DNA of 64,000 nucleotides from Planctomycetaceae bacterium (GTDB lineage Bacteria > Planctomycetota > Planctomycetia > Planctomycetales > Planctomycetaceae): assembly GCA_003508595.1 (NCBI GenBank), contig DNUF01000128.1, positions 21,069 to 85,068 on the forward strand, written 5' to 3'. How positions within the stretch are numbered: position 1 is the stretch's first letter; every line of letters begins with the position of its first letter. Both the position numbers and the translations under genes were made by a program. Shown here in pieces: positions 1 to 64,000 of this stretch. The notes under the pieces were generated by a model. It was not told where the DNA came from, did no database searches, and was given only the letters and a program-made list of their open reading frames with translations.

Positions 1-1
1 G

Positions 2-703
2 TCGCTGCTGGCCGAGGTCGGTGTCGACTGGACGGGAATCCATGCGTTCCTGCTGACCCACACCCATTCCGACCACTGGCACCCCGGGGTCATCCAGCAA
101 TTGTGGGAACGACGGATCCCCCTTTTCTGCCATGGTTCACATCGCAAAGCGCTGCAGGCGGGAGCCCCCGATTTTGTCTCCCTCGGGTTTGCCGGTTTGT
201 TGCGGTATTTCGAAACCGGACGGTGCTTCGACCCCTTGCCCGGAGTGCGCTGCCGGCCCCTGGCGATTCCCCACGATGGAGGAGCGACATTTGGATTCCG
301 GTTTGATGGCTCCGGTTGGGGGGTGGCCTATGCGGCCGACCTTGGCTCTTGGGACCGCCAACTCGCCCCGGCGTTTGCCGACGTCGACCTCCTGGCCCTG
401 GAATTCAATCATGACCTCGACCTCCAGCGGGCCAGTCGACGTCCGGGCTGGCTGGTGAATCGTGTCCTGGGAGACCACGGGCACCTGTCCAATCACCAGG
501 GAGCGCGGTTGCTGAAGGAATGCATCCAGGCGTCGGTCCAACGGCCTCCCCGGCATGTGGTCCAATTGCACCTCAGCAAGGACTGCAACACTCCGGAACT
601 CGCATCGGCCGCCGCGCAGGCGATCCTCGATGAATTTGCGGTTCGGGCCACGCTGCACACCACGTGGCAGGGAGCACGGGGCCCCAGCATTCACATCACC
701 TGA
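2..703 (+). CDS. MBL-fold metallo-hydrolase (5' end outside window)
   Basis: The frame is open from the window edge. The translation carries the HxHxDH zinc motif (THTHSDHW, about nt 56-79) and a later GDHGHLSN segment. Stop at 701-703. Confidence 0.75.
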   Translation, partial: SLLAEVGVDWTGIHAFLLTHTHSDHWHPGVIQQLWERRIPLFCHGSHRKALQAGAPDFVSLGFAGLLRYFETGRCFDPLPGVRCRPLAIPHDGGATFGFRFDGSGWGVAYAADLGSWDRQLAPAFADVDLLALEFNHDLDLQRASRRPGWLVNRVLGDHGHLSNHQGARLLKECIQASVQRPPRHVVQLHLSKDCNTPELASAAAQAILDEFAVRATLHTTWQGARGPSIHIT

Positions 704-826
704 CGGCCCCCGCGTGGCCTGCGGATCCCGACGGGCCCAGCGCGGATTCCTCCCCCGCTTCCCCACGGAGCAACCTGGTCACACGGTTGGCCTGCTCTTG
801 GGTTCTCTTGCCGCTTGGTTTGCATG

Positions 827-1999
827 TCACGGGGTTCGAATCCACCTCCGTACTTCCGCCTCCCTGAGATCGAGCGTCTGCAGGCAGTCTTCGGGGCTGG
901 CCCCCCCGGCCAGGACCGTGCAGACCGGGTCCCCCGGCCGCAGTGGCTGGCCCGCCACGGGAATGTCAGAATAGACCGCCGGAGTAAAACCCAGTCTCCA
1001 ACGAGGCAGATCGGGCGGAAACTCGGCGACACCGGGCTCGTTGGCATAGACGATTCGTTTCGCCACAAAACGAGGCCGTTGCGCGGACGAACAGTGCATT
1101 TCCCGATCGATGTCCGATGGCAACGGGGGAAGTTCTCCCGGGTATCCGCAGGCACTGGCATGTTCCCGCAGCAACGGTCGTCGCAAAATCCACTCGAACA
1201 GTTCCACCGAAGCGGTGTAGCGCGGATTGATCTCCAGCAACCAGGGTGTCTCTCCCTCGAGGCGAAAGTCGCAGCCGAACAACCCACGCAGCTCCAACTG
1301 TTCCGCCAGGACCGCTCCGAGGGAGTGCAGATGCTGCAAGACCGAAGGCGAGGGGGTCTCCCCGACCAGGTTGCCGTGCCAGGCGTGGAGCAACGCGGTA
1401 CCGGCCACACGTCCCGACCATTGCCGGGTCGTTCCCAGCAACTCTGTTCGGTCGGCATGTGCCAGGAACAGCCCTGAAAAATCTTCCCCGCCCACCCAAC
1501 GCTGAAAATAATACGGTTCCCGGGGAAGCGGTTTGTGGGGGGGGCCCCAGAAGACAACCCCCCGGCCGCCCGAGCCCCGCCGCGGCTTCACCAGCCACTG
1601 CCCATCGGCGGGCGGAGGTGCCCTGGGGGGACACACCGGCAGCGTCTGGATCCGGAACCGTGCCAGAAGTTCCGCGACGGCAAAAGGATCACGGGCCCGG
1701 CGCAACACCCTGGCCCCGCACCCAAGCAACGGCTGCCTTCGGGCAAGACAGCCGACCAGTCCCGGGCGATTCTCGCCTCCACCGGTATAGATCCACGGGA
1801 CTTGGGGAAGTGTCTTCAGCCATGGGACGAGTTGACCGGGAGAGTCAGGCCAAGAGTGGACGGGGGTGAGTTCCCGCAGGTCCCGGTCGGCATAGGCATC
1901 GACACACAGGGGCCGAAAACCAGCCCGGCAGGCGGACTGGGCCGCTCCCCGGGCACTGGCCCCGAGAATCAGCAATGGGACGGTAGACGACACGACCAT
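827..1999 (-). CDS. ATP-grasp domain protein, probably tetrahydromethanopterin-pathway associated
   Basis: C-terminal 390 codons of ORF 827..2713. The segment TPWLLEINPRYTASVELFE is typical of the ATP-grasp C-domain. The upstream part of the ORF is antisense to fae, so I set the start at ATG 1997-1999. It is divergent from fae and the mtd-like gene. Confidence 0.6.
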   Translation of the reverse strand: MVVSSTVPLLILGASARGAAQSACRAGFRPLCVDAYADRDLRELTPVHSWPDSPGQLVPWLKTLPQVPWIYTGGGENRPGLVGCLARRQPLLGCGARVLRRARDPFAVAELLARFRIQTLPVCPPRAPPPADGQWLVKPRRGSGGRGVVFWGPPHKPLPREPYYFQRWVGGEDFSGLFLAHADRTELLGTTRQWSGRVAGTALLHAWHGNLVGETPSPSVLQHLHSLGAVLAEQLELRGLFGCDFRLEGETPWLLEINPRYTASVELFEWILRRPLLREHASACGYPGELPPLPSDIDREMHCSSAQRPRFVAKRIVYANEPGVAEFPPDLPRWRLGFTPAVYSDIPVAGQPLRPGDPVCTVLAGGASPEDCLQTLDLREAEVRRWIRTP

Positions 2000-2185
2000 C
2001 AGCCTGCGGTGAAGGATCTGTTCCGGGATCCCGGCGGGCGGGGCTGGCGACTGGCAATCCCGCAGTGCAGTTGTTATCAAAACGGGACTTCGGTGTCGTC
2101 GCTCGGCCACTCCCCAACGGGGTGGACGGATCGAGGGCACCGTGTTCCTTTTGAGTCTTGCTGACCCCCGTAGAGAGAGACGTTC

Positions 2186-2683
2186 ATGTCGATGTACATT
2201 GGTGAAGCGTTGTGCGGTGATGGAAATGAAGTGGCCCATATCGATCTGCTGATCGGTGACAAGTCGGGTCCCGTGGGTCACGCATTCGCCGAAGCCCTCG
2301 CCCGCCAGTCGGCCGGTCACAGCAACCTGCTGGCCGTGCTGACCCCGAACCTCGCGGTCAAGCCCGCCACCGTGATGATCACCAAGGTCACCATCAAGGG
2401 TGCCAAGCAGGCTGTCCAGATGTTTGGCCCCGCCCAGTACGGCGTTGCCAAGGCGGTCGCCGACTGCGTTGAGCAGGGCATCATCCCCAAGGATCAGTGC
2501 GAAAACCTCGTCATCGTCTGCGGCGTCTTCATCCACTGGGATGCCAGCGACGACAAGAAGATCCTCGACTACAACTACGAGGCCACCAAGCTTGCCATCG
2601 CCCGCGCGATGAAGGGTGAACCCTCGGCCAGCGAAATGCTCGCCAAGAAAGACACCGCCAAGCACCCGTTCGCTGGTGCCTGA
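2186..2683 (+). CDS. fae: formaldehyde-activating enzyme (5,6,7,8-tetrahydromethanopterin hydro-lyase)
   Basis: 165 aa. The strings GEALCGDGNEVAHIDLLIG, AVQMFGPAQYGVA, FIHWDA, YNYEATKLAI and HPFAGA match the Fae family along the full length. A purine-rich stretch (GAGAGAGA) sits upstream of the ATG. Confidence 0.9.
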   Translation: MSMYIGEALCGDGNEVAHIDLLIGDKSGPVGHAFAEALARQSAGHSNLLAVLTPNLAVKPATVMITKVTIKGAKQAVQMFGPAQYGVAKAVADCVEQGIIPKDQCENLVIVCGVFIHWDASDDKKILDYNYEATKLAIARAMKGEPSASEMLAKKDTAKHPFAGA

Positions 2684-2745
2684 TGGTGCGGGCCGGAATG
2701 CCTTTGCTGGCACTTTTCGGCCCGAACTTTTGGCTCGCTCGTTTC

Positions 2746-2783
2746 AGGCACGTTCCAGTCTCCTCTGGAACGTGCCTTTTTTC
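2746..2783 (+). terminator. rho-independent terminator downstream of fae
   Basis: Perfect 13 bp stem AGGCACGTTCCAG (2746-2758) / CTGGAACGTGCCT (2765-2777) with a 6 nt loop, followed by a T run (2778-2782). Confidence 0.85.
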
Positions 2784-2861
2784 TGATGGGCGTGCGCCCG
2801 GGGTCATCCCTGCTCTGGCGACACAACCGATTCATCGTTCCTTTGGCAGGCTCACTCTGGC

Positions 2862-3722
2862 ATGAAAACGATCCTGATCCAGCTCGACACCGATCCCCTT
2901 CCCAGCACGTTCGACCGAGTTGTGGCGGTCGATGCCGACGTCGACCATCTTTTCAGCTATGGCGGAGTGACCCCCGAACAGGTGGAACCCCTGGTCCACG
3001 GCGCGATGTTCACCCGCGGCCCAAAAGACCTCAAGCACACCGCGATCTTCATTGGGGGCAGCAACGTTGCCGCGGGGGAACAACTGCTGGCGAAGGTCCA
3101 GAAGGTGTTTTTTGGCCCGGTGCGGGTCTCGGTCCTGATGGACTCGAACGGTTCAAACACAACCGCCGCAGCCGCGGTGCTGTCGGCACGCAAGCACCTG
3201 ACCCTGTCGGGTTGTGAAGCGGTGATCCTCGCCGGAACCGGCCCCGTCGGCCAGCGTGCTGCCCAGATTCTCGCCTCCGAGGGAGCCCGCGTCCGCGTTG
3301 CCTCACGATCTCAGGCCCGCGCAGCCCAGACCTGCGACGCCATTCGAGCTGTGGTTCCCTCAGCCCAACTGGTCCCGGTCGCTGCCGGGAATGCCGCCGA
3401 AACCCGCACCGCCTGCGAGGGTGCCACACTGGTGATCGCCGCAGGTACTGCCGGCGTCGAGTTGCTCTCGGTCGAAACCCGTGCGCAACTGCCGGCGCTC
3501 AAGGTGGCCATCGACCTGAATGCCGTTCCTCCGGCGGGAATTGCCGGGGTCGAGGTGTTTGACAAAGGAACCGATCGGGGTGGCGTCGCCTGCTATGGTG
3601 CCATCGGTGTCGGGGGTTTGAAGATGAAGATCCACAAGGGGGCGATCCGCCAATTGTTCGAATCGAACGATGCAGTCCTCGACACAGCTGCCATCTACCA
3701 ACTGGGACTCGACCTCGTCTGA
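2862..3722 (+). CDS. NAD(P)-dependent methylene-tetrahydromethanopterin dehydrogenase (MtdA/MtdB/MtdC family)
   Basis: 286 aa. It has a Rossmann motif (LAGTGPVGQRAAQIL) and N-terminal similarity to the Mtd family (IQLDTDP, FIGGSN). It lies adjacent to fae. I cannot tell the A/B/C subtype by eye. Confidence 0.75.
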   Translation: MKTILIQLDTDPLPSTFDRVVAVDADVDHLFSYGGVTPEQVEPLVHGAMFTRGPKDLKHTAIFIGGSNVAAGEQLLAKVQKVFFGPVRVSVLMDSNGSNTTAAAAVLSARKHLTLSGCEAVILAGTGPVGQRAAQILASEGARVRVASRSQARAAQTCDAIRAVVPSAQLVPVAAGNAAETRTACEGATLVIAAGTAGVELLSVETRAQLPALKVAIDLNAVPPAGIAGVEVFDKGTDRGGVACYGAIGVGGLKMKIHKGAIRQLFESNDAVLDTAAIYQLGLDLV

Positions 3723-3753
3723 CCGAGGGAGTTGCCTCACAGTTGCGCAGCAA

Positions 3754-3788
3754 AACAGGGACGGGATCCAGCTGATCCCGTCCCTGTT
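3754..3788. terminator. bidirectional hairpin terminator between convergent genes
   Basis: Perfect 15 bp stem AACAGGGACGGGATC (3754-3768) / GATCCCGTCCCTGTT (3774-3788) with a 5 nt loop. T-rich sequence follows on the plus strand (TCTTTCG) and on the minus strand (TTTG). It sits between the mtd-like stop (3722) and the S51 peptidase stop (3905). Confidence 0.75.
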
Positions 3789-3904
3789 TCTTTCGAATTC
3801 AGACCCCGCCTTTCCGACATCAACTGGCGGAGTCCAACTGGTCGCGTTCGATGCAGTCCTCATCAACAGGGCGTGTCCCAACTGCGATCATTTCGCAGCC
3901 CCGT

Positions 3905-5779
3905 CTACTCACAGACGAGAGGGGGAGTGGAGACCTCAATCGTTTCCTCGTCAGCGGCCTCATCCACAGCCACGAATGCCCGGCGGGATTCGCGAAGGTC
4001 ATCATCCGAGTTGACAGAACCGACCCTCGACCGCTCGAGCAGGTGATAACGATCGTCGGCCAGCAAGACTTCACAATCTTCTTCACTCTGCTGCTCGGTA
4101 TCCATCATGTCGAAGACCGAGACGCGGTTGAATCCGAAGACATGCATCTCTTCCCCCCGAATCACCAGGGCGGTCGATTCGTCGAGGCCCAACCCCAGCA
4201 ACTGGGGATGCAACCGCTTGAGGTGAGCCATGTCACCCCTGCGATTCCGTTGTGAAAAATAGGGGTCGACAGCCGTTCCGGGAAGCAACCCCAATCCATC
4301 TTCATATCCCTCTCCGATCACATGCCGATTGGAGACCGGATTGCCACGGACCAGGTAACTGGCCAGGACCGAGGCACCGGCGGCAGAACCGCCGATCGCC
4401 CCATCCCGCCGCAGAAGATCCCGCAACTGCTGGTGGACCAGTGTGTCTTCGAGGGCATCCATCACCCGCCACTGACGGCCACCGGTGAACCAGACCCCCC
4501 CCGCCTGCTCAAACATCTCAGCGACCTGAGGATCATTCGCCTGCTGCCGGTCCGCGAGGTGCAGGCAGAGTGTATTGGTGGCACCGGCCTCCTTGAGGAA
4601 ACGGACTGTTTCCTCGCTGTCTGGAGGCGCATCTCCCGAAGCGGTCGTGATGACAATGATCAAACCCTGCGGACCACCAGAATGTTCGATGAATCGTTCG
4701 ACGGCATCCCGGGGAATCTCACCTCCCCCGGCAAGAACCACCGTCCCCTGGGGAAGACCCTTTTCATGCACAGGATTGGGGTCGGGCAACCGTGGATTCA
4801 GACGACGACTGGCCGATCGGGCCAGGGCCAGAAGGTCCACCTCATCCCCCGGTTGCAGCAATTCGGTCCGGGGAGATTTCTCACCGGTCCCGGCCAGGCA
4901 AGTCATGACCTGGGAATCGGATTCATCGAGAACCACCATCTTCCGCCCCTGAACGACCAGAGTCGTTCCCTCATCAATGCCCAGTCCCACGAGCTCGGGG
5001 AAGTTGCTGAGGGCATTCAGCAGCCGATCCTGACGATGCCTTTTCAGAAAGTGCTGATCCACGACCGTACCCGGCAGGAACCCAAACCCGCGATCGAGTT
5101 CGGGCTCGGGATTGCCTCCCTTGATCATCACTTGCGACATGATGGCCGCACCGGCGGAGGTACCACCAATCACTCCGCCTCGTTCGAGAACCTTCCACAA
5201 CTGCCGCTCAAAGCGGGTGTCGAGGTAGGCTTCAGTGAGGCGCGATTGATGACCACCGATAAACCAGACGGCGGTGGCGTTTTCCAGGGGGAGGCAGAAC
5301 GCCTCGGAGTCGGCTACGTCACGCTCACGGGTATGCAGGAAACACAAGTCCTGGAGCTTCAGATTTCGGAAGGGTGCGATCCGGGGTTCGACCTCGGGGG
5401 TGTCGGCCGTTTCGCTGGCGGTGGTCACAACGACCAGACGGCAGCGATCTCCACCACCAAAATCGACAAAACGCTCCAGAGACGCTTCCGACAGCCGACC
5501 CCCTCCCGAGATGAACAAAGTTCCCGTCACCGGGCGGGCAGGATCCGCCTGAAGGGTCGAGCGTCCCGAAGCAATCGCCGCAACCGCCGGTTTGGATCCG
5601 GCTGGATTCGCACCGATCACATTCGATCGGGGAACATTCGATTGAGCCAGCAATACTCCCGGTACCACCGGCAGGTAAACCAGGGTCCACATGAGGGACC
5701 TCCAGATACTCTGGGTGAAACCCCGTCCCGTGGGGTGTGGCAGGCTTCCTTGCCTGTACAGCAGTTTGTGTGACGTCAT
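3905..5779 (-). CDS. secreted protein with two tandem cyanophycinase-like peptidase S51 domains
   Basis: Two repeats of the S51 pattern: GGG...(V/I)TTAS...WF(I/T)GG...GG(T/S)(S/A)AGA. Domain 1 has GVIGGTSAGAAI and domain 2 has GAIGGSAAGASV. The N-terminus is hydrophobic and signal-like (MWTLVYLPVVPGVLLAQS). The start is ambiguous between ATG 5779 and ATG 5692. Confidence 0.75.
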   Translation of the reverse strand: MTSHKLLYRQGSLPHPTGRGFTQSIWRSLMWTLVYLPVVPGVLLAQSNVPRSNVIGANPAGSKPAVAAIASGRSTLQADPARPVTGTLFISGGGRLSEASLERFVDFGGGDRCRLVVVTTASETADTPEVEPRIAPFRNLKLQDLCFLHTRERDVADSEAFCLPLENATAVWFIGGHQSRLTEAYLDTRFERQLWKVLERGGVIGGTSAGAAIMSQVMIKGGNPEPELDRGFGFLPGTVVDQHFLKRHRQDRLLNALSNFPELVGLGIDEGTTLVVQGRKMVVLDESDSQVMTCLAGTGEKSPRTELLQPGDEVDLLALARSASRRLNPRLPDPNPVHEKGLPQGTVVLAGGGEIPRDAVERFIEHSGGPQGLIIVITTASGDAPPDSEETVRFLKEAGATNTLCLHLADRQQANDPQVAEMFEQAGGVWFTGGRQWRVMDALEDTLVHQQLRDLLRRDGAIGGSAAGASVLASYLVRGNPVSNRHVIGEGYEDGLGLLPGTAVDPYFSQRNRRGDMAHLKRLHPQLLGLGLDESTALVIRGEEMHVFGFNRVSVFDMMDTEQQSEEDCEVLLADDRYHLLERSRVGSVNSDDDLRESRRAFVAVDEAADEETIEVSTPPLVCE

Positions 5780-6480
5780 GTCGCTCCTCCGGGTGAACCA
5801 CAACGGCCGCAGTCCCACCGACGCCTCGCGGGCACTCCGCACAGTGTTGCCGCAACAGAAGTTGCGTCGTCCTGCACTCGGGAAACTGAAGTCTTGGGGA
5901 ATCGTAGGAAACTTCCTCCTGTCGGGAAAGCAGATGGCCGCCTGCCATCTGCGACGCTCCAGACATGCACTGTTTTCAATGCATGCGAAATCTATGCCTG
6001 AACCAATTTTTCCGCAATGTCAACCACTTTCAAGTGGTGTTTCCTGCAGAAAAACGGGTTTCTCCTCTGATAAGACACTGCGGAACGCTGATTGGTTCCG
6101 GAATCCGATGCAGGGTTCGCCTGTTCCCCTGCCCAGATGACAGGCAAACGAAGCTCAAAAACTGACACTTCCCCCCGCCGAACTTCTCAGAGCTGCGGAA
6201 TCGATGGCTGCGGGACGTCAACCACGTCCTCCCACTCAACTCCCATCGGATTCCCCAAGAAGACTTGGCCACGATCTTCCCCCCCTTCAACCCGAATCCC
6301 CGCCTCCGACTGCACGGGGACAGCAGATGACGTCCGGCACAGGAATCCCGAATCTGCCAGTATTATCAAGTTTGACGAAACTGACCGCCCCACGCACGAC
6401 TCACCCGGGAGATTCGGCGCGTCGCCAGCTATCATGGAAGCCCAACAATTGCCCCTGTGTCTCTTGACCCCCAAGGTGGT

Positions 6481-7815
6481 ATGACTCTCCGTTCCCTGAC
6501 TGCCCGGCGTTTGGACCGGCAAGTGGTGTTCGCCTGCCTGAGCCTCGCCGCCGGCTGCCTGACTTCGTTCGAACCGCTTTCCAAGGTCGCCCGGGGGGCT
6601 GATGACCCGCTGACGTTGCAGATCCCCGCAGCCACAGCCTACATCGACCCCAATCCCGAAGGAGCCCTTGTCGATGACGCGGGAGTCCGACGCTGGAACG
6701 GCCCCGAGCAGAGGCTGCTCTTTTTTGGTGAGTTTGCCACAACCGGTGAGCTCCACGCCCGGCTGACCCTTCGACTCCCCGAGAAGGCGGTCAGCCGCCT
6801 CCAACTCTCCCTGGGAACAGAACAGCATTCCGCCACTGCGACCGGAGCCGGACTTTCCCAGAGCGTCACAATCGACCTGGGGAAATTCAAGATTGCCGAG
6901 CCCGGCTACCAGAAGTTTGTCCTCGGTTCCCTAAACGCCGCTGGCGAAACAAACGGGCACATCGAATCGCTCGAACTTTCAGGACCCGCTGTCGAGAAGG
7001 CTCATTTCAATCCCGATCCCCGCCGAAATGCCGCCTCGGTCCACCTCGCCTATCCGGTCGACAAAGACGCCCCCGTCGCCTGGTTCTACAGCGAAGTGAC
7101 CGCCATCGAAGACCCGGTCACCACTTTCTACATGGCCTGTGGCTTTCGCCGTGGCTACTTCGGCATGCAGGTGAACAGCACGACCGAACGCCGCATCATC
7201 TTCAGCGTCTGGGATGCCGGCACAGGCTCCAACGCCAATGACCGCCGGGAAGTGGCCGAAGAAAACCATGTCACCCTCGTTGGAAAGGGAGAGGGGGTTC
7301 ACACCTCGGTTTTTGGCGGCGAGGGGACCGGCGGTCACAGCCACCTCAAATACAACTGGAAGACCGGCCAACCTCAACGGTTTCTCGTCACGGCAGAGCC
7401 GGTGGGAACCGGGCAGACGATCTACAGCGGCTTTTACTTCCATCCCGACAATCAGGAATGGATGCTGATTTCGAGCATGAAGGCTCCCAAGGATGGACAG
7501 CATCTCAAGGGGCTGCACGGGTTCAGCGAGAACTTCTGGGGAAGCACCGGGCACGTGCAGCGCAAAGCCCGGTATGGCAACCAGTGGATTCGGCTTGCGG
7601 ACGACACGTGGCAGGAACTGACAGCCGCCACGTTCAGCCACGATCCCACCGGCAAAGAACACCGCCGCGACCGTTTCATGGGGGTCGAGGAGGGGCAGTT
7701 CTTCCTGTCGCACGGCGGCTTCATCCCAGGCTTCACCAGGTTTGGCGAACGGTTTGAACGTCCTGCCGTGGGAACACCACCCCAGATCCAACCTGGCGAT
7801 CTCCGCCCCCGCTGA
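6481..7815 (+). CDS. secreted DUF5077/DUF3472 domain protein
   Basis: Signal-like N-terminus (MTLRSLTARRLDRQVVFACLSLAAGC). The C-terminal half has TTFYMACGFRRGYFGMQVNS and RIIFSVWD, which I recognise as typical of DUF3472. I chose the start at the ATG at 6481 inside ORF 6457..7815. Confidence 0.7.
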   Translation: MTLRSLTARRLDRQVVFACLSLAAGCLTSFEPLSKVARGADDPLTLQIPAATAYIDPNPEGALVDDAGVRRWNGPEQRLLFFGEFATTGELHARLTLRLPEKAVSRLQLSLGTEQHSATATGAGLSQSVTIDLGKFKIAEPGYQKFVLGSLNAAGETNGHIESLELSGPAVEKAHFNPDPRRNAASVHLAYPVDKDAPVAWFYSEVTAIEDPVTTFYMACGFRRGYFGMQVNSTTERRIIFSVWDAGTGSNANDRREVAEENHVTLVGKGEGVHTSVFGGEGTGGHSHLKYNWKTGQPQRFLVTAEPVGTGQTIYSGFYFHPDNQEWMLISSMKAPKDGQHLKGLHGFSENFWGSTGHVQRKARYGNQWIRLADDTWQELTAATFSHDPTGKEHRRDRFMGVEEGQFFLSHGGFIPGFTRFGERFERPAVGTPPQIQPGDLRPR

Positions 7816-7946
7816 ACGCGGGCCCGACAAAAACCGTGACCGCCAGCCGGTGTCTGGCGCAACTGGAACATCTCCCTCGTACTGCCAGCGATCTTCAATG
7901 CGGAGATTTGCCGGCAGGCTTGGGGGTTCCGTGACGGCGAGTCCTC

Positions 7947-10529
7947 TCAGTCAAACTCGAGGGTCCCACGGGTGATCCCCACCTGGTTGATCACCTGCAA
8001 TTCATGCCAGACGCGGGGGCCCCGGGCCTTGCCGGCGAGGACCAGCGCGTACTGGGTCAGCAGGGCCTGCGTTTCGGATGTCGTTTCCCGCAGAAGTTCG
8101 ACGCGGAAGAGTTCGACTCCCAACCCCATCAGCCGGGGGACATATGGGGCCGCCGACTGGGCCCGGGCATTGAAGACCGTATTCCGGCAACCGACATCGG
8201 CCACCAACGGGTGAGATTCCCCCACATGGTCCTGCAAATCGACCCGGTGCCGGTCGCAGGGACGGCCACACGTGTGGAAATCGGTCCCGTTCGAGAGCAC
8301 ATGCGAAAACACACAGTGTTCCATGTGGAACATCGGGATGTGCTGGTGGATCACCAGCTCGAACTTCGCAGGATCGATCCGTTCGAGCAGATCGAGCAAC
8401 TGCTCGAGGTTCAGGTCGTAGCTCGGAACGAGTCGCTCGATCCCCTCCGTCAGCAGCAGGTCGGCCGTCAGGTCATTGGCGACATTGAGGGCATAGTCTC
8501 CCCAGCGGCGCAGGTGGGGGGCGGTCTCGCGGAAATATTCCAGCCCCGCGAGGTTCCGGATCAGCACGGCATCGGGCTGACTGCGGGCCACCTGGGCCAG
8601 CAGTCCCTCTTCCGAGGGCTTGATGATTCTCGGCGTGGCGATCGCCACCGTGATCCCCGCAGAGCGGCACGCGGCCACCGCCTCACCCGACAATCGGACA
8701 TCTTCGAAATCACAGAGGACTGAATCGATTGATGTCAGCCCTTCGTCCGGTCGCCAGGCTAGAACTGCCTCAACCTGTTCCAGGGATCGGCACAAAACCG
8801 ACAGTCGGGGGGCGACGGGAGTCCCGGGTTGCCGTGACGGCCAGCGTTGAGTCACCTGCTGTCGCAGACGGGCCAGGGCTCCCCGGTCGATTTCCACCTC
8901 TGCCGGAACCAGACGGACCTGCTCGAGGGCCGCCACCGACTGCCTGCGCAGCTCGTTGAGCACACTCTTGGGCACCATCACCGGCAGGCTGTCGACCGAC
9001 TGAGTCGTTCCGTCCGGACCGGGTTGGAGGAATTCGATCGCGGCCAGGTGAAAAGGGGTGTTTCCCAGGCGACCAAACTGCTCGGCCACAAGTTCGCGGG
9101 TGAGGTGATGTTTCCGGGCGGCCTCGACCGGTTGCGGAGTGGAGACTTCAACCTGGTGCCCGAACCCGTCGGAGACCTGCACCCGCAGAGCCTGGCCTGC
9201 GACTCCCTGGAACCGGACCTGCAGCGGAATCCGCTGCCGGGTGACATTCGGAGCGTAAGAACGCTCCAGCCGGCGACGCAATGACGGGTCATCCGTCCGC
9301 CACACCATCGCTCCCCGGGCGATCGCCCCGAGATTGAGGTCTCCCCGTCCAAAGGCCAGGGCCACCAGCCGGACTCCCGACCGGGTCAGTTCGCGCACTT
9401 CGAACACGCGCCCCCCCTGTTCGTCCTGCTCGGGATGTCCCTCGTCGAAGACAAGTCCATCGCCCGGCTTGACCGGCAGACCGCTGAGGTCCTGGTGGGA
9501 GTCTGACAGCCGGACCAGCACCTCTCCCCCCATCACCGAATCGACCGTCCCCAGATGCACTCCACGATGCTTGGGAAATCGACCCTGCACAAGTTCCTGG
9601 TGATTGACCCCGCTGAGGAACCCGTGGGTGAACCCCCGCGAGAAACTCTGCGCCAGGTCGAGTTGCTGCTGCGGATCGAGTGCAAAGGGCTGACGTTGTG
9701 CGGCCGCATCGAGTGCCGCCCGATACGTCTGCGTGGTCGCCGCCACGTAGTGGGGACTCTTCAGCCGCCCCTCGATCTTCAGGCTGCACACCCCCGCCTC
9801 GGTCAGTGAAGGAACCAGGTCCCAGGCCGACAGGTCCTGCGGACTGAGCAGATAGGCCTTGTCCCCCAGGTCACGGTGCGCTCCATCGACGAAGAGCTGA
9901 TAGGGTTGCCGGCATGCCTGGGCGCATTGCCCCCGGTTCGCACTCCGCCCACCCAGCGATTCGCTCGTCAGGCATTGCCCGCTGTAGGCGACACACAGGG
10001 CTCCATGGACAAACACCTCGATCGGCAGGCTGGTCCCCTGGCGGATCCGGGCAATCTCGTCAATCGACAACTCCCGTGCCACAATCACCCGTTCGATCCC
10101 GAGGCGACGGACAAATTCGATCCCCCGCCACTCCGTCAGGGTCATCTGGGTCGAACCATGCACGGCAAACGTGGGTGATAGCGCCCGCACCAGTCGGGCA
10201 ATCCCAAGGTCCTGCACAATGACGGCATCGGCACCCGCCTCAATCACCCGCGCGAGATAATCCGCCGCGCGTTCGAGTTCTCCCGCAAACACCAGTGTGT
10301 TGAACGTGACATAGCCTCGCACACCATTCCCGTGGAGGAACTCCATGGTCGCAGCGAGCGAATCGAGTGTGAAATTCGTCGCCCGGTGTCGGGCATTAAA
10401 GTCGTCCAACCCGAAATAGACCGCATCCGCTCCATTGGCGACGGCAGCCCGCAGGGCATCGGCATCCCCAGCAGGGGCCAGCAATTCAGGGACGGCGACA
10501 GGGGAGGGGGAAACAGCAGAGACAGTCAA
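7947..10529 (-). CDS. peptidase U32 family protein (long form)
   Basis: 860 aa. The N-terminus PELLAPAGD...AVANGADAVYFG and the segments VHGALCVAYSGQCL and SANRGQCAQACR are hallmark U32 motifs. The only start candidate upstream of PELLAPAG is TTG at 10527-10529. Confidence 0.85.
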   Translation of the reverse strand: MTVSAVSPSPVAVPELLAPAGDADALRAAVANGADAVYFGLDDFNARHRATNFTLDSLAATMEFLHGNGVRGYVTFNTLVFAGELERAADYLARVIEAGADAVIVQDLGIARLVRALSPTFAVHGSTQMTLTEWRGIEFVRRLGIERVIVARELSIDEIARIRQGTSLPIEVFVHGALCVAYSGQCLTSESLGGRSANRGQCAQACRQPYQLFVDGAHRDLGDKAYLLSPQDLSAWDLVPSLTEAGVCSLKIEGRLKSPHYVAATTQTYRAALDAAAQRQPFALDPQQQLDLAQSFSRGFTHGFLSGVNHQELVQGRFPKHRGVHLGTVDSVMGGEVLVRLSDSHQDLSGLPVKPGDGLVFDEGHPEQDEQGGRVFEVRELTRSGVRLVALAFGRGDLNLGAIARGAMVWRTDDPSLRRRLERSYAPNVTRQRIPLQVRFQGVAGQALRVQVSDGFGHQVEVSTPQPVEAARKHHLTRELVAEQFGRLGNTPFHLAAIEFLQPGPDGTTQSVDSLPVMVPKSVLNELRRQSVAALEQVRLVPAEVEIDRGALARLRQQVTQRWPSRQPGTPVAPRLSVLCRSLEQVEAVLAWRPDEGLTSIDSVLCDFEDVRLSGEAVAACRSAGITVAIATPRIIKPSEEGLLAQVARSQPDAVLIRNLAGLEYFRETAPHLRRWGDYALNVANDLTADLLLTEGIERLVPSYDLNLEQLLDLLERIDPAKFELVIHQHIPMFHMEHCVFSHVLSNGTDFHTCGRPCDRHRVDLQDHVGESHPLVADVGCRNTVFNARAQSAAPYVPRLMGLGVELFRVELLRETTSETQALLTQYALVLAGKARGPRVWHELQVINQVGITRGTLEFD

Positions 10530-10654
10530 GGCAGACTCTTGGGGATGAAATCGGGGAACCCGGCCCCTCCCATCATACAGGCTTTCTCGCGAGGGGGACT
10601 CGCAGGCATCCCGTTTTCTTGCCGATCAACCCGGGATTTGGACCCATTCCCCGT

Positions 10655-11431
10655 TCAGTCTTCCAGAAATTCTTCCGGTGAGTACGGCTCGACCAGGGGC
10701 TCCTTCGCCTGCAATTCCCAGGTGCGAACACAATTGCGGTACTTGGAAACCCCTACGGGAGCGAGTTCCAGCGACTCGATCAGTCTCTGGACCAGTGCCG
10801 GCATCACTCCGCGGAACTTGAACTCGCAGATGCCGAGGTTCACGAGGAATGGCCGCTGGTCAGCCGGACGACTCAGCGACCATTCGTCCACGGGTGAACC
10901 GGTCAGATTGCGGTCAATCGTCGCCCGGACCGTCCCTTCCGGAAGAATGCCGTACCACGCCTCGCGGTCATATTCGACGAGGCAGACGGGAGACATTTGG
11001 CAACGCCGCAATTGCTGGTGAAAACGGAAGCCCCCCCACCCTTCGTCGGGACGCCCTCCAAACCGACCGATGTCAGCGAGGGGAACCTGGGTGCGCAGCT
11101 TGCGGACAACCGTTCCTCGTTTGAGCTTCCGCTCAAGAAACATTTCGGCAGAGTCGCCATATTGCCGAAGGCGGAACTTCATCAACCCAAACCTTCCCCG
11201 TCGACGGAAGACATGCCGTTCCGGGGTGTCGCAGTACAGTGTCGTGATGTGATAGGAGCCTTCCGGCCCCGCATGCGGATCGACCATCAATTGTTCGGCC
11301 AGCAGGCCTGCCAGCCGATTCGCCTGGTCCACGGTCGCCAGGAACTTCAGTTCGTACGATGGCAAACGGTCGGCCGGCCGCATCTTCAACGAAGGAGACT
11401 GGGCAGCCAGCAGATCAGTGGGGTTGGACAT
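10655..11431 (-). CDS. VTC (polyphosphate polymerase-like, CYTH-like) domain protein
   Basis: 258 aa counted from ATG 11429-11431. The pattern YELKFL...YHITTLYCDTPE...FRLRQY...FLERKLK...LVEYDREAW matches bacterial VTC domain proteins. Confidence 0.65.
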   Translation of the reverse strand: MSNPTDLLAAQSPSLKMRPADRLPSYELKFLATVDQANRLAGLLAEQLMVDPHAGPEGSYHITTLYCDTPERHVFRRRGRFGLMKFRLRQYGDSAEMFLERKLKRGTVVRKLRTQVPLADIGRFGGRPDEGWGGFRFHQQLRRCQMSPVCLVEYDREAWYGILPEGTVRATIDRNLTGSPVDEWSLSRPADQRPFLVNLGICEFKFRGVMPALVQRLIESLELAPVGVSKYRNCVRTWELQAKEPLVEPYSPEEFLED

Positions 11432-11958
11432 GACAGACCTGTGATTTCGAAATGACCCGTGACGGTGAGCCTGTCCGGTCCCGTCCGTGGCCCGGGAAGC
11501 AGAGAACAACCTCCCGACTTCACCATTTCTTCACAGAGGAGAGTCGCTGTCAATCCCCAGAAACCGCCGAACGAACTTCGTTGGCCGAGATCTTGTCGAA
11601 GGCAACGGGACTCACGCAAGTACAGTGCCCCCAAACGAGATTGAGCCCTCGAAGCCAGCAGCGAATGCCGTCCGCCAGAGCTCCAGTGACTCCCGCCACG
11701 ATCTGCGCAATCATTGCCAATCCGGGGACAAGGCTGGCCGCCCCGCTGTTGGGTGGCAGGAGACGCCCTGTTCGGTCGGCCGATTCGCGAATCACGCTCC
11801 GCTGCCCCGCAGACCTGCCCCCCCGCCGGAGGCTGGCACTCCTGGCAGATTCAGTTGTTTCTCAACCCTGTTGTGGTAGCCTACGGACACTGTCTGGTTA
11901 TTTCGCACATTCCCATTTGTGACCCCCAACGGTCATCCTTGCCGCGAGGTCCTGCTCC

Positions 11959-13545
11959 ATGACAAATCCGACCGACTTGCCGACAGAAGCTGTCTTCGAG
12001 GCGATTCGCCAGGGGATGCGTCAAGTGCATAGCGAGGTGGGGCTGGCGCAGCGTGACCAGCATCCCCGAGCGATTGGTGTGGTAAGGGCGCGATTCGAAG
12101 TGGCTGATGTGCCCGCGGAGTACGCCCTCGGGCTGTTTGCCGGTCGACGCGTATTTGACGCCTGGATCCGGTTTTCCAATGGGAAAGAACTGCATGATGA
12201 CCGGCAACCCGATGTGCATGGCATGGCGATCCAGGTGCTGGATGTCCCTGGACAGCGCCAGGGGGGAGATCCGCTTCGATCCCTTTGCCAGGATTTTGTG
12301 CTGGTCGATCATCCGGTTTTTTTCGCCCGCGACGCCCGCCATTTCCTGGAATTCCTTGAACTGAAGGGGCGGCAGGCGAAAGAGCTTTCGGGGGCGGCCG
12401 GCAATCCCTCCGAACTGACCTCCCTCAAACAACGTCAGTTGCGGGAGATGATCGGGGGTTTTCCAGTGCTCACACATTTCTTTTCACAACCGGAGAACGT
12501 CCTCGCGTCGACCTACTCGAGCCAGACGCCGTTTCAATTTGGCCCGATGGCCGGTCGGTGGTTTGCCAAACCGCTCCCCGGAGAAACGCCCTTGCCCGTG
12601 GGACAAGACACTCCGCACAGGCTCTCGGAAGCCCTGCAGGCCAGCCTGTCGACCGGTTGCGAAGTCCGGTTTGCGTTTGGAATCCAACTGCAATCCGACC
12701 TGCAACGCATGCCTCTCGAAGATGCGACTGACCCGTGGACGGGAGCACCGCAAATCACCCTGGCAACCATCACCATCCCGCCACAGGAGATTGCTGGCGA
12801 AATCCCGGCTCAGTTTGCCGAAGCCCTCGAGTTCAACCCCTGGCATGCCCTGGTCGAGCACCTTCCCCTCGGCAGCATCAACCAGGTTCGCCGGCTGGCG
12901 TATGCCGACAGTCAGCAGGCCCGGCGCAAAGCCCGACAACTCCCCGAGACCAGGACCGGGGAAGCGAATCGGGCGATGCTGCAGCGATTTTTCGAATGCT
13001 TCGCCAAACGGGATGCGATGGGAATGCGGGCCTGCCTGCATCCGGATGTCGAATTTCAGGACATCGGTTTTGATCTGCGAGGGGACGAAGTCGGCGCCAT
13101 GTGGTCGATGATCACCACCCCCAAGCATCCAGATCAGGTCCAGCACCCGATCCAGGTTCAACTCCACAGCAGCACGGTCACAGGTTCCACCGGGGAAGCC
13201 CACTGGTCGTGCCAGTACCTGCTGATTCCCGACAAGGGGGGAGCGCCCCTTCCCATTGAAAATACAACCACATCGAAGTTCGAATTCGTGGACGGACTGA
13301 TCCGCCGACAACACGATGACTGCGATTTCTGGAAGTGGTTCCGGCAGGTCAAAAAGGAATTTTGGATCGGCGACATAATGAGCTGGATCGACCAACTCGA
13401 AGACTGGCTCGAAAAGGCGACCGGCCTCGATGTTCCACCGGATATCGAACAAAAGGCCCGCCATGGCGTTCGCCAGACAGCACGTCGCAAGCTCGACGAG
13501 TTCCTCATGTCGAATCCCTTCGCGCGGTACACCAGGGAGAGTTGA
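11959..13545 (+). CDS. catalase-related heme protein fused to a SnoaL/NTF2-like domain
   Basis: The N-terminal ~340 aa carry a distal-His segment (QRDQHPRAIGVVRARFEV) and a proximal-Tyr segment (RRLAYADSQQARR), as in catalase-core proteins. The C-terminal ~170 aa (NRAMLQRFFECFAKRDAMGMRACLHPDVEFQD...) look SnoaL-like. Confidence 0.6.
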   Translation: MTNPTDLPTEAVFEAIRQGMRQVHSEVGLAQRDQHPRAIGVVRARFEVADVPAEYALGLFAGRRVFDAWIRFSNGKELHDDRQPDVHGMAIQVLDVPGQRQGGDPLRSLCQDFVLVDHPVFFARDARHFLEFLELKGRQAKELSGAAGNPSELTSLKQRQLREMIGGFPVLTHFFSQPENVLASTYSSQTPFQFGPMAGRWFAKPLPGETPLPVGQDTPHRLSEALQASLSTGCEVRFAFGIQLQSDLQRMPLEDATDPWTGAPQITLATITIPPQEIAGEIPAQFAEALEFNPWHALVEHLPLGSINQVRRLAYADSQQARRKARQLPETRTGEANRAMLQRFFECFAKRDAMGMRACLHPDVEFQDIGFDLRGDEVGAMWSMITTPKHPDQVQHPIQVQLHSSTVTGSTGEAHWSCQYLLIPDKGGAPLPIENTTTSKFEFVDGLIRRQHDDCDFWKWFRQVKKEFWIGDIMSWIDQLEDWLEKATGLDVPPDIEQKARHGVRQTARRKLDEFLMSNPFARYTRES

Positions 13546-13640
13546 CCGTCCGGGAACCGCAGCCCGCCAGCCCTCACCAGCAGCCACACAACGAGCGGCA
13601 GGGATGTCGTTTCCACCGTCCGGGTCGATCCCCTGCGGCG

Positions 13641-14549
13641 TCACGATGTGACCGTGGTGGTCGTCGATTCTTTTGTCTCTACGGTAGGCCCAGTCCCAGC
13701 CCCAGCCCCTCGCCCTTCGATGGCGATCGCCAGAGCGCTGATGCACTGCTCGTAATCGCGCAGGGCCTCTTCGAACATGGCTGCCGTTGCGGGCCGGCGT
13801 CCAAACCCGACCGGCAGGTACAGTCCCACCAGGTGCTGGAAGGGCTCCCCCCCCTGCGGAACCCGACGCAGGACCCGACGATAGTCGCGATAAGTCAGCC
13901 CCTTGCGGAACCGGATCAGTCCGTGCCGCTCGGTCGCACTCAGCGTTCCCAGCAGCAGTTGGGCCATCGCCTCCGACCACACACCATTGGCCGCGGCCAG
14001 GCGGGCGCGACGCAGGTATTCATCCGCAGGGATCTCCCCCGGGGGAGTCGATCCAATCGGAACATTCAGCGACGGGATTTTGTTGATCTGCTCAATCCGA
14101 CGGGCACGCCAATTGTTGACCGCCCTGATGATCAACCAGACGATCAACGACACCAGGATCGCCCCAACGATCACGGGGAGCCATTTGAGGAACTCCACCA
14201 TCCCCGACCCCACCGGGCCGAGATTCCAGTCGGGTGACAGGCTTTGCAACCATTCGAGGAACCGATCAAACAAGGTGACTGTCGGTCGATTCAGTGGCTC
14301 CAGTTCCAGACGCAAGCGGTCGAATTCCGGCTGTTGCAGAACCTGGTCGAGTTGCCGGCGGATCTCCTCAGGATCGACCCCGTCCTCCTGCGCCAGCACT
14401 GCCGACAGGCTCGCCCAGAAGCCGATCCCTCCCAGGAGCAGTCTCCGTCCCCACCCGTTGAAACCGTGGAGGAATCGTCGGCGTGCGGAACAGCGACCGG
14501 AACCTGGCCGAAAGTCGGGGCGATTGCGGTCCCGGATGTTCGGAAACAT
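13641..14549 (-). CDS. DUF4129 domain membrane protein
   Basis: The start ATG at 14547-14549 lies 2 nt after the upstream stop. It has two hydrophobic segments and a C-terminal GLIRFRKGLTYRDYRRVL segment typical of DUF4129. It is the last gene of the RDD operon. Confidence 0.7.
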   Translation of the reverse strand: MFPNIRDRNRPDFRPGSGRCSARRRFLHGFNGWGRRLLLGGIGFWASLSAVLAQEDGVDPEEIRRQLDQVLQQPEFDRLRLELEPLNRPTVTLFDRFLEWLQSLSPDWNLGPVGSGMVEFLKWLPVIVGAILVSLIVWLIIRAVNNWRARRIEQINKIPSLNVPIGSTPPGEIPADEYLRRARLAAANGVWSEAMAQLLLGTLSATERHGLIRFRKGLTYRDYRRVLRRVPQGGEPFQHLVGLYLPVGFGRRPATAAMFEEALRDYEQCISALAIAIEGRGAGAGTGPTVETKESTTTTVTS

Positions 14550-14551
14550 GC

Positions 14552-15418
14552 TCACTGAGGTCTCCCCGGCACACCGGTCCACAGGCGTTCGGATTCCCGA
14601 CGCAGTTTCAGTTCGACATCCCAGCAATCGTCCCGAACCCGCAGATCGAGATAACAGAGGAACCAGGTGATCCTCAGATAGACAAACACAAACAGGCCGA
14701 TCGCCACCTCGACCATGAGGACCACGGGATCTTTCCACAGGAACTTGAAGACCGCGATCAGCACTTCCCTGTTCTCGCTGGCGTAGGCAGTGTCCAAACC
14801 CAGCCGTCCCATCAGCAATGGAGTGCCCAACAGCCAGTTGGAAGCGAAATCCGCTGTCAGCAGCAGCATGCTCCACAGCATCACCCCATAACCGGCCAGT
14901 GAAAACCAGAGCGACATCACGCGGGATGATTCGAGGTCAAGCAGCTTGGTCGACCGCTCGCCATGCAGCACCGGATCGATGTTCCGCAAGATACGAGCCT
15001 CGGTGCGGAACGGCCACCGGCTGACCAACAATACGCCGGGCAAGACCAACATCGCCAACGCGAACATTTCCACGCTGCGTCGAAAACAGCGTTGCAGCAG
15101 GAACCACCAGGGACGTGGCCCCAGCCGCCGGCAGGCTCCCGCCACAGAGACCGGTTCACCAAACATCAACTGTCCCGTGAGGGACGCCACCAGGGTCCCG
15201 AGGAATCCACTGGCCACAACCGCCGCCACGAGTGCCCGGGGCCACGTCCAGTCGAACACGCGGCCGGTCGTGGCAATCAAGACCAACACCGGCAGACAAC
15301 ACCAACACCAGGCGGCCAGATACCCCCGAAACCCACTGCGCAGAAGCAGCAGTGCCAGATCCAGGTTGTTCCCCAGGGTCCGCGGAGTGAGGGGAATGTG
15401 GCTTTCAGGGGGACTCAC
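14552..15418 (-). CDS. polytopic membrane protein, function unknown
   Basis: The GTG start (15416-15418) overlaps the upstream TGA (15415-15417) as GTGA. The protein has multiple hydrophobic helices. The part of ORF 14552..15610 upstream of the GTG overlaps the preceding gene, so I excluded it. Confidence 0.7.
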   Translation of the reverse strand: MSPPESHIPLTPRTLGNNLDLALLLLRSGFRGYLAAWCWCCLPVLVLIATTGRVFDWTWPRALVAAVVASGFLGTLVASLTGQLMFGEPVSVAGACRRLGPRPWWFLLQRCFRRSVEMFALAMLVLPGVLLVSRWPFRTEARILRNIDPVLHGERSTKLLDLESSRVMSLWFSLAGYGVMLWSMLLLTADFASNWLLGTPLLMGRLGLDTAYASENREVLIAVFKFLWKDPVVLMVEVAIGLFVFVYLRITWFLCYLDLRVRDDCWDVELKLRRESERLWTGVPGRPQ

Positions 15419-16410
15419 GACTCGGTCTCCTCCCAGCGCCCCGAGAAAGTCAGGTAGACCGTCACAAGGATCCACAGCAGGATCCCCACGGTCACCTTGA
15501 GCAGATCCGGAATGTCGGAGGGAGACCAGAACGCCTCGATCAATGCGGCCACCAACAGCATTCCCCCCGCCCCCACGGCAATCTCGATCGCATCGCGTCC
15601 CCGTTCCCACAGCGCATCCATCCGCGATTGGCGCCCGGGGTGCAGCAGGGCATGCCCCAGGATCAACCCGGCCCCGCCCGCGACGGCAATCGCGACCAGT
15701 TCAAACGCCCCGTGCGAGATCACGAATGTCAGGAATTTCGCCTGCCGCCCGGTCCCCACCAGGTATCCCGCCATCGCTCCGATCGCAATCCCGTTGTACA
15801 GCAGCGTGTACGCGGTCCCGATCCCCAGCAGGATTCCCCGACCAAAACAGTCGAATGCGATGCTGATGTTGTGCTGGGTATAGAACCCGGCCATGACGAG
15901 TCGCTCGGAACTGTCGTCACGTGTCTTCCGCCAGCTCGATCCCGAATTTTCGTCCGGGGCTTGATAGGACTCGCCCGCCTGTTCGAGTTCCTGGAGCGAC
16001 ACGATCCGGCGGGCCAGTTCGGGCTCCGACTGCACCAGGATCCAGGTGACCGCGAGCGGACCGAAAAAGAGCAGGCAGGAGGTCACGAAGTACCAGAGAT
16101 TCCGTCGAAACACCCGCGGGAATCCACTGACCACGAAATCACGAATGGCTCTCAGCCGGGTCGGTGGTGCCCTGTAAAACGTGTTGTGTCCCCGGGTCAC
16201 CAGGTCGTTCAGGTAACCCGTCAATGACTTGCCCCAATCTCGCGACTGCACGAGTGACAGATCCTGACAGATTTCCCGGTACATGCGTGAAAACTGGCTG
16301 ACATCGTCCGATTCGACACTGCGGGGCCGCTCGGGACGGAATTGCTCCAGCAGTTTTTCAAACGCCTCCCAGTCTTGCCGTCGCCGGGCCACAAACTGCC
16401 GCTTGTTCAT
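15415..16410 (-). CDS. stage II sporulation protein M-like (DUF95) membrane protein
   Basis: 331 aa. The segments FYTQHNISIAF, LLYNGIAIGA, ISHGAFELVAIAVAGGAG and LIEAFWSP are characteristic of the SpoIIM/DUF95 family. Its start overlaps the upstream gene stop as ATGA (16407-16410). Confidence 0.75.
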   Translation of the reverse strand: MNKRQFVARRRQDWEAFEKLLEQFRPERPRSVESDDVSQFSRMYREICQDLSLVQSRDWGKSLTGYLNDLVTRGHNTFYRAPPTRLRAIRDFVVSGFPRVFRRNLWYFVTSCLLFFGPLAVTWILVQSEPELARRIVSLQELEQAGESYQAPDENSGSSWRKTRDDSSERLVMAGFYTQHNISIAFDCFGRGILLGIGTAYTLLYNGIAIGAMAGYLVGTGRQAKFLTFVISHGAFELVAIAVAGGAGLILGHALLHPGRQSRMDALWERGRDAIEIAVGAGGMLLVAALIEAFWSPSDIPDLLKVTVGILLWILVTVYLTFSGRWEETES

Positions 16411-17318
16411 CCCCTCGCCCCCATCTTTGCCACAGCCTGATCCGGGGATGCCTCGGCGGTCTCGCGCCAGTCATCGTCTGCCTCGACAGGATGGAACGTG
16501 GCATAAACCCGGGCCACAAAAGCCATGGGATAGCGTTCCACCAGGTCCTGTGAACCGCGATAGTCCAGTCGGCGCGACAGGACGCGGGCCAGATCCCTGC
16601 ACAGGGCGTGCCCCCGACGGTAATCGAGCACCAGGCGGCGTTCGAGAAACTCCTCGATCAGAGCCATGGTTGACGACGGGGGAACCCAATGACCGATGTC
16701 GGCCTTTGCAAGCGGTTCGATCTTCGAAAGGATGATCGGCTCCCGGGGGACCTTCACCGTCCGTTCCTGGACCACAATGGTCTGCCCCGCCAGGTCGCCC
16801 AGACGACGGAACCGGCCGGTCACCAGCATCGTCAACCAGGCAACCCCATAAACCCCGAGGCTCAGTCTGCCCCCCAGCAGGTAGGGGGCGGCATCCATCG
16901 CCCGCACGAAATTCCGGACAGTCGCCTCCCACGGCGAGATCGGGTAACCCGCTTCGTGGATCACCCGCAGGCCAAACATCTTCTTGCCCGGTGTCTGGCC
17001 GCGAAAAAACCCCTCGCACAGCGTGAAATACAGCCAGTCCAGCAGGAAGTAGAGGACCAACAGAGTTGCGAACCGAAGCGCGGCCAGGTTCAGGCCGAAC
17101 GGGACGGCCACCAGGCTGACGATCGCGAACAACCCGATCCGAACCAACAGGTCCATCAGAAAGGCCCCGAGCCGTGAACCGGGACCCGCCAACTGAAACG
17201 TCAACACGACGTTCTCGGGCGTGACCACCACGTGATCCAGCGTGGTCTCGGAATTTGGGGCGACTGCGTTCGAAGGGGCCATGACTTGAGCATAATCGCG
17301 CCACTTCGGTGACGCCAT
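16407..17318 (-). CDS. RDD family membrane protein
   Basis: RDD-type core (RLGAFLMDLLVR...TPGKKMFGLRVI...RLGDLAGQTIVV). It is the first gene of a four-gene minus-strand operon. I chose the ATG at 17316-17318; the ORF track starts at a TTG at 17333. Confidence 0.75.
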   Translation of the reverse strand: MASPKWRDYAQVMAPSNAVAPNSETTLDHVVVTPENVVLTFQLAGPGSRLGAFLMDLLVRIGLFAIVSLVAVPFGLNLAALRFATLLVLYFLLDWLYFTLCEGFFRGQTPGKKMFGLRVIHEAGYPISPWEATVRNFVRAMDAAPYLLGGRLSLGVYGVAWLTMLVTGRFRRLGDLAGQTIVVQERTVKVPREPIILSKIEPLAKADIGHWVPPSSTMALIEEFLERRLVLDYRRGHALCRDLARVLSRRLDYRGSQDLVERYPMAFVARVYATFHPVEADDDWRETAEASPDQAVAKMGARG

Positions 17319-17481
17319 CTGAGCTTCGCTCAACCCCCAGGACCGCCCGCCGACTCAGATTCATTCCGGGCACGGCGACCATGGATCCCGTGATGTCGGG
17401 ACACGTCGTCTGAACGACACCTGTTTCACCCCGACAGTGGATCAGTCAGGAGAGTTTTCGTGCCGTGATTTTCGCCGCTGC

Positions 17482-17519
17482 AAAAAACAACCGGGCCGGC
17501 AGTTGTCTGCCGGCCCGGT
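17482..17519 (-). terminator. rho-independent terminator of the upstream PSCyt/PSD gene
   Basis: Perfect 13 bp stem ACCGGGCCGGCAG (17490-17502) / CTGCCGGCCCGGT (17507-17519) with a 4 nt loop. On the minus strand it is followed by T6 (complement of A6 at 17482-17487). It lies 34 nt after the stop at 17553. Confidence 0.8.
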
Positions 17520-17552
17520 CAACTCCATGCCCTTTCCAGGCAACTCAGGCGA

Positions 17553-20078
17553 TCAGTGCTGGAACAGGAATTCCTTCGAGTTCAGCAGCGCCCAACCCAC
17601 ATCTTCCATCGCCAATTTCCGGTCGGGATTGCTGGAGATGTGCTTCTTCGCCGCCTCCAGTTCCTTTTCGACTGGTTTGCGACAGAGAGCGGCGAGATAC
17701 AGTTGGGTGATGATCTCGTCATCGGACTTGTTGGCGTCAACCATCTGGTGGATCCGCCCCTTGGCATCCCGCAGCTTGTTGTGCACCACGGGGCCATTGA
17801 TCATCTGCAGGGCCTGCGACAGGTTCGACTCATTCGACCGCTCGCACTGGCAGGCCATCTCACGCTGGGGCTGACCGAAAATCTTCAGGAAGTAGTGATC
17901 GGCCGGGGGCTCGATCAATTCGGTCGCCCGGGTTCCCGGAGGAGCACCGGGGAACGTCTCGGGGACCGCGGTCACCGCACAGATCGAATCGAGCAACTGC
18001 TCGGCCGACAGCAACCGGGTGTTGGCGTGCGAGAAGTAGATCTCGTCGTTGGCATTGAACTGGTTCTTCCGGCTGCTGAGCTGATAGGTCCGACTCTTCA
18101 TGATCATCTTCACCGCCCACTTGCGGCTGAAGTTGTTCTTGGCAAACTCGGCAGCCAGACGTTCCAGCAGGGTCGCATTCGAGGCGGGATTCGAGTCGCG
18201 GAAGTCATCCACGGGCTCAACAATTCCACGTCCCATCAACTGACCCCAGATCCGGTTGACCGACGCCTTGGCGAAGAACGGATTCTCGGGAGCGGTCAGC
18301 CACTGGGCGAAGACTTCCCGCCGATCCTGATCGGCCGGTACATCGACATCCCCCTTCAGCAGCAGGTGGGTCTTCATCTGCTTGCCGGTGCGGGGCTGGG
18401 TCACCTCACCCCCCTTGGCGACGAAGATCACTTCTTCCGTGGCGTCGGCCGCGTTCTTGCGACCGATCCGGGCAAATGCCGCCCCAATGCCGTAGTAGTT
18501 GTCCTGCGTCCACCGCTCAAACGGGTGGTTGTGACACTTCGCACACTGAATGCGAATTCCGAGGAACAACTGGGCAGTGGTCTCAGTCGCATCCTGCGGA
18601 TCGCGACTCGCCCGCCAGTAATTGGCAGCCGGGTTCGAATAGACACTCCCCTTCGCCGTCAACAGGTCTCGGGCGAACTGGTCCATGGGCATGTCGGTCC
18701 GAACGCACTCGTACAACCACTGGCGGAACTTCGCCACACCGGTGGGATTCAACCGCTTGGCATTGGCCCGCAGAACATCGCCGAGGGTCAGAGTCCAGTT
18801 GGAGGCGAAGTCATCGGTTTCGACCAAGGCGTCGACCAGCAGGTCGCGCTTGTTGGGAGCGGCGTCAGCCAGGAACCGTTCCGATTCCTCAACGGTCGGC
18901 AAACGTCCCGTCGCGTCGAGGTAGGCCCGCCGCAGGAACTCTTCGTCACTGCACACGTCCGACGGCAGGATCTGCAGTTGCTTCAACTTGCCAAACACAT
19001 AGGTGTCGACGAAGTTGTTCTCGGGAGGATTGTTCCATGCAAAGCCAGGCACATCTTCCAGGAAGGTGATGTACGAGGTGGCCATCTTGTCGAGATACCG
19101 GGCGAGAATCGCTGTCTCACCGCGCGAGACCTTCTCAACCAGGCCATCTTCACCCACCCTGGCGACCGTTTCCGCCGACGATGAGTAGCAGGCGATCTGC
19201 GTCACATCGCGGATCGAACCATCCGAGTAATGGGCGAGCACCAGCAACTGCTGACGGTTCCCATCCTTCTGGAAGACACGGCCTTCAGGCAGCACCTGGA
19301 TGCTGGTCACGTCGGGCTCGGTCCCCGGGTCGAGACGCAAACCTTCCGAAATCCAGCCTTCCATGATCTTGTGGGAGGGGTCACCCTTCTTGAGACGGCG
19401 TCCCCCGCCATGCGCCAACTCCATCAATGGCTTGCGGAGCAGCAGACTCTCTTCAGGAGCCACAATGTTTGTCCGGCGGCCGTAGTACTCGGTCCGCAGG
19501 GTCATGATGTCGAGTGGCGGATCATACGCCCGCAACGACAGGCGGAATCCCCCCTTGCCTGAGGGAGACCCGTGACACGCCCCGAGATTGCAGCCCGATT
19601 TCGTCAGGGCGGCCAGCATCTCGTTCTTGAAGCTGAACGGATGGGCGTTCTCCATCCCCTGCACTGTCACATCCACCTTGGCGGCCTTGCCCGCCACCAC
19701 GGCCAGAATCTGGCAGGTCCCATTTCCGATTGGCAGAATCACCCCGTTTTCCACCCGGGCAACCTGCGGATTGTTGGAAACAAACTCAGTCGCCGGCGTG
19801 AGATCACGCACTTCCCCGGTGGCATAGTTGCCCGTGGCGAGCAGTTGCTGACGGGAACGTCGCCCCGCCAGGGTCACCTTCTCGGGTATCAGGGTCAGCG
19901 AGGCGGGCTCACCCACAACGATGCCAGCCGCAGGGGCCGGTGCAGCGGCGGGCTTGCCTTCCGCCGCGTGGGAGGTGCCGGCCGAAACGGCCAACAGAGC
20001 CACGAGAGCCAAGTGGCTCCAGGCACGCCAGTTCGAGAGCAGTTGGGGCATGGGAATTCGCTCCAGTGGAGACTGCAT
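17553..20078 (-). CDS. Ig-like (Big_2) + DUF1549/DUF1553 (PSCyt/PSD) domain protein
   Basis: Signal peptide, then a Big_2-like segment (NGTCQILAVVAGKAAKVDVTV), then GCNLGACHG, IQCAKCHNHPFERW and a DUF1553-like C-terminus. An alternative ATG lies at 20051. Confidence 0.85.
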   Translation of the reverse strand: MQSPLERIPMPQLLSNWRAWSHLALVALLAVSAGTSHAAEGKPAAAPAPAAGIVVGEPASLTLIPEKVTLAGRRSRQQLLATGNYATGEVRDLTPATEFVSNNPQVARVENGVILPIGNGTCQILAVVAGKAAKVDVTVQGMENAHPFSFKNEMLAALTKSGCNLGACHGSPSGKGGFRLSLRAYDPPLDIMTLRTEYYGRRTNIVAPEESLLLRKPLMELAHGGGRRLKKGDPSHKIMEGWISEGLRLDPGTEPDVTSIQVLPEGRVFQKDGNRQQLLVLAHYSDGSIRDVTQIACYSSSAETVARVGEDGLVEKVSRGETAILARYLDKMATSYITFLEDVPGFAWNNPPENNFVDTYVFGKLKQLQILPSDVCSDEEFLRRAYLDATGRLPTVEESERFLADAAPNKRDLLVDALVETDDFASNWTLTLGDVLRANAKRLNPTGVAKFRQWLYECVRTDMPMDQFARDLLTAKGSVYSNPAANYWRASRDPQDATETTAQLFLGIRIQCAKCHNHPFERWTQDNYYGIGAAFARIGRKNAADATEEVIFVAKGGEVTQPRTGKQMKTHLLLKGDVDVPADQDRREVFAQWLTAPENPFFAKASVNRIWGQLMGRGIVEPVDDFRDSNPASNATLLERLAAEFAKNNFSRKWAVKMIMKSRTYQLSSRKNQFNANDEIYFSHANTRLLSAEQLLDSICAVTAVPETFPGAPPGTRATELIEPPADHYFLKIFGQPQREMACQCERSNESNLSQALQMINGPVVHNKLRDAKGRIHQMVDANKSDDEIITQLYLAALCRKPVEKELEAAKKHISSNPDRKLAMEDVGWALLNSKEFLFQH

Positions 20079-20324
20079 GACGACCAGTCGAGGGAAAGCA
20101 GGGCCCTCAACGCATCAACAGATGGTCATTACTCTTTATATCAGCCGGGGAAGGGATTTGCACCCCAGAAGCTGGAGGGAATGACGGCCTTGGGCAATCC
20201 AGCCCCGACCACACCAATCCCAGCAGTTCTCCGGACCCGACTCCGCACGTTCGACAAATTTGCCTGGAACCGGCCCGTTTTGCTCAAGTCCCCGCCACAC
20301 TCTGCGTGGGTTGATTGAACCCCT

Positions 20325-20367
20325 GGACCAATCCGAACCGGGACCAATCCCGAAATTGGACCAATCC
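20325..20367. repeat. three direct copies of GGACCAATCC spaced 16-17 bp apart
   Basis: Exact 10-mers at 20325-20334, 20341-20350 and 20358-20367, in the intergenic region upstream of the PSCyt/PSD gene. Confidence 0.8.
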
Positions 20368-20387
20368 GGCACGGGAGGAATCCTGTC

Positions 20388-20412
20388 GGGGACCGGGCCG
20401 TTCCCGGTCCCC
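20388..20412 (-). terminator. GC-rich hairpin downstream of the PPC-domain gene (possible terminator, no U-tract)
   Basis: Perfect 10 bp stem GGGGACCGGG / CCCGGTCCCC with a 5 nt loop, 63 nt after the stop at 20475. There is no T run on either strand. Confidence 0.35.
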
Positions 20413-20474
20413 ACTTCGCGGCCGCCCAACCGTGCCGGCAGCCCGGATGGTCGGCCGCGCCGGTTCCCGCGTCT

Positions 20475-22781
20475 CTATTCCACGGTCAATGCCACGTTCG
20501 CCGAACCCGCGGCCACCTTCGCATTGCCGTTCATCCCTTCACCATTCACCACAATGTTGTTGACGGCCCCCACGGCCGCGTCCGCCGCCGCTTCCAGTTC
20601 GAGTTCCACTTCGCCCTTGTCGGCAGGAATCATCGTCGCCGGTGCTGCAACCCCCTTGGGGAGATTCGCAAAGGCCAGGGTGATCGGACCGGCAAACGCG
20701 GGGTTTCGCACAGCCGTCACCTTGATCTTCAGCTTGCCCCCCTTGGTGATCTTGGCTCCCCCGAAATCGGGCTTCAGCTCAAAGGGTGCCGCCAATCGGA
20801 GCGTCAGGGCGGGAATCGGCTGTGAACCGGTCGCATTCCCTTGTTTGCCGGTCCCCAGCAGCACGGCACTGAACTGACCCAGCGGGGCCTGATTGTTCGC
20901 CGCGAACACAATCTCGACTTCGTTGGCTCCCTTCGGAACGGGCTTCACAGCCGCAGTCACTCCAGGGGGAAGACCGTTCTGGGCCGGCAGCACCGCCAGG
21001 GCGATTTCCTCGGCGAAGTCCCCTGTCCGGGTCGAAATCACCTTCACTGTCGCTGAGAGATCCTTGCCAAACACGATCTCGGGCTTGTCGGTCTTCAGGA
21101 CAAACAGCGGCGCGGGCATCACACCAACCGCCACGGTCTCTGCCAGGGCCGGCGGCGGGACAGGCAGCGCACTGAAGGCCGCCCGCTGGGCCGCAGAAAC
21201 TGTTGCCACAGCCTGATGGGTCACCGCCCCCTGGGTCGATTTGCCCACGATTTTCAGGTTGTGGATCTTTCCGGCAGGAGCGTTCGGAGCAGCCGCGATG
21301 GTCAGTACGGTGGAGGCCAGTCCCGGTCCAATCACAGTCGGAGTCGCGACAATTCCTTCCGGAGCCCCCGCCAGCGACAGTTCAATCGGTCCCGCGAAAC
21401 TGTTGCGGGTCGCCGAAACCGTGATCGTCGCCAAGCCCCCCGCCGGAATATTCAGCGTGTCGGCCGAGGCGGCCAGATCAAACTTCTCTGCAAACGGGGT
21501 GACGGCAATCCGGTAGGCGAACTCGGTCCCGCCCCGACGGTGCAGGTCTTCCACCACCAGGGTGTAATCCCCGTCGGCGGGGAAGGTGTAGTCCAGGACG
21601 GCATCATTGGTGCCGACGTCATCCGCCGACGCGACCTCGGCACCGTCGGCCTTGAGCAGCCGCAGGAACAGGTCGCAGGGAGATCCCGCCTGTCGGGTGA
21701 CAGCGGTGTAAATGAGACGGGTCCCGGCCTTGGCGGTGAAGACAAACCGGTCAACATCGCCCGCCTTGTCGAACCGGCCATTGAGGCTCCCTTCGACGGG
21801 AACTCGGGTTGACTGGGCCGCTTCGTTGTTCGGTTCGACCTCGACCGCTTCGGGAGCAGTCCCGACAGAGACCACGCCGAATCCACTGCTCTTGGCACCG
21901 GCCCCCTTGGCCGACAGCGAAAGCCACTGCAGGGGACTGTCTCCCGGGAGATTCACGGGGAGAGCGGGGACGCCATCGACGGCGATCCCGGCAAATCCGA
22001 CCTGGGCCGCCGCCCCCTTCTGGATCCCCATCGGGTACGGCACGGTAACCGCCGGGAAGTCACCAATCCGCAGGCGGTAGAAAAAGTTCCCCCCCCCCTG
22101 GAAGCGAATGTCACGGACTTCGACGATGTAATCGCCAGTTTCCTTGATGGTGTAGCTCAGCAGGGAATCGGGAGCGATCCCGGCAGCGTCATCGCTGTAG
22201 GCGAGTTCCCGCCCCTTGGCATCCAGCAGGCGGATCATCGGATCAAGCGGCGAACCGAGGCGGCGCCCCAGAACCTCGATGGTGATTCGCTGACCAGCCG
22301 ACGCGGCGAACTTGTAGTAGTCCCGTGACAGGTTGTCGACGTAACCATCGACCGCTGCGGGAATCGTGATTGCCTGGGCATTGGCCAAAGCCTGGTTCGG
22401 TCGCACCTGGGCCACGCTTGGCAGGTCATCGACCATCACCAGCTTCAGGTTCGAAACCCCACTGGCGTTCGCCATCCGAACGCCATAGACCCCCACGGGA
22501 ACGTCCGGCGGCAACTGCACCCGGTAGGTAATCTCGGCTGCATTGGTCCCATTCCCCGCCACATCGGTGGGCAGAGCCACCATGGCCCCCGGGATGTTCG
22601 ACCAGAACTCGGTCGGACCGGCGAGGCTTCCCCCACGCAGTTTCAGATCGGTCGACTGACCGGGGGCCACAGCCTGCGGAGCCGTGGAACTGATCCCCGG
22701 CTGGGCCGACGCCACAGCGGGAAGAAGCGCCAATCCTGCGACACACGAGAGCGCGACGCGGGCACCAGGACAGAAACGCAT
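20475..22781 (-). CDS. secreted protein with two pre-peptidase C-terminal (PPC) domains
   Basis: Signal peptide (LALLPAVASAQ). Two PPC-like blocks (DYYKFAASAGQRITIEV...GDYIVEVRD...FYRLRIG and VDRFVFTAKAGTRL...GDYTLVVEDL...AYRIAV). GGAG lies 9 nt upstream of the ATG. Confidence 0.8.
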   Translation of the reverse strand: MRFCPGARVALSCVAGLALLPAVASAQPGISSTAPQAVAPGQSTDLKLRGGSLAGPTEFWSNIPGAMVALPTDVAGNGTNAAEITYRVQLPPDVPVGVYGVRMANASGVSNLKLVMVDDLPSVAQVRPNQALANAQAITIPAAVDGYVDNLSRDYYKFAASAGQRITIEVLGRRLGSPLDPMIRLLDAKGRELAYSDDAAGIAPDSLLSYTIKETGDYIVEVRDIRFQGGGNFFYRLRIGDFPAVTVPYPMGIQKGAAAQVGFAGIAVDGVPALPVNLPGDSPLQWLSLSAKGAGAKSSGFGVVSVGTAPEAVEVEPNNEAAQSTRVPVEGSLNGRFDKAGDVDRFVFTAKAGTRLIYTAVTRQAGSPCDLFLRLLKADGAEVASADDVGTNDAVLDYTFPADGDYTLVVEDLHRRGGTEFAYRIAVTPFAEKFDLAASADTLNIPAGGLATITVSATRNSFAGPIELSLAGAPEGIVATPTVIGPGLASTVLTIAAAPNAPAGKIHNLKIVGKSTQGAVTHQAVATVSAAQRAAFSALPVPPPALAETVAVGVMPAPLFVLKTDKPEIVFGKDLSATVKVISTRTGDFAEEIALAVLPAQNGLPPGVTAAVKPVPKGANEVEIVFAANNQAPLGQFSAVLLGTGKQGNATGSQPIPALTLRLAAPFELKPDFGGAKITKGGKLKIKVTAVRNPAFAGPITLAFANLPKGVAAPATMIPADKGEVELELEAAADAAVGAVNNIVVNGEGMNGNAKVAAGSANVALTVE

Positions 22782-23103
22782 GGTGGAGATCTCCGGGGCA
22801 AACAGGCTGCCCGGCTGCGATTCGCGTCTGCCAACCGTGGAAAATGGTCAACCAAACGCATCTCGACAGGGCGGGTGAGCTTCGCGGCCAGCATTCCCCC
22901 CGGGAACGCCGGCCGGAAGGTCGGGGGTGGGGAACTGGCAGGCCGCCGCCACGGCGATGACCCGCCAGTCCATCAAAAGGACCAGAATGCCCGCATGATA
23001 AGGAGGGGGGGGAAGAGGCGTCAAAGCAGCCCCCGCCTCACGACACGATCGCTGTCACCACTGCCGGGATCCCAGTCGTGCCACGAGAACCCTCCGGTCC
23101 GAC

Positions 23104-25422
23104 TCAGGGAGCGACCGGGAGAGCCCGGTTCTTGAGGGCTGCCTCGTCGGCAAAGCCCTCGGGTTCGATCGTTTCGAACCGCCACAACCCCAGGGTCTGG
23201 TCATCGACGGGCAGCAGCCCGGTCGGGACGCCTTCCCCGTCCCGCAGCCCCCGGGAGATTCGCACCTCATCGAGCCAGCCCGAACAACCAATCGCCCGGT
23301 CCACCAGCGTTCCGAACCCCAGCCCGTCATCCGCCGACTTGGCCGCTCCCAGGTTGACCTTCTGGTCGGCCGCCGCCTGGCCATCGACAAAGATCCGGAC
23401 ACGCTCGGGTTCCCGCAGGCAACGGATGAAATGCCACTGCCCATCGGCGATGTCGACCGTGGTTCCCACGTGGTCGGGCTTCATCCCGGGAGAATACAGC
23501 GTCAGGTGGCCGCTCCCCGGCTGTGTGAACAGTTCCCAGTGCGTCGGAGACGACTTCAGCTCGTTCGCCACCAGGATGTTGTAGGTCTGCTTCTGAAAGA
23601 GACGAACCCAGCATTCGACGGTCATCGGCAATTCGTGGTACTCGGCACGCCCCTTCGCGATGGCCCCTCCCTTTCGGGTGTCGAGAGCCTGTCCCGAACG
23701 ACCTTCCCGCAGCAGCCCCTCAACGGAAGGTGCGGCGGTGAGGGCCGGGACCGGGTCACTGGTCGGCGTGAGAGGCACCACCTTCCGTCCTGCCGTCCAG
23801 GCGACGGCGCGCCGCAGCATCTCGCGGGCCTCAAACGTGTTGTAGGTCTGTTCGCTGTGCCCCAGCAGGGTCTGGAAGATCCGCCCCTTGCCATAGGTCG
23901 AGGTCCAGGCCAGCGGTTCGTCTTCACCGGTGACCTTCGACCGCGCGGTGATCAACGGCTCGATCGCCCCTTCTCCCTCCTGCCGGAAGTACAGTTCATC
24001 GGTCACCTCAAACGGCTTGAGCCCCGCCGTGATCGGATCCGACAACCCGGTGGGATGAACCTGAAACCGGCCGAAGGCATCGTGGCCGCTCTTCCCCTTG
24101 TGATTCCACATTCGCCGGACGATTTTCTGGTATTCGGGCCACGCGGCCGCCTCGGCCATCGGCAACGAAAAGTGCCAGGCCCCATTGGCAAAGTGCACCA
24201 GCACCAGTCCCCCTCCCTGCTCGAGGAATTTCACAAACGCCGTCCGCGACTCGGGAGAGAGCGCTGTCGGGTCTTGCCAATTCACATAGTTCTGCACCAC
24301 CACATCGGTGTTTTCCCGCGACAGTTTCGCCAGGTCTTCAATGGTGTGCGAGACTCGCACCTGGACCCGGGCGTCTTTTTCCAGAAGTGCCTGGATCGCC
24401 GGTGTGGTCTTTTCCCAGTTGTGCCACTTGTGGGCCTCATTGCCGGCGTAGATCTGCACCCGCAGCGGGCGGTCATCGACCTCGGCACGGGCGGTTCCCT
24501 CCACCCCCGCGAGCGCAGCGGTGATCTCATCGTGCGTGTAATACCGGGCATCCACCCCTCCGGGAGGAATTTCGGCATGGGCCGTCCACAACAGGGCATT
24601 CAGCACCAGCTTGCGAAACTGGGCCTGCTTCCAATTGTCGTAGAAGTGCCCGCAGGTGGTCCCAAAGCCCCGGCCACCATTGGCCCGCTGGCGTGCCCAC
24701 GCCACCACCCGACCATCGGGTTCACGCCCCTCGATGGCGGGGACGCGCCAGAGGGGGATGATCCCCTCCCGGTCGGTGGCGAATCGCAGGTTGTAGTAGA
24801 ACTCTTCCCGCAGCTTGGTCGATTCGAGTCCCTGCCCGATGGGATGCTCGCCGGCGACCACCTCAACCCCGGTCTCCAGCGTGTTGATGGCCGAGTACCA
24901 CTGGCGCTTGCCGTCGGTCTCCCAGTCAAAATAGCCCCCCGTCCAGTCGAGCACCTGGGGAGCGTATTTGTCGGGCGCGAAGGTGGAGAAGTGAAACGTC
25001 GCGAAGCCGCAACCCCGGGCAACCTGCTTCGCGACAAACTGCACCCGGGCCTCATTGGCGAGAAACGGTGTTTCCTCGAAAAGATCTCCATCGCGACCAT
25101 CGGAGATCACGAGAATGGTGTCGGCCCGTTCGAGGGACGAGGGATCCTCAGGCCAACCGTCGAGAAAAAACTCGGTCACCACCCGATCGCGCACATTCGA
25201 GTTGTCGAGCATCACCTTGATGAGGCGGGCCGACCATCCGTAGTCGTGGATCCCGTTCCCCACCGGTCCATGGCTCTTCTTGCCCGCCACGACGACGACT
25301 CGGCGGGGGATGGCATCCGCCCCCCGGGCTGGTTGGGACCAGCCGAATTCAAGTGCCAGGATCGCGAGCAGGGCGAGCGAGAAACGTGTCACCATTCGAG
25401 AGGATCGGGAGGTGCGGGCCAT
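23104..25422 (-). CDS. secreted ThuA-like (two copies) + LamG/concanavalin-like domain protein
   Basis: I chose the start ATG at 25420-25422 (MARTSRSSRMVTRFSLALLAILA). There are two ThuA-like blocks (VVVAGKKSHG...TTCGHFYDNW and LVLVHFANGAW...FQTLLGH). The C-terminus is Laminin_G_3-like (TVECWVRL...GQWHFIRC...IFVDG...LDEVRISR). Confidence 0.75.
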   Translation of the reverse strand: MARTSRSSRMVTRFSLALLAILALEFGWSQPARGADAIPRRVVVVAGKKSHGPVGNGIHDYGWSARLIKVMLDNSNVRDRVVTEFFLDGWPEDPSSLERADTILVISDGRDGDLFEETPFLANEARVQFVAKQVARGCGFATFHFSTFAPDKYAPQVLDWTGGYFDWETDGKRQWYSAINTLETGVEVVAGEHPIGQGLESTKLREEFYYNLRFATDREGIIPLWRVPAIEGREPDGRVVAWARQRANGGRGFGTTCGHFYDNWKQAQFRKLVLNALLWTAHAEIPPGGVDARYYTHDEITAALAGVEGTARAEVDDRPLRVQIYAGNEAHKWHNWEKTTPAIQALLEKDARVQVRVSHTIEDLAKLSRENTDVVVQNYVNWQDPTALSPESRTAFVKFLEQGGGLVLVHFANGAWHFSLPMAEAAAWPEYQKIVRRMWNHKGKSGHDAFGRFQVHPTGLSDPITAGLKPFEVTDELYFRQEGEGAIEPLITARSKVTGEDEPLAWTSTYGKGRIFQTLLGHSEQTYNTFEAREMLRRAVAWTAGRKVVPLTPTSDPVPALTAAPSVEGLLREGRSGQALDTRKGGAIAKGRAEYHELPMTVECWVRLFQKQTYNILVANELKSSPTHWELFTQPGSGHLTLYSPGMKPDHVGTTVDIADGQWHFIRCLREPERVRIFVDGQAAADQKVNLGAAKSADDGLGFGTLVDRAIGCSGWLDEVRISRGLRDGEGVPTGLLPVDDQTLGLWRFETIEPEGFADEAALKNRALPVAP

Positions 25423-25636
25423 GGGCGGGTTCCAACGGGAGAAACGGGGCACAACTCCAGTCGACGGCCCCAATCGGCGAACACCGATGGTCCCGGACCC
25501 AAACTGGCAGCGTGCCGGGGCGAGCATAATGCCTGCCACCGTCACGGCACAGTCTCACCGCGCTGCGCCAGGCCCAACGCGGTCGGGCGCCACCAGGCAC
25601 AGCCCCGCAACCACATCGACGTTCGACAGTGACGAC

Positions 25637-26749
25637 TCAGGTGGTCGGGGATGCCGCGACAGCCTGCCGAAAGTCGTCGAATTCCACCACGGGTAGCGGC
25701 GACGCACCGGTCATCCGCTCGATCGAGGGGGCATCCTTGAACCCCGAGCCAGTCACCAGGGCGACGACGATCGCATCGCGGGCCAGCTCGCCAGCGGCAC
25801 ACGCCTTCAGCACGGCCGCTGTCGCGGCGGCCCCTGCCGGTTCACAGAAGATCCCCTCTTCACGGGCGAGACGGGCCTGGGTCTCCCAGACCTCGGCATC
25901 CTCGACGAGATGCCCCGTTCCACCGGTTGCGCCACACTCGGCAATCGCGAGGTTTCCATCAATCAGGTTGGGAACCTGCAGGCCGCTGATTTTTGTTTCG
26001 CAGACAATTTCACGTCCCTCAGAATCTCCCCGACGCAGGGCCGAGGCAATCGTGTCATTCCCCCGGGGTTGCACAATCTCGATGCGGGGAACGCGGGAGA
26101 GCCCGCGATGCCTGGCCAACCAACGGAAGCCGCGCGCGATGGCGACGGCCGCTCCACAACCCCCGGCAGGACAGAAGACATGGTCGATCGGCTGGTCGAC
26201 CTGGGCAGGCAGTTCGAGCCCGATTGTCTGCACTCCCGTCATACCCCGGGGGCTGTACCGGTACGCACTGATCTGCATCGCGGAGGCCGGCTGCCCCCCG
26301 AACTCCTGCAGCAGCTCAAACACCTGACCGGTCACTTCCGGACGCAATCCAAAGCCCCGAATGCGATGCAGCCGGGCACCATAGGCCAACAGTTGGCGGC
26401 ACTTCTCAAGAGGAGCGGTTTCGACCAGGGCGACGTGGCAGTCGATCCCGGCGGCAGCACAGTACGCGGCGAGGGCGGCCCCCGTATTCCCGCTGCTCGT
26501 GGCCAGGCATCGGCGCTGACCGCGGGCCAGCATGTCCGAGACCGCCACGGCGGCAAACCGGTCCTTGTACGATCCGGTCGCAGACAGGTTTTCGAGCTTG
26601 AAAAACAGTCCCGGCAACCCCGCACGGGGGCCAATCACCCGCGAACGCACCAGGGGAGTTCCCCCCTCCCCCAGCGTCATCCGGCTGGCCTCGGGGACCG
26701 GTTCGAGTGCTGATGCCCAATCCCAGACACCACGGGTTGAAACCTTCAT
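25637..26749 (-). CDS. PLP-dependent enzyme, threonine synthase-like (fold type II)
   Basis: The segment KLENLSATGSYKDRFA contains the Schiff-base lysine motif. The glycine-rich loop is CPAGGCGAAV. ATG at 26747-26749. Confidence 0.7.
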   Translation of the reverse strand: MKVSTRGVWDWASALEPVPEASRMTLGEGGTPLVRSRVIGPRAGLPGLFFKLENLSATGSYKDRFAAVAVSDMLARGQRRCLATSSGNTGAALAAYCAAAGIDCHVALVETAPLEKCRQLLAYGARLHRIRGFGLRPEVTGQVFELLQEFGGQPASAMQISAYRYSPRGMTGVQTIGLELPAQVDQPIDHVFCPAGGCGAAVAIARGFRWLARHRGLSRVPRIEIVQPRGNDTIASALRRGDSEGREIVCETKISGLQVPNLIDGNLAIAECGATGGTGHLVEDAEVWETQARLAREEGIFCEPAGAAATAAVLKACAAGELARDAIVVALVTGSGFKDAPSIERMTGASPLPVVEFDDFRQAVAASPTT

Positions 26750-26895
26750 GCTGTCTGTTCGGACTCCCGTCACTGGGGGAAACTCAGCTCAAGCGAATGC
26801 ACTCTCGCGAGGGCGCAACCATTCCGAAACGAGGCCGTCACCAATTCGAATTGGTCGGCATTCGGCGGCGGTGATCTGTCAGATGCGACCGGCTC

Positions 26896-27939
26896 TCACT
26901 TGGGAGGGCGTCCGCGACGGCCGGTGCGCGGTGCCGGGGCATGGTTCCGGGAAATGATCCCCTGGGCCTGCTGGACAATATCGGCCCGCAATTCGGGAGG
27001 TTCGAGAACCTGGCATTCCGAACCCCACGACAAAATCCAGCGGCGGATCTCGATGAATGAATTCAACTTGATCTCGAAGATCACCCCGCCATCCTTCGTG
27101 GGCGAGAGAGTCTGGCTCTCGTTCCAGACCTTTTCCTTCACGTACCTGGCCGCGGTCGGGGCAAACGCGAGCCGAATCGTCTTGAGGGGGGCGTCGGGCT
27201 CTCCCACCACCCGGAAACTTCCAGCAAGAAATTCATTGATGTTGAACGACGCGGGAACCGAAAAACTCTGCCCGGTGAACTTGATCTTGCGGACCCGGTT
27301 CGGGGCGAACGTTCGCTGTGCCTTCCGCAGATGACACCAGCCCACCACGTACCATTCCCCATCGATGCAGCTGAGATGCCAGGGATCGACGGTGCGGACC
27401 GTGGTGTCATCGCGGCCGGCCGACCAATAGACCATCTTGACCTGCTTGCGGTGCAGGACCGCATCGGCCAGCTTGCGGAAGATCTCGATATCCTGCCGGG
27501 TGGTGTGCGATTTCTGAACCGAGTGCGCCTGCTGGATGGTTTCCCACTGGACAGTCACCTGCTCGGGAAGCAGATCGGCCATGCGGCTCAGCGACCTTTT
27601 CAACTGCGCATGGGCGGGGGTGCCCCGGAAGTCATCAAGCACACGCGCCCCCAGGAACATCGCCAGCAGGTCCCCCTGCGACACACTGAAGTCGGGCAGA
27701 CGCCAGTTGAGATCGGTGTATCGCCAGCCATTGCGTTCGCGACAGAAGTCGAGCGGTGCCCCCAGTTCGTCCTTCATGAAAATCAGGTCGCGACGAATCG
27801 TTTTCGGATTCATGTTGACCACTTCCGCCAGCAGATCCACCGTGGGGTAGTCCACCGCACGCAGGGCATTGTCAATGACGATCAATCGCCGGAATTGAGG
27901 ACGCTTCGACTGGGGCGGCTGCTTCTGTTTCTGTTTCAT
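26896..27939 (-). CDS. WYL domain transcriptional regulator (HTH-WYL-WCX architecture)
   Basis: Start at ATG 27937-27939 (MKQKQKQ). N-terminal HTH (TVDLLAEVVNMNPKTIRRDLIFMKDELGAPL). WYL core (VKMVYWSAGRDDTTVRTVDPWHLSCIDGEWYVVGWCHLRKAQRTFAPNRV). C-terminal extension ending ECQVLEPPELR. Confidence 0.8.
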   Translation of the reverse strand: MKQKQKQPPQSKRPQFRRLIVIDNALRAVDYPTVDLLAEVVNMNPKTIRRDLIFMKDELGAPLDFCRERNGWRYTDLNWRLPDFSVSQGDLLAMFLGARVLDDFRGTPAHAQLKRSLSRMADLLPEQVTVQWETIQQAHSVQKSHTTRQDIEIFRKLADAVLHRKQVKMVYWSAGRDDTTVRTVDPWHLSCIDGEWYVVGWCHLRKAQRTFAPNRVRKIKFTGQSFSVPASFNINEFLAGSFRVVGEPDAPLKTIRLAFAPTAARYVKEKVWNESQTLSPTKDGGVIFEIKLNSFIEIRRWILSWGSECQVLEPPELRADIVQQAQGIISRNHAPAPRTGRRGRPPK

Positions 27940-27977
27940 GGTCGGTCGGGCGGTTGGTGGGGAACCGGGGCACGGGG

Positions 27978-28020
27978 GTGGACTGTCGAACGTCCCAACA
28001 CCTTGTGTAAAGGTGTCCAC
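27978..28020. promoter_or_regulatory. nested inverted repeat upstream of the WYL regulator (candidate operator)
   Basis: Outer arms GTGGAC (27978-27983) and GTCCAC (28015-28020). Inner perfect arms ACACCTT (27998-28004) and AAGGTGT (28010-28016). It lies 39-81 nt upstream of the WYL start. Confidence 0.35.
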
Positions 28021-28391
28021 GAGAAGCGCCCCTGTCAACTGATTTTCACAGAATTCCCTGTCGGGACGGCAATCTGGACCAGGCAACAAGAACGGCCCCG
28101 CGTCGTGACGCATGTCCCTCTCCCCGTGGTGGCGAGCAGGATGCCATGCCCGCCGAGCGATCGTCGGCTGGTAAAACACTCAGCCGCGACAGCGGGGATG
28201 ACGGGCCGATCAAAACCGAACTTCCTGTTTTGAGAAAAGCGGTCGGTTGACACCCCGGGGACTGGTCCCCCGCAGGTGACCCGGCGACAATCGGGACTCG
28301 TCGGCGGAATTGCCCCGATCGCGCTCCCGGGGCAACACCGTCGTGTCGACCAGCCCTTTTTTGAATGCACAACCCGCCCTGCCCGAACTCC

Positions 28392-29402
28392 ATGTCCGAA
28401 ACGAAGCGCAAGCCCATCGTCACTGTCCAGCAGCACATCCTGCAGGATCAATGCAAGTTCCCCGGTGCCTCGGGGGAATTCTCCTGGCTTTTGTCGGGAG
28501 TCACCCTGGCCACGAAGATGATCCAGGCAAAGGTGCAGCGGGCGGGGCTCAGTGACATTCTGGGCGAACATGGCGCCATCAATGTGCAGGGTGAGATTCA
28601 GCAAAAGCTCGACGTCTATGCCAACGACGTCCTGCACCACAATCTCAGCGTGCGCGAGAGCATCGGGATTCTCGCATCGGAAGAGAACGAGACTCCCATC
28701 ACCATCCAGCATGCCACCCCCAATGCCAAGTATGCTGTGATCTTTGACCCCCTTGACGGGTCGTCGAACATTGATGTCGGGGTTGGGGTCGGCACCACCT
28801 TCTCAATTCTCCGCCGACCCGAGAATGCCGATTACCATGATGTCGAACAGTGGCTGATGCAGCCGGGGACACGCCAGGTCGCAGCGGGATACGTCGTCTA
28901 TGGCTCCTCCACGATTCTCGTCTACAGCGTGGGGCGTGGAGTGCATGGATTCACCCTCGACCCGGCCATCGGGGCCTTCGTCCTGTCGCACGAAGACATC
29001 AAGATGCCCTCGCAGGGGAAGTATTACTCGGTCAACGAGGCCAATGTGGATTCGTTCCCCACCGGCTACCAGGCGTTCGTCCGGAATCTCCGACAGGGTC
29101 TGAATGGGAAACGCTACTCATCGCGCTACATTGGATCGATGGTGGCCGACGTCCACCGGACTCTGCTCAAGGGGGGCGTCTTTCTCTACCCTCCAACAGC
29201 CGACAATCCGGGGGGAAAACTGCGTTTGCTGTACGAGGCCAGCCCAATGGCCTTCCTCGTCGAACAGGCGGGGGGAATCGCCACCGATGGCCGGCAGCGG
29301 ATCCTCGACATTCAACCGCACAGCATCCACGAGCGCACTCCCCTGGCCCTCGGCAGCCGGGTTGAAATGGAAGAACTGCAGCGCTGTCTCGCCAGCGCTT
29401 AG
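28392..29402 (+). CDS. fbp: fructose-1,6-bisphosphatase class 1
   Basis: 336 aa from ATG 28392. The motifs SEENE, FDPLDGSSNID, GYVVYGSST, YSVNE and RYIGSMVADVHR are typical of class 1 FBPase. Confidence 0.9.
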   Translation: MSETKRKPIVTVQQHILQDQCKFPGASGEFSWLLSGVTLATKMIQAKVQRAGLSDILGEHGAINVQGEIQQKLDVYANDVLHHNLSVRESIGILASEENETPITIQHATPNAKYAVIFDPLDGSSNIDVGVGVGTTFSILRRPENADYHDVEQWLMQPGTRQVAAGYVVYGSSTILVYSVGRGVHGFTLDPAIGAFVLSHEDIKMPSQGKYYSVNEANVDSFPTGYQAFVRNLRQGLNGKRYSSRYIGSMVADVHRTLLKGGVFLYPPTADNPGGKLRLLYEASPMAFLVEQAGGIATDGRQRILDIQPHSIHERTPLALGSRVEMEELQRCLASA

Positions 29403-29515
29403 GCGGCTGAAGAGCGGTTGGGAAATGACTGTGTCCGTTTCGTGATGCCAGCCCGCCAGGTCATCGCGCCAGCTTCTTTTCCGATCTGGTGGAATTCTCC
29501 CGGTAGCGGCACGGC

Positions 29516-31231
29516 TCAGCGCTGTGTTTCGACGGCTGTGGGAGAAACAACCGGTTGGGCTCGGCGCGACACTGGCGCGGGGGGATCTCCCGCAAACTCG
29601 GCGATGATCAGCAGGCACTGGCAGGCAATCACCGCCAGCACACCCCACAGCAGCGTGCGATGGACGGCTCGTGCCACGTCCTGTTCCGACGTCGCCGGTG
29701 CATGTCCGAAGAGTGCCGCCAGCGTCCCCGCGAGAAACCCCGAAGCGACCACCTTCGCCACGAGAAACGAGAACCAGTGCGGGGCCAGCTTGACCCCCGA
29801 GAGCATCAGGTTGAGCGCCAGTCCCAACGGGGCCCCCTGGTGCCCTGCCGAGTAGACCAGGGCGGCCATCAACAGCCCGGCCGCCAGCGATGCTCCGGTC
29901 GCGAGACCCATGCAGAGAACCTGCGCCGCGACTGCGGGCACCAGCGCGAAACTTTCCAGCCTCCAGCGTGCCAGGGCCAGCGTCTCCAGCAGTCCCGACC
30001 GGACCGCCGAGGCCAGCCGGGCCGCCTGGGCCGCCCCCAGCTTCGTCGCGACCAGCCCGCAGGCTCCCAGCGGCAACACCACCCGCACCAGGGTGTGCCC
30101 GGTCGCCCGCAGGATCTCGGGCAACAGCAGCGGCTCCACCAACTCGGGACGCGGCGTCTGCTCAAAGATGAAAAATGCCACCGTCCCCGCCACCAGGACG
30201 CATCCGGTCAGCGTGAACAGCAGCGTCCCGGGTGACAGGACGTCTCCGGCCACCTGCCGTCCCAGGGCCCACGGCTGACGGATCCCCAACAGGCCCCAGG
30301 CCAATGCCAGGGGAGAGAGCATCAATCCTCCCAGCATCTGCAGGGCCCGGCTCGCAGACTCCCCACCCCACATCCACCAGCCGGCCGGCCCTGACCGCGG
30401 CACAAACTGCAGGCTGCTGACCGCCACCACCTGCCGCACCCGCCCCTCCTCGAGGGGACATTCCAGGATTCTCACCCCGGCAGGGACCTCTCCCCCTTCC
30501 GGAAACACCTGGTCGAGCGCTTCGGGCACAAACCATTGCGGCTCGTGCGTGATCACGATCACAATCGACTCGCGGCGGTCGGCCAACTCCAGCAACTCGC
30601 GCCCCAGTGCCCGGGCCGCCCGCGGATCGAGCCCGGCTGTCGGTTCATCCGCCAGTACCACCGGCGGCGGTCCCTCGCCGGTATGCCGGGGGAGCAAACC
30701 CCGTACGGCTGAATAACGAATCCGCTCTCCGCCCGACGCCCTGGCGAGTGTGTCGGGCAAGCCCGGCAGGTGAAACCGCCCGGTCAACTCCCCCGCCGCC
30801 CGCAGGGCTTCGTCAGGACCCAGGTGCGAAAACAACCGCAGGTTGTCGGCCGCCGAGAGTCCGTCGATGAAACCAAGCCGCTCGGCCTGGGGCAAAAAAG
30901 CCATCAGCTCGCGCGATTCGGGGTGATAGCCAGCGCTGCTCCAGACAGGACAAGGGTTTCCGCCGGGATGCAGCGTGATCTCACCAGCACACGGAATCCG
31001 CGGATCCGCCAGTTCACCAAACCCCAGCAGCGCGCGGGCAAACGACGACTTTCCGCTGCCCGATGGTCCCGAGACCAGGTACAGCCGCCCCACCTGCAGC
31101 GTGCACGCCTCCTGCAATTGCAGCTGACGGTTTCCAAGATCAATCGCCAGACGCTGAACTTCCAGACGCACACCGGCCACCGACGAGCCGCCCGGCGGAG
31201 TGATCTCTTCCTCCTGTTCGGCTCCGGTCAT
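29516..31231 (-). CDS. fused ABC transporter ATP-binding domain and MlaE-like permease
   Basis: Walker A GPSGSGKS, signature-like SGGE and Walker B VVLADEPTAGLD in the N-terminal ~250 aa. The C-terminal ~300 aa are hydrophobic and MlaE-like (KLGAAQAARLASAVRSGLLETLALARWRLESFALVPAV). The start overlaps the upstream stop as ATGA. Confidence 0.75.
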   Translation of the reverse strand: MTGAEQEEEITPPGGSSVAGVRLEVQRLAIDLGNRQLQLQEACTLQVGRLYLVSGPSGSGKSSFARALLGFGELADPRIPCAGEITLHPGGNPCPVWSSAGYHPESRELMAFLPQAERLGFIDGLSAADNLRLFSHLGPDEALRAAGELTGRFHLPGLPDTLARASGGERIRYSAVRGLLPRHTGEGPPPVVLADEPTAGLDPRAARALGRELLELADRRESIVIVITHEPQWFVPEALDQVFPEGGEVPAGVRILECPLEEGRVRQVVAVSSLQFVPRSGPAGWWMWGGESASRALQMLGGLMLSPLALAWGLLGIRQPWALGRQVAGDVLSPGTLLFTLTGCVLVAGTVAFFIFEQTPRPELVEPLLLPEILRATGHTLVRVVLPLGACGLVATKLGAAQAARLASAVRSGLLETLALARWRLESFALVPAVAAQVLCMGLATGASLAAGLLMAALVYSAGHQGAPLGLALNLMLSGVKLAPHWFSFLVAKVVASGFLAGTLAALFGHAPATSEQDVARAVHRTLLWGVLAVIACQCLLIIAEFAGDPPAPVSRRAQPVVSPTAVETQR

Positions 31232-32424
31232 GGTGTCACCGGGCGGTAGAGAATCTCGAGGGCCTGGCCATCAGACCGGGGTTCGATGATCAAGAGCGGT
31301 GCCTCGCTGATGCCCAGGGCCCCCCGCAGGGCATGCGCGAAGACCAGTCGGGGGCCCCCGGCACTGGAGACGAGTCGGCGATTCGTGAAATCGCGGGCAT
31401 ACGACTCGACGGCCCGGACGACCTCGGGTTCGCCAGCCGTCCAGGCGGGAACCACCGCCTGTTCAAACAATCGGGGAGCCCACCGTTCGCGCAGCGTGCG
31501 GACAAACTCTTCCTTGTGTCGACCCAGGACTCCCTCGATCTTCTCAAGGATCGTTCCCTGGTGCTGCTCCCAGAATTCCTGCAATTCGGCGAGGATCGAC
31601 TGACTCAGCCGGGCGCGATCTTCGCCCTCGAGAAACTCGGCCGGCGAACGATCGGGGATGGCGGTGTATCCGAACCCCTGGCGAACCCAGTCCCGCATGT
31701 CTTTCCGGGCATTGTCGGCCCCGGTGATCGCAACCCGCCAGATCCCGCTGGCCACACCCTCCACCCCGACCTCATTCCAGGCCCGTTCCGAAAGGTTCGC
31801 GATCAGCTCATCCTCCAGCGGTGTCAGTTCGCCGCGCAATTCTTCGAGAGCCTCGACCAGCAGTTCACGGTCTCCCTCTTCGAGATTCCAGGCGAGGGTT
31901 TTCACTTCGCGCAGCAGGTTTTCGGTCAGCCTGGGAACCATCTCGCGTTCAACCACCGGCCAGAGCGCATCGCGGGCCTGCAGCGCCTCGTCGAGCGGCG
32001 CTTCGGGGCTGACAATCAGCCGGACCGCCTGCTCAAGCCCGATCGACTCGGGAGCCCCCCGCAACAGGCCACCCGTGGCGAGTTCCTTCCGCGCCTCTTC
32101 GGCCAGCAGAAAATGCAACGTCACCCTCCCGGCCCCGGCAGGTTCAACCCGCACCACCTTTCCCACGATCTCGGGAAGGCCGTCGTCCCGCGACCGGTGA
32201 ATCAGGTCTCCCGGGAGAACTCCCAGGTCCCCGGGGACGTCACAGGTCAGCGGAATCTCGCTGGTTGACGTCCAGGCACCGGCGAATTCTCCCAGTGCCC
32301 GACACGCGTCGGCTGGGGCCGGCTGTCGCAGACCGACCGCCAATCCCCCCACCCCAGCCGCCAATCCCAGCACCCCGGCCCATTGTCGGGCGGTCTGTTG
32401 CCAGCGGTACGAGCGATTCCACAT
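31228..32424 (-). CDS. membrane-anchored protein of unknown function, possibly MlaD/MCE-like at the N-terminus
   Basis: One N-terminal TM (WAGVLGLAAGVGGLAVGL), then a short beta-rich segment (LPGDLIHRSRDDGLPEIVGKVVRVEPAGAGRVTLHFLL), then ~270 aa rich in E/L/R and probably helical. It is translationally coupled to the ABC fusion gene. Confidence 0.55.
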   Translation of the reverse strand: MWNRSYRWQQTARQWAGVLGLAAGVGGLAVGLRQPAPADACRALGEFAGAWTSTSEIPLTCDVPGDLGVLPGDLIHRSRDDGLPEIVGKVVRVEPAGAGRVTLHFLLAEEARKELATGGLLRGAPESIGLEQAVRLIVSPEAPLDEALQARDALWPVVEREMVPRLTENLLREVKTLAWNLEEGDRELLVEALEELRGELTPLEDELIANLSERAWNEVGVEGVASGIWRVAITGADNARKDMRDWVRQGFGYTAIPDRSPAEFLEGEDRARLSQSILAELQEFWEQHQGTILEKIEGVLGRHKEEFVRTLRERWAPRLFEQAVVPAWTAGEPEVVRAVESYARDFTNRRLVSSAGGPRLVFAHALRGALGISEAPLLIIEPRSDGQALEILYRPVTP

Positions 32425-32652
32425 GGGTGCGTTCGGTCGGGGGGAAAAGTGAGAGTTCTGCCAGTCACAGCCGGCGAAGAATCGGTCCGCCAGTCAGCCA
32501 AGCGGGGTCGAAATCCGTTTTCACCAGCCAGCCCGGGAAAACCGCACGGCTGATCGGCAATCAACTGCGACACCGACGATTATTTCAGCGGACGACCAAA
32601 TTCGACAACAGAGATTCCATCGGGACCACACCCCCTGGCCCGCAAACCCTTG

Positions 32653-33135
32653 TTACAACCGTCCCTCTCCAATCAGGACCACACCCGGCTGTTCCGACTG
32701 TCGACACCGGTTCCAGTGCTCTTTCAGACGGGGGAGCTCGTCGGGCTGAAGGATGGCGACATACTCAAGTCCCCAGGCCTTCAGAATCGGTTCCGTGTAG
32801 GTCCGTGCCGAGTCGGTCGCCGCGGGATTGAGCGAACTCCGCCAGCCAACGATCGCAAACAAGGGAAGTTCGTAGTCGAACAGAAAGTTCCGCAGCGCAT
32901 CCCCCGAGTCGAACAGCCCAGTGCATTGCATGATCACGAGTGGCGTCCTGCCACCCAGGTAGAGCCCGGCGGCGATCCCCCACGCCTCCGCTTCGCGGCT
33001 GACGCGGATCAGGTCGATTCCCTGGGCTGCATCCAGCGCCTGTTCCCAGGCTCCCAGGGTACTGTCGGGGAGCCACACGACGTGCGTCACCCCCATGGAC
33101 TGCAGCTCCGCGACCAGCACTTCCCCCGAGAACAT
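32653..33135 (-). CDS. thiamine-diphosphate PYR-domain protein (sulfopyruvate/phosphonopyruvate decarboxylase alpha-subunit-like)
   Basis: 160 aa. VTHVVWLPDST...VSREAEAWGIAAGLYLGG...VIMQCTGLFDSGDAL matches the TPP_enzyme_N / ComD-like pattern, including the catalytic Glu context. Confidence 0.65.
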   Translation of the reverse strand: MFSGEVLVAELQSMGVTHVVWLPDSTLGAWEQALDAAQGIDLIRVSREAEAWGIAAGLYLGGRTPLVIMQCTGLFDSGDALRNFLFDYELPLFAIVGWRSSLNPAATDSARTYTEPILKAWGLEYVAILQPDELPRLKEHWNRCRQSEQPGVVLIGEGRL

Positions 33136-33173
33136 TCCCGTGTCCCCCGTTGTGACTCACAACCAGCCTTCGC

Positions 33174-34640
33174 TCAACCCGGCCAGCGTTCCACCACCAC
33201 CTTGGTTTGTGTGTAGAACTCGACGCCATGCCGTCCTTGGGCGTGGAGGTCCCCCAAAAAACTCGCCTTGGCCCCACTGAAGGGGAAATACGCCATGGGG
33301 GCGGCCACGCCAATGTTGATGCCCACATTGCCCGCCTCGACCTCCTGCCGGAACCGCCGGGCGGCACCTCCGCTGCGGGTGAACAGGCTCGCCATGTTTC
33401 CGTACTCGGCCTGGTTGATCATCGTGATCGCCTCACCCAGGTCGTCGGCATGCATCAGGCTCAACACCGGTCCAAACACCTCGGTCCGGGCAATCTCTGC
33501 CGTCGGCTGCACCCCGTCGAGCACCGTGGGACAGAGAAAGAATCCCTCATCGTCCCCCTCGGCACTGCGGCCCCGACCATCAACCAGGGGGAGCGCTCCC
33601 GACCGGCAACCGGTGTCGATCAGGCTGCTGATCCGCTCGCGGCTCTCCCGGGAAATGACTGGCCCCATTTGGACGCCCGGGGAGGCTCCATAGCCCACCC
33701 GCCGACTCGCCGCCACCTCGCTGATCGCCTCGCGGAATGGTCGGCGGGCTTCCCCCACCGTGATCGCGAGTGATGCGGCCAGACAGCGCTGACCCGCACA
33801 GCCAAACGCACTGTCGGCCACGATCTGCGTTGTCTGCTCGAGGTCGGCATCGGGCAGAATGACCACCGGGTTCTTCGCCCCTCCCTGGCACTGCACCCGC
33901 TTTCCCTGGGCCGCACTGCGGGCATACACCTGCCGGGCCGCCGCCGTCGACCCCACAAACGACACCCCCACCACTCCCGGGTGGTCGATCAACCCCTCCA
34001 CCACTTCGCGTCCCCCGTGCAGCAACTGGGCCACGCCCGGCGGCAAACCGGTCTGCTCCAGCAGTTCAAACAGCAGCACACTGGACCGGGGGACCTTCTC
34101 GCTGGGCTTCAGCACAAAGCAATTGCCGCAGGCGATTGCGTAGGGCAGAAACCAGAGCGGGATCATGGCCGGAAAGTTGAATGGGGTGATCGCGGTCACC
34201 ACCCCCAGCGGCTGCCGGAAGCAGTGTTCGTCAATCCCCGGCGTAATCTGCTCGTTGTTCCAGCCCTGCAGCAGCGTCGGGATGCCGCAGGCGACTTCGA
34301 CATTTTCGATCCCCCGGCGAATCTCGGCGGTCGCCTCTGCGAGGGTCTTGCCGCATTCGTCGGTGATCGTCCGGGCCAGATCATCGATCCGTGCTTCCAG
34401 CAGCGTCTTGAAGCGGTACAGGAATTGCGCCCGGTCATTGGCGGGAACGAATCGCCACTGTCGAAACGCCCGGCGCCCTGCCTCAACGGCCGCATCGACT
34501 TCGGCTCGCGTCGAGAGGGGAACTTCCGCAAGGGTCCGGGCCGTGGCAGGATTCACCACCGGCAGGTACCCCGCACCCGCGGGTGCGTGCCACGTGCCGT
34601 CAATGAAGTTCCGCAACCGTGGTGCAACCCCTGGACTCAT
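33174..34640 (-). CDS. mmsA: CoA-acylating methylmalonate-semialdehyde dehydrogenase
   Basis: 488 aa aldehyde dehydrogenase with FNFPAMIPLW, VLKPSEKVP and GQRCLA (catalytic Cys), plus PMAYFPFSG, which I recognise as MMSDH-specific. Confidence 0.8.
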   Translation of the reverse strand: MSPGVAPRLRNFIDGTWHAPAGAGYLPVVNPATARTLAEVPLSTRAEVDAAVEAGRRAFRQWRFVPANDRAQFLYRFKTLLEARIDDLARTITDECGKTLAEATAEIRRGIENVEVACGIPTLLQGWNNEQITPGIDEHCFRQPLGVVTAITPFNFPAMIPLWFLPYAIACGNCFVLKPSEKVPRSSVLLFELLEQTGLPPGVAQLLHGGREVVEGLIDHPGVVGVSFVGSTAAARQVYARSAAQGKRVQCQGGAKNPVVILPDADLEQTTQIVADSAFGCAGQRCLAASLAITVGEARRPFREAISEVAASRRVGYGASPGVQMGPVISRESRERISSLIDTGCRSGALPLVDGRGRSAEGDDEGFFLCPTVLDGVQPTAEIARTEVFGPVLSLMHADDLGEAITMINQAEYGNMASLFTRSGGAARRFRQEVEAGNVGINIGVAAPMAYFPFSGAKASFLGDLHAQGRHGVEFYTQTKVVVERWPG

Positions 34641-35113
34641 TCCGACACCCGACGGTACTTGCCCGAGTAATACAGCAGCGGGGTCTGCTGTTCCGAGGCT
34701 TCGCCGGCGACAATCTCACCAACGAAGATCTCATGATCTCCGCCGGGCAGCACCGAGTGCAGCCGGCAGTCCACCCAGGCGAGAGCCTTGTCGAGAATTG
34801 GAGCCCCCGTGACGGCGGTCTTCCAGGCGAAGGCCGAGAAGTCTTTCGGTCCGGGCGTTGCAAACCTGCGGGAGGCCTCTTCCTGGTCGACCGCGAGGAT
34901 GTTGACGGCAAAGCTGCCGTTGCGGCGGATGTCGTCGCGGCTGGTCGAGCGGTTGTCGATCGCCACGAGGATCAGCGGCGGGTCGAGTGACAGCGAGGTG
35001 AAGGAACTCACCGTCAACCCGGTGCGGGCGTCCCCTTCCCCGGTGGTGACCACGGTCACTCCCGTGGCGAACTGCCCCATGATCTTGCGCTGCAGCTTGG
35101 AATCGAACGGCAT
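34637..35113 (-). CDS. flavin reductase family protein
   Basis: 158 aa. FATGVTVVTT...GLTVSSFTSLSLDPPLILVAI...GDHEIFVGEI matches the Flavin_Reduct family. Its stop overlaps the mmsA start as ATGA. Confidence 0.85.
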   Translation of the reverse strand: MPFDSKLQRKIMGQFATGVTVVTTGEGDARTGLTVSSFTSLSLDPPLILVAIDNRSTSRDDIRRNGSFAVNILAVDQEEASRRFATPGPKDFSAFAWKTAVTGAPILDKALAWVDCRLHSVLPGGDHEIFVGEIVAGEASEQQTPLLYYSGKYRRVSE

Positions 35114-35171
35114 GGATCGAAATTGGTCTCGCGGAATTCGGAAGGAAGAGACACGACCACAGCAGCCCGCA

Positions 35172-37712
35172 TCATTCGCGGGTCAGGGCTTCGTCGAGAT
35201 TGAGAATCGCCAGGCAGACCGCCGTCAGCGGTGCATGCTCGGCCACGGGAATCGCCCCATCGCGGGGCGCCGACCCGACCTTGAGCAAGGCCTCGGCCTG
35301 GGCCGGGTCCCGTGCCATGATCGCCGCCTGGCGGTCATAGGCCCGCTTCAGCCGGGCCAGGTCGGCTGGTGTGGCAGTCCGGCAGACGACACGCCGAAAC
35401 GCGTTGCCGAGGCGGCCTTCGAGGTCGCCGGCCGCCTTGTAACTCTGCTCGGCCAGCAGCCGCGCCGCTTCCACCCAGGTGGGATCGTTCAGCGTGGTCA
35501 ACGCATGCAGAGGCGTACTTGTCGTGCTCGCCCGCACCCGACAGGTTTGGCGGTTCGACGAGTCAAACATGTTGGTCGGCCCCACCGTTCGTCGCCAGAA
35601 CGTGTAGAGGCTGCGGCGGTACAGATCGCTTCCCTGCGATGCCGGGTAAGTGAAGTCCCGTTCCTTGGTGATCGCAAGTGCTTCCCAGACCGCATCGGGC
35701 TGATAGGGATAGACAGGCACACCGCCGATTCGTCGATCGAGAACTCCCGCCGAGGCCAGGGCCCAGTCTCGCAGCAGCAGCGACGGCATCCGGAAACGGC
35801 TGGCACGGGCATACAGACGATTCTCGGCATCCCGGTTGCGCAACTCGGGCGAGAACCGGCTTGATTGCCGGTAGGTGGCACTGGTGACAATCAACCGGTG
35901 CATCCCCTTCTGGCTCCAGCCCCGCTCGCGGAACTCCACCGCCAGCCAGTCGAGCAAGTCGCGGTACAGCGGGTATTCACTCTGCACGCCGAAGTCCTCC
36001 GACGTCTTCACCAACCCCGCCCCAAAAAAGTGCTGCCACATCCGGTTGACCTGCACACGGGCCGTCAGGGGATGCTGCGGTGAGACCAGCCACTGTGCCA
36101 GTCCCAGCCGATTGGCCGGGCTGCCGTCCGGTCGGGCCGGCAGGAACGCCGGGGTCGAAAACTCCACCTTCTCCAGCGGATTGAGATACTCGCCGCGATC
36201 GAGAATGCGGGTTTCCCGAGGCTGCGCATCGCTCATCACCATGACGCGGGGCATCTGGTCGGCACGGTAGCCATTCAACTGCCCCCGAACCTGGTCGGCC
36301 CGGGCGAGGACCGGCAACTTGCCGGCCAACCCCCCGCGGATCTTTTCGTCGAAATGCTTCCGCAGCCCCGGTTCGATCGATGTCTTCTCGTCGTCGGTCC
36401 GCTCTCCCTCAGGCTTCTTCAGGATTGCGGCCAACGGGTCGGGCAAGCCCTTTCCTTCCCCAGGTTTGCCGTCGGCAAACAACCCGGACCGCCATCCTTC
36501 AAACGCAGCGTCGGCAATGGGCTTCGCCGCCGCCTCGGCCTCGGCAATCTGCTTTTCGAAGTCGGCAATCCGCGCCTTGTTCTCTTCCGAGGGGACCTCG
36601 ACAAAGGGGGGTGCCACACGAATCCGCGACGAGAAATACTGCGGGACTCCCGATTCGGGCAACCGGTTGAACGCATCCATCAGGCTGTAATAGTCACGAC
36701 GGGTAATCGGGTCGTACTTGTGGTCGTGGCACTGGGCACACGCCATCGTCAGGCCCAGCCAGGTGGTCGCAGTGGTGTCGATCCGGTCGAAAAGGATCAC
36801 AAACCGCTGCTCTTCGGGAATCGCCCCTCCTTCTCCGTTCAGCAGGTGGTTGCGGTTGAAGCCGCTGGCAATCTTCTGGTCGAGTGTCGCATCCGGCAGC
36901 AGGTCCCCCGCCAGTTGCCAGGTGGTGAACTTATCAAACGGGAGATCGCTGTTCAGGGCCCGCACCACCCAGTCGCGCCAGATCCATTGCCAGGTGTCGC
37001 CATCCTGCTGGAAGCCATTGCTGTCGGCATACCGCGCGGCATCGAGCCAGGGGAGCGCCATCCGCTCGCCGTAGTGCTGGCTCGAAAGCAAACGGTCCAC
37101 CAGGTTTTCATACGCCAGCGGATCGCGGTCGGCGACAAACTGGTCGACTTCGGCGGGTGTGGGAGGGAGCCCCGTCAAATCGATCGACAGGCGCTTGATC
37201 AGTGTGGGTCGGTCGGCTTCCACAGCGGGCTGCAGCCCTTCGGCTTCGAGCCGGGCGAGCACGAAGCGATCAAGCGGCGTGCGCGCCCAATCTCCCCTTT
37301 GAACCGCTGGTTCCGGCGGACGGACCGGCGCGACAAACGCCCAGTGGTCGAGATACTCCCCCCCTTCGCGCACCCAGCGTTCGAGCAATTCCTTCTGAAC
37401 ATCGGTCAGCCGCCGGTTGGAATTGGGGGGCGGCATCAACTCGTCTGGATTGGTCGAGCGAATCCGCTGAATCAGCTCGCTGGCGTCGAGATCACCCGGG
37501 ACGAGTGCCTTCTTGGCGACAGCATCATCGCGGCGATCGAGGCGCAGATCGGCCTGCCGCTTGTTGCCATCCTGACCATGGCAATAGAAGCAGTTCTCCG
37601 ACAGGATCGGGCGGATGTCGCGGTTGAAATCGAGGCGGGGCTCGGCAGCCGTGAGCCAGCCGGGGGTCATCCCCAGCAGCAGCACCGGCCACAGGCGGAA
37701 CAGGGAAGGCAT
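35172..37712 (-). CDS. PSCyt1 (CxxCH) + DUF1549 + DUF1553 domain protein
   Basis: Signal peptide, heme-type CFYCHGQD, then CAQCHDHKYDP and a DUF1553-like C-terminus. I used the ATG at 37710-37712; the ORF track starts at GTG 37727. Confidence 0.85.
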   Translation of the reverse strand: MPSLFRLWPVLLLGMTPGWLTAAEPRLDFNRDIRPILSENCFYCHGQDGNKRQADLRLDRRDDAVAKKALVPGDLDASELIQRIRSTNPDELMPPPNSNRRLTDVQKELLERWVREGGEYLDHWAFVAPVRPPEPAVQRGDWARTPLDRFVLARLEAEGLQPAVEADRPTLIKRLSIDLTGLPPTPAEVDQFVADRDPLAYENLVDRLLSSQHYGERMALPWLDAARYADSNGFQQDGDTWQWIWRDWVVRALNSDLPFDKFTTWQLAGDLLPDATLDQKIASGFNRNHLLNGEGGAIPEEQRFVILFDRIDTTATTWLGLTMACAQCHDHKYDPITRRDYYSLMDAFNRLPESGVPQYFSSRIRVAPPFVEVPSEENKARIADFEKQIAEAEAAAKPIADAAFEGWRSGLFADGKPGEGKGLPDPLAAILKKPEGERTDDEKTSIEPGLRKHFDEKIRGGLAGKLPVLARADQVRGQLNGYRADQMPRVMVMSDAQPRETRILDRGEYLNPLEKVEFSTPAFLPARPDGSPANRLGLAQWLVSPQHPLTARVQVNRMWQHFFGAGLVKTSEDFGVQSEYPLYRDLLDWLAVEFRERGWSQKGMHRLIVTSATYRQSSRFSPELRNRDAENRLYARASRFRMPSLLLRDWALASAGVLDRRIGGVPVYPYQPDAVWEALAITKERDFTYPASQGSDLYRRSLYTFWRRTVGPTNMFDSSNRQTCRVRASTTSTPLHALTTLNDPTWVEAARLLAEQSYKAAGDLEGRLGNAFRRVVCRTATPADLARLKRAYDRQAAIMARDPAQAEALLKVGSAPRDGAIPVAEHAPLTAVCLAILNLDEALTRE

Positions 37713-37849
37713 CGCGAGGCGGGTCACAGTCTCAGGCTCCAGAATGGGGCAAAGGCCACCCGGATTCTACCTCCCCGGGGACCGCGGGCGACAGGCTGCC
37801 GTCCCGAAATTGAGACTTCCGCTGTTGCAACAGCCCGATTGTCCACAGG

Positions 37850-37880
37850 TCCATTTGTCCGCAGATCCATTTGTCCGCAG
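37850..37880. repeat. tandem direct repeat TCCATTTGTCCGCAG x2 in a divergent promoter region
   Basis: Exact 15-mers at 37850-37864 and 37866-37880. They are flanked by two CAGCCCGATT copies (37831-37840 and 37878-37887). The region lies between the PSCyt gene start (37712) and the beta-propeller gene start (38114). Confidence 0.8.
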
Positions 37881-38113
37881 CCCGATTTTTCGCAGCCCCG
37901 CCACCTCGCCCCGGGTTCTCCCCGGCGTTTCGAGACCCCGGGAACCTGGGGATTCCAGAGCCAGTTCCCATCCCAGACGTGTCTGGAACCAGCCCCGACC
38001 AGAGACACACGTCGCCGCGGACAGAACTTCCCCGACTCACCAGCGCACTGTTCCCGTCGATCGGCTACAACGACGACACTGCGCCTGCCTGTCCCATAAC
38101 CGAGGTCCGTCTG

Positions 38114-39613
38114 ATGCGTTGGCTCTCATGCCTGTTCGTGGCCGGTCTGATGGCCGGGAACTGTCTCTCCCTTCTGTTCGCCGCCGACACCCCGGCCGGT
38201 CCCGTCGCCATCGGTTCCCGCCGCGAGTTGTTTGTGGATGACTTCCTCATCGAACGGCTGAGGAATGTTCGACTGGAACTGCAGCATCCCGTGCCGCAGG
38301 ACATCAGCTTCGCCTGCGATCAGCCGTGGGAAGGAAACACCTGCATCTACTTCCGGATCATCCCCGAGTCGGGGAAGTACCGCATGTGGTACCAGGGAGC
38401 CCACTGGCAACTCGACCCGGCCGAGCCCCCGACGCATCCCTACCACATCTGCTATGCCGAGAGCACCGATGGCATCACCTGGACCAAGCCAAACCTCGGG
38501 CTCATCGAGGTCAACGGTTCCACGCAGAACAACATCGTCGTCACCGGGATCTACGACAACTTCACCCCCTTCCGCGATGAGAATCCGAACTGTGCCCCCG
38601 AAGCCCGCTACAAGGCCCTGGGTCAATCGCGCGACGGCTTGATTGCCTGGCAGTCGCCCGATGGACTGCGCTGGACCCGGCTGGGAGATCAGCCGGTGAT
38701 CAGGCAGGGAGCCTTCGATTCACAAAACGTCGGTTTCTGGGACACGCATGAGAACCGCTACCGGGCCTACGTCCGCGATTTTCACGACGGCCAACGCGAC
38801 ATTCGTATCGCCTATTCCGATGACTTCCTTTCCTGGACCACCCCGAAACGGCTCACACTCACCCCCGAGGTGCCGCGCGAGCAGTACTACACCAACTGCA
38901 TTGATCGCTATCACCGCGCCCCGCACCTGTTCCTCGGCTTTCCCGTCCGCTACGTCGAGCGGAAATGGTCCCCCTCTATGCGGGCCCTGCCCGATCTCGC
39001 CCATCGCGAATTGAGAGCGAAGAAGGAAGAGCGGATTGGGACCGCCATCACCGATGGGGTCTTCATGTCAAGCCGCGATGGCGAGAACTTCCACCGCTGG
39101 AACGAAGCCTTCCTGCGGATCGGGCCCGAACGTCCCGGCTCGTGGGTCTATGGAGACTGCTACCCCGCGCACGGCCTGGTCGAAACCCCCAGCAAGCTCC
39201 CCGGTGCCCCGAACGAACTGTCGTTCTATGTCGCCGAACAGTACTGGCGCACGGCCGAAACGATCCGTCGCTGGACACTGCGGGTCGATGGCTTTGTCGC
39301 CGCGAAGGCCCCCTTCGAAGGGGGGGAACTGCTGACCAAGCCGTTCACCTTCACCGGACAGCGTCTCTCATTGAACTTCGCCACTTCGGCGGCAGGCAAC
39401 CTGTTTGTGGAGCTGACCGATTCCGAGGGAGAGCCGCTCGCCGGGTACTCGCTCGACGATTGCGACGAGACCTTCGGAGACAGTCTCGACCGCACGATCA
39501 GTTGGCGGGGAAAGACCGACACGTCGGCCCTAGTCGGCCAGACCGTTCGGCTGCGATTCCTGCTGCGGGATGCCGAGTTGTACTCGTTTCAGTTCACCGA
39601 TCCGAACCCGTAG
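38114..39613 (+). CDS. secreted beta-propeller glycoside-hydrolase-like protein (uncharacterised family), paralog A
   Basis: Start at ATG 38114 (MRWLSCLFVAGLMAG). Contains RRELFVDDFLIE, PWEGN, YRMWYQG, YAESTDGITWTKP and a C-terminal beta-sandwich-like LSLNFATSAAG...RLRF. By eye it is roughly 40-50 percent identical to the 40497..42038 gene. The function is inferred only from fold-like motifs. Confidence 0.6.
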   Translation: MRWLSCLFVAGLMAGNCLSLLFAADTPAGPVAIGSRRELFVDDFLIERLRNVRLELQHPVPQDISFACDQPWEGNTCIYFRIIPESGKYRMWYQGAHWQLDPAEPPTHPYHICYAESTDGITWTKPNLGLIEVNGSTQNNIVVTGIYDNFTPFRDENPNCAPEARYKALGQSRDGLIAWQSPDGLRWTRLGDQPVIRQGAFDSQNVGFWDTHENRYRAYVRDFHDGQRDIRIAYSDDFLSWTTPKRLTLTPEVPREQYYTNCIDRYHRAPHLFLGFPVRYVERKWSPSMRALPDLAHRELRAKKEERIGTAITDGVFMSSRDGENFHRWNEAFLRIGPERPGSWVYGDCYPAHGLVETPSKLPGAPNELSFYVAEQYWRTAETIRRWTLRVDGFVAAKAPFEGGELLTKPFTFTGQRLSLNFATSAAGNLFVELTDSEGEPLAGYSLDDCDETFGDSLDRTISWRGKTDTSALVGQTVRLRFLLRDAELYSFQFTDPNP

Positions 39614-39644
39614 TCGACGGCGAAACTCCCCACGCTCCAGGACC

Positions 39645-40154
39645 TCAGCCCGCAGTGGCCTCCCTCCCCTGCAGCACCGTCGACTTGATGTTGGTCAACT
39701 GGAAGGAATTCCGCATGATGGCCGGCCCGCCCACGCGGGTCACCGTGGCTCGGAAGTCAAACAACTGTTCGACCCGTTCTTCCAGCACAACCTTGACTTC
39801 CAGCAGATCCCCGGGTCGGGCGAAACTGCGATAGCGAGCCTGCTCGACCCGGACCAGCACGCCGAGGGCGTACTCATTGAAAAATGGGTCGGTTGTGTCA
39901 TAGACCGGCATCGGGTTGTATTCGGCCGCAATCAGAATTCCCGCCGATTGCGTCGTCAGTTCCTGCAGCATCGCCCCGGGAAAAATCGGAGAGCCGGGAA
40001 AGTGCCCCGCGAGAAAGAACTCGTCTCCCGTCACCCGCTTTCTGGTCACGATCCCGGTGGCACTGAGTTCCACGATCTCATCGACCAACAGGTATGGCGG
40101 CCGGTGGTGCAGGTACTGCTCGATCGAGGGGAACACGTGCCGGTGGAACTTCAT
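39645..40154 (-). CDS. FabA/FabZ-like hotdog-fold dehydratase
   Basis: 169 aa from ATG 40152-40154. HRPPYLLVDEI...GHFPGSPIFPGAMLQELTTQ contains the FabZ catalytic His and Glu contexts. Confidence 0.7.
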   Translation of the reverse strand: MKFHRHVFPSIEQYLHHRPPYLLVDEIVELSATGIVTRKRVTGDEFFLAGHFPGSPIFPGAMLQELTTQSAGILIAAEYNPMPVYDTTDPFFNEYALGVLVRVEQARYRSFARPGDLLEVKVVLEERVEQLFDFRATVTRVGGPAIMRNSFQLTNIKSTVLQGREATAG

Positions 40155-40496
40155 CGCCGGAATCTCCGCAAACGCTGGAAGAAAGGTTGACACTAACTGT
40201 AGTCGGCTGGCAATCGGTCGACCAAGCCCTTCGCGGTCGTCCTGCGACCTGGCAGTGACGGCCGGCGTTCCTTCCCCCCCTGGCAGTCCGCCCGCCCCCG
40301 TCCCAAGCCATTGGCGGCCGACAAAAACCGCCGGTATAAACAGGCCGACCCGCGGATCCAGCGGACCAGGACGGATCGGATTCCGAGGCACGGCCACACC
40401 GGGACTTCCCGGGTGACCAGGTCAAGTCTCCCCGCCGAATGGCCCGGGCCGACTGCCGTTCCCCACAGACACAACCTGCTTTCCGAGGAACCTTCC

Positions 40497-42038
40497 ATGC
40501 TGACTCGCCTGTGTCTCGCATTCGCGGTTTTGGTCTTGAGTCTGCCGTCGTCAATCGGCGCGGCCGAACCTTTGGCCCTTGGCGGTCGGCGGGAACTGTT
40601 TGTCGACACGTCGCTGCTGGAACCTCTCGAAGGGCGCGCACAACTGCGGTTGCACCACCCCACCCCGCGCGAGGTCGCCCTCACACTGAATGAGCCCTGG
40701 GAGGGAAATTCCAGCGGCTACGCGACGGTGATCCAGGAGGGCCATCGCTACCGGATGTACTACCGGGGCCACCGCTACCTGCTGGATCCCCCTCCGCTGC
40801 GACAGGCGCAGTCGGAGGTGGTCTGCTATGCCGAAAGTGACGACGGCATTCACTGGAAAAAACCGGCGCTCGGGCTTTTCGACTGGCCTCCCACGCAGAA
40901 CAACACCGGCCACAAGCAGAACAACATCGTCTGGCGCGGGGGGGCCGAGACCCACAACTTCGCCCCGTTTCTCGACACCAATCCCCAGGCCCGGCCCGAT
41001 GAGAAATTCAAGGCCGTGGGAGGAACCACCAGCAGCAAGGGTCTGCTGACATTTGCATCCGGCGATGGGCTTCATTGGCGGCAGTTGAGCGAGACCCCGG
41101 TGGTCACCCAGGGTGCGTTCGACTCGCACAACACCGTCTTCTGGGATCCAACCCACCAGCGCTACACGATGTTCACTCGGTTTTTCAGCGAAGAGAACTT
41201 CAAGGGTCTCCGTTCCATCGGGGTGTCGTTCTCGACCGACTTCCGCACCTGGTCGACACCGGTCGGGCTGACCTATCCGAACTCGCCACCCCAGCAGATG
41301 TATACGAACCAGATTGCACCGTACTACCGTGCTCCTCACATCCTGTTGGGATTTCCCACCCGATTCGTCGCCCGGCCGCTGTCCCGACAGGCCCAGTCTC
41401 TTGAACCGGTCCAAACCCGCAAACTGTTTTATGAATCGATCAGGGAGAGTGGTGCCTACACCGGGGCCGAGGTGACCGACGGCTGTTTCATGAGCAGCCG
41501 TGACGGGCAGGCGTTCCACCGCTGGGATGAAGCGTTCCTCCGGCCCGGACGCGAAGGGGAGGGACGCTGGATCTACGGCGACAACTACCAGAGCTATGGC
41601 CTGTTTGAGACCAGGGCCGAGGGTCCCGGCCTGCCCAACGAGATTTCGCTGCACTTCAACGAGGGGGCCTGGCGCGATGAGATGCATCGGCTGCGGCGAT
41701 ACACCATTCGGCTTGATGGATTTGTATCGCTCAACGCCCCCTTCTCTGGCGGCACTGCGACCACCGTCCCGGTCACCTTCACGGGGGACCGCTTGTCCCT
41801 CAACTTCGCCACCTCGGCGGCGGGCTCGGTGCGTGTGGCCCTGCTCGATGCCGGGGGAAAACCACTACCGGGCTTCGACCTCACCGACTGCGACGAACTT
41901 TTCGGCGACACGGTTGATCGGACGGTCACGTGGCATGACGCGGCCGATCTCTCAGCCCTGGCAGGTCGCCCCATTCGCCTCAGTTTCGCCCTGCAGGACG
42001 CCGACCTGTTTTCCTTCCAATTCGTGTCCGCCCAGTGA
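40497..42038 (+). CDS. secreted beta-propeller glycoside-hydrolase-like protein (uncharacterised family), paralog B
   Basis: Start at ATG 40497 (MLTRLCLAFAVLVLSL). It has the same motif order as paralog A (RRELFVDTSLLE, PWEGN, YRMYYRG, YAESDDGIHWKKP, LSLNFATSAAG, RLSF). Confidence 0.6.
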   Translation: MLTRLCLAFAVLVLSLPSSIGAAEPLALGGRRELFVDTSLLEPLEGRAQLRLHHPTPREVALTLNEPWEGNSSGYATVIQEGHRYRMYYRGHRYLLDPPPLRQAQSEVVCYAESDDGIHWKKPALGLFDWPPTQNNTGHKQNNIVWRGGAETHNFAPFLDTNPQARPDEKFKAVGGTTSSKGLLTFASGDGLHWRQLSETPVVTQGAFDSHNTVFWDPTHQRYTMFTRFFSEENFKGLRSIGVSFSTDFRTWSTPVGLTYPNSPPQQMYTNQIAPYYRAPHILLGFPTRFVARPLSRQAQSLEPVQTRKLFYESIRESGAYTGAEVTDGCFMSSRDGQAFHRWDEAFLRPGREGEGRWIYGDNYQSYGLFETRAEGPGLPNEISLHFNEGAWRDEMHRLRRYTIRLDGFVSLNAPFSGGTATTVPVTFTGDRLSLNFATSAAGSVRVALLDAGGKPLPGFDLTDCDELFGDTVDRTVTWHDAADLSALAGRPIRLSFALQDADLFSFQFVSAQ

Positions 42039-42109
42039 CGCGGCCTGATACGCATCGAGAGTCCCCCCCTCCCCCCGCAAGTTTCCGAGTCATTCCCCAC
42101 AGGTGATCG

Positions 42110-43315
42110 ATGGCTTCCCTCCGAATTGCCAGCCAGCCACAGCCACCTCACCCGGCCACGGGGATCCTCGTTCGTGTCGGTTGCCTCTGGCTGATTGTCA
42201 CCTCGGGTCTGGCGGCCTCGGAACCTCCTCGCCGGCCGCAATTGCACCGACTGCATCACGCGATCGTCACCGACACCATTCCCGATGCCCAGTCGCCCTG
42301 TGGCCTGGCGCGCGATCCCGTCGATGGCAGCCTTGTGCTCGGCTTCCAGGACAAGGGAGACGTCGTTGCCGGGACGGTCACCCACTTTGTCCGCAGTCAC
42401 GATGGGGGACAGACATGGAGCCCGCCGTTCGCCAGCTACCGTCATCCCGACAAGTCGGTGGGAGCCGCCATCGGTTTCACCCAACTCTCGCCCCGTCAGA
42501 CCGTGGCGGTGATCATGGAGATCACCCATACAGATGTCTCGGTCGAGGGTTTCCGGGCGCCCCGCCAATCGCGCACCCTGTTCGCCCGATTCGATCCCCA
42601 CACCGCCGGCGTGACCCCCGTTTCGGTCTTGCCCCAACCCCCCGAGACCCTCGTGGGGGCGATGCCCCAGAACCTTGTCACCCTGCGCAATGGTGACCTC
42701 GTGCTGCCCGCGTACCTCACGCCCATGGATTGGGCCAGGCCCACTCCGGGCGTCGATTACGGATCGGGATTGTTTCGCAGCCGGGATGGGGGACAGACCT
42801 GGAGTCGGTTCTCCCGCATCTTCGGCCCCCACCCCACCCAGCCCGAAATCTTCCACAACGAGTCGGTGATCTTCGAGAAAGCCGACGGCACGCTTGTCGC
42901 TTTCGCCCGCTACGACAACGAGACCCCACCCCGCAACCGGCGGATGGGCAAGGTGGTGTCGCGCGACGCCGGGCAGACCTGGAGTGACACGGTCGACAGC
43001 GATCTGCCGGCGATTTGCCCGGCCCAGCTCCGGTTGCCGGGGGGTGGCTACCTGATGTTTGCGGGGGCCCTCGACGAACCCACCCCACGCACCTGCATGC
43101 TTTACCACAGCCTCGACGGCGAAACCTTCACCAAGCTCGGCCAGCCATTTTATTCCCGCACCGGCGGTCATCCCTTCAACACGGCAACGGGAGGTTCGCA
43201 GGTACTGCTGCCCCTGGGAGATGACCGGTTCGTGCTGGCGTTCTACGCCGGCGATCGCGACCTCCCCGGCCGGGACAAGACCTACATCGACAGCAATGTC
43301 GTCGAATTGCGCTGA
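42110..43315 (+). CDS. BNR/Asp-box repeat protein (sialidase-like beta-propeller)
   Basis: Three SxDxGxTW boxes (SHDGGQTW, SRDGGQTW, SRDAGQTW) and a signal-like N-terminus. Confidence 0.7.
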   Translation: MASLRIASQPQPPHPATGILVRVGCLWLIVTSGLAASEPPRRPQLHRLHHAIVTDTIPDAQSPCGLARDPVDGSLVLGFQDKGDVVAGTVTHFVRSHDGGQTWSPPFASYRHPDKSVGAAIGFTQLSPRQTVAVIMEITHTDVSVEGFRAPRQSRTLFARFDPHTAGVTPVSVLPQPPETLVGAMPQNLVTLRNGDLVLPAYLTPMDWARPTPGVDYGSGLFRSRDGGQTWSRFSRIFGPHPTQPEIFHNESVIFEKADGTLVAFARYDNETPPRNRRMGKVVSRDAGQTWSDTVDSDLPAICPAQLRLPGGGYLMFAGALDEPTPRTCMLYHSLDGETFTKLGQPFYSRTGGHPFNTATGGSQVLLPLGDDRFVLAFYAGDRDLPGRDKTYIDSNVVELR

Positions 43316-43556
43316 GGACCCGCTGTCTCCGCAGTGGTCATACAACATGATTTCGCGGAGCGGGGCTCAGGAAGCCTCTCACTTCCGTCACCGCAAGAAT
43401 GCCGGTGCCTCCTGGAACGGCCCCCCTCCTTGGTGCGCATGCTCGACCCAGGCGAGTGCGCATCCGATGTCTCCGCCAGATGCCCGAAAAGTGTCTCGTT
43501 GGGCGTCGCGACGGCGGGGATCGGGTGCAGGCAGGTTTTTCTTTCACCTGCGGCAC

Positions 43557-45005
43557 TCAGCGCAAAACGCCCGGGATCGGCTCGGCGGTTCCCGCCACCC
43601 CGGCCAGCCGTTCCTGACGTCCATTGACCTCATAAGACAGCGCCGTCCAGTCGAGACCCAGTGCGTCGAGAATGGTGGCGTGCAGATTGCGGAAGGGAAT
43701 TGGCTGCTCCACCGCCATCAGGCCGATCTCATCGGTGGCCCCGATCCGCTGGCAACCCTGCACCCCGCCACCCGCCATCCAGATGGTGAAGCCCGCGGCG
43801 TTGTGCTGCCGGCCGTTCTCTCCCTGCATCATCGGGGTCCGTCCAAATTCGCTCGCCCAGATGACCAGGGTCGAGTCGAGCAGGCCCCGCTGCTTCAGGT
43901 CCCGGATCAACGCCGCAGTCGCCCGGTCGGTCCAGCGGGCACGGGGCACGTGGTTCCCCACGAGGTCGCCATGCGCGTCCCAGCCATCCTTGTCGGGCAT
44001 GTCATAAACCTGCACGAAGCGGACACCCCGCTCCACCAGACGGCGGGCCAGCAGGCACTTGCGGGCAAATGACGCCGTCCGCTCTTCCGGATCATTCACC
44101 CCATACTCAGCCTGCGTTGCCTCGGTCTCGGCCGAGAGATCTCCCGCCTCGGGTGCCGACGACTGCATGCGGTACGCGAGCTCATACGTCGCGATGCGGG
44201 CCTCCAGCTCGGCACTCGTCCGCGATTCGCGGTGACGGGCATTCATCCGCCCCACCAAATCGAGCGTGGCGCGGCGACTGGCCGAGAACGGCTCGGGAGT
44301 CGCCAGGTCGAGCACGGGGACCCCGCGGTCGCGCAATCGTGTCGGCTGATACGCGGGGGGGAGAAAACCATTCGAGTAGTTCGCCGCTCCCCCGAGAGGT
44401 CCCACGTCGAACAGGGCGACGTAACCGGGCAGATCCTGGTTCTCGGTCCCCAACCCGTAGGTCACCCACGACCCGAGGCTCGCCTTCCCCGGACGCACAT
44501 CCCCCGTGTGAAGCTGATAACTCGCAGGGGCGTGGTTGTTCGATTCGGCCTGCAGCGAGTGGATGAAGCACAACTCATCCACCACCCCGGCAGTCTGCGG
44601 AAACAGCTCGCTGACCTCGATGCCCAACTCCCCCACCCGCCGGAACGCAAACGGGCTCCCGTAGAGTTCTTCTTTGCAGCCATGAAACACGTTGGCATGC
44701 CGGCTCCCCTCCACCGCCTGGCGGATCCCATCGGGAACCTTCTGCCCATGCAATTGCTGCAGCAGTGGCTTGTAGTCGAACGTGTCGACCGACGACGGCC
44801 CCCCCATGAGAAAGAGAAAAATCACCGAACGGGCCCGTGGCTCGTGATCGGGCCTCCGGGGAGCAAACGGCTCGCGCGGGTCGGGCATCCCGGCCACCAC
44901 GGGACGTGACCATTGCTCGAGTGCCGTCAGCGCAACCGTTCCCAGTCCTCCCGCCGAGGCCAAAAACCGCCGTCGTTCATGCTCGCGCGGGACAATCCAA
45001 CTCAT
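43557..45005 (-). CDS. DUF1501 domain protein (sulfatase-like, Tat signal)
   Basis: Twin-arginine N-terminus (ERRRFLASAGGLG). FLMGGPSSVDTFDYKP and SEFGRTP...GRQHN...MAGGGV are typical DUF1501 motifs. Confidence 0.85.
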   Translation of the reverse strand: MSWIVPREHERRRFLASAGGLGTVALTALEQWSRPVVAGMPDPREPFAPRRPDHEPRARSVIFLFLMGGPSSVDTFDYKPLLQQLHGQKVPDGIRQAVEGSRHANVFHGCKEELYGSPFAFRRVGELGIEVSELFPQTAGVVDELCFIHSLQAESNNHAPASYQLHTGDVRPGKASLGSWVTYGLGTENQDLPGYVALFDVGPLGGAANYSNGFLPPAYQPTRLRDRGVPVLDLATPEPFSASRRATLDLVGRMNARHRESRTSAELEARIATYELAYRMQSSAPEAGDLSAETEATQAEYGVNDPEERTASFARKCLLARRLVERGVRFVQVYDMPDKDGWDAHGDLVGNHVPRARWTDRATAALIRDLKQRGLLDSTLVIWASEFGRTPMMQGENGRQHNAAGFTIWMAGGGVQGCQRIGATDEIGLMAVEQPIPFRNLHATILDALGLDWTALSYEVNGRQERLAGVAGTAEPIPGVLR

Positions 45006-45177
45006 TTCGCCACATTACCCCGAGCCATTCCGCTCGCACAAGTGAGGCTTGATCCGTCTCGCACCGCCGATCCGCGCCACCTACAATCAAACCGGTCAAT
45101 CATGTCTGCCAATCACTGCGGGCCATGTCTCAAATTGGCCCACTGTTCGAACTCCGCCCGACTCACGCTGCCGTCGC

Positions 45178-47370
45178 ATGCCCTGCCGTCATTTTCTGGT
45201 CTGTTGCCTGCTCGCCGCCAGCCTGTCGCTGGCCGCCGGTGTGCCACGCACCTGGTCGGCAGAGGAGGTTGACACAGCCCCCACCCCCATCGGTGATGCC
45301 TGGAACGACCCGCGCAATCCGGTGGTCCAGCGGTTTGGTCGAGCCCGTCTCGAGCTCTGGTCGCTGCGTCCCGTTCAACCGGTCGCGATTCCCGACGCAT
45401 CGGTGGAAGAACCCAGCGGTTCACAACCCATCGACCGATTCATCGCCGCCCGGCTGGCTGCTCACCAGCTGCGGCCCAATCCTCCCGCCGATCGGCGAAC
45501 CCTCGCCCGTCGGGCCTCGTTCCAGCTGATCGGGCTCCCCCCCGACCCACAGCGACTGCGCGATCTGCTTGACGATGACCGCCCCGATGCCTTTGTCCGC
45601 TATGTCGATGAACTGCTGGCGTCGCCGCGGTATGGCGAACATGGGGCCCGGCTGTGGCTGGATGTGGTTCGCTACAGCGACAGCAATGGATTCGACTGGG
45701 ATGAATTCCGTCCCGAGGCGTGGCGTTTTCGCGACTATGTCATCGCCTCGCTGAATGCCGACAAACCCTTCGACCAGTTCCTCGTCGAGCAACTGGCGGG
45801 CGATGAACTGCTTGCCGGCCCGCCCCAGTCTCACGAAGAGCAGCAGGCCCTGCTGGCCACCGGCTACCTCCGGCTGGGCCCGCACGACAATGCGGCTCCG
45901 CTCTTCAATGAACAAGACCGCTCGCGCGCCGAGTTGATGGCCGACCTCGTCGAGACCACCGGCAGCGCCTTTCTCGGTCTCACCCTCTCGTGCTGTCGGT
46001 GCCACGATCACAAGACCGATCCACTGCTGCAGGCCGATCATTTCCGTCTGCGGGCCTTCTTCGAGGCGGTTCGCCCCGCCGATGACCTCGCGGTCGACCT
46101 CGCCCCGATTCAACACGAGATCGAAACCCACAACCAGCAGATTGACGCGCAGCTCACCGAGATCGCGGCTCAAAAAGACCACTGGCTCGCAACGGTCAAG
46201 CAGCGGCTGAATGCCGAGGGGAAGACCGATCCCTCAGAGGCCGACCTTGATCAGGCTCTCAGCGAGGCCGAGAGACAGCAGAGGGACCACTTTCAGTCTC
46301 GCGAAAAAGAACTTGGCGCGCAGAGGCGAAGTCCGCAATCCGCCCTGCTGATGACCGATGCTCCCGGAGACGTTTCCCCAACGCACGTACTTTTCCAGGG
46401 CGATTATCGCACTCCCCGCGAACCGGTCTCGGCCGGATTCCTCTCGCTGCTCGATCCTGCCTCGGCTGACATCGTACGGGGAGCCAACACAGCCACCACG
46501 GGCCGGCGTCTGACCCTCGCCCGCTGGATGACCGATCCGGCCAATCCCCTCACCCGCCGCGTAGTGGTGAATCGTGTCTGGCAGGCGCTGTTTGGACAGG
46601 GGCTGGTGGCCACCCCCAACGATTTCGGACTCTCGGGGGTTCCCCCCACCCATCCCGAACTGCTGGACTGGCTCGCCGACGAGTTGTTGAACAACGGTTG
46701 GTCGCTCAAGTCGCTGCAACGGCAGATTCTCCTCAGCGACACCTGGCAACAGAGTTCACAGGTCCCACCCGATCAGGCTGGCCGCGATACCCACAACGAA
46801 TGGCTCGGTCGGTCCAACGTGCGACGCCTCTCGGCCGAGCAGCTTCGCGACGCCCTGTTGGCCACGTCGGGACTTTTGACCAGCAAGCACGGCGGTCCTC
46901 CGGTCTGGCCCGAATTGCCCGCCGAGATCCTGCAGGCCAATCCCGCCTTTCTCGACGACAACGCGACGCGCACCAAGGGTTGGTACCCTTCCCCCCCGCA
47001 CGAGCAACATTGCCGCAGCCTGTTTCTCGTTCAGAAACGAGGGGTGAAGGTCCCCTTCCTGGAAACGTTCGATCTTCCCGAGAACATCGTCTCTTGCGGC
47101 CGGCGAAACTCATCGACCGTCGCCCCGCAGGCCCTGTCGCTGCTGAACTCGGACCTCGCACTGGCCGCCTCCCTGGGACTCTCCCAGCGGGTCACGTCGC
47201 ACGCCGGTGAGGAACACGACCGACAGATCGAGACGCTGTTCGAACTTGCCCTGCAACGGGCCCCCACACGCGAAGAAATGGTCGAATGCCGTGGGTTTCT
47301 CGCCGACTATTCGCTCGCCGAACTGTGCCGGGGGATTTTGAACCTCAACGAATTCGCCTACCTCGACTGA
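45178..47370 (+). CDS. DUF1549/DUF1553 (PSCyt2/PSD1) domain protein
   Basis: Start at ATG 45178 (MPCRHFLVCCLLAASLSLAAG). Contains DRFI..RL, YGEHGARLWLDVVRYSDSNGF, CCRCHDHKTDP and a DUF1553-like C-terminus ending NLNEFAYLD. It is divergent from the DUF1501 gene. Confidence 0.85.
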   Translation: MPCRHFLVCCLLAASLSLAAGVPRTWSAEEVDTAPTPIGDAWNDPRNPVVQRFGRARLELWSLRPVQPVAIPDASVEEPSGSQPIDRFIAARLAAHQLRPNPPADRRTLARRASFQLIGLPPDPQRLRDLLDDDRPDAFVRYVDELLASPRYGEHGARLWLDVVRYSDSNGFDWDEFRPEAWRFRDYVIASLNADKPFDQFLVEQLAGDELLAGPPQSHEEQQALLATGYLRLGPHDNAAPLFNEQDRSRAELMADLVETTGSAFLGLTLSCCRCHDHKTDPLLQADHFRLRAFFEAVRPADDLAVDLAPIQHEIETHNQQIDAQLTEIAAQKDHWLATVKQRLNAEGKTDPSEADLDQALSEAERQQRDHFQSREKELGAQRRSPQSALLMTDAPGDVSPTHVLFQGDYRTPREPVSAGFLSLLDPASADIVRGANTATTGRRLTLARWMTDPANPLTRRVVVNRVWQALFGQGLVATPNDFGLSGVPPTHPELLDWLADELLNNGWSLKSLQRQILLSDTWQQSSQVPPDQAGRDTHNEWLGRSNVRRLSAEQLRDALLATSGLLTSKHGGPPVWPELPAEILQANPAFLDDNATRTKGWYPSPPHEQHCRSLFLVQKRGVKVPFLETFDLPENIVSCGRRNSSTVAPQALSLLNSDLALAASLGLSQRVTSHAGEEHDRQIETLFELALQRAPTREEMVECRGFLADYSLAELCRGILNLNEFAYLD

Positions 47371-47418
47371 AGTACGGTCGCTCTGCGGTGCCCGTTCCAG
47401 CCGCGGGGTCAAATCGCT

Positions 47419-48603
47419 TCATTCAATCACGCGAAATGCGTCGTTCTTCTTGAACACCGTGGGATTGGCCCCGGTTCCAAACTCGATATGGCAATCGACG
47501 AGTTGGCCCCGCGAGGCATCGGCGGGAATTGAGATCTGGCAGGTGACCCGGTTTCCCTCCCGCGTGATATTCTTCGCTTCCCAGGGTCCGACCTGCACCC
47601 ACGACGGTGCTCCTTCCGGAAGCGGCCTGCGGCGCACCTGCGAGGGATCCAGTTCGAACACCACCGTGTGAGTCGCGCCCCGTCGTGCTGTGCCGGGAAC
47701 CACCCGGGCGATCACTGCCGGCAGCCGGCTTTGTCCCTCGGCATTGTTCTGGATTACCCCGGTTCCGGCACGCCGCAATCCCCGTCCGTTGGAGATTTCG
47801 GGGACACCCGCATAGCCTCCGAGGATGTAGGGAAACCGGTTGGGCGTGACATGGTAATGGTAGCCCCGGACGGGATCTTCATGACCATTGCAGACATCGA
47901 GAGCCGGGGGCCCCTCGCCGGTCGCCGTCAGATCGCGGGCCAGTTGCTCCCTCCCTTCATACGGGCCGTAGATCGGGAATCCGTCGAATGCCAGCCCCAG
48001 GACGGGAGAATGCTGTTCCCCATCATCGGGAAACGGCGATTTCACACAACTGGGGTACTTGTGGTAGTGATAGACCCCCCGTTGCTCGGGATGCCCGCAG
48101 CACGAGTCGAGCCAGACTTCGCTGTATCCCTCGACGGCGTTCATTCCCCCCTGCTCGAACGGGTTGAAGAAGACCACGCCGTTGATCGCCATGCCAATCG
48201 GCCCCATGGGCAACCGGGTGATCTCGGCAGCCCGCTTCGGCACGAGGGGAAATCGAAACTCGAAGTCCTGGACCCTGATCGTGTTCGGGTTGCCGGTGTT
48301 CGGGAACACCGCCGTCGGATGATTGGGATATCCCTGGCTGCGCACGATGAGAAACCGCTCATCATGCCGCAACCGCACATTGGGAATTCCATCGTCGTTC
48401 GAGTCTTTCTCGTGGTACGAGAACAGGTCGACGAAGCGGTCGGCATCCTTGTAGTAGTAGACCGGATGGGCCTCCTCACTCACATGCCAGGCTCCAACGA
48501 TCGCAAGCAGATTGGCCGGTTTGTCCTGGGCAACCACCGTTCGCGTGCCGCACCACACGACCACCGCGCCACGGCAGAGAAACTCTCGACGCGACCAATC
48601 CAT
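47419..48603 (-). CDS. YHYH domain protein (Tat-signal, secreted)
   Basis: MDWSRREFLCRG at the N-terminus. Two YHYH boxes (GVYHYHKYP, GYHYHVTP). Confidence 0.8.
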   Translation of the reverse strand: MDWSRREFLCRGAVVVWCGTRTVVAQDKPANLLAIVGAWHVSEEAHPVYYYKDADRFVDLFSYHEKDSNDDGIPNVRLRHDERFLIVRSQGYPNHPTAVFPNTGNPNTIRVQDFEFRFPLVPKRAAEITRLPMGPIGMAINGVVFFNPFEQGGMNAVEGYSEVWLDSCCGHPEQRGVYHYHKYPSCVKSPFPDDGEQHSPVLGLAFDGFPIYGPYEGREQLARDLTATGEGPPALDVCNGHEDPVRGYHYHVTPNRFPYILGGYAGVPEISNGRGLRRAGTGVIQNNAEGQSRLPAVIARVVPGTARRGATHTVVFELDPSQVRRRPLPEGAPSWVQVGPWEAKNITREGNRVTCQISIPADASRGQLVDCHIEFGTGANPTVFKKNDAFRVIE

Positions 48604-48756
48604 GACTACCCCCCTCTGTGCGAACCACGACCGAAACCGCCCCAGTCAAGGAACACCACAGTCGATGGCAGGTAGCGATCGATTTTGGGGAGCAATCCGT
48701 TGCCGCAGGAACGTCTCCGGCCCAAGACCGCAGCCCGGGGATCCACAAGCCCGAAT

Positions 48757-49401
48757 TCAGGCGGCCCGGGGGCTGGCCTGGTCGCGATCGGCGAGTTGCC
48801 GCACGATGAACTCGGCTGCCGCTGGCAGGTCATTCACGATCGCCGTGGGACGGGGCCCTTCACCGGGCCAGTCGCGCTCGGTCTCGGCACCATACCCGGT
48901 CCGTACCAGCAGCGTCGTCGCGCCGATCGCCTGGCCGAGGCCGATGTCGGCCCGCTTGTCTCCCACCACAAAACTCTCGGACAGAGTTCCCCCCAGTTCG
49001 CGAGCCGCCTGCAGGGCCATTCCGGCACGCGGCTTCCGGCAATGGCAGACCGATTGGGGACCATGCGGACAGAAGTAGACCCCATCCAGTTCAATCCCGG
49101 CCTCCCCCAGCAGCTGGTGCAGCCGTTCGTGAACCGCCGCCAGTTGGGCCGGGCTGATCAATCCCCGCGACACGCCCGACTGGTTGGTCACCACGACCAG
49201 GCCCAACCCATGCTCCCGCAAAAGACGCAGGGCGGGAATCACCCCGGGCAACAGTTCCAGCTGGTCGGGATCGGCAAGGTAATGCCGTTCGATATTGAGG
49301 GTTCCATCCCGATCCAGCAGGACCAACCGACGTGTGGACCGACCCTCCTCCACCGGGCTTCCCCCCTCGTTCCGTGGCGAGTGACCGAAGCCGGCGTTCA
49401 T
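48757..49401 (-). CDS. gmhB: HAD-IIIA phosphatase, D,D-heptose 1,7-bisphosphate phosphatase-like
   Basis: LDRDGTLN (HAD motif I), VVTNQSG, the Zn-finger-like CPHGPQSVCHCRKP and GDKRADI. I chose the ATG at 49399-49401, just after the upstream stop. Alternatives are 49413 and the track start at 49440. A HisB-N-type histidinol phosphatase cannot be excluded. Confidence 0.65.
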   Translation of the reverse strand: MNAGFGHSPRNEGGSPVEEGRSTRRLVLLDRDGTLNIERHYLADPDQLELLPGVIPALRLLREHGLGLVVVTNQSGVSRGLISPAQLAAVHERLHQLLGEAGIELDGVYFCPHGPQSVCHCRKPRAGMALQAARELGGTLSESFVVGDKRADIGLGQAIGATTLLVRTGYGAETERDWPGEGPRPTAIVNDLPAAAEFIVRQLADRDQASPRAA

Positions 49402-49402
49402 C

Positions 49403-50956
49403 TCAGGCGGCATCCTTGATCGAATGGGCAGCCTGTTCACGATCTGCCGTCAGCGGGGCGGACCAGCGAATCACGCCGAGTTCGGGGCGTGGCTCCGGCA
49501 GCGGTTCCGGGATGGGCTCGGGGAACACCCGGCACAGGGTCACCAGCAGTTCGCTCAGTTCTGCCGCCGCTGCCGGCATGACCCCCGAACTCGAGTAACC
49601 CCGCAACCGGAACATCGCGAGCCCCCCGTGGTCGCGCCGCAGCGTGGCCGAGGTCTCCCAGGTCATCGCCACCGGGCGAACCTGTTTCGTCGACTGCCAG
49701 CGCAACTGGACCGGCGACTGGCCAGGGGTGACCGGTTCCAGCAGGAACTCGACTTCCTGCACTTCCAGACGCCGTGCCCGGCGAATGATCTTGTGCCAGA
49801 ACCGCAATTCCCCCCGGGCGGTCGACAATTCGAACCGCAACGAGACCAGGCGAATGCGGATCAGCCGCGGAAGCTCGATTCCGATTCGCCAGATCGTCTC
49901 GGCAAACCGGGTCAGCAGCATCGTCTCCTGGAAGCCGAAAATGCGGCCGCCAATCAGAACCCCCAGCAGGATCACGGCACTGACGACAGCGACGAGGTCG
50001 TTCCCCAACATCGTCGCGGCCACGGCCCCCAGGGCGGCGAAGAGAGACATCCCTCCCACGGCCAGCAGGGTTTGCTGCGAAGACAGGCCCCGGTCCCGCA
50101 ATGCGTGATGAATGTGGCCACGGTCACCCTGGCCGATTTTCCGACCGGTCAACTTCCGGCGGACAATCGCCATCGAGGTGTCGATGAGAGGCACAGCCAG
50201 GAGGACCGCCGGCACAACCAGCGTCATTCCGGTCGCCTTCTTGGCCGAGGCCTGCAGTGCCAGGCCCCCAACCAGAAAGCCCAGGGGCAGGCTGCCGCAG
50301 TCTCCCATGAAGATTCGGGCGGGAGGCCAATTGTGCAGCAGGAAACCCGCGAGCGATCCGGCAAGGGCCACCGCCAGGACGAGGGTTTCGGGCTGCCCGT
50401 TCCAACCGGCGAGTCCGCCAGACGCAAGGCAAACGATCATCCCCAGCGTCGCCGCGAGGCCATCCATCCCATCCAGCAGGTTGATGAAGTTGCTGCAGGC
50501 CACCAGCCAGAGCAGGATCAGGCCCGAGGAAATCCAGGGGGACTCGATCGCCCATCCCAGCACCATCACCGGTTCTGCGGGACGTCCCAGGAACACAAAT
50601 GGCGAAATCGAGACGATCTGCCACAGCAACTTGCGGCGGGCCGTCATGCCAAAACGATCGTCCCAAACTCCCACGGCACAAAGGCTCAGGGCAGAACCGA
50701 GCATCCACCAGGTCGGGCGACTGAACCCGGGCAGCAATCCCGTCACCTCTCCCACGCCCCAAGCCGCCAGGATCCCCGCCACGAGGGAGAGACAGATGGC
50801 CAATCCCCCGGTCCGGGGAGTCGGAGCCGCATGGTGTTTTCGTTCCTGATCCGGAAGGTCCAGCACCCCCAGGCGGCGCCCGGTCTCGCCAGCCACGTGC
50901 GTCCACCACCCCGAAAGGGCGAATGTCAGCACGCAGAGACCCAGGCACCACAGCAT
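49403..50956 (-). CDS. MraY/WecA-family polyprenyl-phosphate sugar-phosphate transferase (GT4) with a C-terminal extension
   Basis: About 10 TM segments with NFINLLDGMDGLA and IFMGDCGSLPLGF motifs. The last ~170 aa are soluble and have no motif I recognise. Confidence 0.75.
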   Translation of the reverse strand: MLWCLGLCVLTFALSGWWTHVAGETGRRLGVLDLPDQERKHHAAPTPRTGGLAICLSLVAGILAAWGVGEVTGLLPGFSRPTWWMLGSALSLCAVGVWDDRFGMTARRKLLWQIVSISPFVFLGRPAEPVMVLGWAIESPWISSGLILLWLVACSNFINLLDGMDGLAATLGMIVCLASGGLAGWNGQPETLVLAVALAGSLAGFLLHNWPPARIFMGDCGSLPLGFLVGGLALQASAKKATGMTLVVPAVLLAVPLIDTSMAIVRRKLTGRKIGQGDRGHIHHALRDRGLSSQQTLLAVGGMSLFAALGAVAATMLGNDLVAVVSAVILLGVLIGGRIFGFQETMLLTRFAETIWRIGIELPRLIRIRLVSLRFELSTARGELRFWHKIIRRARRLEVQEVEFLLEPVTPGQSPVQLRWQSTKQVRPVAMTWETSATLRRDHGGLAMFRLRGYSSSGVMPAAAAELSELLVTLCRVFPEPIPEPLPEPRPELGVIRWSAPLTADREQAAHSIKDAA

Positions 50957-51315
50957 CGTCGACTCCTTGACCTTCCTGGCGAATCCCGGTCACGGTGCTG
51001 GAGGGCAACCCCGTGGCAGGCCCGCTTCGGGACACGTCCTTCCTGGAAGTGGGGCCCGAATTTTCGGCGGAAGACTACTTCCGAACCGGCAAACTGGATA
51101 GCCCAATTTGTCACTCGTGTTTTTTTTCCCTTTGACTTCCTGACACCCGATTCGGGGTTTCCTCCCCGACAGTCGATTGATCGACCAAACATTCACTAGA
51201 ATCGAAGTTCCGGTGAACCATTTCCGGCCAGGATCCGTCTGGTCCTGCGATACCTCCCCCCGCGGTCCCCAAGCCGCCTCTTTTTTCCTTCTGGAGCCTG
51301 GCTCGACCAGAGATC

Positions 51316-52392
51316 ATGGGACTGTTTCGACCAAACATTGACCGCATCGAAGGATACATTCCCGGGGAACAGCCCCAGGAAACCGGCTGGATCAAGCTCA
51401 ATACCAACGAAAACCCGTATCCCCCCTCCCCCCGCGTAGTCGAAGCACTCGTGGCCGCCGCCCGCGGTCGACTGAACGTTTATCCCGATCCGGTCGCCAC
51501 CCAGTTTCGCAAGGCGGCGGCACCAATCTTTGGAGTCGATCCCGACTGGATCCTCCCGGCCAACGGCAGCGACGAAAACCTCACGCTCATCCTGCGGTCG
51601 TTCGTCGATTCGCACGAACTGGTCGCCTACCCCTATCCCAGCTACATCCTTTACGAGACCCTGGCCGACATCCAGGGAAGCCGGCACCAGCGCCTGCTGC
51701 TCCGTCCCGACTGGTCCTGGGACCTCGACGCAGCCCGAGCCGTCACCTCCCAGGCCAAGCTGGTCCTCATCCCCAATCCGAACTCTCCGTCGGGCAACCG
51801 CTGGAGCGACGATGAAATTCTCTCCCTCGTCCCCCCGCAGGGAATTCTCGTCCTCGACGAAGCCTACGGCGATTTCGCCGACCAGCCCCATCGGGGCGAA
51901 TTGCTCCGTCGACCGGGGGCCGAACGGATCATCATCACCCGCTCGTTCAGCAAGTCGTTCAGCCTCGCAGGGCTGCGGCTGGGGTTTGCCATCGCCCGCC
52001 CCGAACTGATCTCGGGCATGATCAAGGTCAAGGACAGCTACAACTGCGACACCCTCTCGCTGGCCGGGGGACTCGCCGCCATCTCCGACCTCCCCGCAAT
52101 GGAACACAACGTCGCCGCCGTCCGCCAGACCCGCGCCCGTCTCTCGGCGGGCCTGACACAACTGGGCTTCGATGTCGTCCCCAGCCAGGCCAATTTCGTC
52201 TGGTGCACGCATCCCACCGGCCGGCACAAAGAGATCTACGAAGCTCTCAAGTCCCGCAAGATCCTCGTCCGGTTCATGCGTTTCCCCGACGTCCCCTACG
52301 CTCCCGGCGGGCTTCTCAACGGCCTGCGGATCACCGTCGGCACCGATCCCGAGATCTCCACCCTGCTGCACGAGCTCAAGACCATCGTGTGA
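51316..52392 (+). CDS. hisC: histidinol-phosphate aminotransferase
   Basis: 358 aa. Contains [28 protein letters not shown] and [14 protein letters not shown] (PLP lysine). Confidence 0.9.
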
Positions 52393-52475
52393 CAGACGCG
52401 ATCGCCCCCACGGCCTCAAAACGCTGGTCCTGTCGCCAACGGTCGCTGTTTCCTCTTCACCCGGCCCGACTGTTT

Positions 52476-53069
52476 ATGAATCGCACCGCCACCATCCATC
52501 GCAAGACCGCCGAGACCCAGATCGAGTTGACCTTCAATCTCGACGGGACCGGCCAGCATGACATTTCCACCGGGATTGGTTTCTTCGACCACATGCTGAC
52601 CCTCTTCGCCCGTCACGGCCTCTTCGACCTCACGGTCAAGGCGCAGGGAGACCTGCATGTGGATTATCACCACACGGTGGAAGATGTCGGCATCTGCCTG
52701 GGGAAAGCACTGACCCTGGCGGTCGGAGACAAGTCGGGAATCGTCCGCTACGGCAGCCTCGCTCTGCCCATGGAAGAAACCCTCATGACCACCGCCCTCG
52801 ATCTCTCGGGACGAATGTGGCTGGTGATGAAGGTCGAATTCCCCACCGAGAAAATCGGGACCTTCGACACCGAACTGGTCGAGACCTTCTGGCAGGCGTT
52901 CGCGGCCAACGCACTGTGCAACCTGCACTTCGTGCTCCACCACGGCACCAACAGCCACCACATCGCCGAATCGATGTGGAAGGGGACCGCCCGCGCCCTG
53001 CGTCAGGCCACCACCATCGACCCCCGCCAGTCGGGTGTCCCGTCGTCCAAGGGAACCCTGATCGGCTGA
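52476..53069 (+). CDS. hisB: imidazoleglycerol-phosphate dehydratase
   Basis: 197 aa from ATG 52476. Contains [48 protein letters not shown] and PSSKGTL. Confidence 0.9.
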
Positions 53070-53151
53070 GGGAGCGTGATCTCCCCTGCATGGGCCGTGC
53101 CGGGCGCCGTTTCTGACGGGAGACCACTTCCCGATCTCAGCCCCGACACAA

Positions 53152-54918
53152 TCAGCGCGGGACTTCGAACAGAATCCGCGCATCGACGGCGGGCAGTTGC
53201 AGCCGGTCGGCACGCTCGTCGGCCAGGAAGACCCCAGCCGTCCGGTCGGCATAAACCAGCCGCCAACCGCGGGTCTTCAGCAGCCCCTCGATCGGTCGGC
53301 GTGACGTCCGGGTGTCGAGAATCACGACCGGCAGCTCGGCTCCGCTGGAAGTAAACAACCCCTCCCAGTCGCGCCGGCCCGCGACCATGCTTCCCAGCAC
53401 GCTGTAGAGCATTTCAAAGGTCTTGCGCGAACAGACCTCCAGGCGTCCATCCATCAGCACTGACCGGCCGGGTCCGTTGTGGTACTCGTAGACCGCCGCC
53501 TGCCCCACATGGTTCACCACCGCCAGCTCGGGCATCCCCTCACGGCCGGCAAACCGGGCGGCATCGTGGATAAACCAGTCACGGGCTTCCCCCAGGCCAA
53601 ACGGCTTGTTCCCCTCGGCCATCGTATTCCAGGTGCCGGTGACAATCAGCAGCCCCGCCGCCACCAGCAGTGCCGACAACCCGAATTCGGCCGGCCAGAG
53701 CCCTCGCAGCCCCCCCATGCCGACGAGGGTCGATTGACCGTCTGCGACCGGGGCCGGCGGATTCCGGGCCGACCGGGCCACCCACGCCTCGGCAAAGTTC
53801 GCGCAGGCGATGGTCGTGGCCACCAGGGCAAAGATGTTCGTATTCCGGGCCGCCTCCCAGGCGAGGTGCAGAAAAGCCCCCAACAGCAACAGCCGAAACG
53901 GATGCACCCGCCCCGACTGTCGCCAGGCCACCACCACGCTCGCCACCGCCACGACCGCCACCAGCACTTCGGCCGCAAAATAGGGGTTCGCCAGAGCTCG
54001 CAGTCCATGGGCCATCCAGAAGACCTTCGGCTGCTGAAACTCGCCAATCAACTGCGAATAGAACGCCTGCTCGTGCGTGAACTTGCTGTAGAGGGTCAGG
54101 GGAAACAACGCCCCTTCTTCAAAGTAGGGATTCATCAGCCCCGCCCCCACGGCAAGCAACCCCGCCAGAGCCCGGGTCCGCAGCGTCGCCAGGCTGGCCG
54201 GGGTGATTGGCTCCAATCCCCAGCGACCTCCAGCAAGCAACCGCAGGGCCCAATCGGCCACACCACACCCCGCCACCACCAGCCCCAGCACAAACAGGGC
54301 GTGACAGTTCACCCACACCAGCTGCACCACAGGCAACAGCCACACCAGGCGGGGCTGGCGGTCGAGTCGAAACGCCACCCACAGCCAGATCGCCAGGAAC
54401 AACTGCGACAGCATCTCGGGGCGTTCATACCCCCGCCCGACAATGCAGACGACCGCCGGAATCCAGCACGCCACCCGCCGGGTCACAGGCCACCCCTCTC
54501 CCGTCGCCCGAAACGCGATCAGCACGGCTGCGGTAATCACCACCGCTTTCGCCACGATCACCAACCCCACTCCCCCCACGCGGTACAAGAGGGTGATCAA
54601 CACCTGGAACCCCCAATGCAGGTCGATCCAGGGACGGTCCGAATCGGTGAACGTATACAGGTCGAGCTGGGGAACGCTGCCTTGCTCGAGGATCCATTCC
54701 CCCGTCCGCAGATGCCACCAGAAGTCGGTGTCGTACAGCGGAAAGAGCAGGCCCAGAAATGTCACCAGCCCGAGCAGGGCTGGCAACAACCACCGGCCCA
54801 CCCGAGAGGCGGGAGACTCGAACCGCGGCAAATCAGGTGCGACCGAGCGCTCGACCGTCGCCCCCGAAGGTGACCTGGAATTCGGATCGGTCGTGGGACG
54901 GGAACGCTTGCGGCTCAT
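53152..54918 (-). CDS. large polytopic membrane protein, function unknown (GT-C-like glycosyltransferase fold is only a guess)
   Basis: More than 10 hydrophobic segments, then a ~170 aa C-terminal soluble part. ATG at 54916-54918 (MSRKRSRP); the track starts at a TTG at 54954. Confidence 0.6.
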   Translation of the reverse strand: MSRKRSRPTTDPNSRSPSGATVERSVAPDLPRFESPASRVGRWLLPALLGLVTFLGLLFPLYDTDFWWHLRTGEWILEQGSVPQLDLYTFTDSDRPWIDLHWGFQVLITLLYRVGGVGLVIVAKAVVITAAVLIAFRATGEGWPVTRRVACWIPAVVCIVGRGYERPEMLSQLFLAIWLWVAFRLDRQPRLVWLLPVVQLVWVNCHALFVLGLVVAGCGVADWALRLLAGGRWGLEPITPASLATLRTRALAGLLAVGAGLMNPYFEEGALFPLTLYSKFTHEQAFYSQLIGEFQQPKVFWMAHGLRALANPYFAAEVLVAVVAVASVVVAWRQSGRVHPFRLLLLGAFLHLAWEAARNTNIFALVATTIACANFAEAWVARSARNPPAPVADGQSTLVGMGGLRGLWPAEFGLSALLVAAGLLIVTGTWNTMAEGNKPFGLGEARDWFIHDAARFAGREGMPELAVVNHVGQAAVYEYHNGPGRSVLMDGRLEVCSRKTFEMLYSVLGSMVAGRRDWEGLFTSSGAELPVVILDTRTSRRPIEGLLKTRGWRLVYADRTAGVFLADERADRLQLPAVDARILFEVPR

Positions 54919-55075
54919 TGGGGCTCGGCACAGTGGTCGCCTCGGCAAGTTCAACGCTGCCGTCGCAAGTCTAGCAGATTGTCACTTTCATCCGCAGTCG
55001 CCGCCTTGGGGCCGGGGCCACTTCCCTGCCGGGGGCGCTCACGACAAACAGCCGCAGGCCTCCCACGCCCCCGCC

Positions 55076-56395
55076 TCAGGGGGACGGGCCCTGCTCACGG
55101 GGCAAACGGGACCGCAGGCGTTCCGACAGCTCCTCCACCAGTCCCGGTTGCTGCTGCGCCACGTTGGCCACGTCCCAACGATCATGCGGTTTTTCATACA
55201 GTGACACCACCAGGTCTCCCCCCTCTTCCGCCGGAGGCGTTTCCACATACAGCGCATCCGGGATCCGCAGGGCCAGCGCCCCATCGCCGTCCCCCAGCAA
55301 CAGCCCCTCGTGGATCTGCTCCACCGCCTGGCGAATCAATGGCAGAACCGACCGCCCCTCGACCTGGGTTCCGACCGGCACGGCCAGCCACTCGGCGACG
55401 GTTGGCAAGATGTCGATCGACTGCACGAGGGCCGGCCGCCGCGTACCCGCATGATCGGCATCCCCCGCCACCATGTCGGGCAATCGCACGATGAGGGCCG
55501 TCTGGATCAACTCGTCCCGCAGGGGGGTTGTCCCTTCCAACTCGGCCAGGTCGACCGCCGGTTGCGACTCTCCCGGGAAGAACACCTGCCCGGCCCCCGT
55601 CGTGAAGAGCAGCAGTGTCTGTGACGCATGCCGATCCTGCCCGAGACTCCGCAACAGCCGCCCCAGCCAGCGGTCCAGCAGCGAGGCATACGAGGCATAC
55701 ATCGCCAGTGCAAAGCGGGTCTCTTCGGGAACCCGCGCCTGCTCGGGGGTCAGGTCCTGTTCCTCGGCAAACTCACACAGCTCGTCCTCGGGAAACTCCA
55801 CTTCGGGAGGAAACTCCACCTCGGCCTCGTTCGGGCCGGCCACCGGGCCCGACTGGTCGGGGACCAGCGCGTAATCTTCGAGGTACAGGTCGGCGAAGCC
55901 CTGCGGGGGAAGCCACGGCACCGGAATGCCGCGTGAGCGAATCCACAGCAGCGTCGGGCGCTGGTCGGCTCCGTTGTCTTTGAGCCACTCTTCCGCCCGC
56001 CGCACGAGGTGGGCAATGGGGGTCTCGGTCTCTCGCACATCGAGATCGTCTTCCCCCCGCACCACGTGGACTTCGTCGAAGGGAGGGGCGACCTCGGCAA
56101 TGTGCTCGGCCGATGCCTCGGTGATCAAAACAGTCCGCACCCCCAGTGACTTCAGTCGAGCCAGCTCCCAGGTTTGCGGCCCCCCCGCGTCGGGTGTGGG
56201 GACCTGCGTCCGGCCGGTCCACCAGGCACGAGCCGTCAATTCGGGGGCGACACAGGCGGCGAAGCAGTTGTCGAACACCACCCCTTCGCTGCCCAGTTTC
56301 TGCAGCGCCGGCGTCTCGATCCAGTCGTTGCCGTAACATCCCTGGAAATCGATGTGCCAGTGATCTCCCGAGATCACCACAGCCCGCATCGGCAT
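55076..56395 (-). CDS. sulfatase-like / alkaline-phosphatase-superfamily protein with a degenerate active-site region
   Basis: Start at ATG 56393-56395 (MPMRAVVISGDHWH). The layout is sulfatase-like (GCYGNDWIETPALQKLGSEGVVFDNCFA, then LLFTTG, then SIDILPT). The canonical DD and CxPxR segments read GD and CVAPELTAR. The rest of ORF 55076..57151 overlaps pyrF, so I excluded it. Confidence 0.55.
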   Translation of the reverse strand: MPMRAVVISGDHWHIDFQGCYGNDWIETPALQKLGSEGVVFDNCFAACVAPELTARAWWTGRTQVPTPDAGGPQTWELARLKSLGVRTVLITEASAEHIAEVAPPFDEVHVVRGEDDLDVRETETPIAHLVRRAEEWLKDNGADQRPTLLWIRSRGIPVPWLPPQGFADLYLEDYALVPDQSGPVAGPNEAEVEFPPEVEFPEDELCEFAEEQDLTPEQARVPEETRFALAMYASYASLLDRWLGRLLRSLGQDRHASQTLLLFTTGAGQVFFPGESQPAVDLAELEGTTPLRDELIQTALIVRLPDMVAGDADHAGTRRPALVQSIDILPTVAEWLAVPVGTQVEGRSVLPLIRQAVEQIHEGLLLGDGDGALALRIPDALYVETPPAEEGGDLVVSLYEKPHDRWDVANVAQQQPGLVEELSERLRSRLPREQGPSP

Positions 56396-56442
56396 GAACT
56401 CTCTCTCCGTGGAAAGACTCGAACGGTGGCCGGGGAACCGCG

Positions 56443-57390
56443 TCAGGCGGTTACCTTCCGCGGCCGACAGTGGGGGGCCAGCTCGGCGATCATGTCGTGC
56501 GTCGCGGCCAACACCGCTTCTTCCCAGCGGTCCGCCGGGAAACGTGCCGCATATTCTTTCTTCTCGTGGGCGAAAATGATTCCCCGCGAGCTGTTCACCA
56601 CCGCTCCCACCCCATCGGCCCCAAACCCGGCGGCCACGTCGGCCGCCTTGGCCCCCTGGCTGCCATACCCCGGAATCAGCAACGGGGTATGCGGCATCGC
56701 CTGCCGCAATTCGACCAGTTCGGCGGGATAGGTCGCCCCCACCACCCCTCCCACACAGCCATACGGGTCGGCCCCCCGGGTGGAATCGGCCAGCGCCTCG
56801 ACCAGCCGGGCCACATGCTGGTAGATCGTGGTGTTCGCCGGATCGTGAATATCCTGCAGCGTGCCGGCCCCCGGATTGCTGGTCCGGACCAGAACGTACA
56901 GCCCCCGTCCGTACTTCACGGCGGCGTCGACAAACGGCTGCAGGGTGTCGGCTCCCAGGTAGGGATTGATCGTCAGGGCGTCGACTCCCCCCTGACCGGG
57001 TCCTTCGCCGTCGTCCCCCAGGTAGGCTTGGGCGTACGCTTCCGCGGTACTGCCAATATCGCCCCGCTTGGCATCGCAGATCACCATCAGACCGGCACTG
57101 CGGGCATGCCGCATCACACGCCACAGGGCGGCCACCCCGGGGGGACCACACTCTTCAAAAAAAGCCGCCTGGGGTTTCACCACCGGAACCAGCCCGGCCA
57201 CCACATCGATGATGCGCCGTGAGAATTCTTCAAACCCGCGTGCCTTCTGCTCCCAGGTCCCCCCCCCGGCCGCCGCGGCCCGCTCGCGGATCTCCGCGGG
57301 CAGGTTGTTCCACCGCGGATCGAGTCCGACGCAGACCGGGTTTCCCGTACGGCAGATTGCCGCAGACAGACGGGCAGAGTAACTGGACAT
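56443..57390 (-). CDS. pyrF: orotidine 5'-phosphate decarboxylase, type 2
   Basis: 315 aa from ATG 57388-57390. Contains VCVGLDP, VKPQAAFFE, VICDAKRGDIGST, TINPYLG, LVRTSNPG and LIPGYGSQG. Confidence 0.9.
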   Translation of the reverse strand: MSSYSARLSAAICRTGNPVCVGLDPRWNNLPAEIRERAAAAGGGTWEQKARGFEEFSRRIIDVVAGLVPVVKPQAAFFEECGPPGVAALWRVMRHARSAGLMVICDAKRGDIGSTAEAYAQAYLGDDGEGPGQGGVDALTINPYLGADTLQPFVDAAVKYGRGLYVLVRTSNPGAGTLQDIHDPANTTIYQHVARLVEALADSTRGADPYGCVGGVVGATYPAELVELRQAMPHTPLLIPGYGSQGAKAADVAAGFGADGVGAVVNSSRGIIFAHEKKEYAARFPADRWEEAVLAATHDMIAELAPHCRPRKVTA

Positions 57391-57496
57391 CAGGTTGCAC
57401 CCACTGGCAAAAAAGTCGACGCGACGGGCAGGTCGAGGCTCACGATCCCGAACCACAGACCGCACGCCACAGAAAGCGGCCGGAACGAAATCACTA

Positions 57497-58393
57497 TCAG
57501 GTTTGGCCCCACCACGCGAGAGTCAGCCCCCCCGCCGCGAGGAGCACGACTTCGGCCAGCCGCATCCAGCACCGACCGATCCCCCTCTCGGTCGCCCGCT
57601 GGGTACGAACGGGGCTTCCCGCCAGCCCGAGTGCGGCCAGAAACACGGTTGTGGCCGCCAGTCCCGACATTCGCCCCTGCAGCAGAGCACCGGTCAGCAA
57701 CACCGGGGGAACCAGCAGGCAGAATCCCGGCAGTGCCCCACGGGTCGCCGCAACCTGACCGAGCCTCTCCCCTCCCAGCAGCGTCCCGGCGAAGACGGCC
57801 ACCCCCAGCAGCACCAGCCCCGCCAGCGACGACAGGTCCCAGCAGGCGAGGCTGCCGGCCACCGCGCAGCCCACCAGCACCCAACCGATCCCGCGCCACA
57901 GCTCCCAACCTTCCCCCGAGACCTTCCGCGCCCGCGACCAGAGGCCCCCCGAAATCAGAGTCCCGGCCAACACAGCGGCCCACCGCCCCACTCCCGATTC
58001 CCCGGCAGGAATCAACACCACCGCACTGGCCACCGCCGACCAGATCCACGGCAGCCCGCGCAACACCGCCGCCGGCCATGCCGGGCTTGCCAGGGCCGCC
58101 ATGCAGACCGTCCCGAGTACCGCCACCCACGGCAGCCACGAACTTCCCCCCTGCCACTGTGGCGGGGCCCAGCGCAGGACGCGGGTTCCCCCCAGCAGGC
58201 CGACCACCAATCCCACGGCCGAGGCCATCCCCATCGCCGCCTCGACCCCCGCCGCAGTCCGCGACCGGGCCAGGCGATGCAAGACCACAAACATCACGCA
58301 CGCGGCCAGCATCGGCAATCCGGCCACGCTCACCAAACCGGTCCATCCCATCGCGCTGTTCCTTGTCGAGACCGCATGGGGCCTGGCCTGCAT
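57497..58393 (-). CDS. hydrophobic membrane protein, function unknown
   Basis: 298 aa, rich in G/A/L/W with several TM-like segments. It lies between the YceI-like gene and pyrF on the same strand. The region is open in several frames because of extreme GC, so the call is tentative. Confidence 0.45.
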   Translation of the reverse strand: MQARPHAVSTRNSAMGWTGLVSVAGLPMLAACVMFVVLHRLARSRTAAGVEAAMGMASAVGLVVGLLGGTRVLRWAPPQWQGGSSWLPWVAVLGTVCMAALASPAWPAAVLRGLPWIWSAVASAVVLIPAGESGVGRWAAVLAGTLISGGLWSRARKVSGEGWELWRGIGWVLVGCAVAGSLACWDLSSLAGLVLLGVAVFAGTLLGGERLGQVAATRGALPGFCLLVPPVLLTGALLQGRMSGLAATTVFLAALGLAGSPVRTQRATERGIGRCWMRLAEVVLLAAGGLTLAWWGQT

Positions 58394-58455
58394 TCCCCCC
58401 GCGCTTCGGCCATCCCCACTTGCTTACCGCTCCAGTGGGATGCGGCGGCGGTTGC

Positions 58456-59223
58456 TCACGGCTGCGGCGATCGGCCGGTGTCGGTTTCATCGGCCGGCTG
58501 TGCGCCCGAGCCCGGTTTTTTGGCCGTCAAAGGGGACTCGACCGGTTGCGAAACCTCGACCACCAATTCGACTCCCCGGTCATCCTCAGGCTCGTAAGCA
58601 AGCCCGTACTTCGCCGGGTCAAACCAGAACCGGGCCATCAAGACCAGACCCCGCGCCCCATCAAACAGCTCGATTCGTGCCGGAAAAGACAACTGCCGCG
58701 TTTCCCCCCGCAGCGTGAGATCACCCCGAATTCGATGATTCTCGAAATCACGCAACTCACCCGATTCGAGACTGTTGAAGGCGGGAGCCACGTTGTTCGC
58801 GAAAAAGCCAATCAGCCGAAAATGCTCCACATCGAGTCCATCCCGGGATTTCAGTTGCTCGACCAGTTCGGCAGCCTTCGATTCGAGAGAGTCCGAATCA
58901 ATTTCCAGGTCGATTCGCTTCACCGAGATCCGGTTGTCGGTCAGGGTGACGATTCCATGAAACTGTCGAAACTCGGCCCAGACCTTCTCTCCGTCTTCAT
59001 TCGTCAGCATCACGCCGATCCGGGTGTTCGCCGGCGTCAGCCTGGCAATCCCCTCGTCGACCGTGATCGGGCGCATCTGGTCGGGAGTCAACAACGTCGC
59101 CCCCACCACCTCAGGCGGAGAGGCCTTCGGACCAGGCACCGGCGTGGGGGTGCAACCGACTCCCCAGACCAATCCGGCGAGCAAGACCCAAACCCAATCG
59201 CTGTGCTGCATCCTCTTGGACAT
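58456..59223 (-). CDS. YceI-like lipoprotein
   Basis: Lipobox-like LVWGVGC after a short signal. The C-terminal part (FHGIVTL...IDLEIDSDSLESK...IRGDLTLRGETRQLSFPARI) matches the YceI family. I used the ATG at 59221-59223. Confidence 0.7.
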   Translation of the reverse strand: MSKRMQHSDWVWVLLAGLVWGVGCTPTPVPGPKASPPEVVGATLLTPDQMRPITVDEGIARLTPANTRIGVMLTNEDGEKVWAEFRQFHGIVTLTDNRISVKRIDLEIDSDSLESKAAELVEQLKSRDGLDVEHFRLIGFFANNVAPAFNSLESGELRDFENHRIRGDLTLRGETRQLSFPARIELFDGARGLVLMARFWFDPAKYGLAYEPEDDRGVELVVEVSQPVESPLTAKKPGSGAQPADETDTGRSPQP

Positions 59224-59536
59224 CGTTCTGGCGTTCACTCGAGTTTCTCACCGTCCCCCCTGCGGCTTCCATCCCCCCTCGGGCACGACACAACCCCAGC
59301 CAGCCAGGCGGGATATCACACCAGGTCCCCAACCGTGTATTTCCGTCACCGCAGACACTCTCACCATAACCCCGGTTCGCACACGAGTGATAGTGCGAAA
59401 CGGCAAAAACTCGGCGATCTCCGGCAGGTGCCGTCGGCACCATCCTGCCAATCGAAAACCTCCTTGCACCTCCGCCCCACTCTGTGGAGAATTCTTTCCA
59501 CTGGACTCTCCCCTGGAAACGGAAGCGGCGGCACAC

Positions 59537-61513
59537 GTGACGGATCGACTGGCGGAACTCAACCCCTCGCAACGCGAGGCGGTCACCACTCTCTCGGGCC
59601 CCCTGCTCGTTTTGGCGGGGGCCGGTTCGGGCAAGACCCGCGTCATCACCTATCGGATGGCCGAGTTGATCCGCAGCGGCATCCAGCCCTCCCGCATTCT
59701 GTCGGTCACCTTCACCAACAAAGCGGCCCGCGAGATGCAGGAACGGGCCAGCAAGCTGCTGGGCAAGTCCCGCGGCGAACGCCCCCTGGTCGCCACCTTC
59801 CACAGCCTCTGCGTCCGCATTCTGCGTGAAGAAATCGCCGCGCTCGGCTACCCCACCAGTTTCACGATCTACGACCGGGGTGACCAGGAATCGACGGCCC
59901 GCACCGCCCTGCGCGACATTCGCGTCTCCGAGAAATCGATGAAGCCGGGCGACCTGCTGGCGATGATCAGCAAGTGGAAGGGGGCCGGGATCTCTCCCGA
60001 GCAGGCCCGCGATGCCGTCGATGGCGATCTCGAAGCCCTCGCCGCCGCCGGCTACCGCCGTTATCAGCAGGGAATGAAAGCCGCGGGAGCCGTCGACTTC
60101 GATGACCTGCTCTACCTCACCGACCGCCTCTTCACCACCTCTCCCGAGCTGCTCGCCCGGCACCAGCAACGGTTCGACACCGTCCAGATCGACGAGTACC
60201 AAGACACCAACGGTCTGCAGTTCCGCCTCATCGAGGCACTCGTCCGCCCGCATCACAACATCTGCGTCGTGGGGGATGACGACCAGGCGATCTATGGGTG
60301 GCGCGGGGCCGAAGTCCGGCACATTCTGTCTTTTCCCCAGCACTTCCCGAACACGAAGGTGATTCGCCTGGTCGACAATTACCGCTCGACCGCGCAGATT
60401 CTGTCGCTGGCCAACCAGTTGGTCACGCACAACCGCAACCGGCACGCCAAGCAGTTGCAGGCGCACAAGGACGGCCCGCTGAGCGTGAAGATCAAGGAGC
60501 ATCCCGACGAAGGGACCGAGGCGCTCGATGTGGTCCGCGAGATTTCATTTCTGATCAGGCAGAAGGGGGTCGCGCCGGGAGACATTGCGATTCTCTTCCG
60601 CACCAACGATCAGCCCCGCGCGTTCGAGACCGAGCTGCGTCGGGCCCAGGTGCCGTATGTGCTGCTGGGCAGCCAGTCGTTCTTCGACCGGCGCGAGATT
60701 CGCGACCTGCTGGCCTACATGCGGGTCTGCAGCCGGCCGGAAGACGAAATCCCCCTGCTGCGGATCATCAACGTCCCCCCCCGGGGAATCGGCGCCACCA
60801 CGATCGAGAAACTCGTGGGCCGGGCGCAGAAGACGGCACAGCGACTCTGGAACACCATGCCCCCGGCACTGCAGGCGGGAGAGCTGGGCCAGGCAGCCGG
60901 GAACGCCATCTCGGGGTTCCGCACCCTCATCGAGAAGTACCGCCGGCAGTTTGCCGAGAATCCCCGGGCGCTCAGCACGACGCTCGAAAAGCTCATCGAC
61001 GAGATTGGCTACCATGGCGAGATCGAGAAGCAGTACGAGCAGGCGACGCAGCAAGAACTGCGGAGGACGATGCTGGGGGAACTGGTGACGGCGGTGCGGC
61101 AGTACGAATCGCGTGCGACGCACCCGACGCTGCACGGCTTTTTGCAGGAGACCTCACTGGGGGGTCGGGAAGACGAGCCCGACAAGGACGACAAGCTGCA
61201 GGCCGAGGGGGTCAAGCTGATGACCCTGCACAGTGCGAAGGGGCTGGAGTTTCCGCGGGTCTACCTGGTGGGGATGGAAGAGGGGCTGTTGCCGCACAAG
61301 CGGTCGACCAGCGAACTGGCGGGGGACGTCGACGAAGAGCGCCGGCTCTGCTACGTGGGGGTCACGCGCGCCCGCGAGTTCCTCACAATCTCGCGTGCGC
61401 AAACCCGCATGAAATGGGGCAAACCGCGCGTCTGCCAACCCTCGCGCTTCCTCTTCGAAATGCAGGGCCTGCCAGTCCCGCCTCAGGTTTTGATGGGTGA
61501 TGACCGCAGGTAG
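59537..61513 (+). CDS. ATP-dependent DNA helicase, UvrD/PcrA/Rep family
   Basis: LNPSQREAV, LAGAGSGKT (Walker A), TFTNKAA, DEYQDTN, GDDDQAIYGWRGA, YRS, TLHSAKGLEF and YVGVTRAR appear in canonical order. I chose GTG 59537 as the start because no ATG lies between the YceI-like gene and motif Q. Confidence 0.85.
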   Translation: MTDRLAELNPSQREAVTTLSGPLLVLAGAGSGKTRVITYRMAELIRSGIQPSRILSVTFTNKAAREMQERASKLLGKSRGERPLVATFHSLCVRILREEIAALGYPTSFTIYDRGDQESTARTALRDIRVSEKSMKPGDLLAMISKWKGAGISPEQARDAVDGDLEALAAAGYRRYQQGMKAAGAVDFDDLLYLTDRLFTTSPELLARHQQRFDTVQIDEYQDTNGLQFRLIEALVRPHHNICVVGDDDQAIYGWRGAEVRHILSFPQHFPNTKVIRLVDNYRSTAQILSLANQLVTHNRNRHAKQLQAHKDGPLSVKIKEHPDEGTEALDVVREISFLIRQKGVAPGDIAILFRTNDQPRAFETELRRAQVPYVLLGSQSFFDRREIRDLLAYMRVCSRPEDEIPLLRIINVPPRGIGATTIEKLVGRAQKTAQRLWNTMPPALQAGELGQAAGNAISGFRTLIEKYRRQFAENPRALSTTLEKLIDEIGYHGEIEKQYEQATQQELRRTMLGELVTAVRQYESRATHPTLHGFLQETSLGGREDEPDKDDKLQAEGVKLMTLHSAKGLEFPRVYLVGMEEGLLPHKRSTSELAGDVDEERRLCYVGVTRAREFLTISRAQTRMKWGKPRVCQPSRFLFEMQGLPVPPQVLMGDDRR

Positions 61514-61568
61514 GGTCTCTGTCCCGTAGATGCCAAACTGCGCATTCACCATCCCCGGCACCGGACCC

Positions 61569-62650
61569 CAATGTGCCCTCGCCCGAGGAGACCTACCTCG
61601 TGGGACCAAACTCAGGACGACGGGAGCGCGAACCTCTGTGTTCGCCCCCCGCTGGGGTTTCACTGGCAGATAACGGTCTTTGGGAAGCCAGACATCTTTG
61701 CCGGCACTAACGGTCGATGTGACACCGTGCGATCCGTTTTTGTCGCGGCGAACGCGGCTGTTGGCCGGGGTTTTTGGACAAACTCACACGGCGAACTGGT
61801 TTGACTCACAGGCTAAAAGCCTGTTCCACGACGAGAGAGCCTGCTCCACAATGCGGCCGAAAACCTCAGACCTGAATCGGAAACCAATGTGCCCTCGCCC
61901 AAGCAGACCGTCCTCGTGGGACCAAACACAGGACGACGGGAGCGCGAACCTCTGTGTTCGCCCCCCGCTGGGCGGTCGCTGGCAGATAACGGTCTTTGGG
62001 AAGCCAGACATCGTTGCCGGCACCTACCGTCGATGTGACACCGTGCGATCCGTTTTTGTCGCGGTAAACGCGGCCGTTGGCCGGGATTTTCGGACAAACT
62101 CACACGGCGAGCGGTTTTGACTCACAGGCTAAAAGCCTGTTCCACGACAAGAGAGCCTGCTCCACGGTGCGGCCGAAAACTGAGACCTGAATCGGAAACC
62201 AATGTGCCCTCGCCCGAGCAGACCGCCCCCATGGGACCAAACACAGGACGACGGGAGCGCGAACCTCTGTGTTCGCCACCCGCTGGGGTTTCACTGGCAG
62301 ATAACGGTCTTTGGGAGGCTGCACCTCGTTGCCGGTGCAACTGGTCGATGAGACAAGCTGCGATTCATTCGAGCCGTGTTTGTGGCGGTAAACGCGGCCG
62401 TTGGCCGGGGTTTGGGACAAACTCACACGGCGGGCGGGTTTGACTCACAGGCTAAAAGCCTGTTCCACGATTCGGGAAGCTGGACATCGTTGCCGGCACC
62501 CACCGTCGATAAATACCGTGCGATCCGTTCGAGCCGTTTTTGTCGCGAAGAACGCGGCCGTCGGCCGGGGTTTTGGGACAAACTCACACGGCGGGCGGGT
62601 TTGACTCACAGGCTGAAAGCCTGTTCCACGACACGAGAGCCTGTTCCACC
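61569..62650. repeat. tandem array of a ~315 bp non-coding composite unit (3 full copies plus 1 partial)
   Basis: Units start at 61569, 61885 and 62200 (periods 316 and 315 bp). A partial fourth copy at 62471-62650 contains only the second half of the unit. Copies 1 and 2 differ at roughly one position in twelve by my manual alignment. Every copy keeps the hairpins GCGAAC-CTCTGT-GTTCGC and ACAGGCT-AAA-AGCCTGT. Confidence 0.9.
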
Positions 62651-62654
62651 AAAG

Positions 62655-62689
62655 GACGTGGCGACACACCGCAAGGTGGCCGCCACGTC
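62655..62689. terminator. hairpin between the repeat array and the Dabb gene (possible bidirectional terminator)
   Basis: 9 bp arms GACGTGGCG (62655-62663) / CGCCACGTC (62681-62689). Pyrimidine/T-rich TTCGTTCTCC follows on the plus strand. It lies 40 nt downstream of the Dabb stop on the minus strand. Confidence 0.4.
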
Positions 62690-62728
62690 TTCGTTCTCCT
62701 CTCTCCTCTCACCCGACTCCTCTCTGCG

Positions 62729-63040
62729 TCACCCCACTTCCGAATCGAAGACCCGCACCTGCTTCCAGCCGGGCTTCGATTCGGTGATGAACTGCTGGTG
62801 CCGGGGGTGCGCCTGGTAGGCGTCGTGCGACGCCATCGAGTCGAAGACCACGTGCAGGGCGACGTCGAACGCCCGGTCATTCACCGGGCGGGCCAGCGAG
62901 GGACACAACACCCCCGCGCTGTAATACACCACCCCGTCATGCCCCTTCAGGTACTTGTCACACGCCGCCACCTGGCGCTGGCAAGACTCGGGTGAGTTGT
63001 CGTTCAGAGCGAAAAAGACGTTGTGAACCACGTGAGGCAT
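62729..63040 (-). CDS. Dabb (stress-responsive alpha/beta barrel) family protein
   Basis: 103 aa from ATG 63038-63040. MPHVVHNVFFAL...GHDGVVYYSAG...FDVALHVVFDSMASHDAYQAHPRHQQF matches the Dabb domain pattern. Confidence 0.75.
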   Translation of the reverse strand: MPHVVHNVFFALNDNSPESCQRQVAACDKYLKGHDGVVYYSAGVLCPSLARPVNDRAFDVALHVVFDSMASHDAYQAHPRHQQFITESKPGWKQVRVFDSEVG

Positions 63041-63080
63041 GTCGAAAACTTCCGGAAGAAGCACAAGAAACAGCAAGAAC

Positions 63081-63103
63081 GCAACGGCCCCCAGGCCGGT
63101 TGC
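63081..63103 (-). terminator. imperfect hairpin between the RT stop and the Dabb start (weak terminator/attenuator candidate)
   Basis: GCAACGGCC / GGCCGGTTGC arms with one bulge. On the minus strand it is followed by T-rich GTTCTTGCTGTTTCTTGTGCTTCTTCC, which runs into the Dabb start. Confidence 0.25.
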
Positions 63104-63194
63104 CGCGAACGCACGCCGTCGATCACGGCTGCCCGGACAACAGAGACTGTGTCACTCGGGTCCGCCGGGTCGCGATCGGCACGCCCCAAGATCT

Positions 63195-64000
63195 TTAACG
63201 GTTCCAGTCGATCTGTTCAAACAACGCGAGCAATTTCGCCCCGCGCTGGCTGTTCAGGCTGGTGACAAACGCAATCCGGCCCCGCAGGTGACTGGCAAAC
63301 TCGGGATGTCGCTCGCGATTCTGCGACGTCGGACCGTACTGGATGCAGTTCTTGAGCGTCGCCTTGAGCCGGTCGTAGTCCTCCCGGCGAATGTTCAATT
63401 TCGAATTCACCACCACCCCGGTCACCCGCTGCCGTTGCGACGCCCGCTGCACAGCGGTCTTTCGCGAGTTCAGCCGAAACTGTTCCTGCGCCACAATCTG
63501 CCGGACCAGGGGGAGAAAAACGGCGAGACTGCGCTGGAAGACCTCGCCGCCCGAAAAGGTCAGATCGTCGGCATACCGCGTGTACTGGGCGTTGAAGCTG
63601 CGGGCCAGCCCCGCCAGGCGCAGGTCGAGCACAAACGCCGAGAGGTTGGCCAGTGCGGGTGACGTGGGAGCTCCCTGGGGCAGATGTCGCCGCAGATAGC
63701 GGGTTTCGGCAACGTCGCTGGGACGCCCCGCCTCCCAGAGATTCGGGGGAACGGCCGTGGTCACCAGCCGGGCGAGCCAGATCGCCGCCTCACGCGAGTA
63801 GCCCAGGCTGCGGAAGATCGCCGTCACCCGGGGATAGGTCACGCTCGGATAAAAATTCTCCAGGTCGAGCTTCAGCAACACCCGCTGGCCAACATGCGGC
63901 TGGGCATTCGTCTGGATCGAACGCCCCGTGACAAATCCGTGGGCGGCGACATGGGGAGGAATGCGACCGAGAATCTCGGCCAGAATCTGCTGCTGCACCC
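63195..64000 (-). CDS. retron-type reverse transcriptase (N-terminus outside window)
   Basis: The ORF is open to the window edge. Motifs in order: NAQPH (NAxxH), LKLDLENFYPSV, RHLPQGAPTSPALANL, YTRYADDLTFSG (YADD box) and SQRQRVTGVVVN (VTG motif). TAA stop at 63195-63197. No maturase or endonuclease tail. Confidence 0.8.
   Translation of the reverse strand, partial: VQQQILAEILGRIPPHVAAHGFVTGRSIQTNAQPHVGQRVLLKLDLENFYPSVTYPRVTAIFRSLGYSREAAIWLARLVTTAVPPNLWEAGRPSDVAETRYLRRHLPQGAPTSPALANLSAFVLDLRLAGLARSFNAQYTRYADDLTFSGGEVFQRSLAVFLPLVRQIVAQEQFRLNSRKTAVQRASQRQRVTGVVVNSKLNIRREDYDRLKATLKNCIQYGPTSQNRERHPEFASHLRGRIAFVTSLNSQRGAKLLALFEQIDWNR

What the first reader, a model, noticed from the sequence alone, without database searches (positions are those of the whole stretch)
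61569..62650. 1.1 kb tandem array of a ~315 bp structured non-coding unit next to the RT locus
Three full units start at 61569, 61885 and 62200 (periods 316 and 315 bp). A partial fourth unit at 62471-62650 repeats only the second half, so the layout is [B A][B A][B A][A]. Copies 1 and 2 are about nine-tenths identical by my hand alignment, and copy 3 is more diverged in the middle of its A part. Copies 3 and 4 carry a 9 nt segment (TCGAGCCGT) that copies 1 and 2 lack. No reading frame is conserved. The 77-codon ORF starting at the unit-initial ATG accumulates mostly amino-acid-changing differences between copies 1 and 2 and is cut by a TGA in copy 3. By contrast, two hairpins are identical wherever the corresponding half of the unit is present: GCGAAC-CTCTGT-GTTCGC (first at 61628-61645, copies 1-3) and ACAGGCT-AAA-AGCCTGT (first at 61808-61824; the loop reads GAA in the partial fourth copy). 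The array fills most of an otherwise empty 1.2 kb gap between the helicase stop and the Dabb/RT genes. It could be a BIME-like cluster of REP-type palindromes, a tandem set of small structured RNAs, or a by-product or substrate of the neighbouring RT. The RT link is speculation with a low prior.
Basis: seen in the sequence. Interest (0 to 1): 0.65.

Follow-up and report, generated by a model that had tools for sequence, protein, structure and literature searches.

The report
Strain-variable intergenic tandem repeat array
This is a real but ordinary non-coding tandem repeat (about 315 bp units) between two convergent genes of an uncultured planctomycete; it varies in copy number between strains, is absent from the closest relatives, and has no detectable connection to the neighbouring reverse transcriptase.

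Summary
The array is real: TRF finds 2.8 copies of a 316-bp unit at 61568-62470, followed by a partial copy at 62471-62650. It is non-coding. It is unique in the 64-kb window and has no match in Rfam, plasmids, phages or 5.8 billion protein clusters.

Independent assemblies of the same species carry 1.6, 3.6 and probably 5.6 units, with mosaic units that show inter-unit recombination.

Relatives whose RT is 80-85% identical keep the RT-Dabb-helicase gene order (shown for two of them) and show no trace of the array; in one the gap is 75 bp. The RT is retron-type and has its own conserved, strongly folding ncRNA directly upstream, outside the window. The RT link is therefore rejected.

The unit shows no covariation and no excess folding energy. 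It diverges between strains about as fast as third codon positions in the flanking genes.

One hairpin (ACAGGCT-AAA-AGCCTGT plus CCAC) is a copy of a GTGG/GTAG-tagged, REP-like palindrome that also occurs in Acidobacteriota, Binataceae and Phycisphaerales. It is not dispersed here. The other hairpin shares its stem with the terminator hairpin of a relative.

Best reading: a VNTR-like macrosatellite built from 3'-end hairpin modules. It is resized by unequal recombination and is probably near-neutral. Interest is low.

The parts
61569..61884 (.). Unit 1 (316 nt): B segment, A segment and tail
   Evidence: It is 92% identical to unit 2.
61885..62199 (.). Unit 2 (315 nt)
   Evidence: The last 80 nt, followed by units 3 and 4, are reproduced exactly in the independent contig L006.
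62200..62470 (.). Unit 3 (271 nt, lacks the tail). Its centre is diverged and it carries a 9-nt insertion.
   Evidence: This is the unit joined directly to the helicase flank in the short haplotype (L001, L005).
62471..62650 (.). Unit 4, partial (A segment plus the start of the tail)
   Evidence: (families D2 and D3).
61628..61645 (.). B hairpin GCGAAC-CTCTGT-GTTCGC. It recurs at 61944 and 62259.
   Evidence: It lies inside the longest invariant run of the unit (34 nt; 46 of 5000 permutations reach this). As RNA it folds better on the minus strand (-22.1 kcal/mol, z -2.7) than on the plus strand (z -0.1). It shares the stem CGCGAAC/GTTCGC with the only hairpin in the 75-bp Dabb-helicase gap of relative L011.
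61805..61829 (+). A hairpin: a REP-like palindrome, ACT-CACAGGCT-AAA-AGCCTGTT-CCAC. It recurs at 62121, 62444 and 62605.
   Evidence: Exact 24-base matches occur in Binataceae, Bryobacteraceae and Phycisphaerales genomes, against about 0.004 expected by chance (my own estimate). It also occurs in a viral-labelled contig.
62653..62691 (.). Strong stem-loop between the array and the Dabb stop codon. It is a likely bidirectional terminator and is not part of the repeat.
   Evidence: -26.6 kcal/mol (z -3.9) on the + strand and -30.8 kcal/mol (z -4.0) on the - strand.
61514..61568 (.). Unique spacer between the helicase stop codon and the first unit
   Evidence: It is identical in the window, L001 and L005. 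Its similarity to the unit tail is not significant (195 of 1000 shuffles score as well).

Best explanation
The array is a lineage-specific, non-coding macrosatellite (a VNTR-like tandem duplication). It sits in the intergenic region between two convergent transcription units: the UvrD-type helicase on the + strand and the retron-RT/Dabb operon on the - strand.

An intergenic segment of about 315 bp was duplicated head to tail. That segment carried a terminator-type hairpin (B) and a REP-like palindrome (A). Since then the array has been expanded, contracted and homogenised by unequal homologous recombination, replication slippage and gene conversion between units.

The hairpins most likely act, if at all, as REP and terminator hairpins do at the 3' ends of convergent genes: they stop or pause read-through transcription and protect mRNA 3' ends.

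**Shown:** the copy-number variation, the recombinant (mosaic) units, the absence from relatives, the lack of coding potential, and between-strain divergence within the range of third-codon positions.

**Inferred:** the mechanism of expansion and any terminator or stabiliser role.
For: **The array is real**
- TRF, alignment and independent contigs agree.

**Copy number differs between strains**
- L001 and L005 come from independent assemblies. Both join the helicase flank directly to a u3-type unit, giving 1.6 units and a 585-bp gap.
- The window has 3.6 units.
- L007 has at least 4.4 units. Together with L018 from the same sample, that strain probably has 5.6.
- The flank-to-unit-1 and unit-2-to-unit-3 junctions share only about 16-19 nt. 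A k-mer assembly collapse is therefore unlikely.

**Units are mosaic**
- L004_u3 has a u2-type 5' end, and L018_a has a u3-type 5' end.

**The array is absent from the closest relatives**
- Where both flanks are seen (L010, L011), the order saccharopine dehydrogenase / RT / Dabb / helicase is kept.
- L011 has a 75-bp gap. L010 and L012 have a further gene after Dabb (a methyltransferase in L010). The 145-nt tail of L017 has no significant match.
- Neither blastn with word size 7 nor an nhmmer profile finds any trace of the unit.

**No homologue elsewhere**
- Rfam, plasmids, phages, viral contigs, the metagenome architecture scan and 5.8 billion protein clusters give nothing.

**Non-coding**
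-.

**No RNA-structure signal**
-.

**Divergence looks neutral**
- Between strains, u3 + u4 + flanks diverge by 1.7-1.9%.
- Third codon positions diverge by 3.3-4.8% in the helicase, 1.5-1.9% in the RT and 0-1% in Dabb.

**The setting fits**
- The region lies between convergent genes and is plastic in this clade (a methyltransferase gene is inserted in L010).
- The REP literature reports a preferred location of such palindromes between convergent and unidirectional ORFs (PMC3733652).
Against: - Variable sites are not spread evenly. A 34-nt invariant run covers the B hairpin, and the block around the A hairpin is also invariant (46 and 76 of 5000 permutations reach the observed values). This could reflect selection on those modules, not only gene-conversion tracts.
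- The origin of most of the unit sequence is unknown. Only the two hairpins have recognisable relatives.
- No expression data were available, so a transcribed function cannot be excluded.
- Copy numbers come from short-read metagenome assemblies, and several contigs break inside the array.
Confidence: 0.62

Rival explanations
1. The array is a tandem set of small-RNA genes, analogous to NsiR1 in Nostoc or LhrC1-5 in Listeria. Each unit would be its own transcription unit. The invariant blocks would be the promoter and terminator, and the hypervariable centre would be a diversified target-recognition region.
For: - The hairpin-bearing blocks are invariant while the centre (unit positions ~118-190) is highly variable. 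This clustering is non-random.
- The B hairpin forms a 13-bp stem on the minus strand (z -2.7).
- The minus strand of every A hairpin reads GGAAC-N17-GTCAAA, which resembles ECF-sigma promoters.
- A weak GC hairpin followed by a T-run occurs on the + strand of unit 1.
Against: - There is no sigma-70-like promoter.
- The generic ECF-like pattern occurs 6 times elsewhere in the window against 3.9 expected. The unit's match is one post-hoc occurrence copied four times.
- There is no covariation and no excess folding energy.
- There is no Rfam hit.
- The array is absent from all relatives, and some strains carry only 1.6 units.
- Between-strain divergence looks neutral.
Confidence: 0.15
2. The array is a BIME-like or REPIN-like cluster. 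It would be made and maintained by a REP-associated tyrosine transposase (RAYT) acting on the palindromes.
For: - The A hairpin matches a GTGG/GTAG-tagged palindrome present in several phyla. In Phycisphaerales (L016) three exact copies lie in both orientations within about 110 bp.
- REPs are defined by a GTAG tag and a stem-loop (PMC3733652).
Against: - In this genome the palindrome occurs only inside the array. There are 0 copies elsewhere in 64 kb plus the 10 kb of flank in L001.
- All copies are in direct orientation and 161-316 bp apart. They are carried passively by a much longer repeat.
- The stem carries a mismatch relative to the consensus.
- No RAYT gene was looked for or seen nearby.
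Confidence: 0.1
3. The array is a template, product or other functional partner of the neighbouring retron-type RT.
For: - It lies within about 550 bp of the RT's 3' end, with only Dabb between them.
- The helicase scores against a PADLOC 'RT-associated helicase' model.
Against: - The RT has its own ncRNA directly upstream. It is closed by a 14-nt inverted repeat, is conserved in relatives with compensatory pairs, and folds with z -4.8.
- The array is absent from relatives whose RT is 80-85% identical, and from distant members of the RT family.
- There is no sequence similarity between the unit and the ncRNA.
- The differences between copies are not adenine-specific (A fraction 0.22, equal to base composition).
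- A strong terminator-like hairpin separates the RT/Dabb operon from the array.
- The helicase scores slightly higher against a generic GajB/UvrD-helicase model.
Confidence: 0.03
4. The array is an assembly artefact: a single-copy sequence was mis-assembled into tandem copies.
For: Several short-read contigs end inside the array, and copy number differs between assemblies.
Against: - The copies differ by 8-17% and by indels, so they are distinct sequences.
- The junctions u2-u3-u4 and flank-u1-u2 are reproduced in independent assemblies from different samples and pipelines.
- Even the shortest haplotype has the A-A duplication.
Confidence: 0.03

Closest known systems
Bacterial VNTR or minisatellite loci (for example MIRU-VNTR of Mycobacterium tuberculosis). 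This comparison is from my own knowledge.
   Same: It is an intergenic, non-coding, head-to-tail repeat. Copy number differs between strains of one species, and the locus evolves by unequal recombination or slippage.
   Different: The unit is much longer (315 bp against roughly 40-100 bp). It is known from a single locus and is not an interspersed family.
REP / BIME / REPIN elements (GTAG-tagged palindromes; PMC3733652)
   Same: One module of the unit is a 19-27-nt stem-loop with a GTGG tag (GTAG in another genome). It is sequence-conserved across genomes and lies between convergent genes.
   Different: It is not dispersed in this genome. The copies are in direct orientation and far apart, inside a long repeat. 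No RAYT association is shown. A BIME's alternating orientation and short linkers are absent.
Tandem sRNA gene arrays (NsiR1 in Nostoc, LhrC1-5 in Listeria, PrrF1/2 in Pseudomonas). This comparison is from my own knowledge.
   Same: Direct tandem units of similar sequence, each containing stable hairpins.
   Different: There is no promoter, no conserved structure, no conservation in relatives and no expression evidence.
Retron msr/msd ncRNA
   Same: It is next to a retron-clade RT.
   Different: It is on the wrong side of the RT. It has no a1/a2 closing inverted repeat. The genuine candidate ncRNA sits directly upstream of the RT, outside the window. The array is absent where the RT is conserved.

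Membership tests
REP (GTAG superfamily) / BIME | Short (20-40 bp) imperfect palindrome forming a stem-loop | tested here: met
   CACAGGCT-AAA-AGCCTGTT: a 7-bp stem and a 3-nt loop.
REP (GTAG superfamily) / BIME | GTAG tetranucleotide at one end (PMC3733652) | tested here: inconclusive
   The array copies and those in L014-L016 and L023 read GTGG on the reverse strand, one base away from GTAG. The L020 copies read GTAG.
REP (GTAG superfamily) / BIME | High copy number, dispersed through the genome | tested here: not met
   It occurs only inside the array in the 64-kb window and the L001 flank. The rest of the genome was not available.
REP (GTAG superfamily) / BIME | BIME architecture: REPs in alternating orientation with short linkers | tested here: not met
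   All four copies are in the same orientation, 316, 323 and 161 bp apart.
REP (GTAG superfamily) / BIME | Associated RAYT (IS200/IS605-type tyrosine transposase) | not tested
   No scan of the window's ORFs for this family was run. The whole genome was not available.
Retron ncRNA (msr/msd) | Located next to, usually upstream of, the RT and closed by inverted repeats a1/a2 | tested here: not met
   The array lies downstream of RT-Dabb, beyond a terminator-like hairpin, and has no closing inverted repeat. A separate element with a perfect 14-nt inverted repeat lies upstream of the RT in L001.
Retron ncRNA (msr/msd) | Co-conserved with its RT in relatives | tested here: not met
   It is absent from L010, L011, L012, L017, L021 and L022.
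DGR template/variable repeat | Differences between repeats concentrated at template adenines | tested here: not met
   The median fraction of mismatches at A (or at T) is 0.22, equal to base composition. The best ordered pair reaches 0.47. The RT is retron-type, not DGR-type.
Structured ncRNA / sRNA gene | Conserved secondary structure supported by covariation or excess stability | tested here: not met
   Covariation terms are +2.06 and -0.41 kcal/mol, with one compensatory pair per strand. MFE z-scores are -1.64 and -1.05. Power is limited because only 6 closely related sequences were available.
Structured ncRNA / sRNA gene | Own promoter and terminator; discrete transcript | not testable with these tools
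   There are no sigma-70-like sites. The ECF-like match is not above chance. No RNA-seq data were available.
VNTR-type tandem repeat | Head-to-tail non-coding repeat with copy number polymorphic among strains | tested here: met
   1.6, 3.6, at least 4.4 and probably 5.6 units in independent assemblies, with mosaic units.

The most novel reading that the evidence does not exclude
Each unit is an sRNA gene, probably on the minus strand. An ECF-type promoter would overlap the REP-like palindrome, the 13-bp B hairpin would be the terminator, and the hypervariable ~70-nt centre would diversify target recognition. The array would then be a rapidly evolving, strain-variable battery of regulatory or anti-phage RNAs next to a retron.
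Probability: 0.08. Interest if true: 0.55.

Novelty: new member of a known kind. Interest (0 to 1): 0.2.

Why it matters
It matters little in itself. It is one more polymorphic intergenic tandem repeat, which could be useful as a strain marker for this freshwater planctomycete, and it is a caution that repeats next to an RT are not necessarily RT-related.

Two by-products are more interesting:
- A 23-27-nt GTGG/GTAG-tagged palindrome with a conserved loop recurs in at least four phylum-level lineages.
- A retron-type RT family with a conserved upstream ncRNA is widespread across Planctomycetaceae, and its gene neighbourhood is conserved among close relatives (RT 80-85% identical).

Tried and rejected
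- **Rfam.** Gathering thresholds on the whole window and permissive E-values on the region gave only chance-level hits.
- **Coding hypothesis.** Six-frame translation of all variants shows no frame open throughout, with frameshifting indels. Pfam finds nothing on the array ORFs. A 238-aa ORF called inside the array in L007 has no relative among 5.8 billion protein clusters.
- **RT link.** Rejected by comparative context and by the RT's own ncRNA.
- **DGR-type mutagenesis.** Rejected.
- **Internal duplication of the unit (B half against A half).** Not significant.
- **Homology of the helicase-side flank to the unit tail.** Not significant.
- **Similarity of L017's tail to the B segment (TGTGTTTCGCCCCCC).** Too short to count.
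- **L020 as a distant homologue.** Rejected. It is a fold-back contig that carries only the palindrome.
- **ECF-promoter reading.** Not above chance.
- **Plasmid and phage similarity.** None.
- **Literature search for the palindrome sequence.** Only irrelevant primer hits.
- **tRNA or tmRNA.** None in the window.

Full report
**1. Observation**

Tandem Repeats Finder reports 61568-62470, period 316, 2.8 copies, 88% matches and score 1381. It is the only large tandem repeat in the 64-kb window.

A MAFFT alignment (A1) and the repeat finder (families D1-D3) confirm units starting at 61569, 61885 and 62200. They also confirm a partial fourth copy at 62471-62650 that corresponds to unit positions of about 111-290.

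One correction is needed. Unit 3 is 271 nt and lacks the ~45-nt tail. The layout is therefore [B A tail][B A tail][B A][A + part of tail].

Other details hold:
- Units 1 and 2 are 92% identical, and unit 3 is 83% identical to them.
- The 9-nt indel is present in units 3 and 4.
- The two invariant hairpins and the truncated 77-codon ORF are all as described.
- The flanks are a UvrD-type helicase ending at 61513 (+), a Dabb-domain gene at 62729-63040 (-), and a retron-clade RT from 63195 running off the window end (-). The full 430-aa RT scores best against PADLOC RT_other (448 bits), RT_outgroup (427) and RT_XIII (362).

**2. Non-coding and not detectably structured**

- Six-frame translation of all distinct unit variants shows no frame that stays open. 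Single-base indels between copies shift the frame.
- Pfam finds nothing on the array ORFs.
- A 238-aa ORF that a gene caller placed inside the array of another assembly has no relative among 5.8 billion protein clusters.
- Rfam gives no hit at gathering thresholds and only chance-level hits at E up to 10.
- A whole unit does not fold better than dinucleotide shuffles (z -1.64 on the + strand, -1.05 on the - strand).
- RNAalifold on six distinct units gives covariation terms of +2.06 and -0.41 kcal/mol, with one compensatory pair on each strand. Power is limited because all sequences are close paralogues.

**3. Population and comparative context**

The exact Dabb protein occurs on at least 23 contigs (listed in 31 blocks of the collection) from several sources.

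In these same-species contigs the array differs in length:
- L001 (a 235-kb contig) and L005 come from independent assemblies. Both join the helicase flank directly to a u3-type unit, giving 1.6 units and a 585-bp gap.
- The window has 3.6 units.
- L007 has at least 4.4 units. L018 comes from the same sample and begins in the array on the helicase side. Its second unit matches the partial first unit of L007 at 99.3%, which implies about 5.6 units in that strain.

The flank-to-unit and unit-to-unit junctions share only about 16-19 nt. A k-mer collapse is therefore an unlikely cause of the short form.

Units are mosaics. L004_u3 has a u2-type 5' end and L018_a has a u3-type 5' end. This is direct evidence of exchange between units.

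The next closest relatives have an RT 80-85% identical. Where both flanks are available (L010, L011), they keep the order saccharopine dehydrogenase / RT / Dabb / helicase. None shows the array:
- L011 has a 75-bp Dabb-helicase gap.
- L010 and L012 have another gene after Dabb, a methyltransferase in L010.
- L017's 145 nt after Dabb show no significant match.
- Neither blastn with word size 7 nor an nhmmer profile of the unit finds any trace.

More distant members of the RT family (Symmachiella dynata and a 250-kb MAG contig) have different downstream neighbours and no tandem repeats.

A scan of JGI metagenome contigs for the two hairpins at the right spacing returned only this species' array, plus a fold-back contig that shares just the palindrome.

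Plasmid, phage and viral collections give nothing for the unit.

**4. The RT has its own RNA**

Directly upstream of the RT start, outside the window (L001:8325-8510), lies an element closed by a perfect 14-nt inverted repeat (GGCCAGCGGGCCGC / GCGGCCCGCTGGCC).
- It is nearly invariant in relatives whose RT is only 80-85% identical.
- It contains a stem with several compensatory changes.
- It folds at -99.5 kcal/mol against -76.9 for shuffles (z -4.8).

This is the canonical retron msr/msd layout (from my own knowledge of retrons), although Rfam does not recognise it.

The array has no similarity to this element. The differences between array copies are not adenine-biased (0.22, equal to base composition).

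A strong stem-loop at 62653-62691 (z about -4 on both strands) separates the RT/Dabb operon from the array. The RT link is therefore rejected on present evidence.

**5. What the two hairpins are**

*The A hairpin.* A 24-base pattern around the A hairpin has exact matches in three genomes of other lineages: Candidatus Binataceae, Bryobacteraceae and Phycisphaerales. I estimate about 0.004 chance hits in 596 Gb.
- The shared element is oriented and conserved even in its loop: 5'-(ACT)CACAGGCT-RAA-AGCCTGTG-CCAC-3'.
- In Phycisphaerales three exact copies lie in both orientations within about 110 bp of one intergenic region, next to a tRNA-Trp gene.
- Further copies occur in a soil contig (L020, where the tag reads GTAG) and in a viral-labelled contig.
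- The profile search shows that the similarity is confined to about 27 nt.
- Read on the other strand, the element is a GTGG/GTAG-tagged stem-loop. That is the defining form of REP elements (PMC3733652).
- In this genome, however, it occurs only inside the array, always in direct orientation, and with one stem mismatch.
- So the unit carries a REP-like palindrome, but the array is not a BIME.

*The B hairpin.* The B hairpin (GCGAAC/GTTCGC) has the same stem as the only hairpin in L011's 75-bp gap (CGCGAAC-CGGAC-GTTCGCG), and L017's hairpin also contains CTCGCGAAC. I infer, with moderate confidence, that B descends from the ancestral terminator between the convergent genes.

**6. Constraint**

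Variable sites are clustered. The longest invariant run is 34 nt over the B hairpin (46 of 5000 permutations reach it), and bin variance is reached by 76 of 5000 permutations. This is compatible with selection on the hairpin modules or with gene-conversion tracts.

Between strains, the orthologous part of the array (flanks + u3 + u4) differs by 1.7-1.9%. That is within the range of third-codon-position divergence in the neighbours (helicase 3.3-4.8%, RT 1.5-1.9%, Dabb 0-1%). There is no sign of purifying selection beyond neutrality, though the counts are small.

**7. Explanation and rivals**

*Best reading (about 0.6).* The array is a VNTR-like macrosatellite. It was created by tandem duplication of an intergenic segment carrying 3'-end hairpins. 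It is resized and homogenised by unequal recombination, slippage and gene conversion. It is near-neutral, with at most a terminator or mRNA-stabiliser role.

*Rivals.*
- Tandem sRNA genes (about 0.15). The invariant-ends and variable-centre pattern and a 13-bp minus-strand stem fit. However, the sigma-70 promoter scan found nothing, and the ECF-like motif GGAAC-N17-GTC is not above chance.
- A RAYT-driven REP/BIME cluster (about 0.1).
- An RT partner (about 0.03).
- An assembly artefact (about 0.03).

**8. Verdict**

This is a new instance of a known kind of feature and is of low interest. The cross-phylum palindrome and the conserved planctomycete retron-type RT with its upstream RNA are the more noteworthy by-products.

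Noticed in passing
window 61805-61829 and its repeats; L014:1770-1795, L015:1334-1359, L016:1073-1180, L020:419-437 and 5117-5135, L023:5108-5130: A 23-27-nt oriented palindrome, (ACT)CACAGGCT-RAA-AGCCTGTG-CCAC, which reads GTGG/GTAG-tagged on the other strand. It recurs with a conserved loop in DNA of Planctomycetota, Acidobacteriota, Binataceae and a viral-labelled contig, in intergenic DNA where this was checked. It looks like a REP family shared across phyla. Its copy number per genome and any RAYT partner are unknown.
   Followed up: partly
L001:8325-8510 (just beyond the window's right end, upstream of the RT that begins at window 63195-64000, minus strand): A candidate retron msr/msd element. 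It is closed by a perfect 14-nt inverted repeat, folds with z -4.8, and is almost invariant in relatives whose RT is only 80-85% identical, with compensatory pairs in one stem. Rfam does not recognise it.
   Followed up: partly
window 63195-64000 (-) and loci L010, L011, L021, L022: The 430-aa retron-clade RT (PADLOC RT_other / RT_outgroup) has thousands of homologues. It is found at 55-60% identity in Symmachiella, Maioricimonas and Gimesia. It always has a long upstream intergenic region, while its downstream neighbours vary. In the close relatives it sits in a conserved housekeeping-like neighbourhood and not in an obvious defence island.
   Followed up: partly
window 62653-62691: A strong stem-loop (about -27 to -31 kcal/mol, z about -4 on both strands) between the array and the Dabb stop codon. 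It is a likely bidirectional terminator. Its sequence differs from the hairpin at the equivalent place in relatives L011 and L017.
   Followed up: yes
L010:5871-6893 and L012:4081-4209: In two relatives a further gene lies after Dabb; in L010 it is a methyltransferase that occupies the Dabb-helicase interval where this species has the array. This intergenic site is a hot spot for insertion and rearrangement in the clade.
   Followed up: no
window 59024-61513 (+): The UvrD-type helicase scores almost equally against PADLOC GajB (384 bits) and the 'RTasHel' DRT-associated helicase model (364 bits). It neighbours the RT only in the close relatives, so the association is probably fortuitous. The ORF as listed has an N-terminal extension of about 120 aa compared with the 706-aa gene call in L001.
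   Followed up: partly
L020:1-5547: This metagenome contig is an almost perfect fold-back, with inverted-repeat arms covering the whole contig. It is most likely an assembly artefact.
   Followed up: yes
window 38448-38539 and 40822-40931: Two stretches about 2.37 kb apart share 61-nt and 28-nt direct repeats at 71-82% identity. They are probably adjacent paralogous genes.
   Followed up: no

Follow-up and report, generated by a model that had tools for sequence, protein, structure and literature searches.

Results

A reverse transcriptase gene at the end of the window

The window, by which we mean the whole stretch of 64,000 nucleotides analysed here, ends within a retron reverse transcriptase (RT) gene whose 3' part, codons 164-430 and the stop codon (63195-63197), occupies positions 63195 to 64000 of the minus strand. 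After a gap of 154 nt the RT stop is followed, also on the minus strand, by a gene for a 103-residue Dabb (stress-responsive alpha/beta barrel) protein at 62729-63040 (PF07876, E=8.8e-14), and then by a non-coding tandem repeat with a unit of ~316 nt, at about 61555-62650. The RT was identified from its translation, its similarity to the protein P0001 and colinearity with the contig L001, its matches to RVT_1 and retron RT profiles, and its closest solved structures.

Translation of 63195-64000 confirmed that the minus-strand reading frame is open to position 64000, as stated in the original prediction, and the frame runs past that point; the first in-window GTG (63996-63998), which had been taken for a probable internal codon, is V164 of a protein of 430 amino acids, of which the window encodes the C-terminal 267 residues. 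P0001 (430 aa) is 99% identical across these 267 residues, and L001, a contig from a different sample, is 99.07% identical to positions 62604-64000 of the window (1397 nt). This match at 99% identity places 163 RT codons beyond the window edge; the N-terminal 163 codons, the promoter and the non-coding RNA (ncRNA) described below were taken from L001, in which the RT reading frame (L001 1664-2956, 430 aa) is intact.

All the motifs that had been named for the RT were present in the window translation, and in the predicted order. On the minus strand, NAQPH, which corresponds to the NAxxH of retron region X (63894-63908, residues 194-198), is followed by LKLDLENFYPSV (63840-63875), by RHLPQGAPTSPALANL (63642-63689), by YTRYADDLTFSG (63549-63584), which holds the YADD catalytic box (63564-63575, residues 305-308, invariant in alignment A1), and by SQRQRVTGVVVN (63405-63440), which contains the VTG that marks retron region Y within RT7 (63417-63425, residues 355-357). 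N194, A195, P197 and H198 are invariant across 30 relatives, and in the alignment of relatives G357 is invariant and V355 nearly so. NAxxH was defined as a hallmark of retron RTs by Mestre et al. 2020 (PMC7736814), and the RT carries the three features by which retron RTs are recognised, namely region X between RT2 and RT3, the VTG of region Y, and YADD.

Classification by profile, sequence and fold

When the full-length protein was compared with the profile HMMs of PADLOC, as the original prediction had proposed, the best models were RT_other (448 bits) and RT_outgroup (427 bits), followed by RT_XIII (362 bits), with group II, DGR, DRT and Abi models far lower; every PADLOC match listed for this protein was a retron RT model. 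The RT_other match spans residues 42-429, with E=1e-134 for the full-length protein and E=5.9e-115 for the 267-residue fragment, values well outside what chance would give. Among PDB entries all 14 sequence matches were retron RTs, the best being Ec86 (E=1e-34). An AlphaFold model of the RT (mean pLDDT 82) gave the same picture, as its best 18 fold matches in Foldseek were retron RTs (Ec86, E=3e-21), while group II RTs reached 1e-10, DRT2 1e-9 and DGR RTs 2e-8 (E=1.7e-8). Profiles, PDB search and fold search all agree on a retron-type RT rather than a group II or DGR enzyme, and they place the protein nearer to retron RTs than to those of group II introns, DGRs, DRT/UG or Abi systems.

The opposite assignment, to a group II intron, a DGR, a DRT/UG or an Abi system, or to a decayed RT remnant, could appeal to the sole Pfam match of the protein, RVT_1 (E=1.3e-16 for the in-window fragment), since this palm domain is common to all of them. 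We nevertheless give it almost no credence. The group II maturase model of NCBIfam (TIGR04416) reached 36.6 bits where its cut-off is 300, Drt2 (34.7 bits) and Drt3a (17.3 bits) stayed far under their cut-offs, and the group II, DGR, DRT and Abi fold matches were at least 11 orders of magnitude weaker than those to retron RTs. As had been anticipated from the translation, no X/maturase or En domain was found, and only 69 residues, with no additional domain, lie beyond RT7, between VTGVVVN and the stop codon. Rfam searches of the window and of contigs L001, L005 and L051 returned no intron RNA, nor any family for the ncRNA described below. A search for the TR/VR pair of a DGR found no direct-repeat pair of at least 45 nt in the 15 kb of L002, and in the window's final 10 kb just the non-coding tandem array. 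A decayed remnant is at odds with the intact reading frame in the 99%-identical contig and with a dN/dS of 0.14.

The two best-scoring models, RT_other (PDLC02949) and RT_outgroup (PDLC03740), are untyped retron models that most probably correspond to clade 11 of Mestre et al. 2020 (PMC7736814), judging from their top-scoring taxa and the published taxon distributions. The Planctomycetaceae branch scores 448 bits against RT_other, compared with 470-535 bits for actinobacterial, Burkholderia and acidobacterial members.

A structured non-coding RNA upstream of the RT

The original prediction placed an ncRNA upstream of the RT, beyond the window, and proposed a search for a1/a2 inverted repeats and an msr/msd-like fold; both were present in L001, where a structured, covarying RNA closed by a1/a2 repeats lies 52 nt 5' of the RT start codon, and the same RNA was also found in relatives. 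This ncRNA, of 172 nt on the RT strand (L001 1441-1612), was delimited from its inverted repeat, fold and covariation, from nhmmer searches and from a covariance model (R1). An inverted repeat of 19-20 nt flanks ~130 nt in L001 and L002, and the fold has a z of -4.7. The closing stem P1, of a1/a2 type, comprises 20 bp and encloses three hairpins: P2, which varies; P3, with the invariant sequence CUGCGGGGUUACCCCGCGG; and P4, which is long, msd-like, variable in sequence and covarying. In relatives too, a contiguous region with msr-type hairpins and an msd-like hairpin is closed by a1/a2 repeats. Where the inner loop begins on its 5' side, an invariant CAA-G faces the invariant G of GUUG, so that G45 (L001 1461), the candidate branch point, stands directly opposite G190 (L001 1592) at the inner stem end; both are invariant in 43 of 43 sequences. 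Published retrons show the same pattern of opposing G residues, and in them G is usually the nucleotide that branches as well as the base copied first.

To assess covariation, 43 sequences were aligned with MAFFT blind to structure; 81.4% of cells were paired, compared with 39-45% when the partners were slid, and double changes were found in 45 of the 57 pairs. The covariation score was 0.362 against 0.09-0.14, and none of 500 shuffles reached these values. With nhmmer (E<=0.01), the ncRNA was detected 5' of the RT in 45 loci, on the RT strand every time. R1 found it 5' of the RT in all Planctomycetaceae relatives with sufficient upstream sequence, scoring 109-177 bits, including in loci that had not entered the model. 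Elsewhere the matches were weaker (24-55 bits in Acidobacteriota loci, one Pirellulales and one Pseudoduganella locus; 42 bits in Burkholderia; 25 bits in Dietzia), and each lay immediately 5' of the RT on the same strand. Plus-strand scores far exceeded minus-strand scores, for example 146.6 versus 35.3 in L001, and the U-G pairs in P1 are consistent with an RNA of the RT strand. The ncRNA exists as a conserved entity, its stems conserved and covarying and its place 5' of the RT constant in both position and strand.

Such an RNA could also be a cis-regulatory leader or a stand-alone sRNA instead of an msr-msd template, with the RT acting on other substrates. In this sense may be read the A that precedes the candidate branching G in a CAA context, where TTA is the common one, and the U-rich tract that follows the closing stem in many sequences. 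Yet the layout is that of a retron, with a long terminal stem, conserved 5' hairpins and a long, covarying, variable 3' hairpin; two invariant G residues oppose each other at the inner stem end, just 5' of a retron-type RT; and the RNA co-occurs with the RT across Planctomycetota, Acidobacteriota, Pseudomonadota and Actinomycetota, all of which makes a leader or sRNA highly improbable.

Neighbouring genes and the search for an effector

The downstream neighbours were those that had been described, a Dabb gene and a repeat array, and the statement that neither is a recognisable effector held when the first was compared with PADLOC and the second with R1. As a candidate effector, the Dabb gene was rejected, since it adjoins the RT solely in L001-L003 and in 0 of the 79 other loci compared, and has no PADLOC match. 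The 316-nt repeat was likewise rejected as a part of the retron, having no match to R1 or to any Rfam family; in L002 a methyltransferase gene stands where the window has the repeat.

None of the described effectors (SWIM, HEAT/ARM and others) appeared in the Pfam neighbour lists of the RT loci, so that no recurrent effector gene of retron types I-XIII was found there, and the 69 residues beyond RT7 contain no fused effector domain. The recurring neighbours are of housekeeping rather than defence type, such as M50 peptidase, C1-transfer or polyamine genes, and MutL. Besides the recurrence of the RT next to MutL in relatives, a UvrD-type helicase is encoded nearby in the window; one may speculate that these positions hint at a link to DNA repair.

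A frequent neighbour was a membrane protein of ~225 residues, encoded directly 3' of the RT on the same strand in ~31 of 55 Planctomycetaceae loci, often with a gap of 2-15 nt. This adjacency is commoner than that of the RT with the M50 peptidase (~20 loci) or MutL (~12), it persists in one locus (L009) in spite of a change of orientation, and the protein family occurs solely in Planctomycetes and matches no Pfam domain. The ancestral system may consequently not have been strictly stand-alone, and one could go further and propose a tripartite retron in which the membrane protein is the effector, resembling a type IV retron with its two-TM effector, and in which the lineage of the window lost or relocated the gene or swapped in Dabb. 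The gene is, however, missing from the 64-kb window and from all the Acidobacteriota, Burkholderia and actinobacterial relatives that keep RT and ncRNA, and in L097 and L098, where it adjoins MutL, neither an RT nor the ncRNA lies within 4 kb. In addition, only a weak correlation links its divergence to RT divergence (Spearman 0.29), PADLOC gave no match for it, and the variant with Dabb meets the restricted occurrence described above. These observations weaken the case for an obligatory partner, and we regard the tripartite reading as unlikely.

Conservation, selection and distribution

In the same genome pairs the RT is about as conserved as MutL in pairwise identity. Between L001 and L002 its dN/dS is 0.14, at a dS of 0.90 that leaves synonymous sites close to saturation, and identity is 92% for the ncRNA, compared with 62% and 25% for its flanks and 50% for four-fold sites. 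Identity correlations between the RT and its neighbours were weak (0.25-0.41), apart from saccharopine dehydrogenase (0.88, in just 8 loci); as the RT identities are squeezed into 50-65%, these data support slow evolution and fall short of proving vertical descent.

RT and ncRNA are widespread in Planctomycetaceae, occurring in Planctopirus (the cultured P. hydrillae JC280) and in MAGs of Gimesia, Schlesneria and Planctomicrobium, and they also co-occur in Acidobacteriota, in Pseudomonadota (Burkholderia, Pseudoduganella) and in Actinomycetota (Dietzia). No close relative was found in phage records or IMG/VR, and the nearest plasmid-borne relatives, on Burkholderia megaplasmids and actinobacterial plasmids, are 43-48% identical.

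Discussion

A retron cut by the window edge

Taken together, our analyses make it very likely that the window breaks off within a bona fide retron whose ncRNA lies just past the edge and which belongs to the untyped, effector-less group represented in PADLOC by RT_other and RT_outgroup; we read it as a new representative of the stand-alone (msr-msd)-RT retrons already described. The complete element was read from L001, the window holding the last 267 RT codons. If the window is colinear with L001, the ncRNA would lie ~540-710 nt past position 64000 on the minus strand. Transcription would start at a sigma-70-like promoter (TTGACC, a 16-nt spacer and TACATT; L001 1406-1433) and proceed through the ncRNA and a 51-nt spacer into the RT gene.

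The mechanism that we propose is modelled on characterised retrons. The RT would bind the msr hairpins and use the 2'-OH of the invariant G at L001 1461 as a primer; it would start on the template at the opposing G (L001 1592) and work back through P4. Synthesis would probably end near the AU-rich CAUUGU tract after P3, and the predicted product is a branched msDNA of roughly 70-85 nt. We infer msDNA synthesis, its branch point and its length by analogy. In the literature that was searched, no report of msDNA or of retron function in Planctomycetes was found.

Retrons are now seen chiefly as tripartite, toxin-antitoxin-like phage defences. It is a fair possibility that the msDNA serves phage defence here as well, with an unlinked or unrecognised partner; a defence role is nonetheless no more than assumed, since both the genomic surroundings and the evolutionary rate look more like those of a vertically inherited chromosomal gene. 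The MutL-like conservation, the dN/dS of the RT, the identity of the ncRNA, the housekeeping neighbours and the lack of a close viral relative tentatively suggest that in Planctomycetaceae the retron has become a domesticated chromosomal gene, passed on vertically, with a non-defence cellular role and no linked toxin. Mestre et al. 2020 (PMC7736814) had suggested that some vertically inherited retrons might have cellular functions beyond defence. Were this the case here, the ncRNA-RT pair, and hence msDNA, would be kept under housekeeping-grade purifying selection, rather than as a mobile abortive-infection module.

At the level of the window the message is modest, in that the RT is genuine, the edge interrupts the element, and the Dabb gene and the repeat array are not part of it. 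Beyond the window, the importance of the lineage lies in the combination of an effector-less retron with a well-defined covarying ncRNA, strong purifying selection and a housekeeping-gene setting, which offers a concrete, possibly culturable, system for asking what an effector-less retron does; the covariance model R1 can be used for annotating the ncRNA.

Comparison with known retrons

The closest solved structure is that of Retron-Eco1 (Ec86, type II-A3; 7V9U/7V9X), which has the same fold (TM 0.71-0.73, normalised to Ec86) and whose NAxxH, LPQGAPxSPxLANL, YTRYADDL and VTG motifs align with those of the window RT. The identity is ~29%, however, and Ec86 lacks roughly 90 N-terminal residues, its residue 47 aligning with residue 140 of the window RT; its partner is a nucleoside deoxyribosyltransferase-like effector. 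In the msr of Ec86 the branching G is preceded by TTA, whereas the candidate branching G of the window lineage is preceded by CAA. The stand-alone retrons of the Ec107-like branch within clade 2 share the (msr-msd)-RT cassette devoid of a recurrent accessory gene, but their RT is distant (RT_Ec107-like, 199 bits; RT_other, 448 bits). In the 2026 SPIRE metagenome survey, Bacillota made up 93% of the Ec107-like lineage, and 91% of it was host-associated.

Type XIII retrons (clade 10, comprising the myxobacterial Mx162, Mx65, Ne144 and Sa163) have a long RT with an N-terminal extension, a long a1/a2 stem and evidence of vertical inheritance, and RT_XIII is the third-best profile for the window RT. 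The SPIRE survey labelled Planctomycetota retron RTs as type XIII (26 candidates), mostly with low confidence, 56% of all Planctomycetota retron candidates being low-confidence. The window element might accordingly be a divergent, Mx162-like type XIII retron whose SWIM and HEAT/ARM partners are encoded elsewhere in the genome. Against this, RT_other and RT_outgroup are ahead of RT_XIII by 65-87 bits; SWIM zinc-finger/winged-helix, DprA-like and HEAT/ARM genes were absent from all neighbour lists of the RT loci; and the ncRNA is common to the RTs of Burkholderia, Dietzia and Acidobacteriota, in which RT_other exceeds RT_XIII by 149-237 bits. A type XIII affiliation is thus very unlikely.

The best likeness is with the stand-alone (msr-msd)-RT cassettes of clade 11 (Mestre et al. 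2020, PMC7736814), as gauged from profile scores, taxon distributions and R1 matches. RT_other fits the window RT best, over nearly its whole length, the ncRNA lies directly 5' of the RT, and no known effector recurs beside it. The same ncRNA architecture, CAAG motif and GGGGUUACCCC hairpin included, also occurs in the Burkholderia, Dietzia and Acidobacteriota relatives, which share the same top profile and belong to the phyla reported for clade 11-A. Within this group the Planctomycetaceae RTs stand apart in keeping VTG, where those of Burkholderia and actinobacteria have LAG, in having their own N-terminal MGLFxWLxRLF helix and arginine-rich linker, and in being often followed by a lineage-specific membrane protein.

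The reverse transcriptase gene

A stop codon at 63195-63197 closes the minus-strand open reading frame of window positions 63195-64000, which is still open at the window edge and comprises 267 in-window residues. Its minus-strand translation contains all the motifs originally predicted, in the predicted order: NAQPH (63894-63908), LKLDLENFYPSV (63840-63875), RHLPQGAPTSPALANL (63642-63689), YTRYADDLTFSG (63549-63584) and SQRQRVTGVVVN (63405-63440), with 69 residues between VTGVVVN and the stop. The closest database protein, P0001 (430 aa), shows 99% identity across the in-window part and is carried by L001, a 3547-nt Logan assembly contig from another sample that matches window positions 62604-64000 with 99.07% identity across 1397 nt, window nt 64000 corresponding to L001 nt 2151. 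L001 stands in here for the 2.1 kb past the window edge, a substitution that is the main caveat on everything reported beyond nt 64000. The first in-window GTG (63996-63998), suspected to be internal, is equivalent to V164 of P0001 and is indeed an internal codon.

Classification as a retron reverse transcriptase

Pfam matched the reverse transcriptase (RT) with RVT_1 alone, and among the PADLOC matches listed all were retron RT models, headed for the full-length protein by RT_other (448 bits) and followed by RT_outgroup (427), RT_XIII (362) and RT_III-A (263). The typed retron models of NCBIfam (Ec67, St85, TIR) gave matches, all short of their cut-offs; the model for group II maturases, which has a cut-off of 300 bits, scored 36.6, Drt2 34.7 and Drt3a 17.3. 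In a PDB sequence search all 14 matched chains were retron RTs, the best being Ec86 (E=1e-34). An AlphaFold2 model built on 30 relatives (mean pLDDT 82.4) likewise retrieved retron RTs as its top 18 fold matches (Ec86 E=3e-21, TM 0.71-0.73 normalised to target), followed by group II intron RTs (1e-10), then DRT2 and DGR, with Abi lower. Regions X and Y, defined as retron RT hallmarks by Mestre et al. 2020 (PMC7736814), are both conserved in an alignment of 30 full-length relatives, in which N, A, P and H of region X (NAxPH), the G of region Y (VTG) and the YADD box are invariant. Given the retron profiles, fold and hallmarks, and a protein in which no maturase, endonuclease or fused effector domain was found, the original classification as a retron RT is correct.

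Planctomycetaceae RTs have in common an amphipathic helix at the N terminus, MGLFxWLxRLF. The ~45 residues after it form an arginine-rich linker with predicted disorder (pLDDT<50), and residues 60-135 of P0001 are then confidently folded in the model. The DNA coding for residues 1-135 (L001 1664-2068) lies past window nt 64000. Neither the Burkholderia and actinobacterial relatives nor Ec86 share the first ~90 residues.

A conserved structured RNA upstream of the gene

A retron non-coding RNA (ncRNA) had been expected upstream, beyond the window edge, and a structured RNA was found there in the 99%-identical L001. The finding as a whole is real and the original interpretation holds, with the RT confirmed and its ncRNA, read from L001, just outside the window. 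In this contig a 535-nt intergenic region precedes the RT start at 1664 and contains an inverted repeat of the a1/a2 kind, 19-20 nt long (1441-1460/1593-1612) and flanking ~130 nt, which is also present in L002, an 88%-identical relative. The segment folds with z=-4.7 versus shuffles. Between L001 and L002 the ncRNA retains 92% identity, compared with 62% for its upstream flank and 25%, with a 98-nt indel, for the spacer up to the ATG; the RT gene shows 50% identity at four-fold degenerate sites (dS 0.90, dN/dS 0.14). A search with nhmmer recovered homologues of this segment at 45 other loci (E<=0.01), without exception on the RT strand and just upstream of the RT. No family of Rfam 15 matched the ncRNA.

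Forty-three ncRNA sequences were aligned by MAFFT, blind to structure (alignment A3). Four helices were common to the individual minimum-free-energy folds: a 20-bp closing stem (P1), a hairpin of variable length (P2), an invariant hairpin (P3, CUGCGGGGUUACCCCGCGG) and a 17-bp hairpin of variable sequence (P4). In A3, 81.4% of cells were paired, versus 39-45% with the 3' partners slid by 1-3 columns; changes on both sides occurred in 45 of 57 pairs, the covariation score was 0.362 versus 0.09-0.14 in the slid controls, and none of 500 shuffles attained the observed values. One P1 pair, for example, is GC in 13 sequences, AU in 12, CG in 8, UA in 8 and UG in 2, and broken in none.

R1, a covariance model derived from A3, scored 109-177 bits on Planctomycetaceae loci, including those outside the training set (L015, L044, L046, L083, L085, L087, L089-L091, L095 and L096), and 24-55 bits on Acidobacteriota loci and on one Pirellulales and one Pseudoduganella locus. 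A Burkholderia megaplasmid gave 42 bits and a Dietzia plasmid 25. Every match in these loci lies directly upstream of a related RT and on its strand, and the distant ones retain the CAAG motif, the GGGGUUACCCC hairpin and the GUUG motif. R1 found no match in the window itself, as expected, since the ncRNA would sit ~540-710 nt past nt 64000. Scores on the plus strand were far higher than on the minus strand (146.6 versus 35.3 bits in L001) and U-G pairs are numerous in P1, both of which point to an RNA with the same direction of transcription as the RT. A sigma-70-like promoter (TTGACC, 16-nt spacer, TACATT) ends 8 nt ahead of P1 in L001. Many sequences carry a T-rich tract after the 3' arm of the closing stem (L001 1613-1621; A3 columns 211-219), and the stretch from the ncRNA to the RT start contains a separate hairpin resembling a terminator (L001 1616-1638), which together raise the question of whether ncRNA and RT mRNA form one transcript or two.

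The layout is that of characterised retron ncRNAs, in which a terminal a1/a2 stem surrounds 5' hairpins and a 3' hairpin: the conserved 5' hairpins inside the stem resemble an msr, the long 3' hairpin, conserved in structure but not in sequence, resembles an msd, and the whole adjoins the RT gene. Two invariant Gs, L001 1461 (CAA-G-C) and L001 1592 (G-UUG), face each other at the inner end of P1 in 43 of 43 sequences, and 'two opposing G residues' were described at the same place in retron ncRNAs by Mestre et al. 2020 (PMC7736814). According to Khan et al., G is the usual nucleotide both at the branch and as the first base to be reverse-transcribed, and termination tends to come before an AT-rich tract. 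In most retrons the branching G follows TTA, whereas the candidate here follows CAA. By analogy with characterised retrons, we infer that the upstream ncRNA is an msr-msd, in which the 2'-OH of the candidate branching G1461 would serve the RT as primer, and copying would begin at G1592, run back through P4 and probably end near the CAUUGU tract after P3. As the end of P3 lies 75-84 nt (median 81) from the opposing G, the predicted msDNA would be ~70-85 nt long.

Neighbouring genes and candidate effectors

The original prediction recognised no known effector in the Dabb gene (window 62729-63040, minus strand) or the repeat array downstream of the RT, and we agree. Dabb, which follows the RT only in L001-L003, had no defence-model match, and the array matched neither R1 nor any Rfam family; both were rejected as retron parts. 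The array (window 61555-62650; unit ~316 nt, 2.8 copies with 88% matches and another half unit) is non-coding and lies between Dabb and a convergent UvrD-type helicase gene; L002 has a methyltransferase gene in its place.

A candidate partner is a ~225-aa membrane protein encoded directly 3' of the RT, on the same strand, in about 31 of 55 Planctomycetaceae loci (L085 7307-7984, L087 7295-8017, L091 7314-8060 and about 28 others), often after a gap of 2-15 nt. Its case is weakened, however, by its absence from the window and from every non-Planctomycetes relative, and by L097 (2838-4687) and L098, where it stands next to MutL and neither RT nor ncRNA occurs within 4 kb. The family, with 433 matches, is confined to Planctomycetes, has the motifs MPDQELFxIIHPGPP and GWxCYxLAIxQYLIIGLVTSRDKALDVL, matched nothing in Pfam or PADLOC, and is often followed by mutL. 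The NCBI name 'DNA topoisomerase I' on several members looks like an annotation error. The L097/L098 lineage is abundant (the membrane protein occurs in 37 blocks of the collection), and the place that the RT has in other genomes is taken there by three small ORFs, none with a recorded Pfam family. The only universally conserved unit is the ncRNA with the RT.

Distribution and mode of inheritance

Recurring neighbours of the RT are of housekeeping type: a divergent M50 peptidase with C1-transfer genes (Fae, Mpt_N, ATP-grasp) ahead of it at ~20 loci, MutL downstream at ~12, and saccharopine dehydrogenase with ornithine decarboxylase at ~9. DNA-repair genes also recur near the retron in the window and in relatives including L090, L091 and L004-L006, with a convergent UvrD/PcrA-type helicase in the window (59024-61513, plus strand) and L002, and mutL downstream at the ~12 loci just mentioned, a recurrence that may be plain synteny. 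Scanning the genome collection gave at least 592 confirmed loci in species-representative genomes, the best 80 of which span Planctopirus, Gimesia, Schlesneria and Planctomicrobium. Mean identity over the same genome pairs was 60-61% for the RT, 64.5% for MutL and 42% for the M50 peptidase. IMG/VR and GenBank phage records held no RT relative above 38% identity, and the nearest plasmid-borne relatives, on Burkholderia megaplasmids and actinobacterial plasmids, show 43-48%. One related RT (43% identity; L093 3713-4987) is flanked by polA and rpsA on a record labelled Tsukamurella tyrosinosolvens 'plasmid 5' (NZ_LR134447.1), whose gene content looks chromosomal; R1 gave no convincing ncRNA match there, unlike in Burkholderia and Dietzia.

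The housekeeping neighbours, the MutL-like conservation and the lack of close viral relatives fit a long-resident, vertically transmitted chromosomal element. Since co-divergence of the RT with its neighbours was weak (Spearman 0.25-0.41; 0.88 for 8 loci), vertical descent is, on these comparisons, likely but short of proven. A defence role is an assumption, and the retron may instead have been domesticated for a non-defence function, although we consider this less likely than not.

Relationship to described retron types

Mestre et al. 2020 (PMC7736814) recognised 11 RT clades and 13 effector-defined types, with stand-alone (msr-msd)-RT cassettes in a clade 2 branch and in clade 11. Outside Planctomycetes, relatives were found in Tsukamurella, Dietzia, Burkholderia and Acidobacteriota. 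For all of them RT_other (470-535 bits) and RT_outgroup are the best models, with RT_XIII 149-237 bits lower, and their phyla are those published for clade 11 and clade 11-A. From this match between profile scores by taxon and published taxon distribution, we infer that RT_other and RT_outgroup represent the clade 11 group. The Planctomycetaceae RT, with 448 bits for RT_other and a lead of just 87 bits over RT_XIII, is by its sequence scores a somewhat more distant member of this clade 11-like group. This may be the reason for the type XIII label, mostly of low confidence, that a 2026 survey gave to Planctomycetota retron RTs; SWIM Zn-finger and HEAT/ARM genes, the partners in type XIII retrons, were found in no neighbourhood examined.

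As a gene call the RT is ordinary. Our literature search found nothing on msDNA or function for this lineage, which is possibly culturable and well suited to finding out what retrons without an effector do. The element does not represent a new kind of system: stand-alone retrons are already described, if functionally unexplained, and the element is best filed as a Planctomycetaceae-wide addition to them, clade 11-like and corresponding to PADLOC 'RT_other'.
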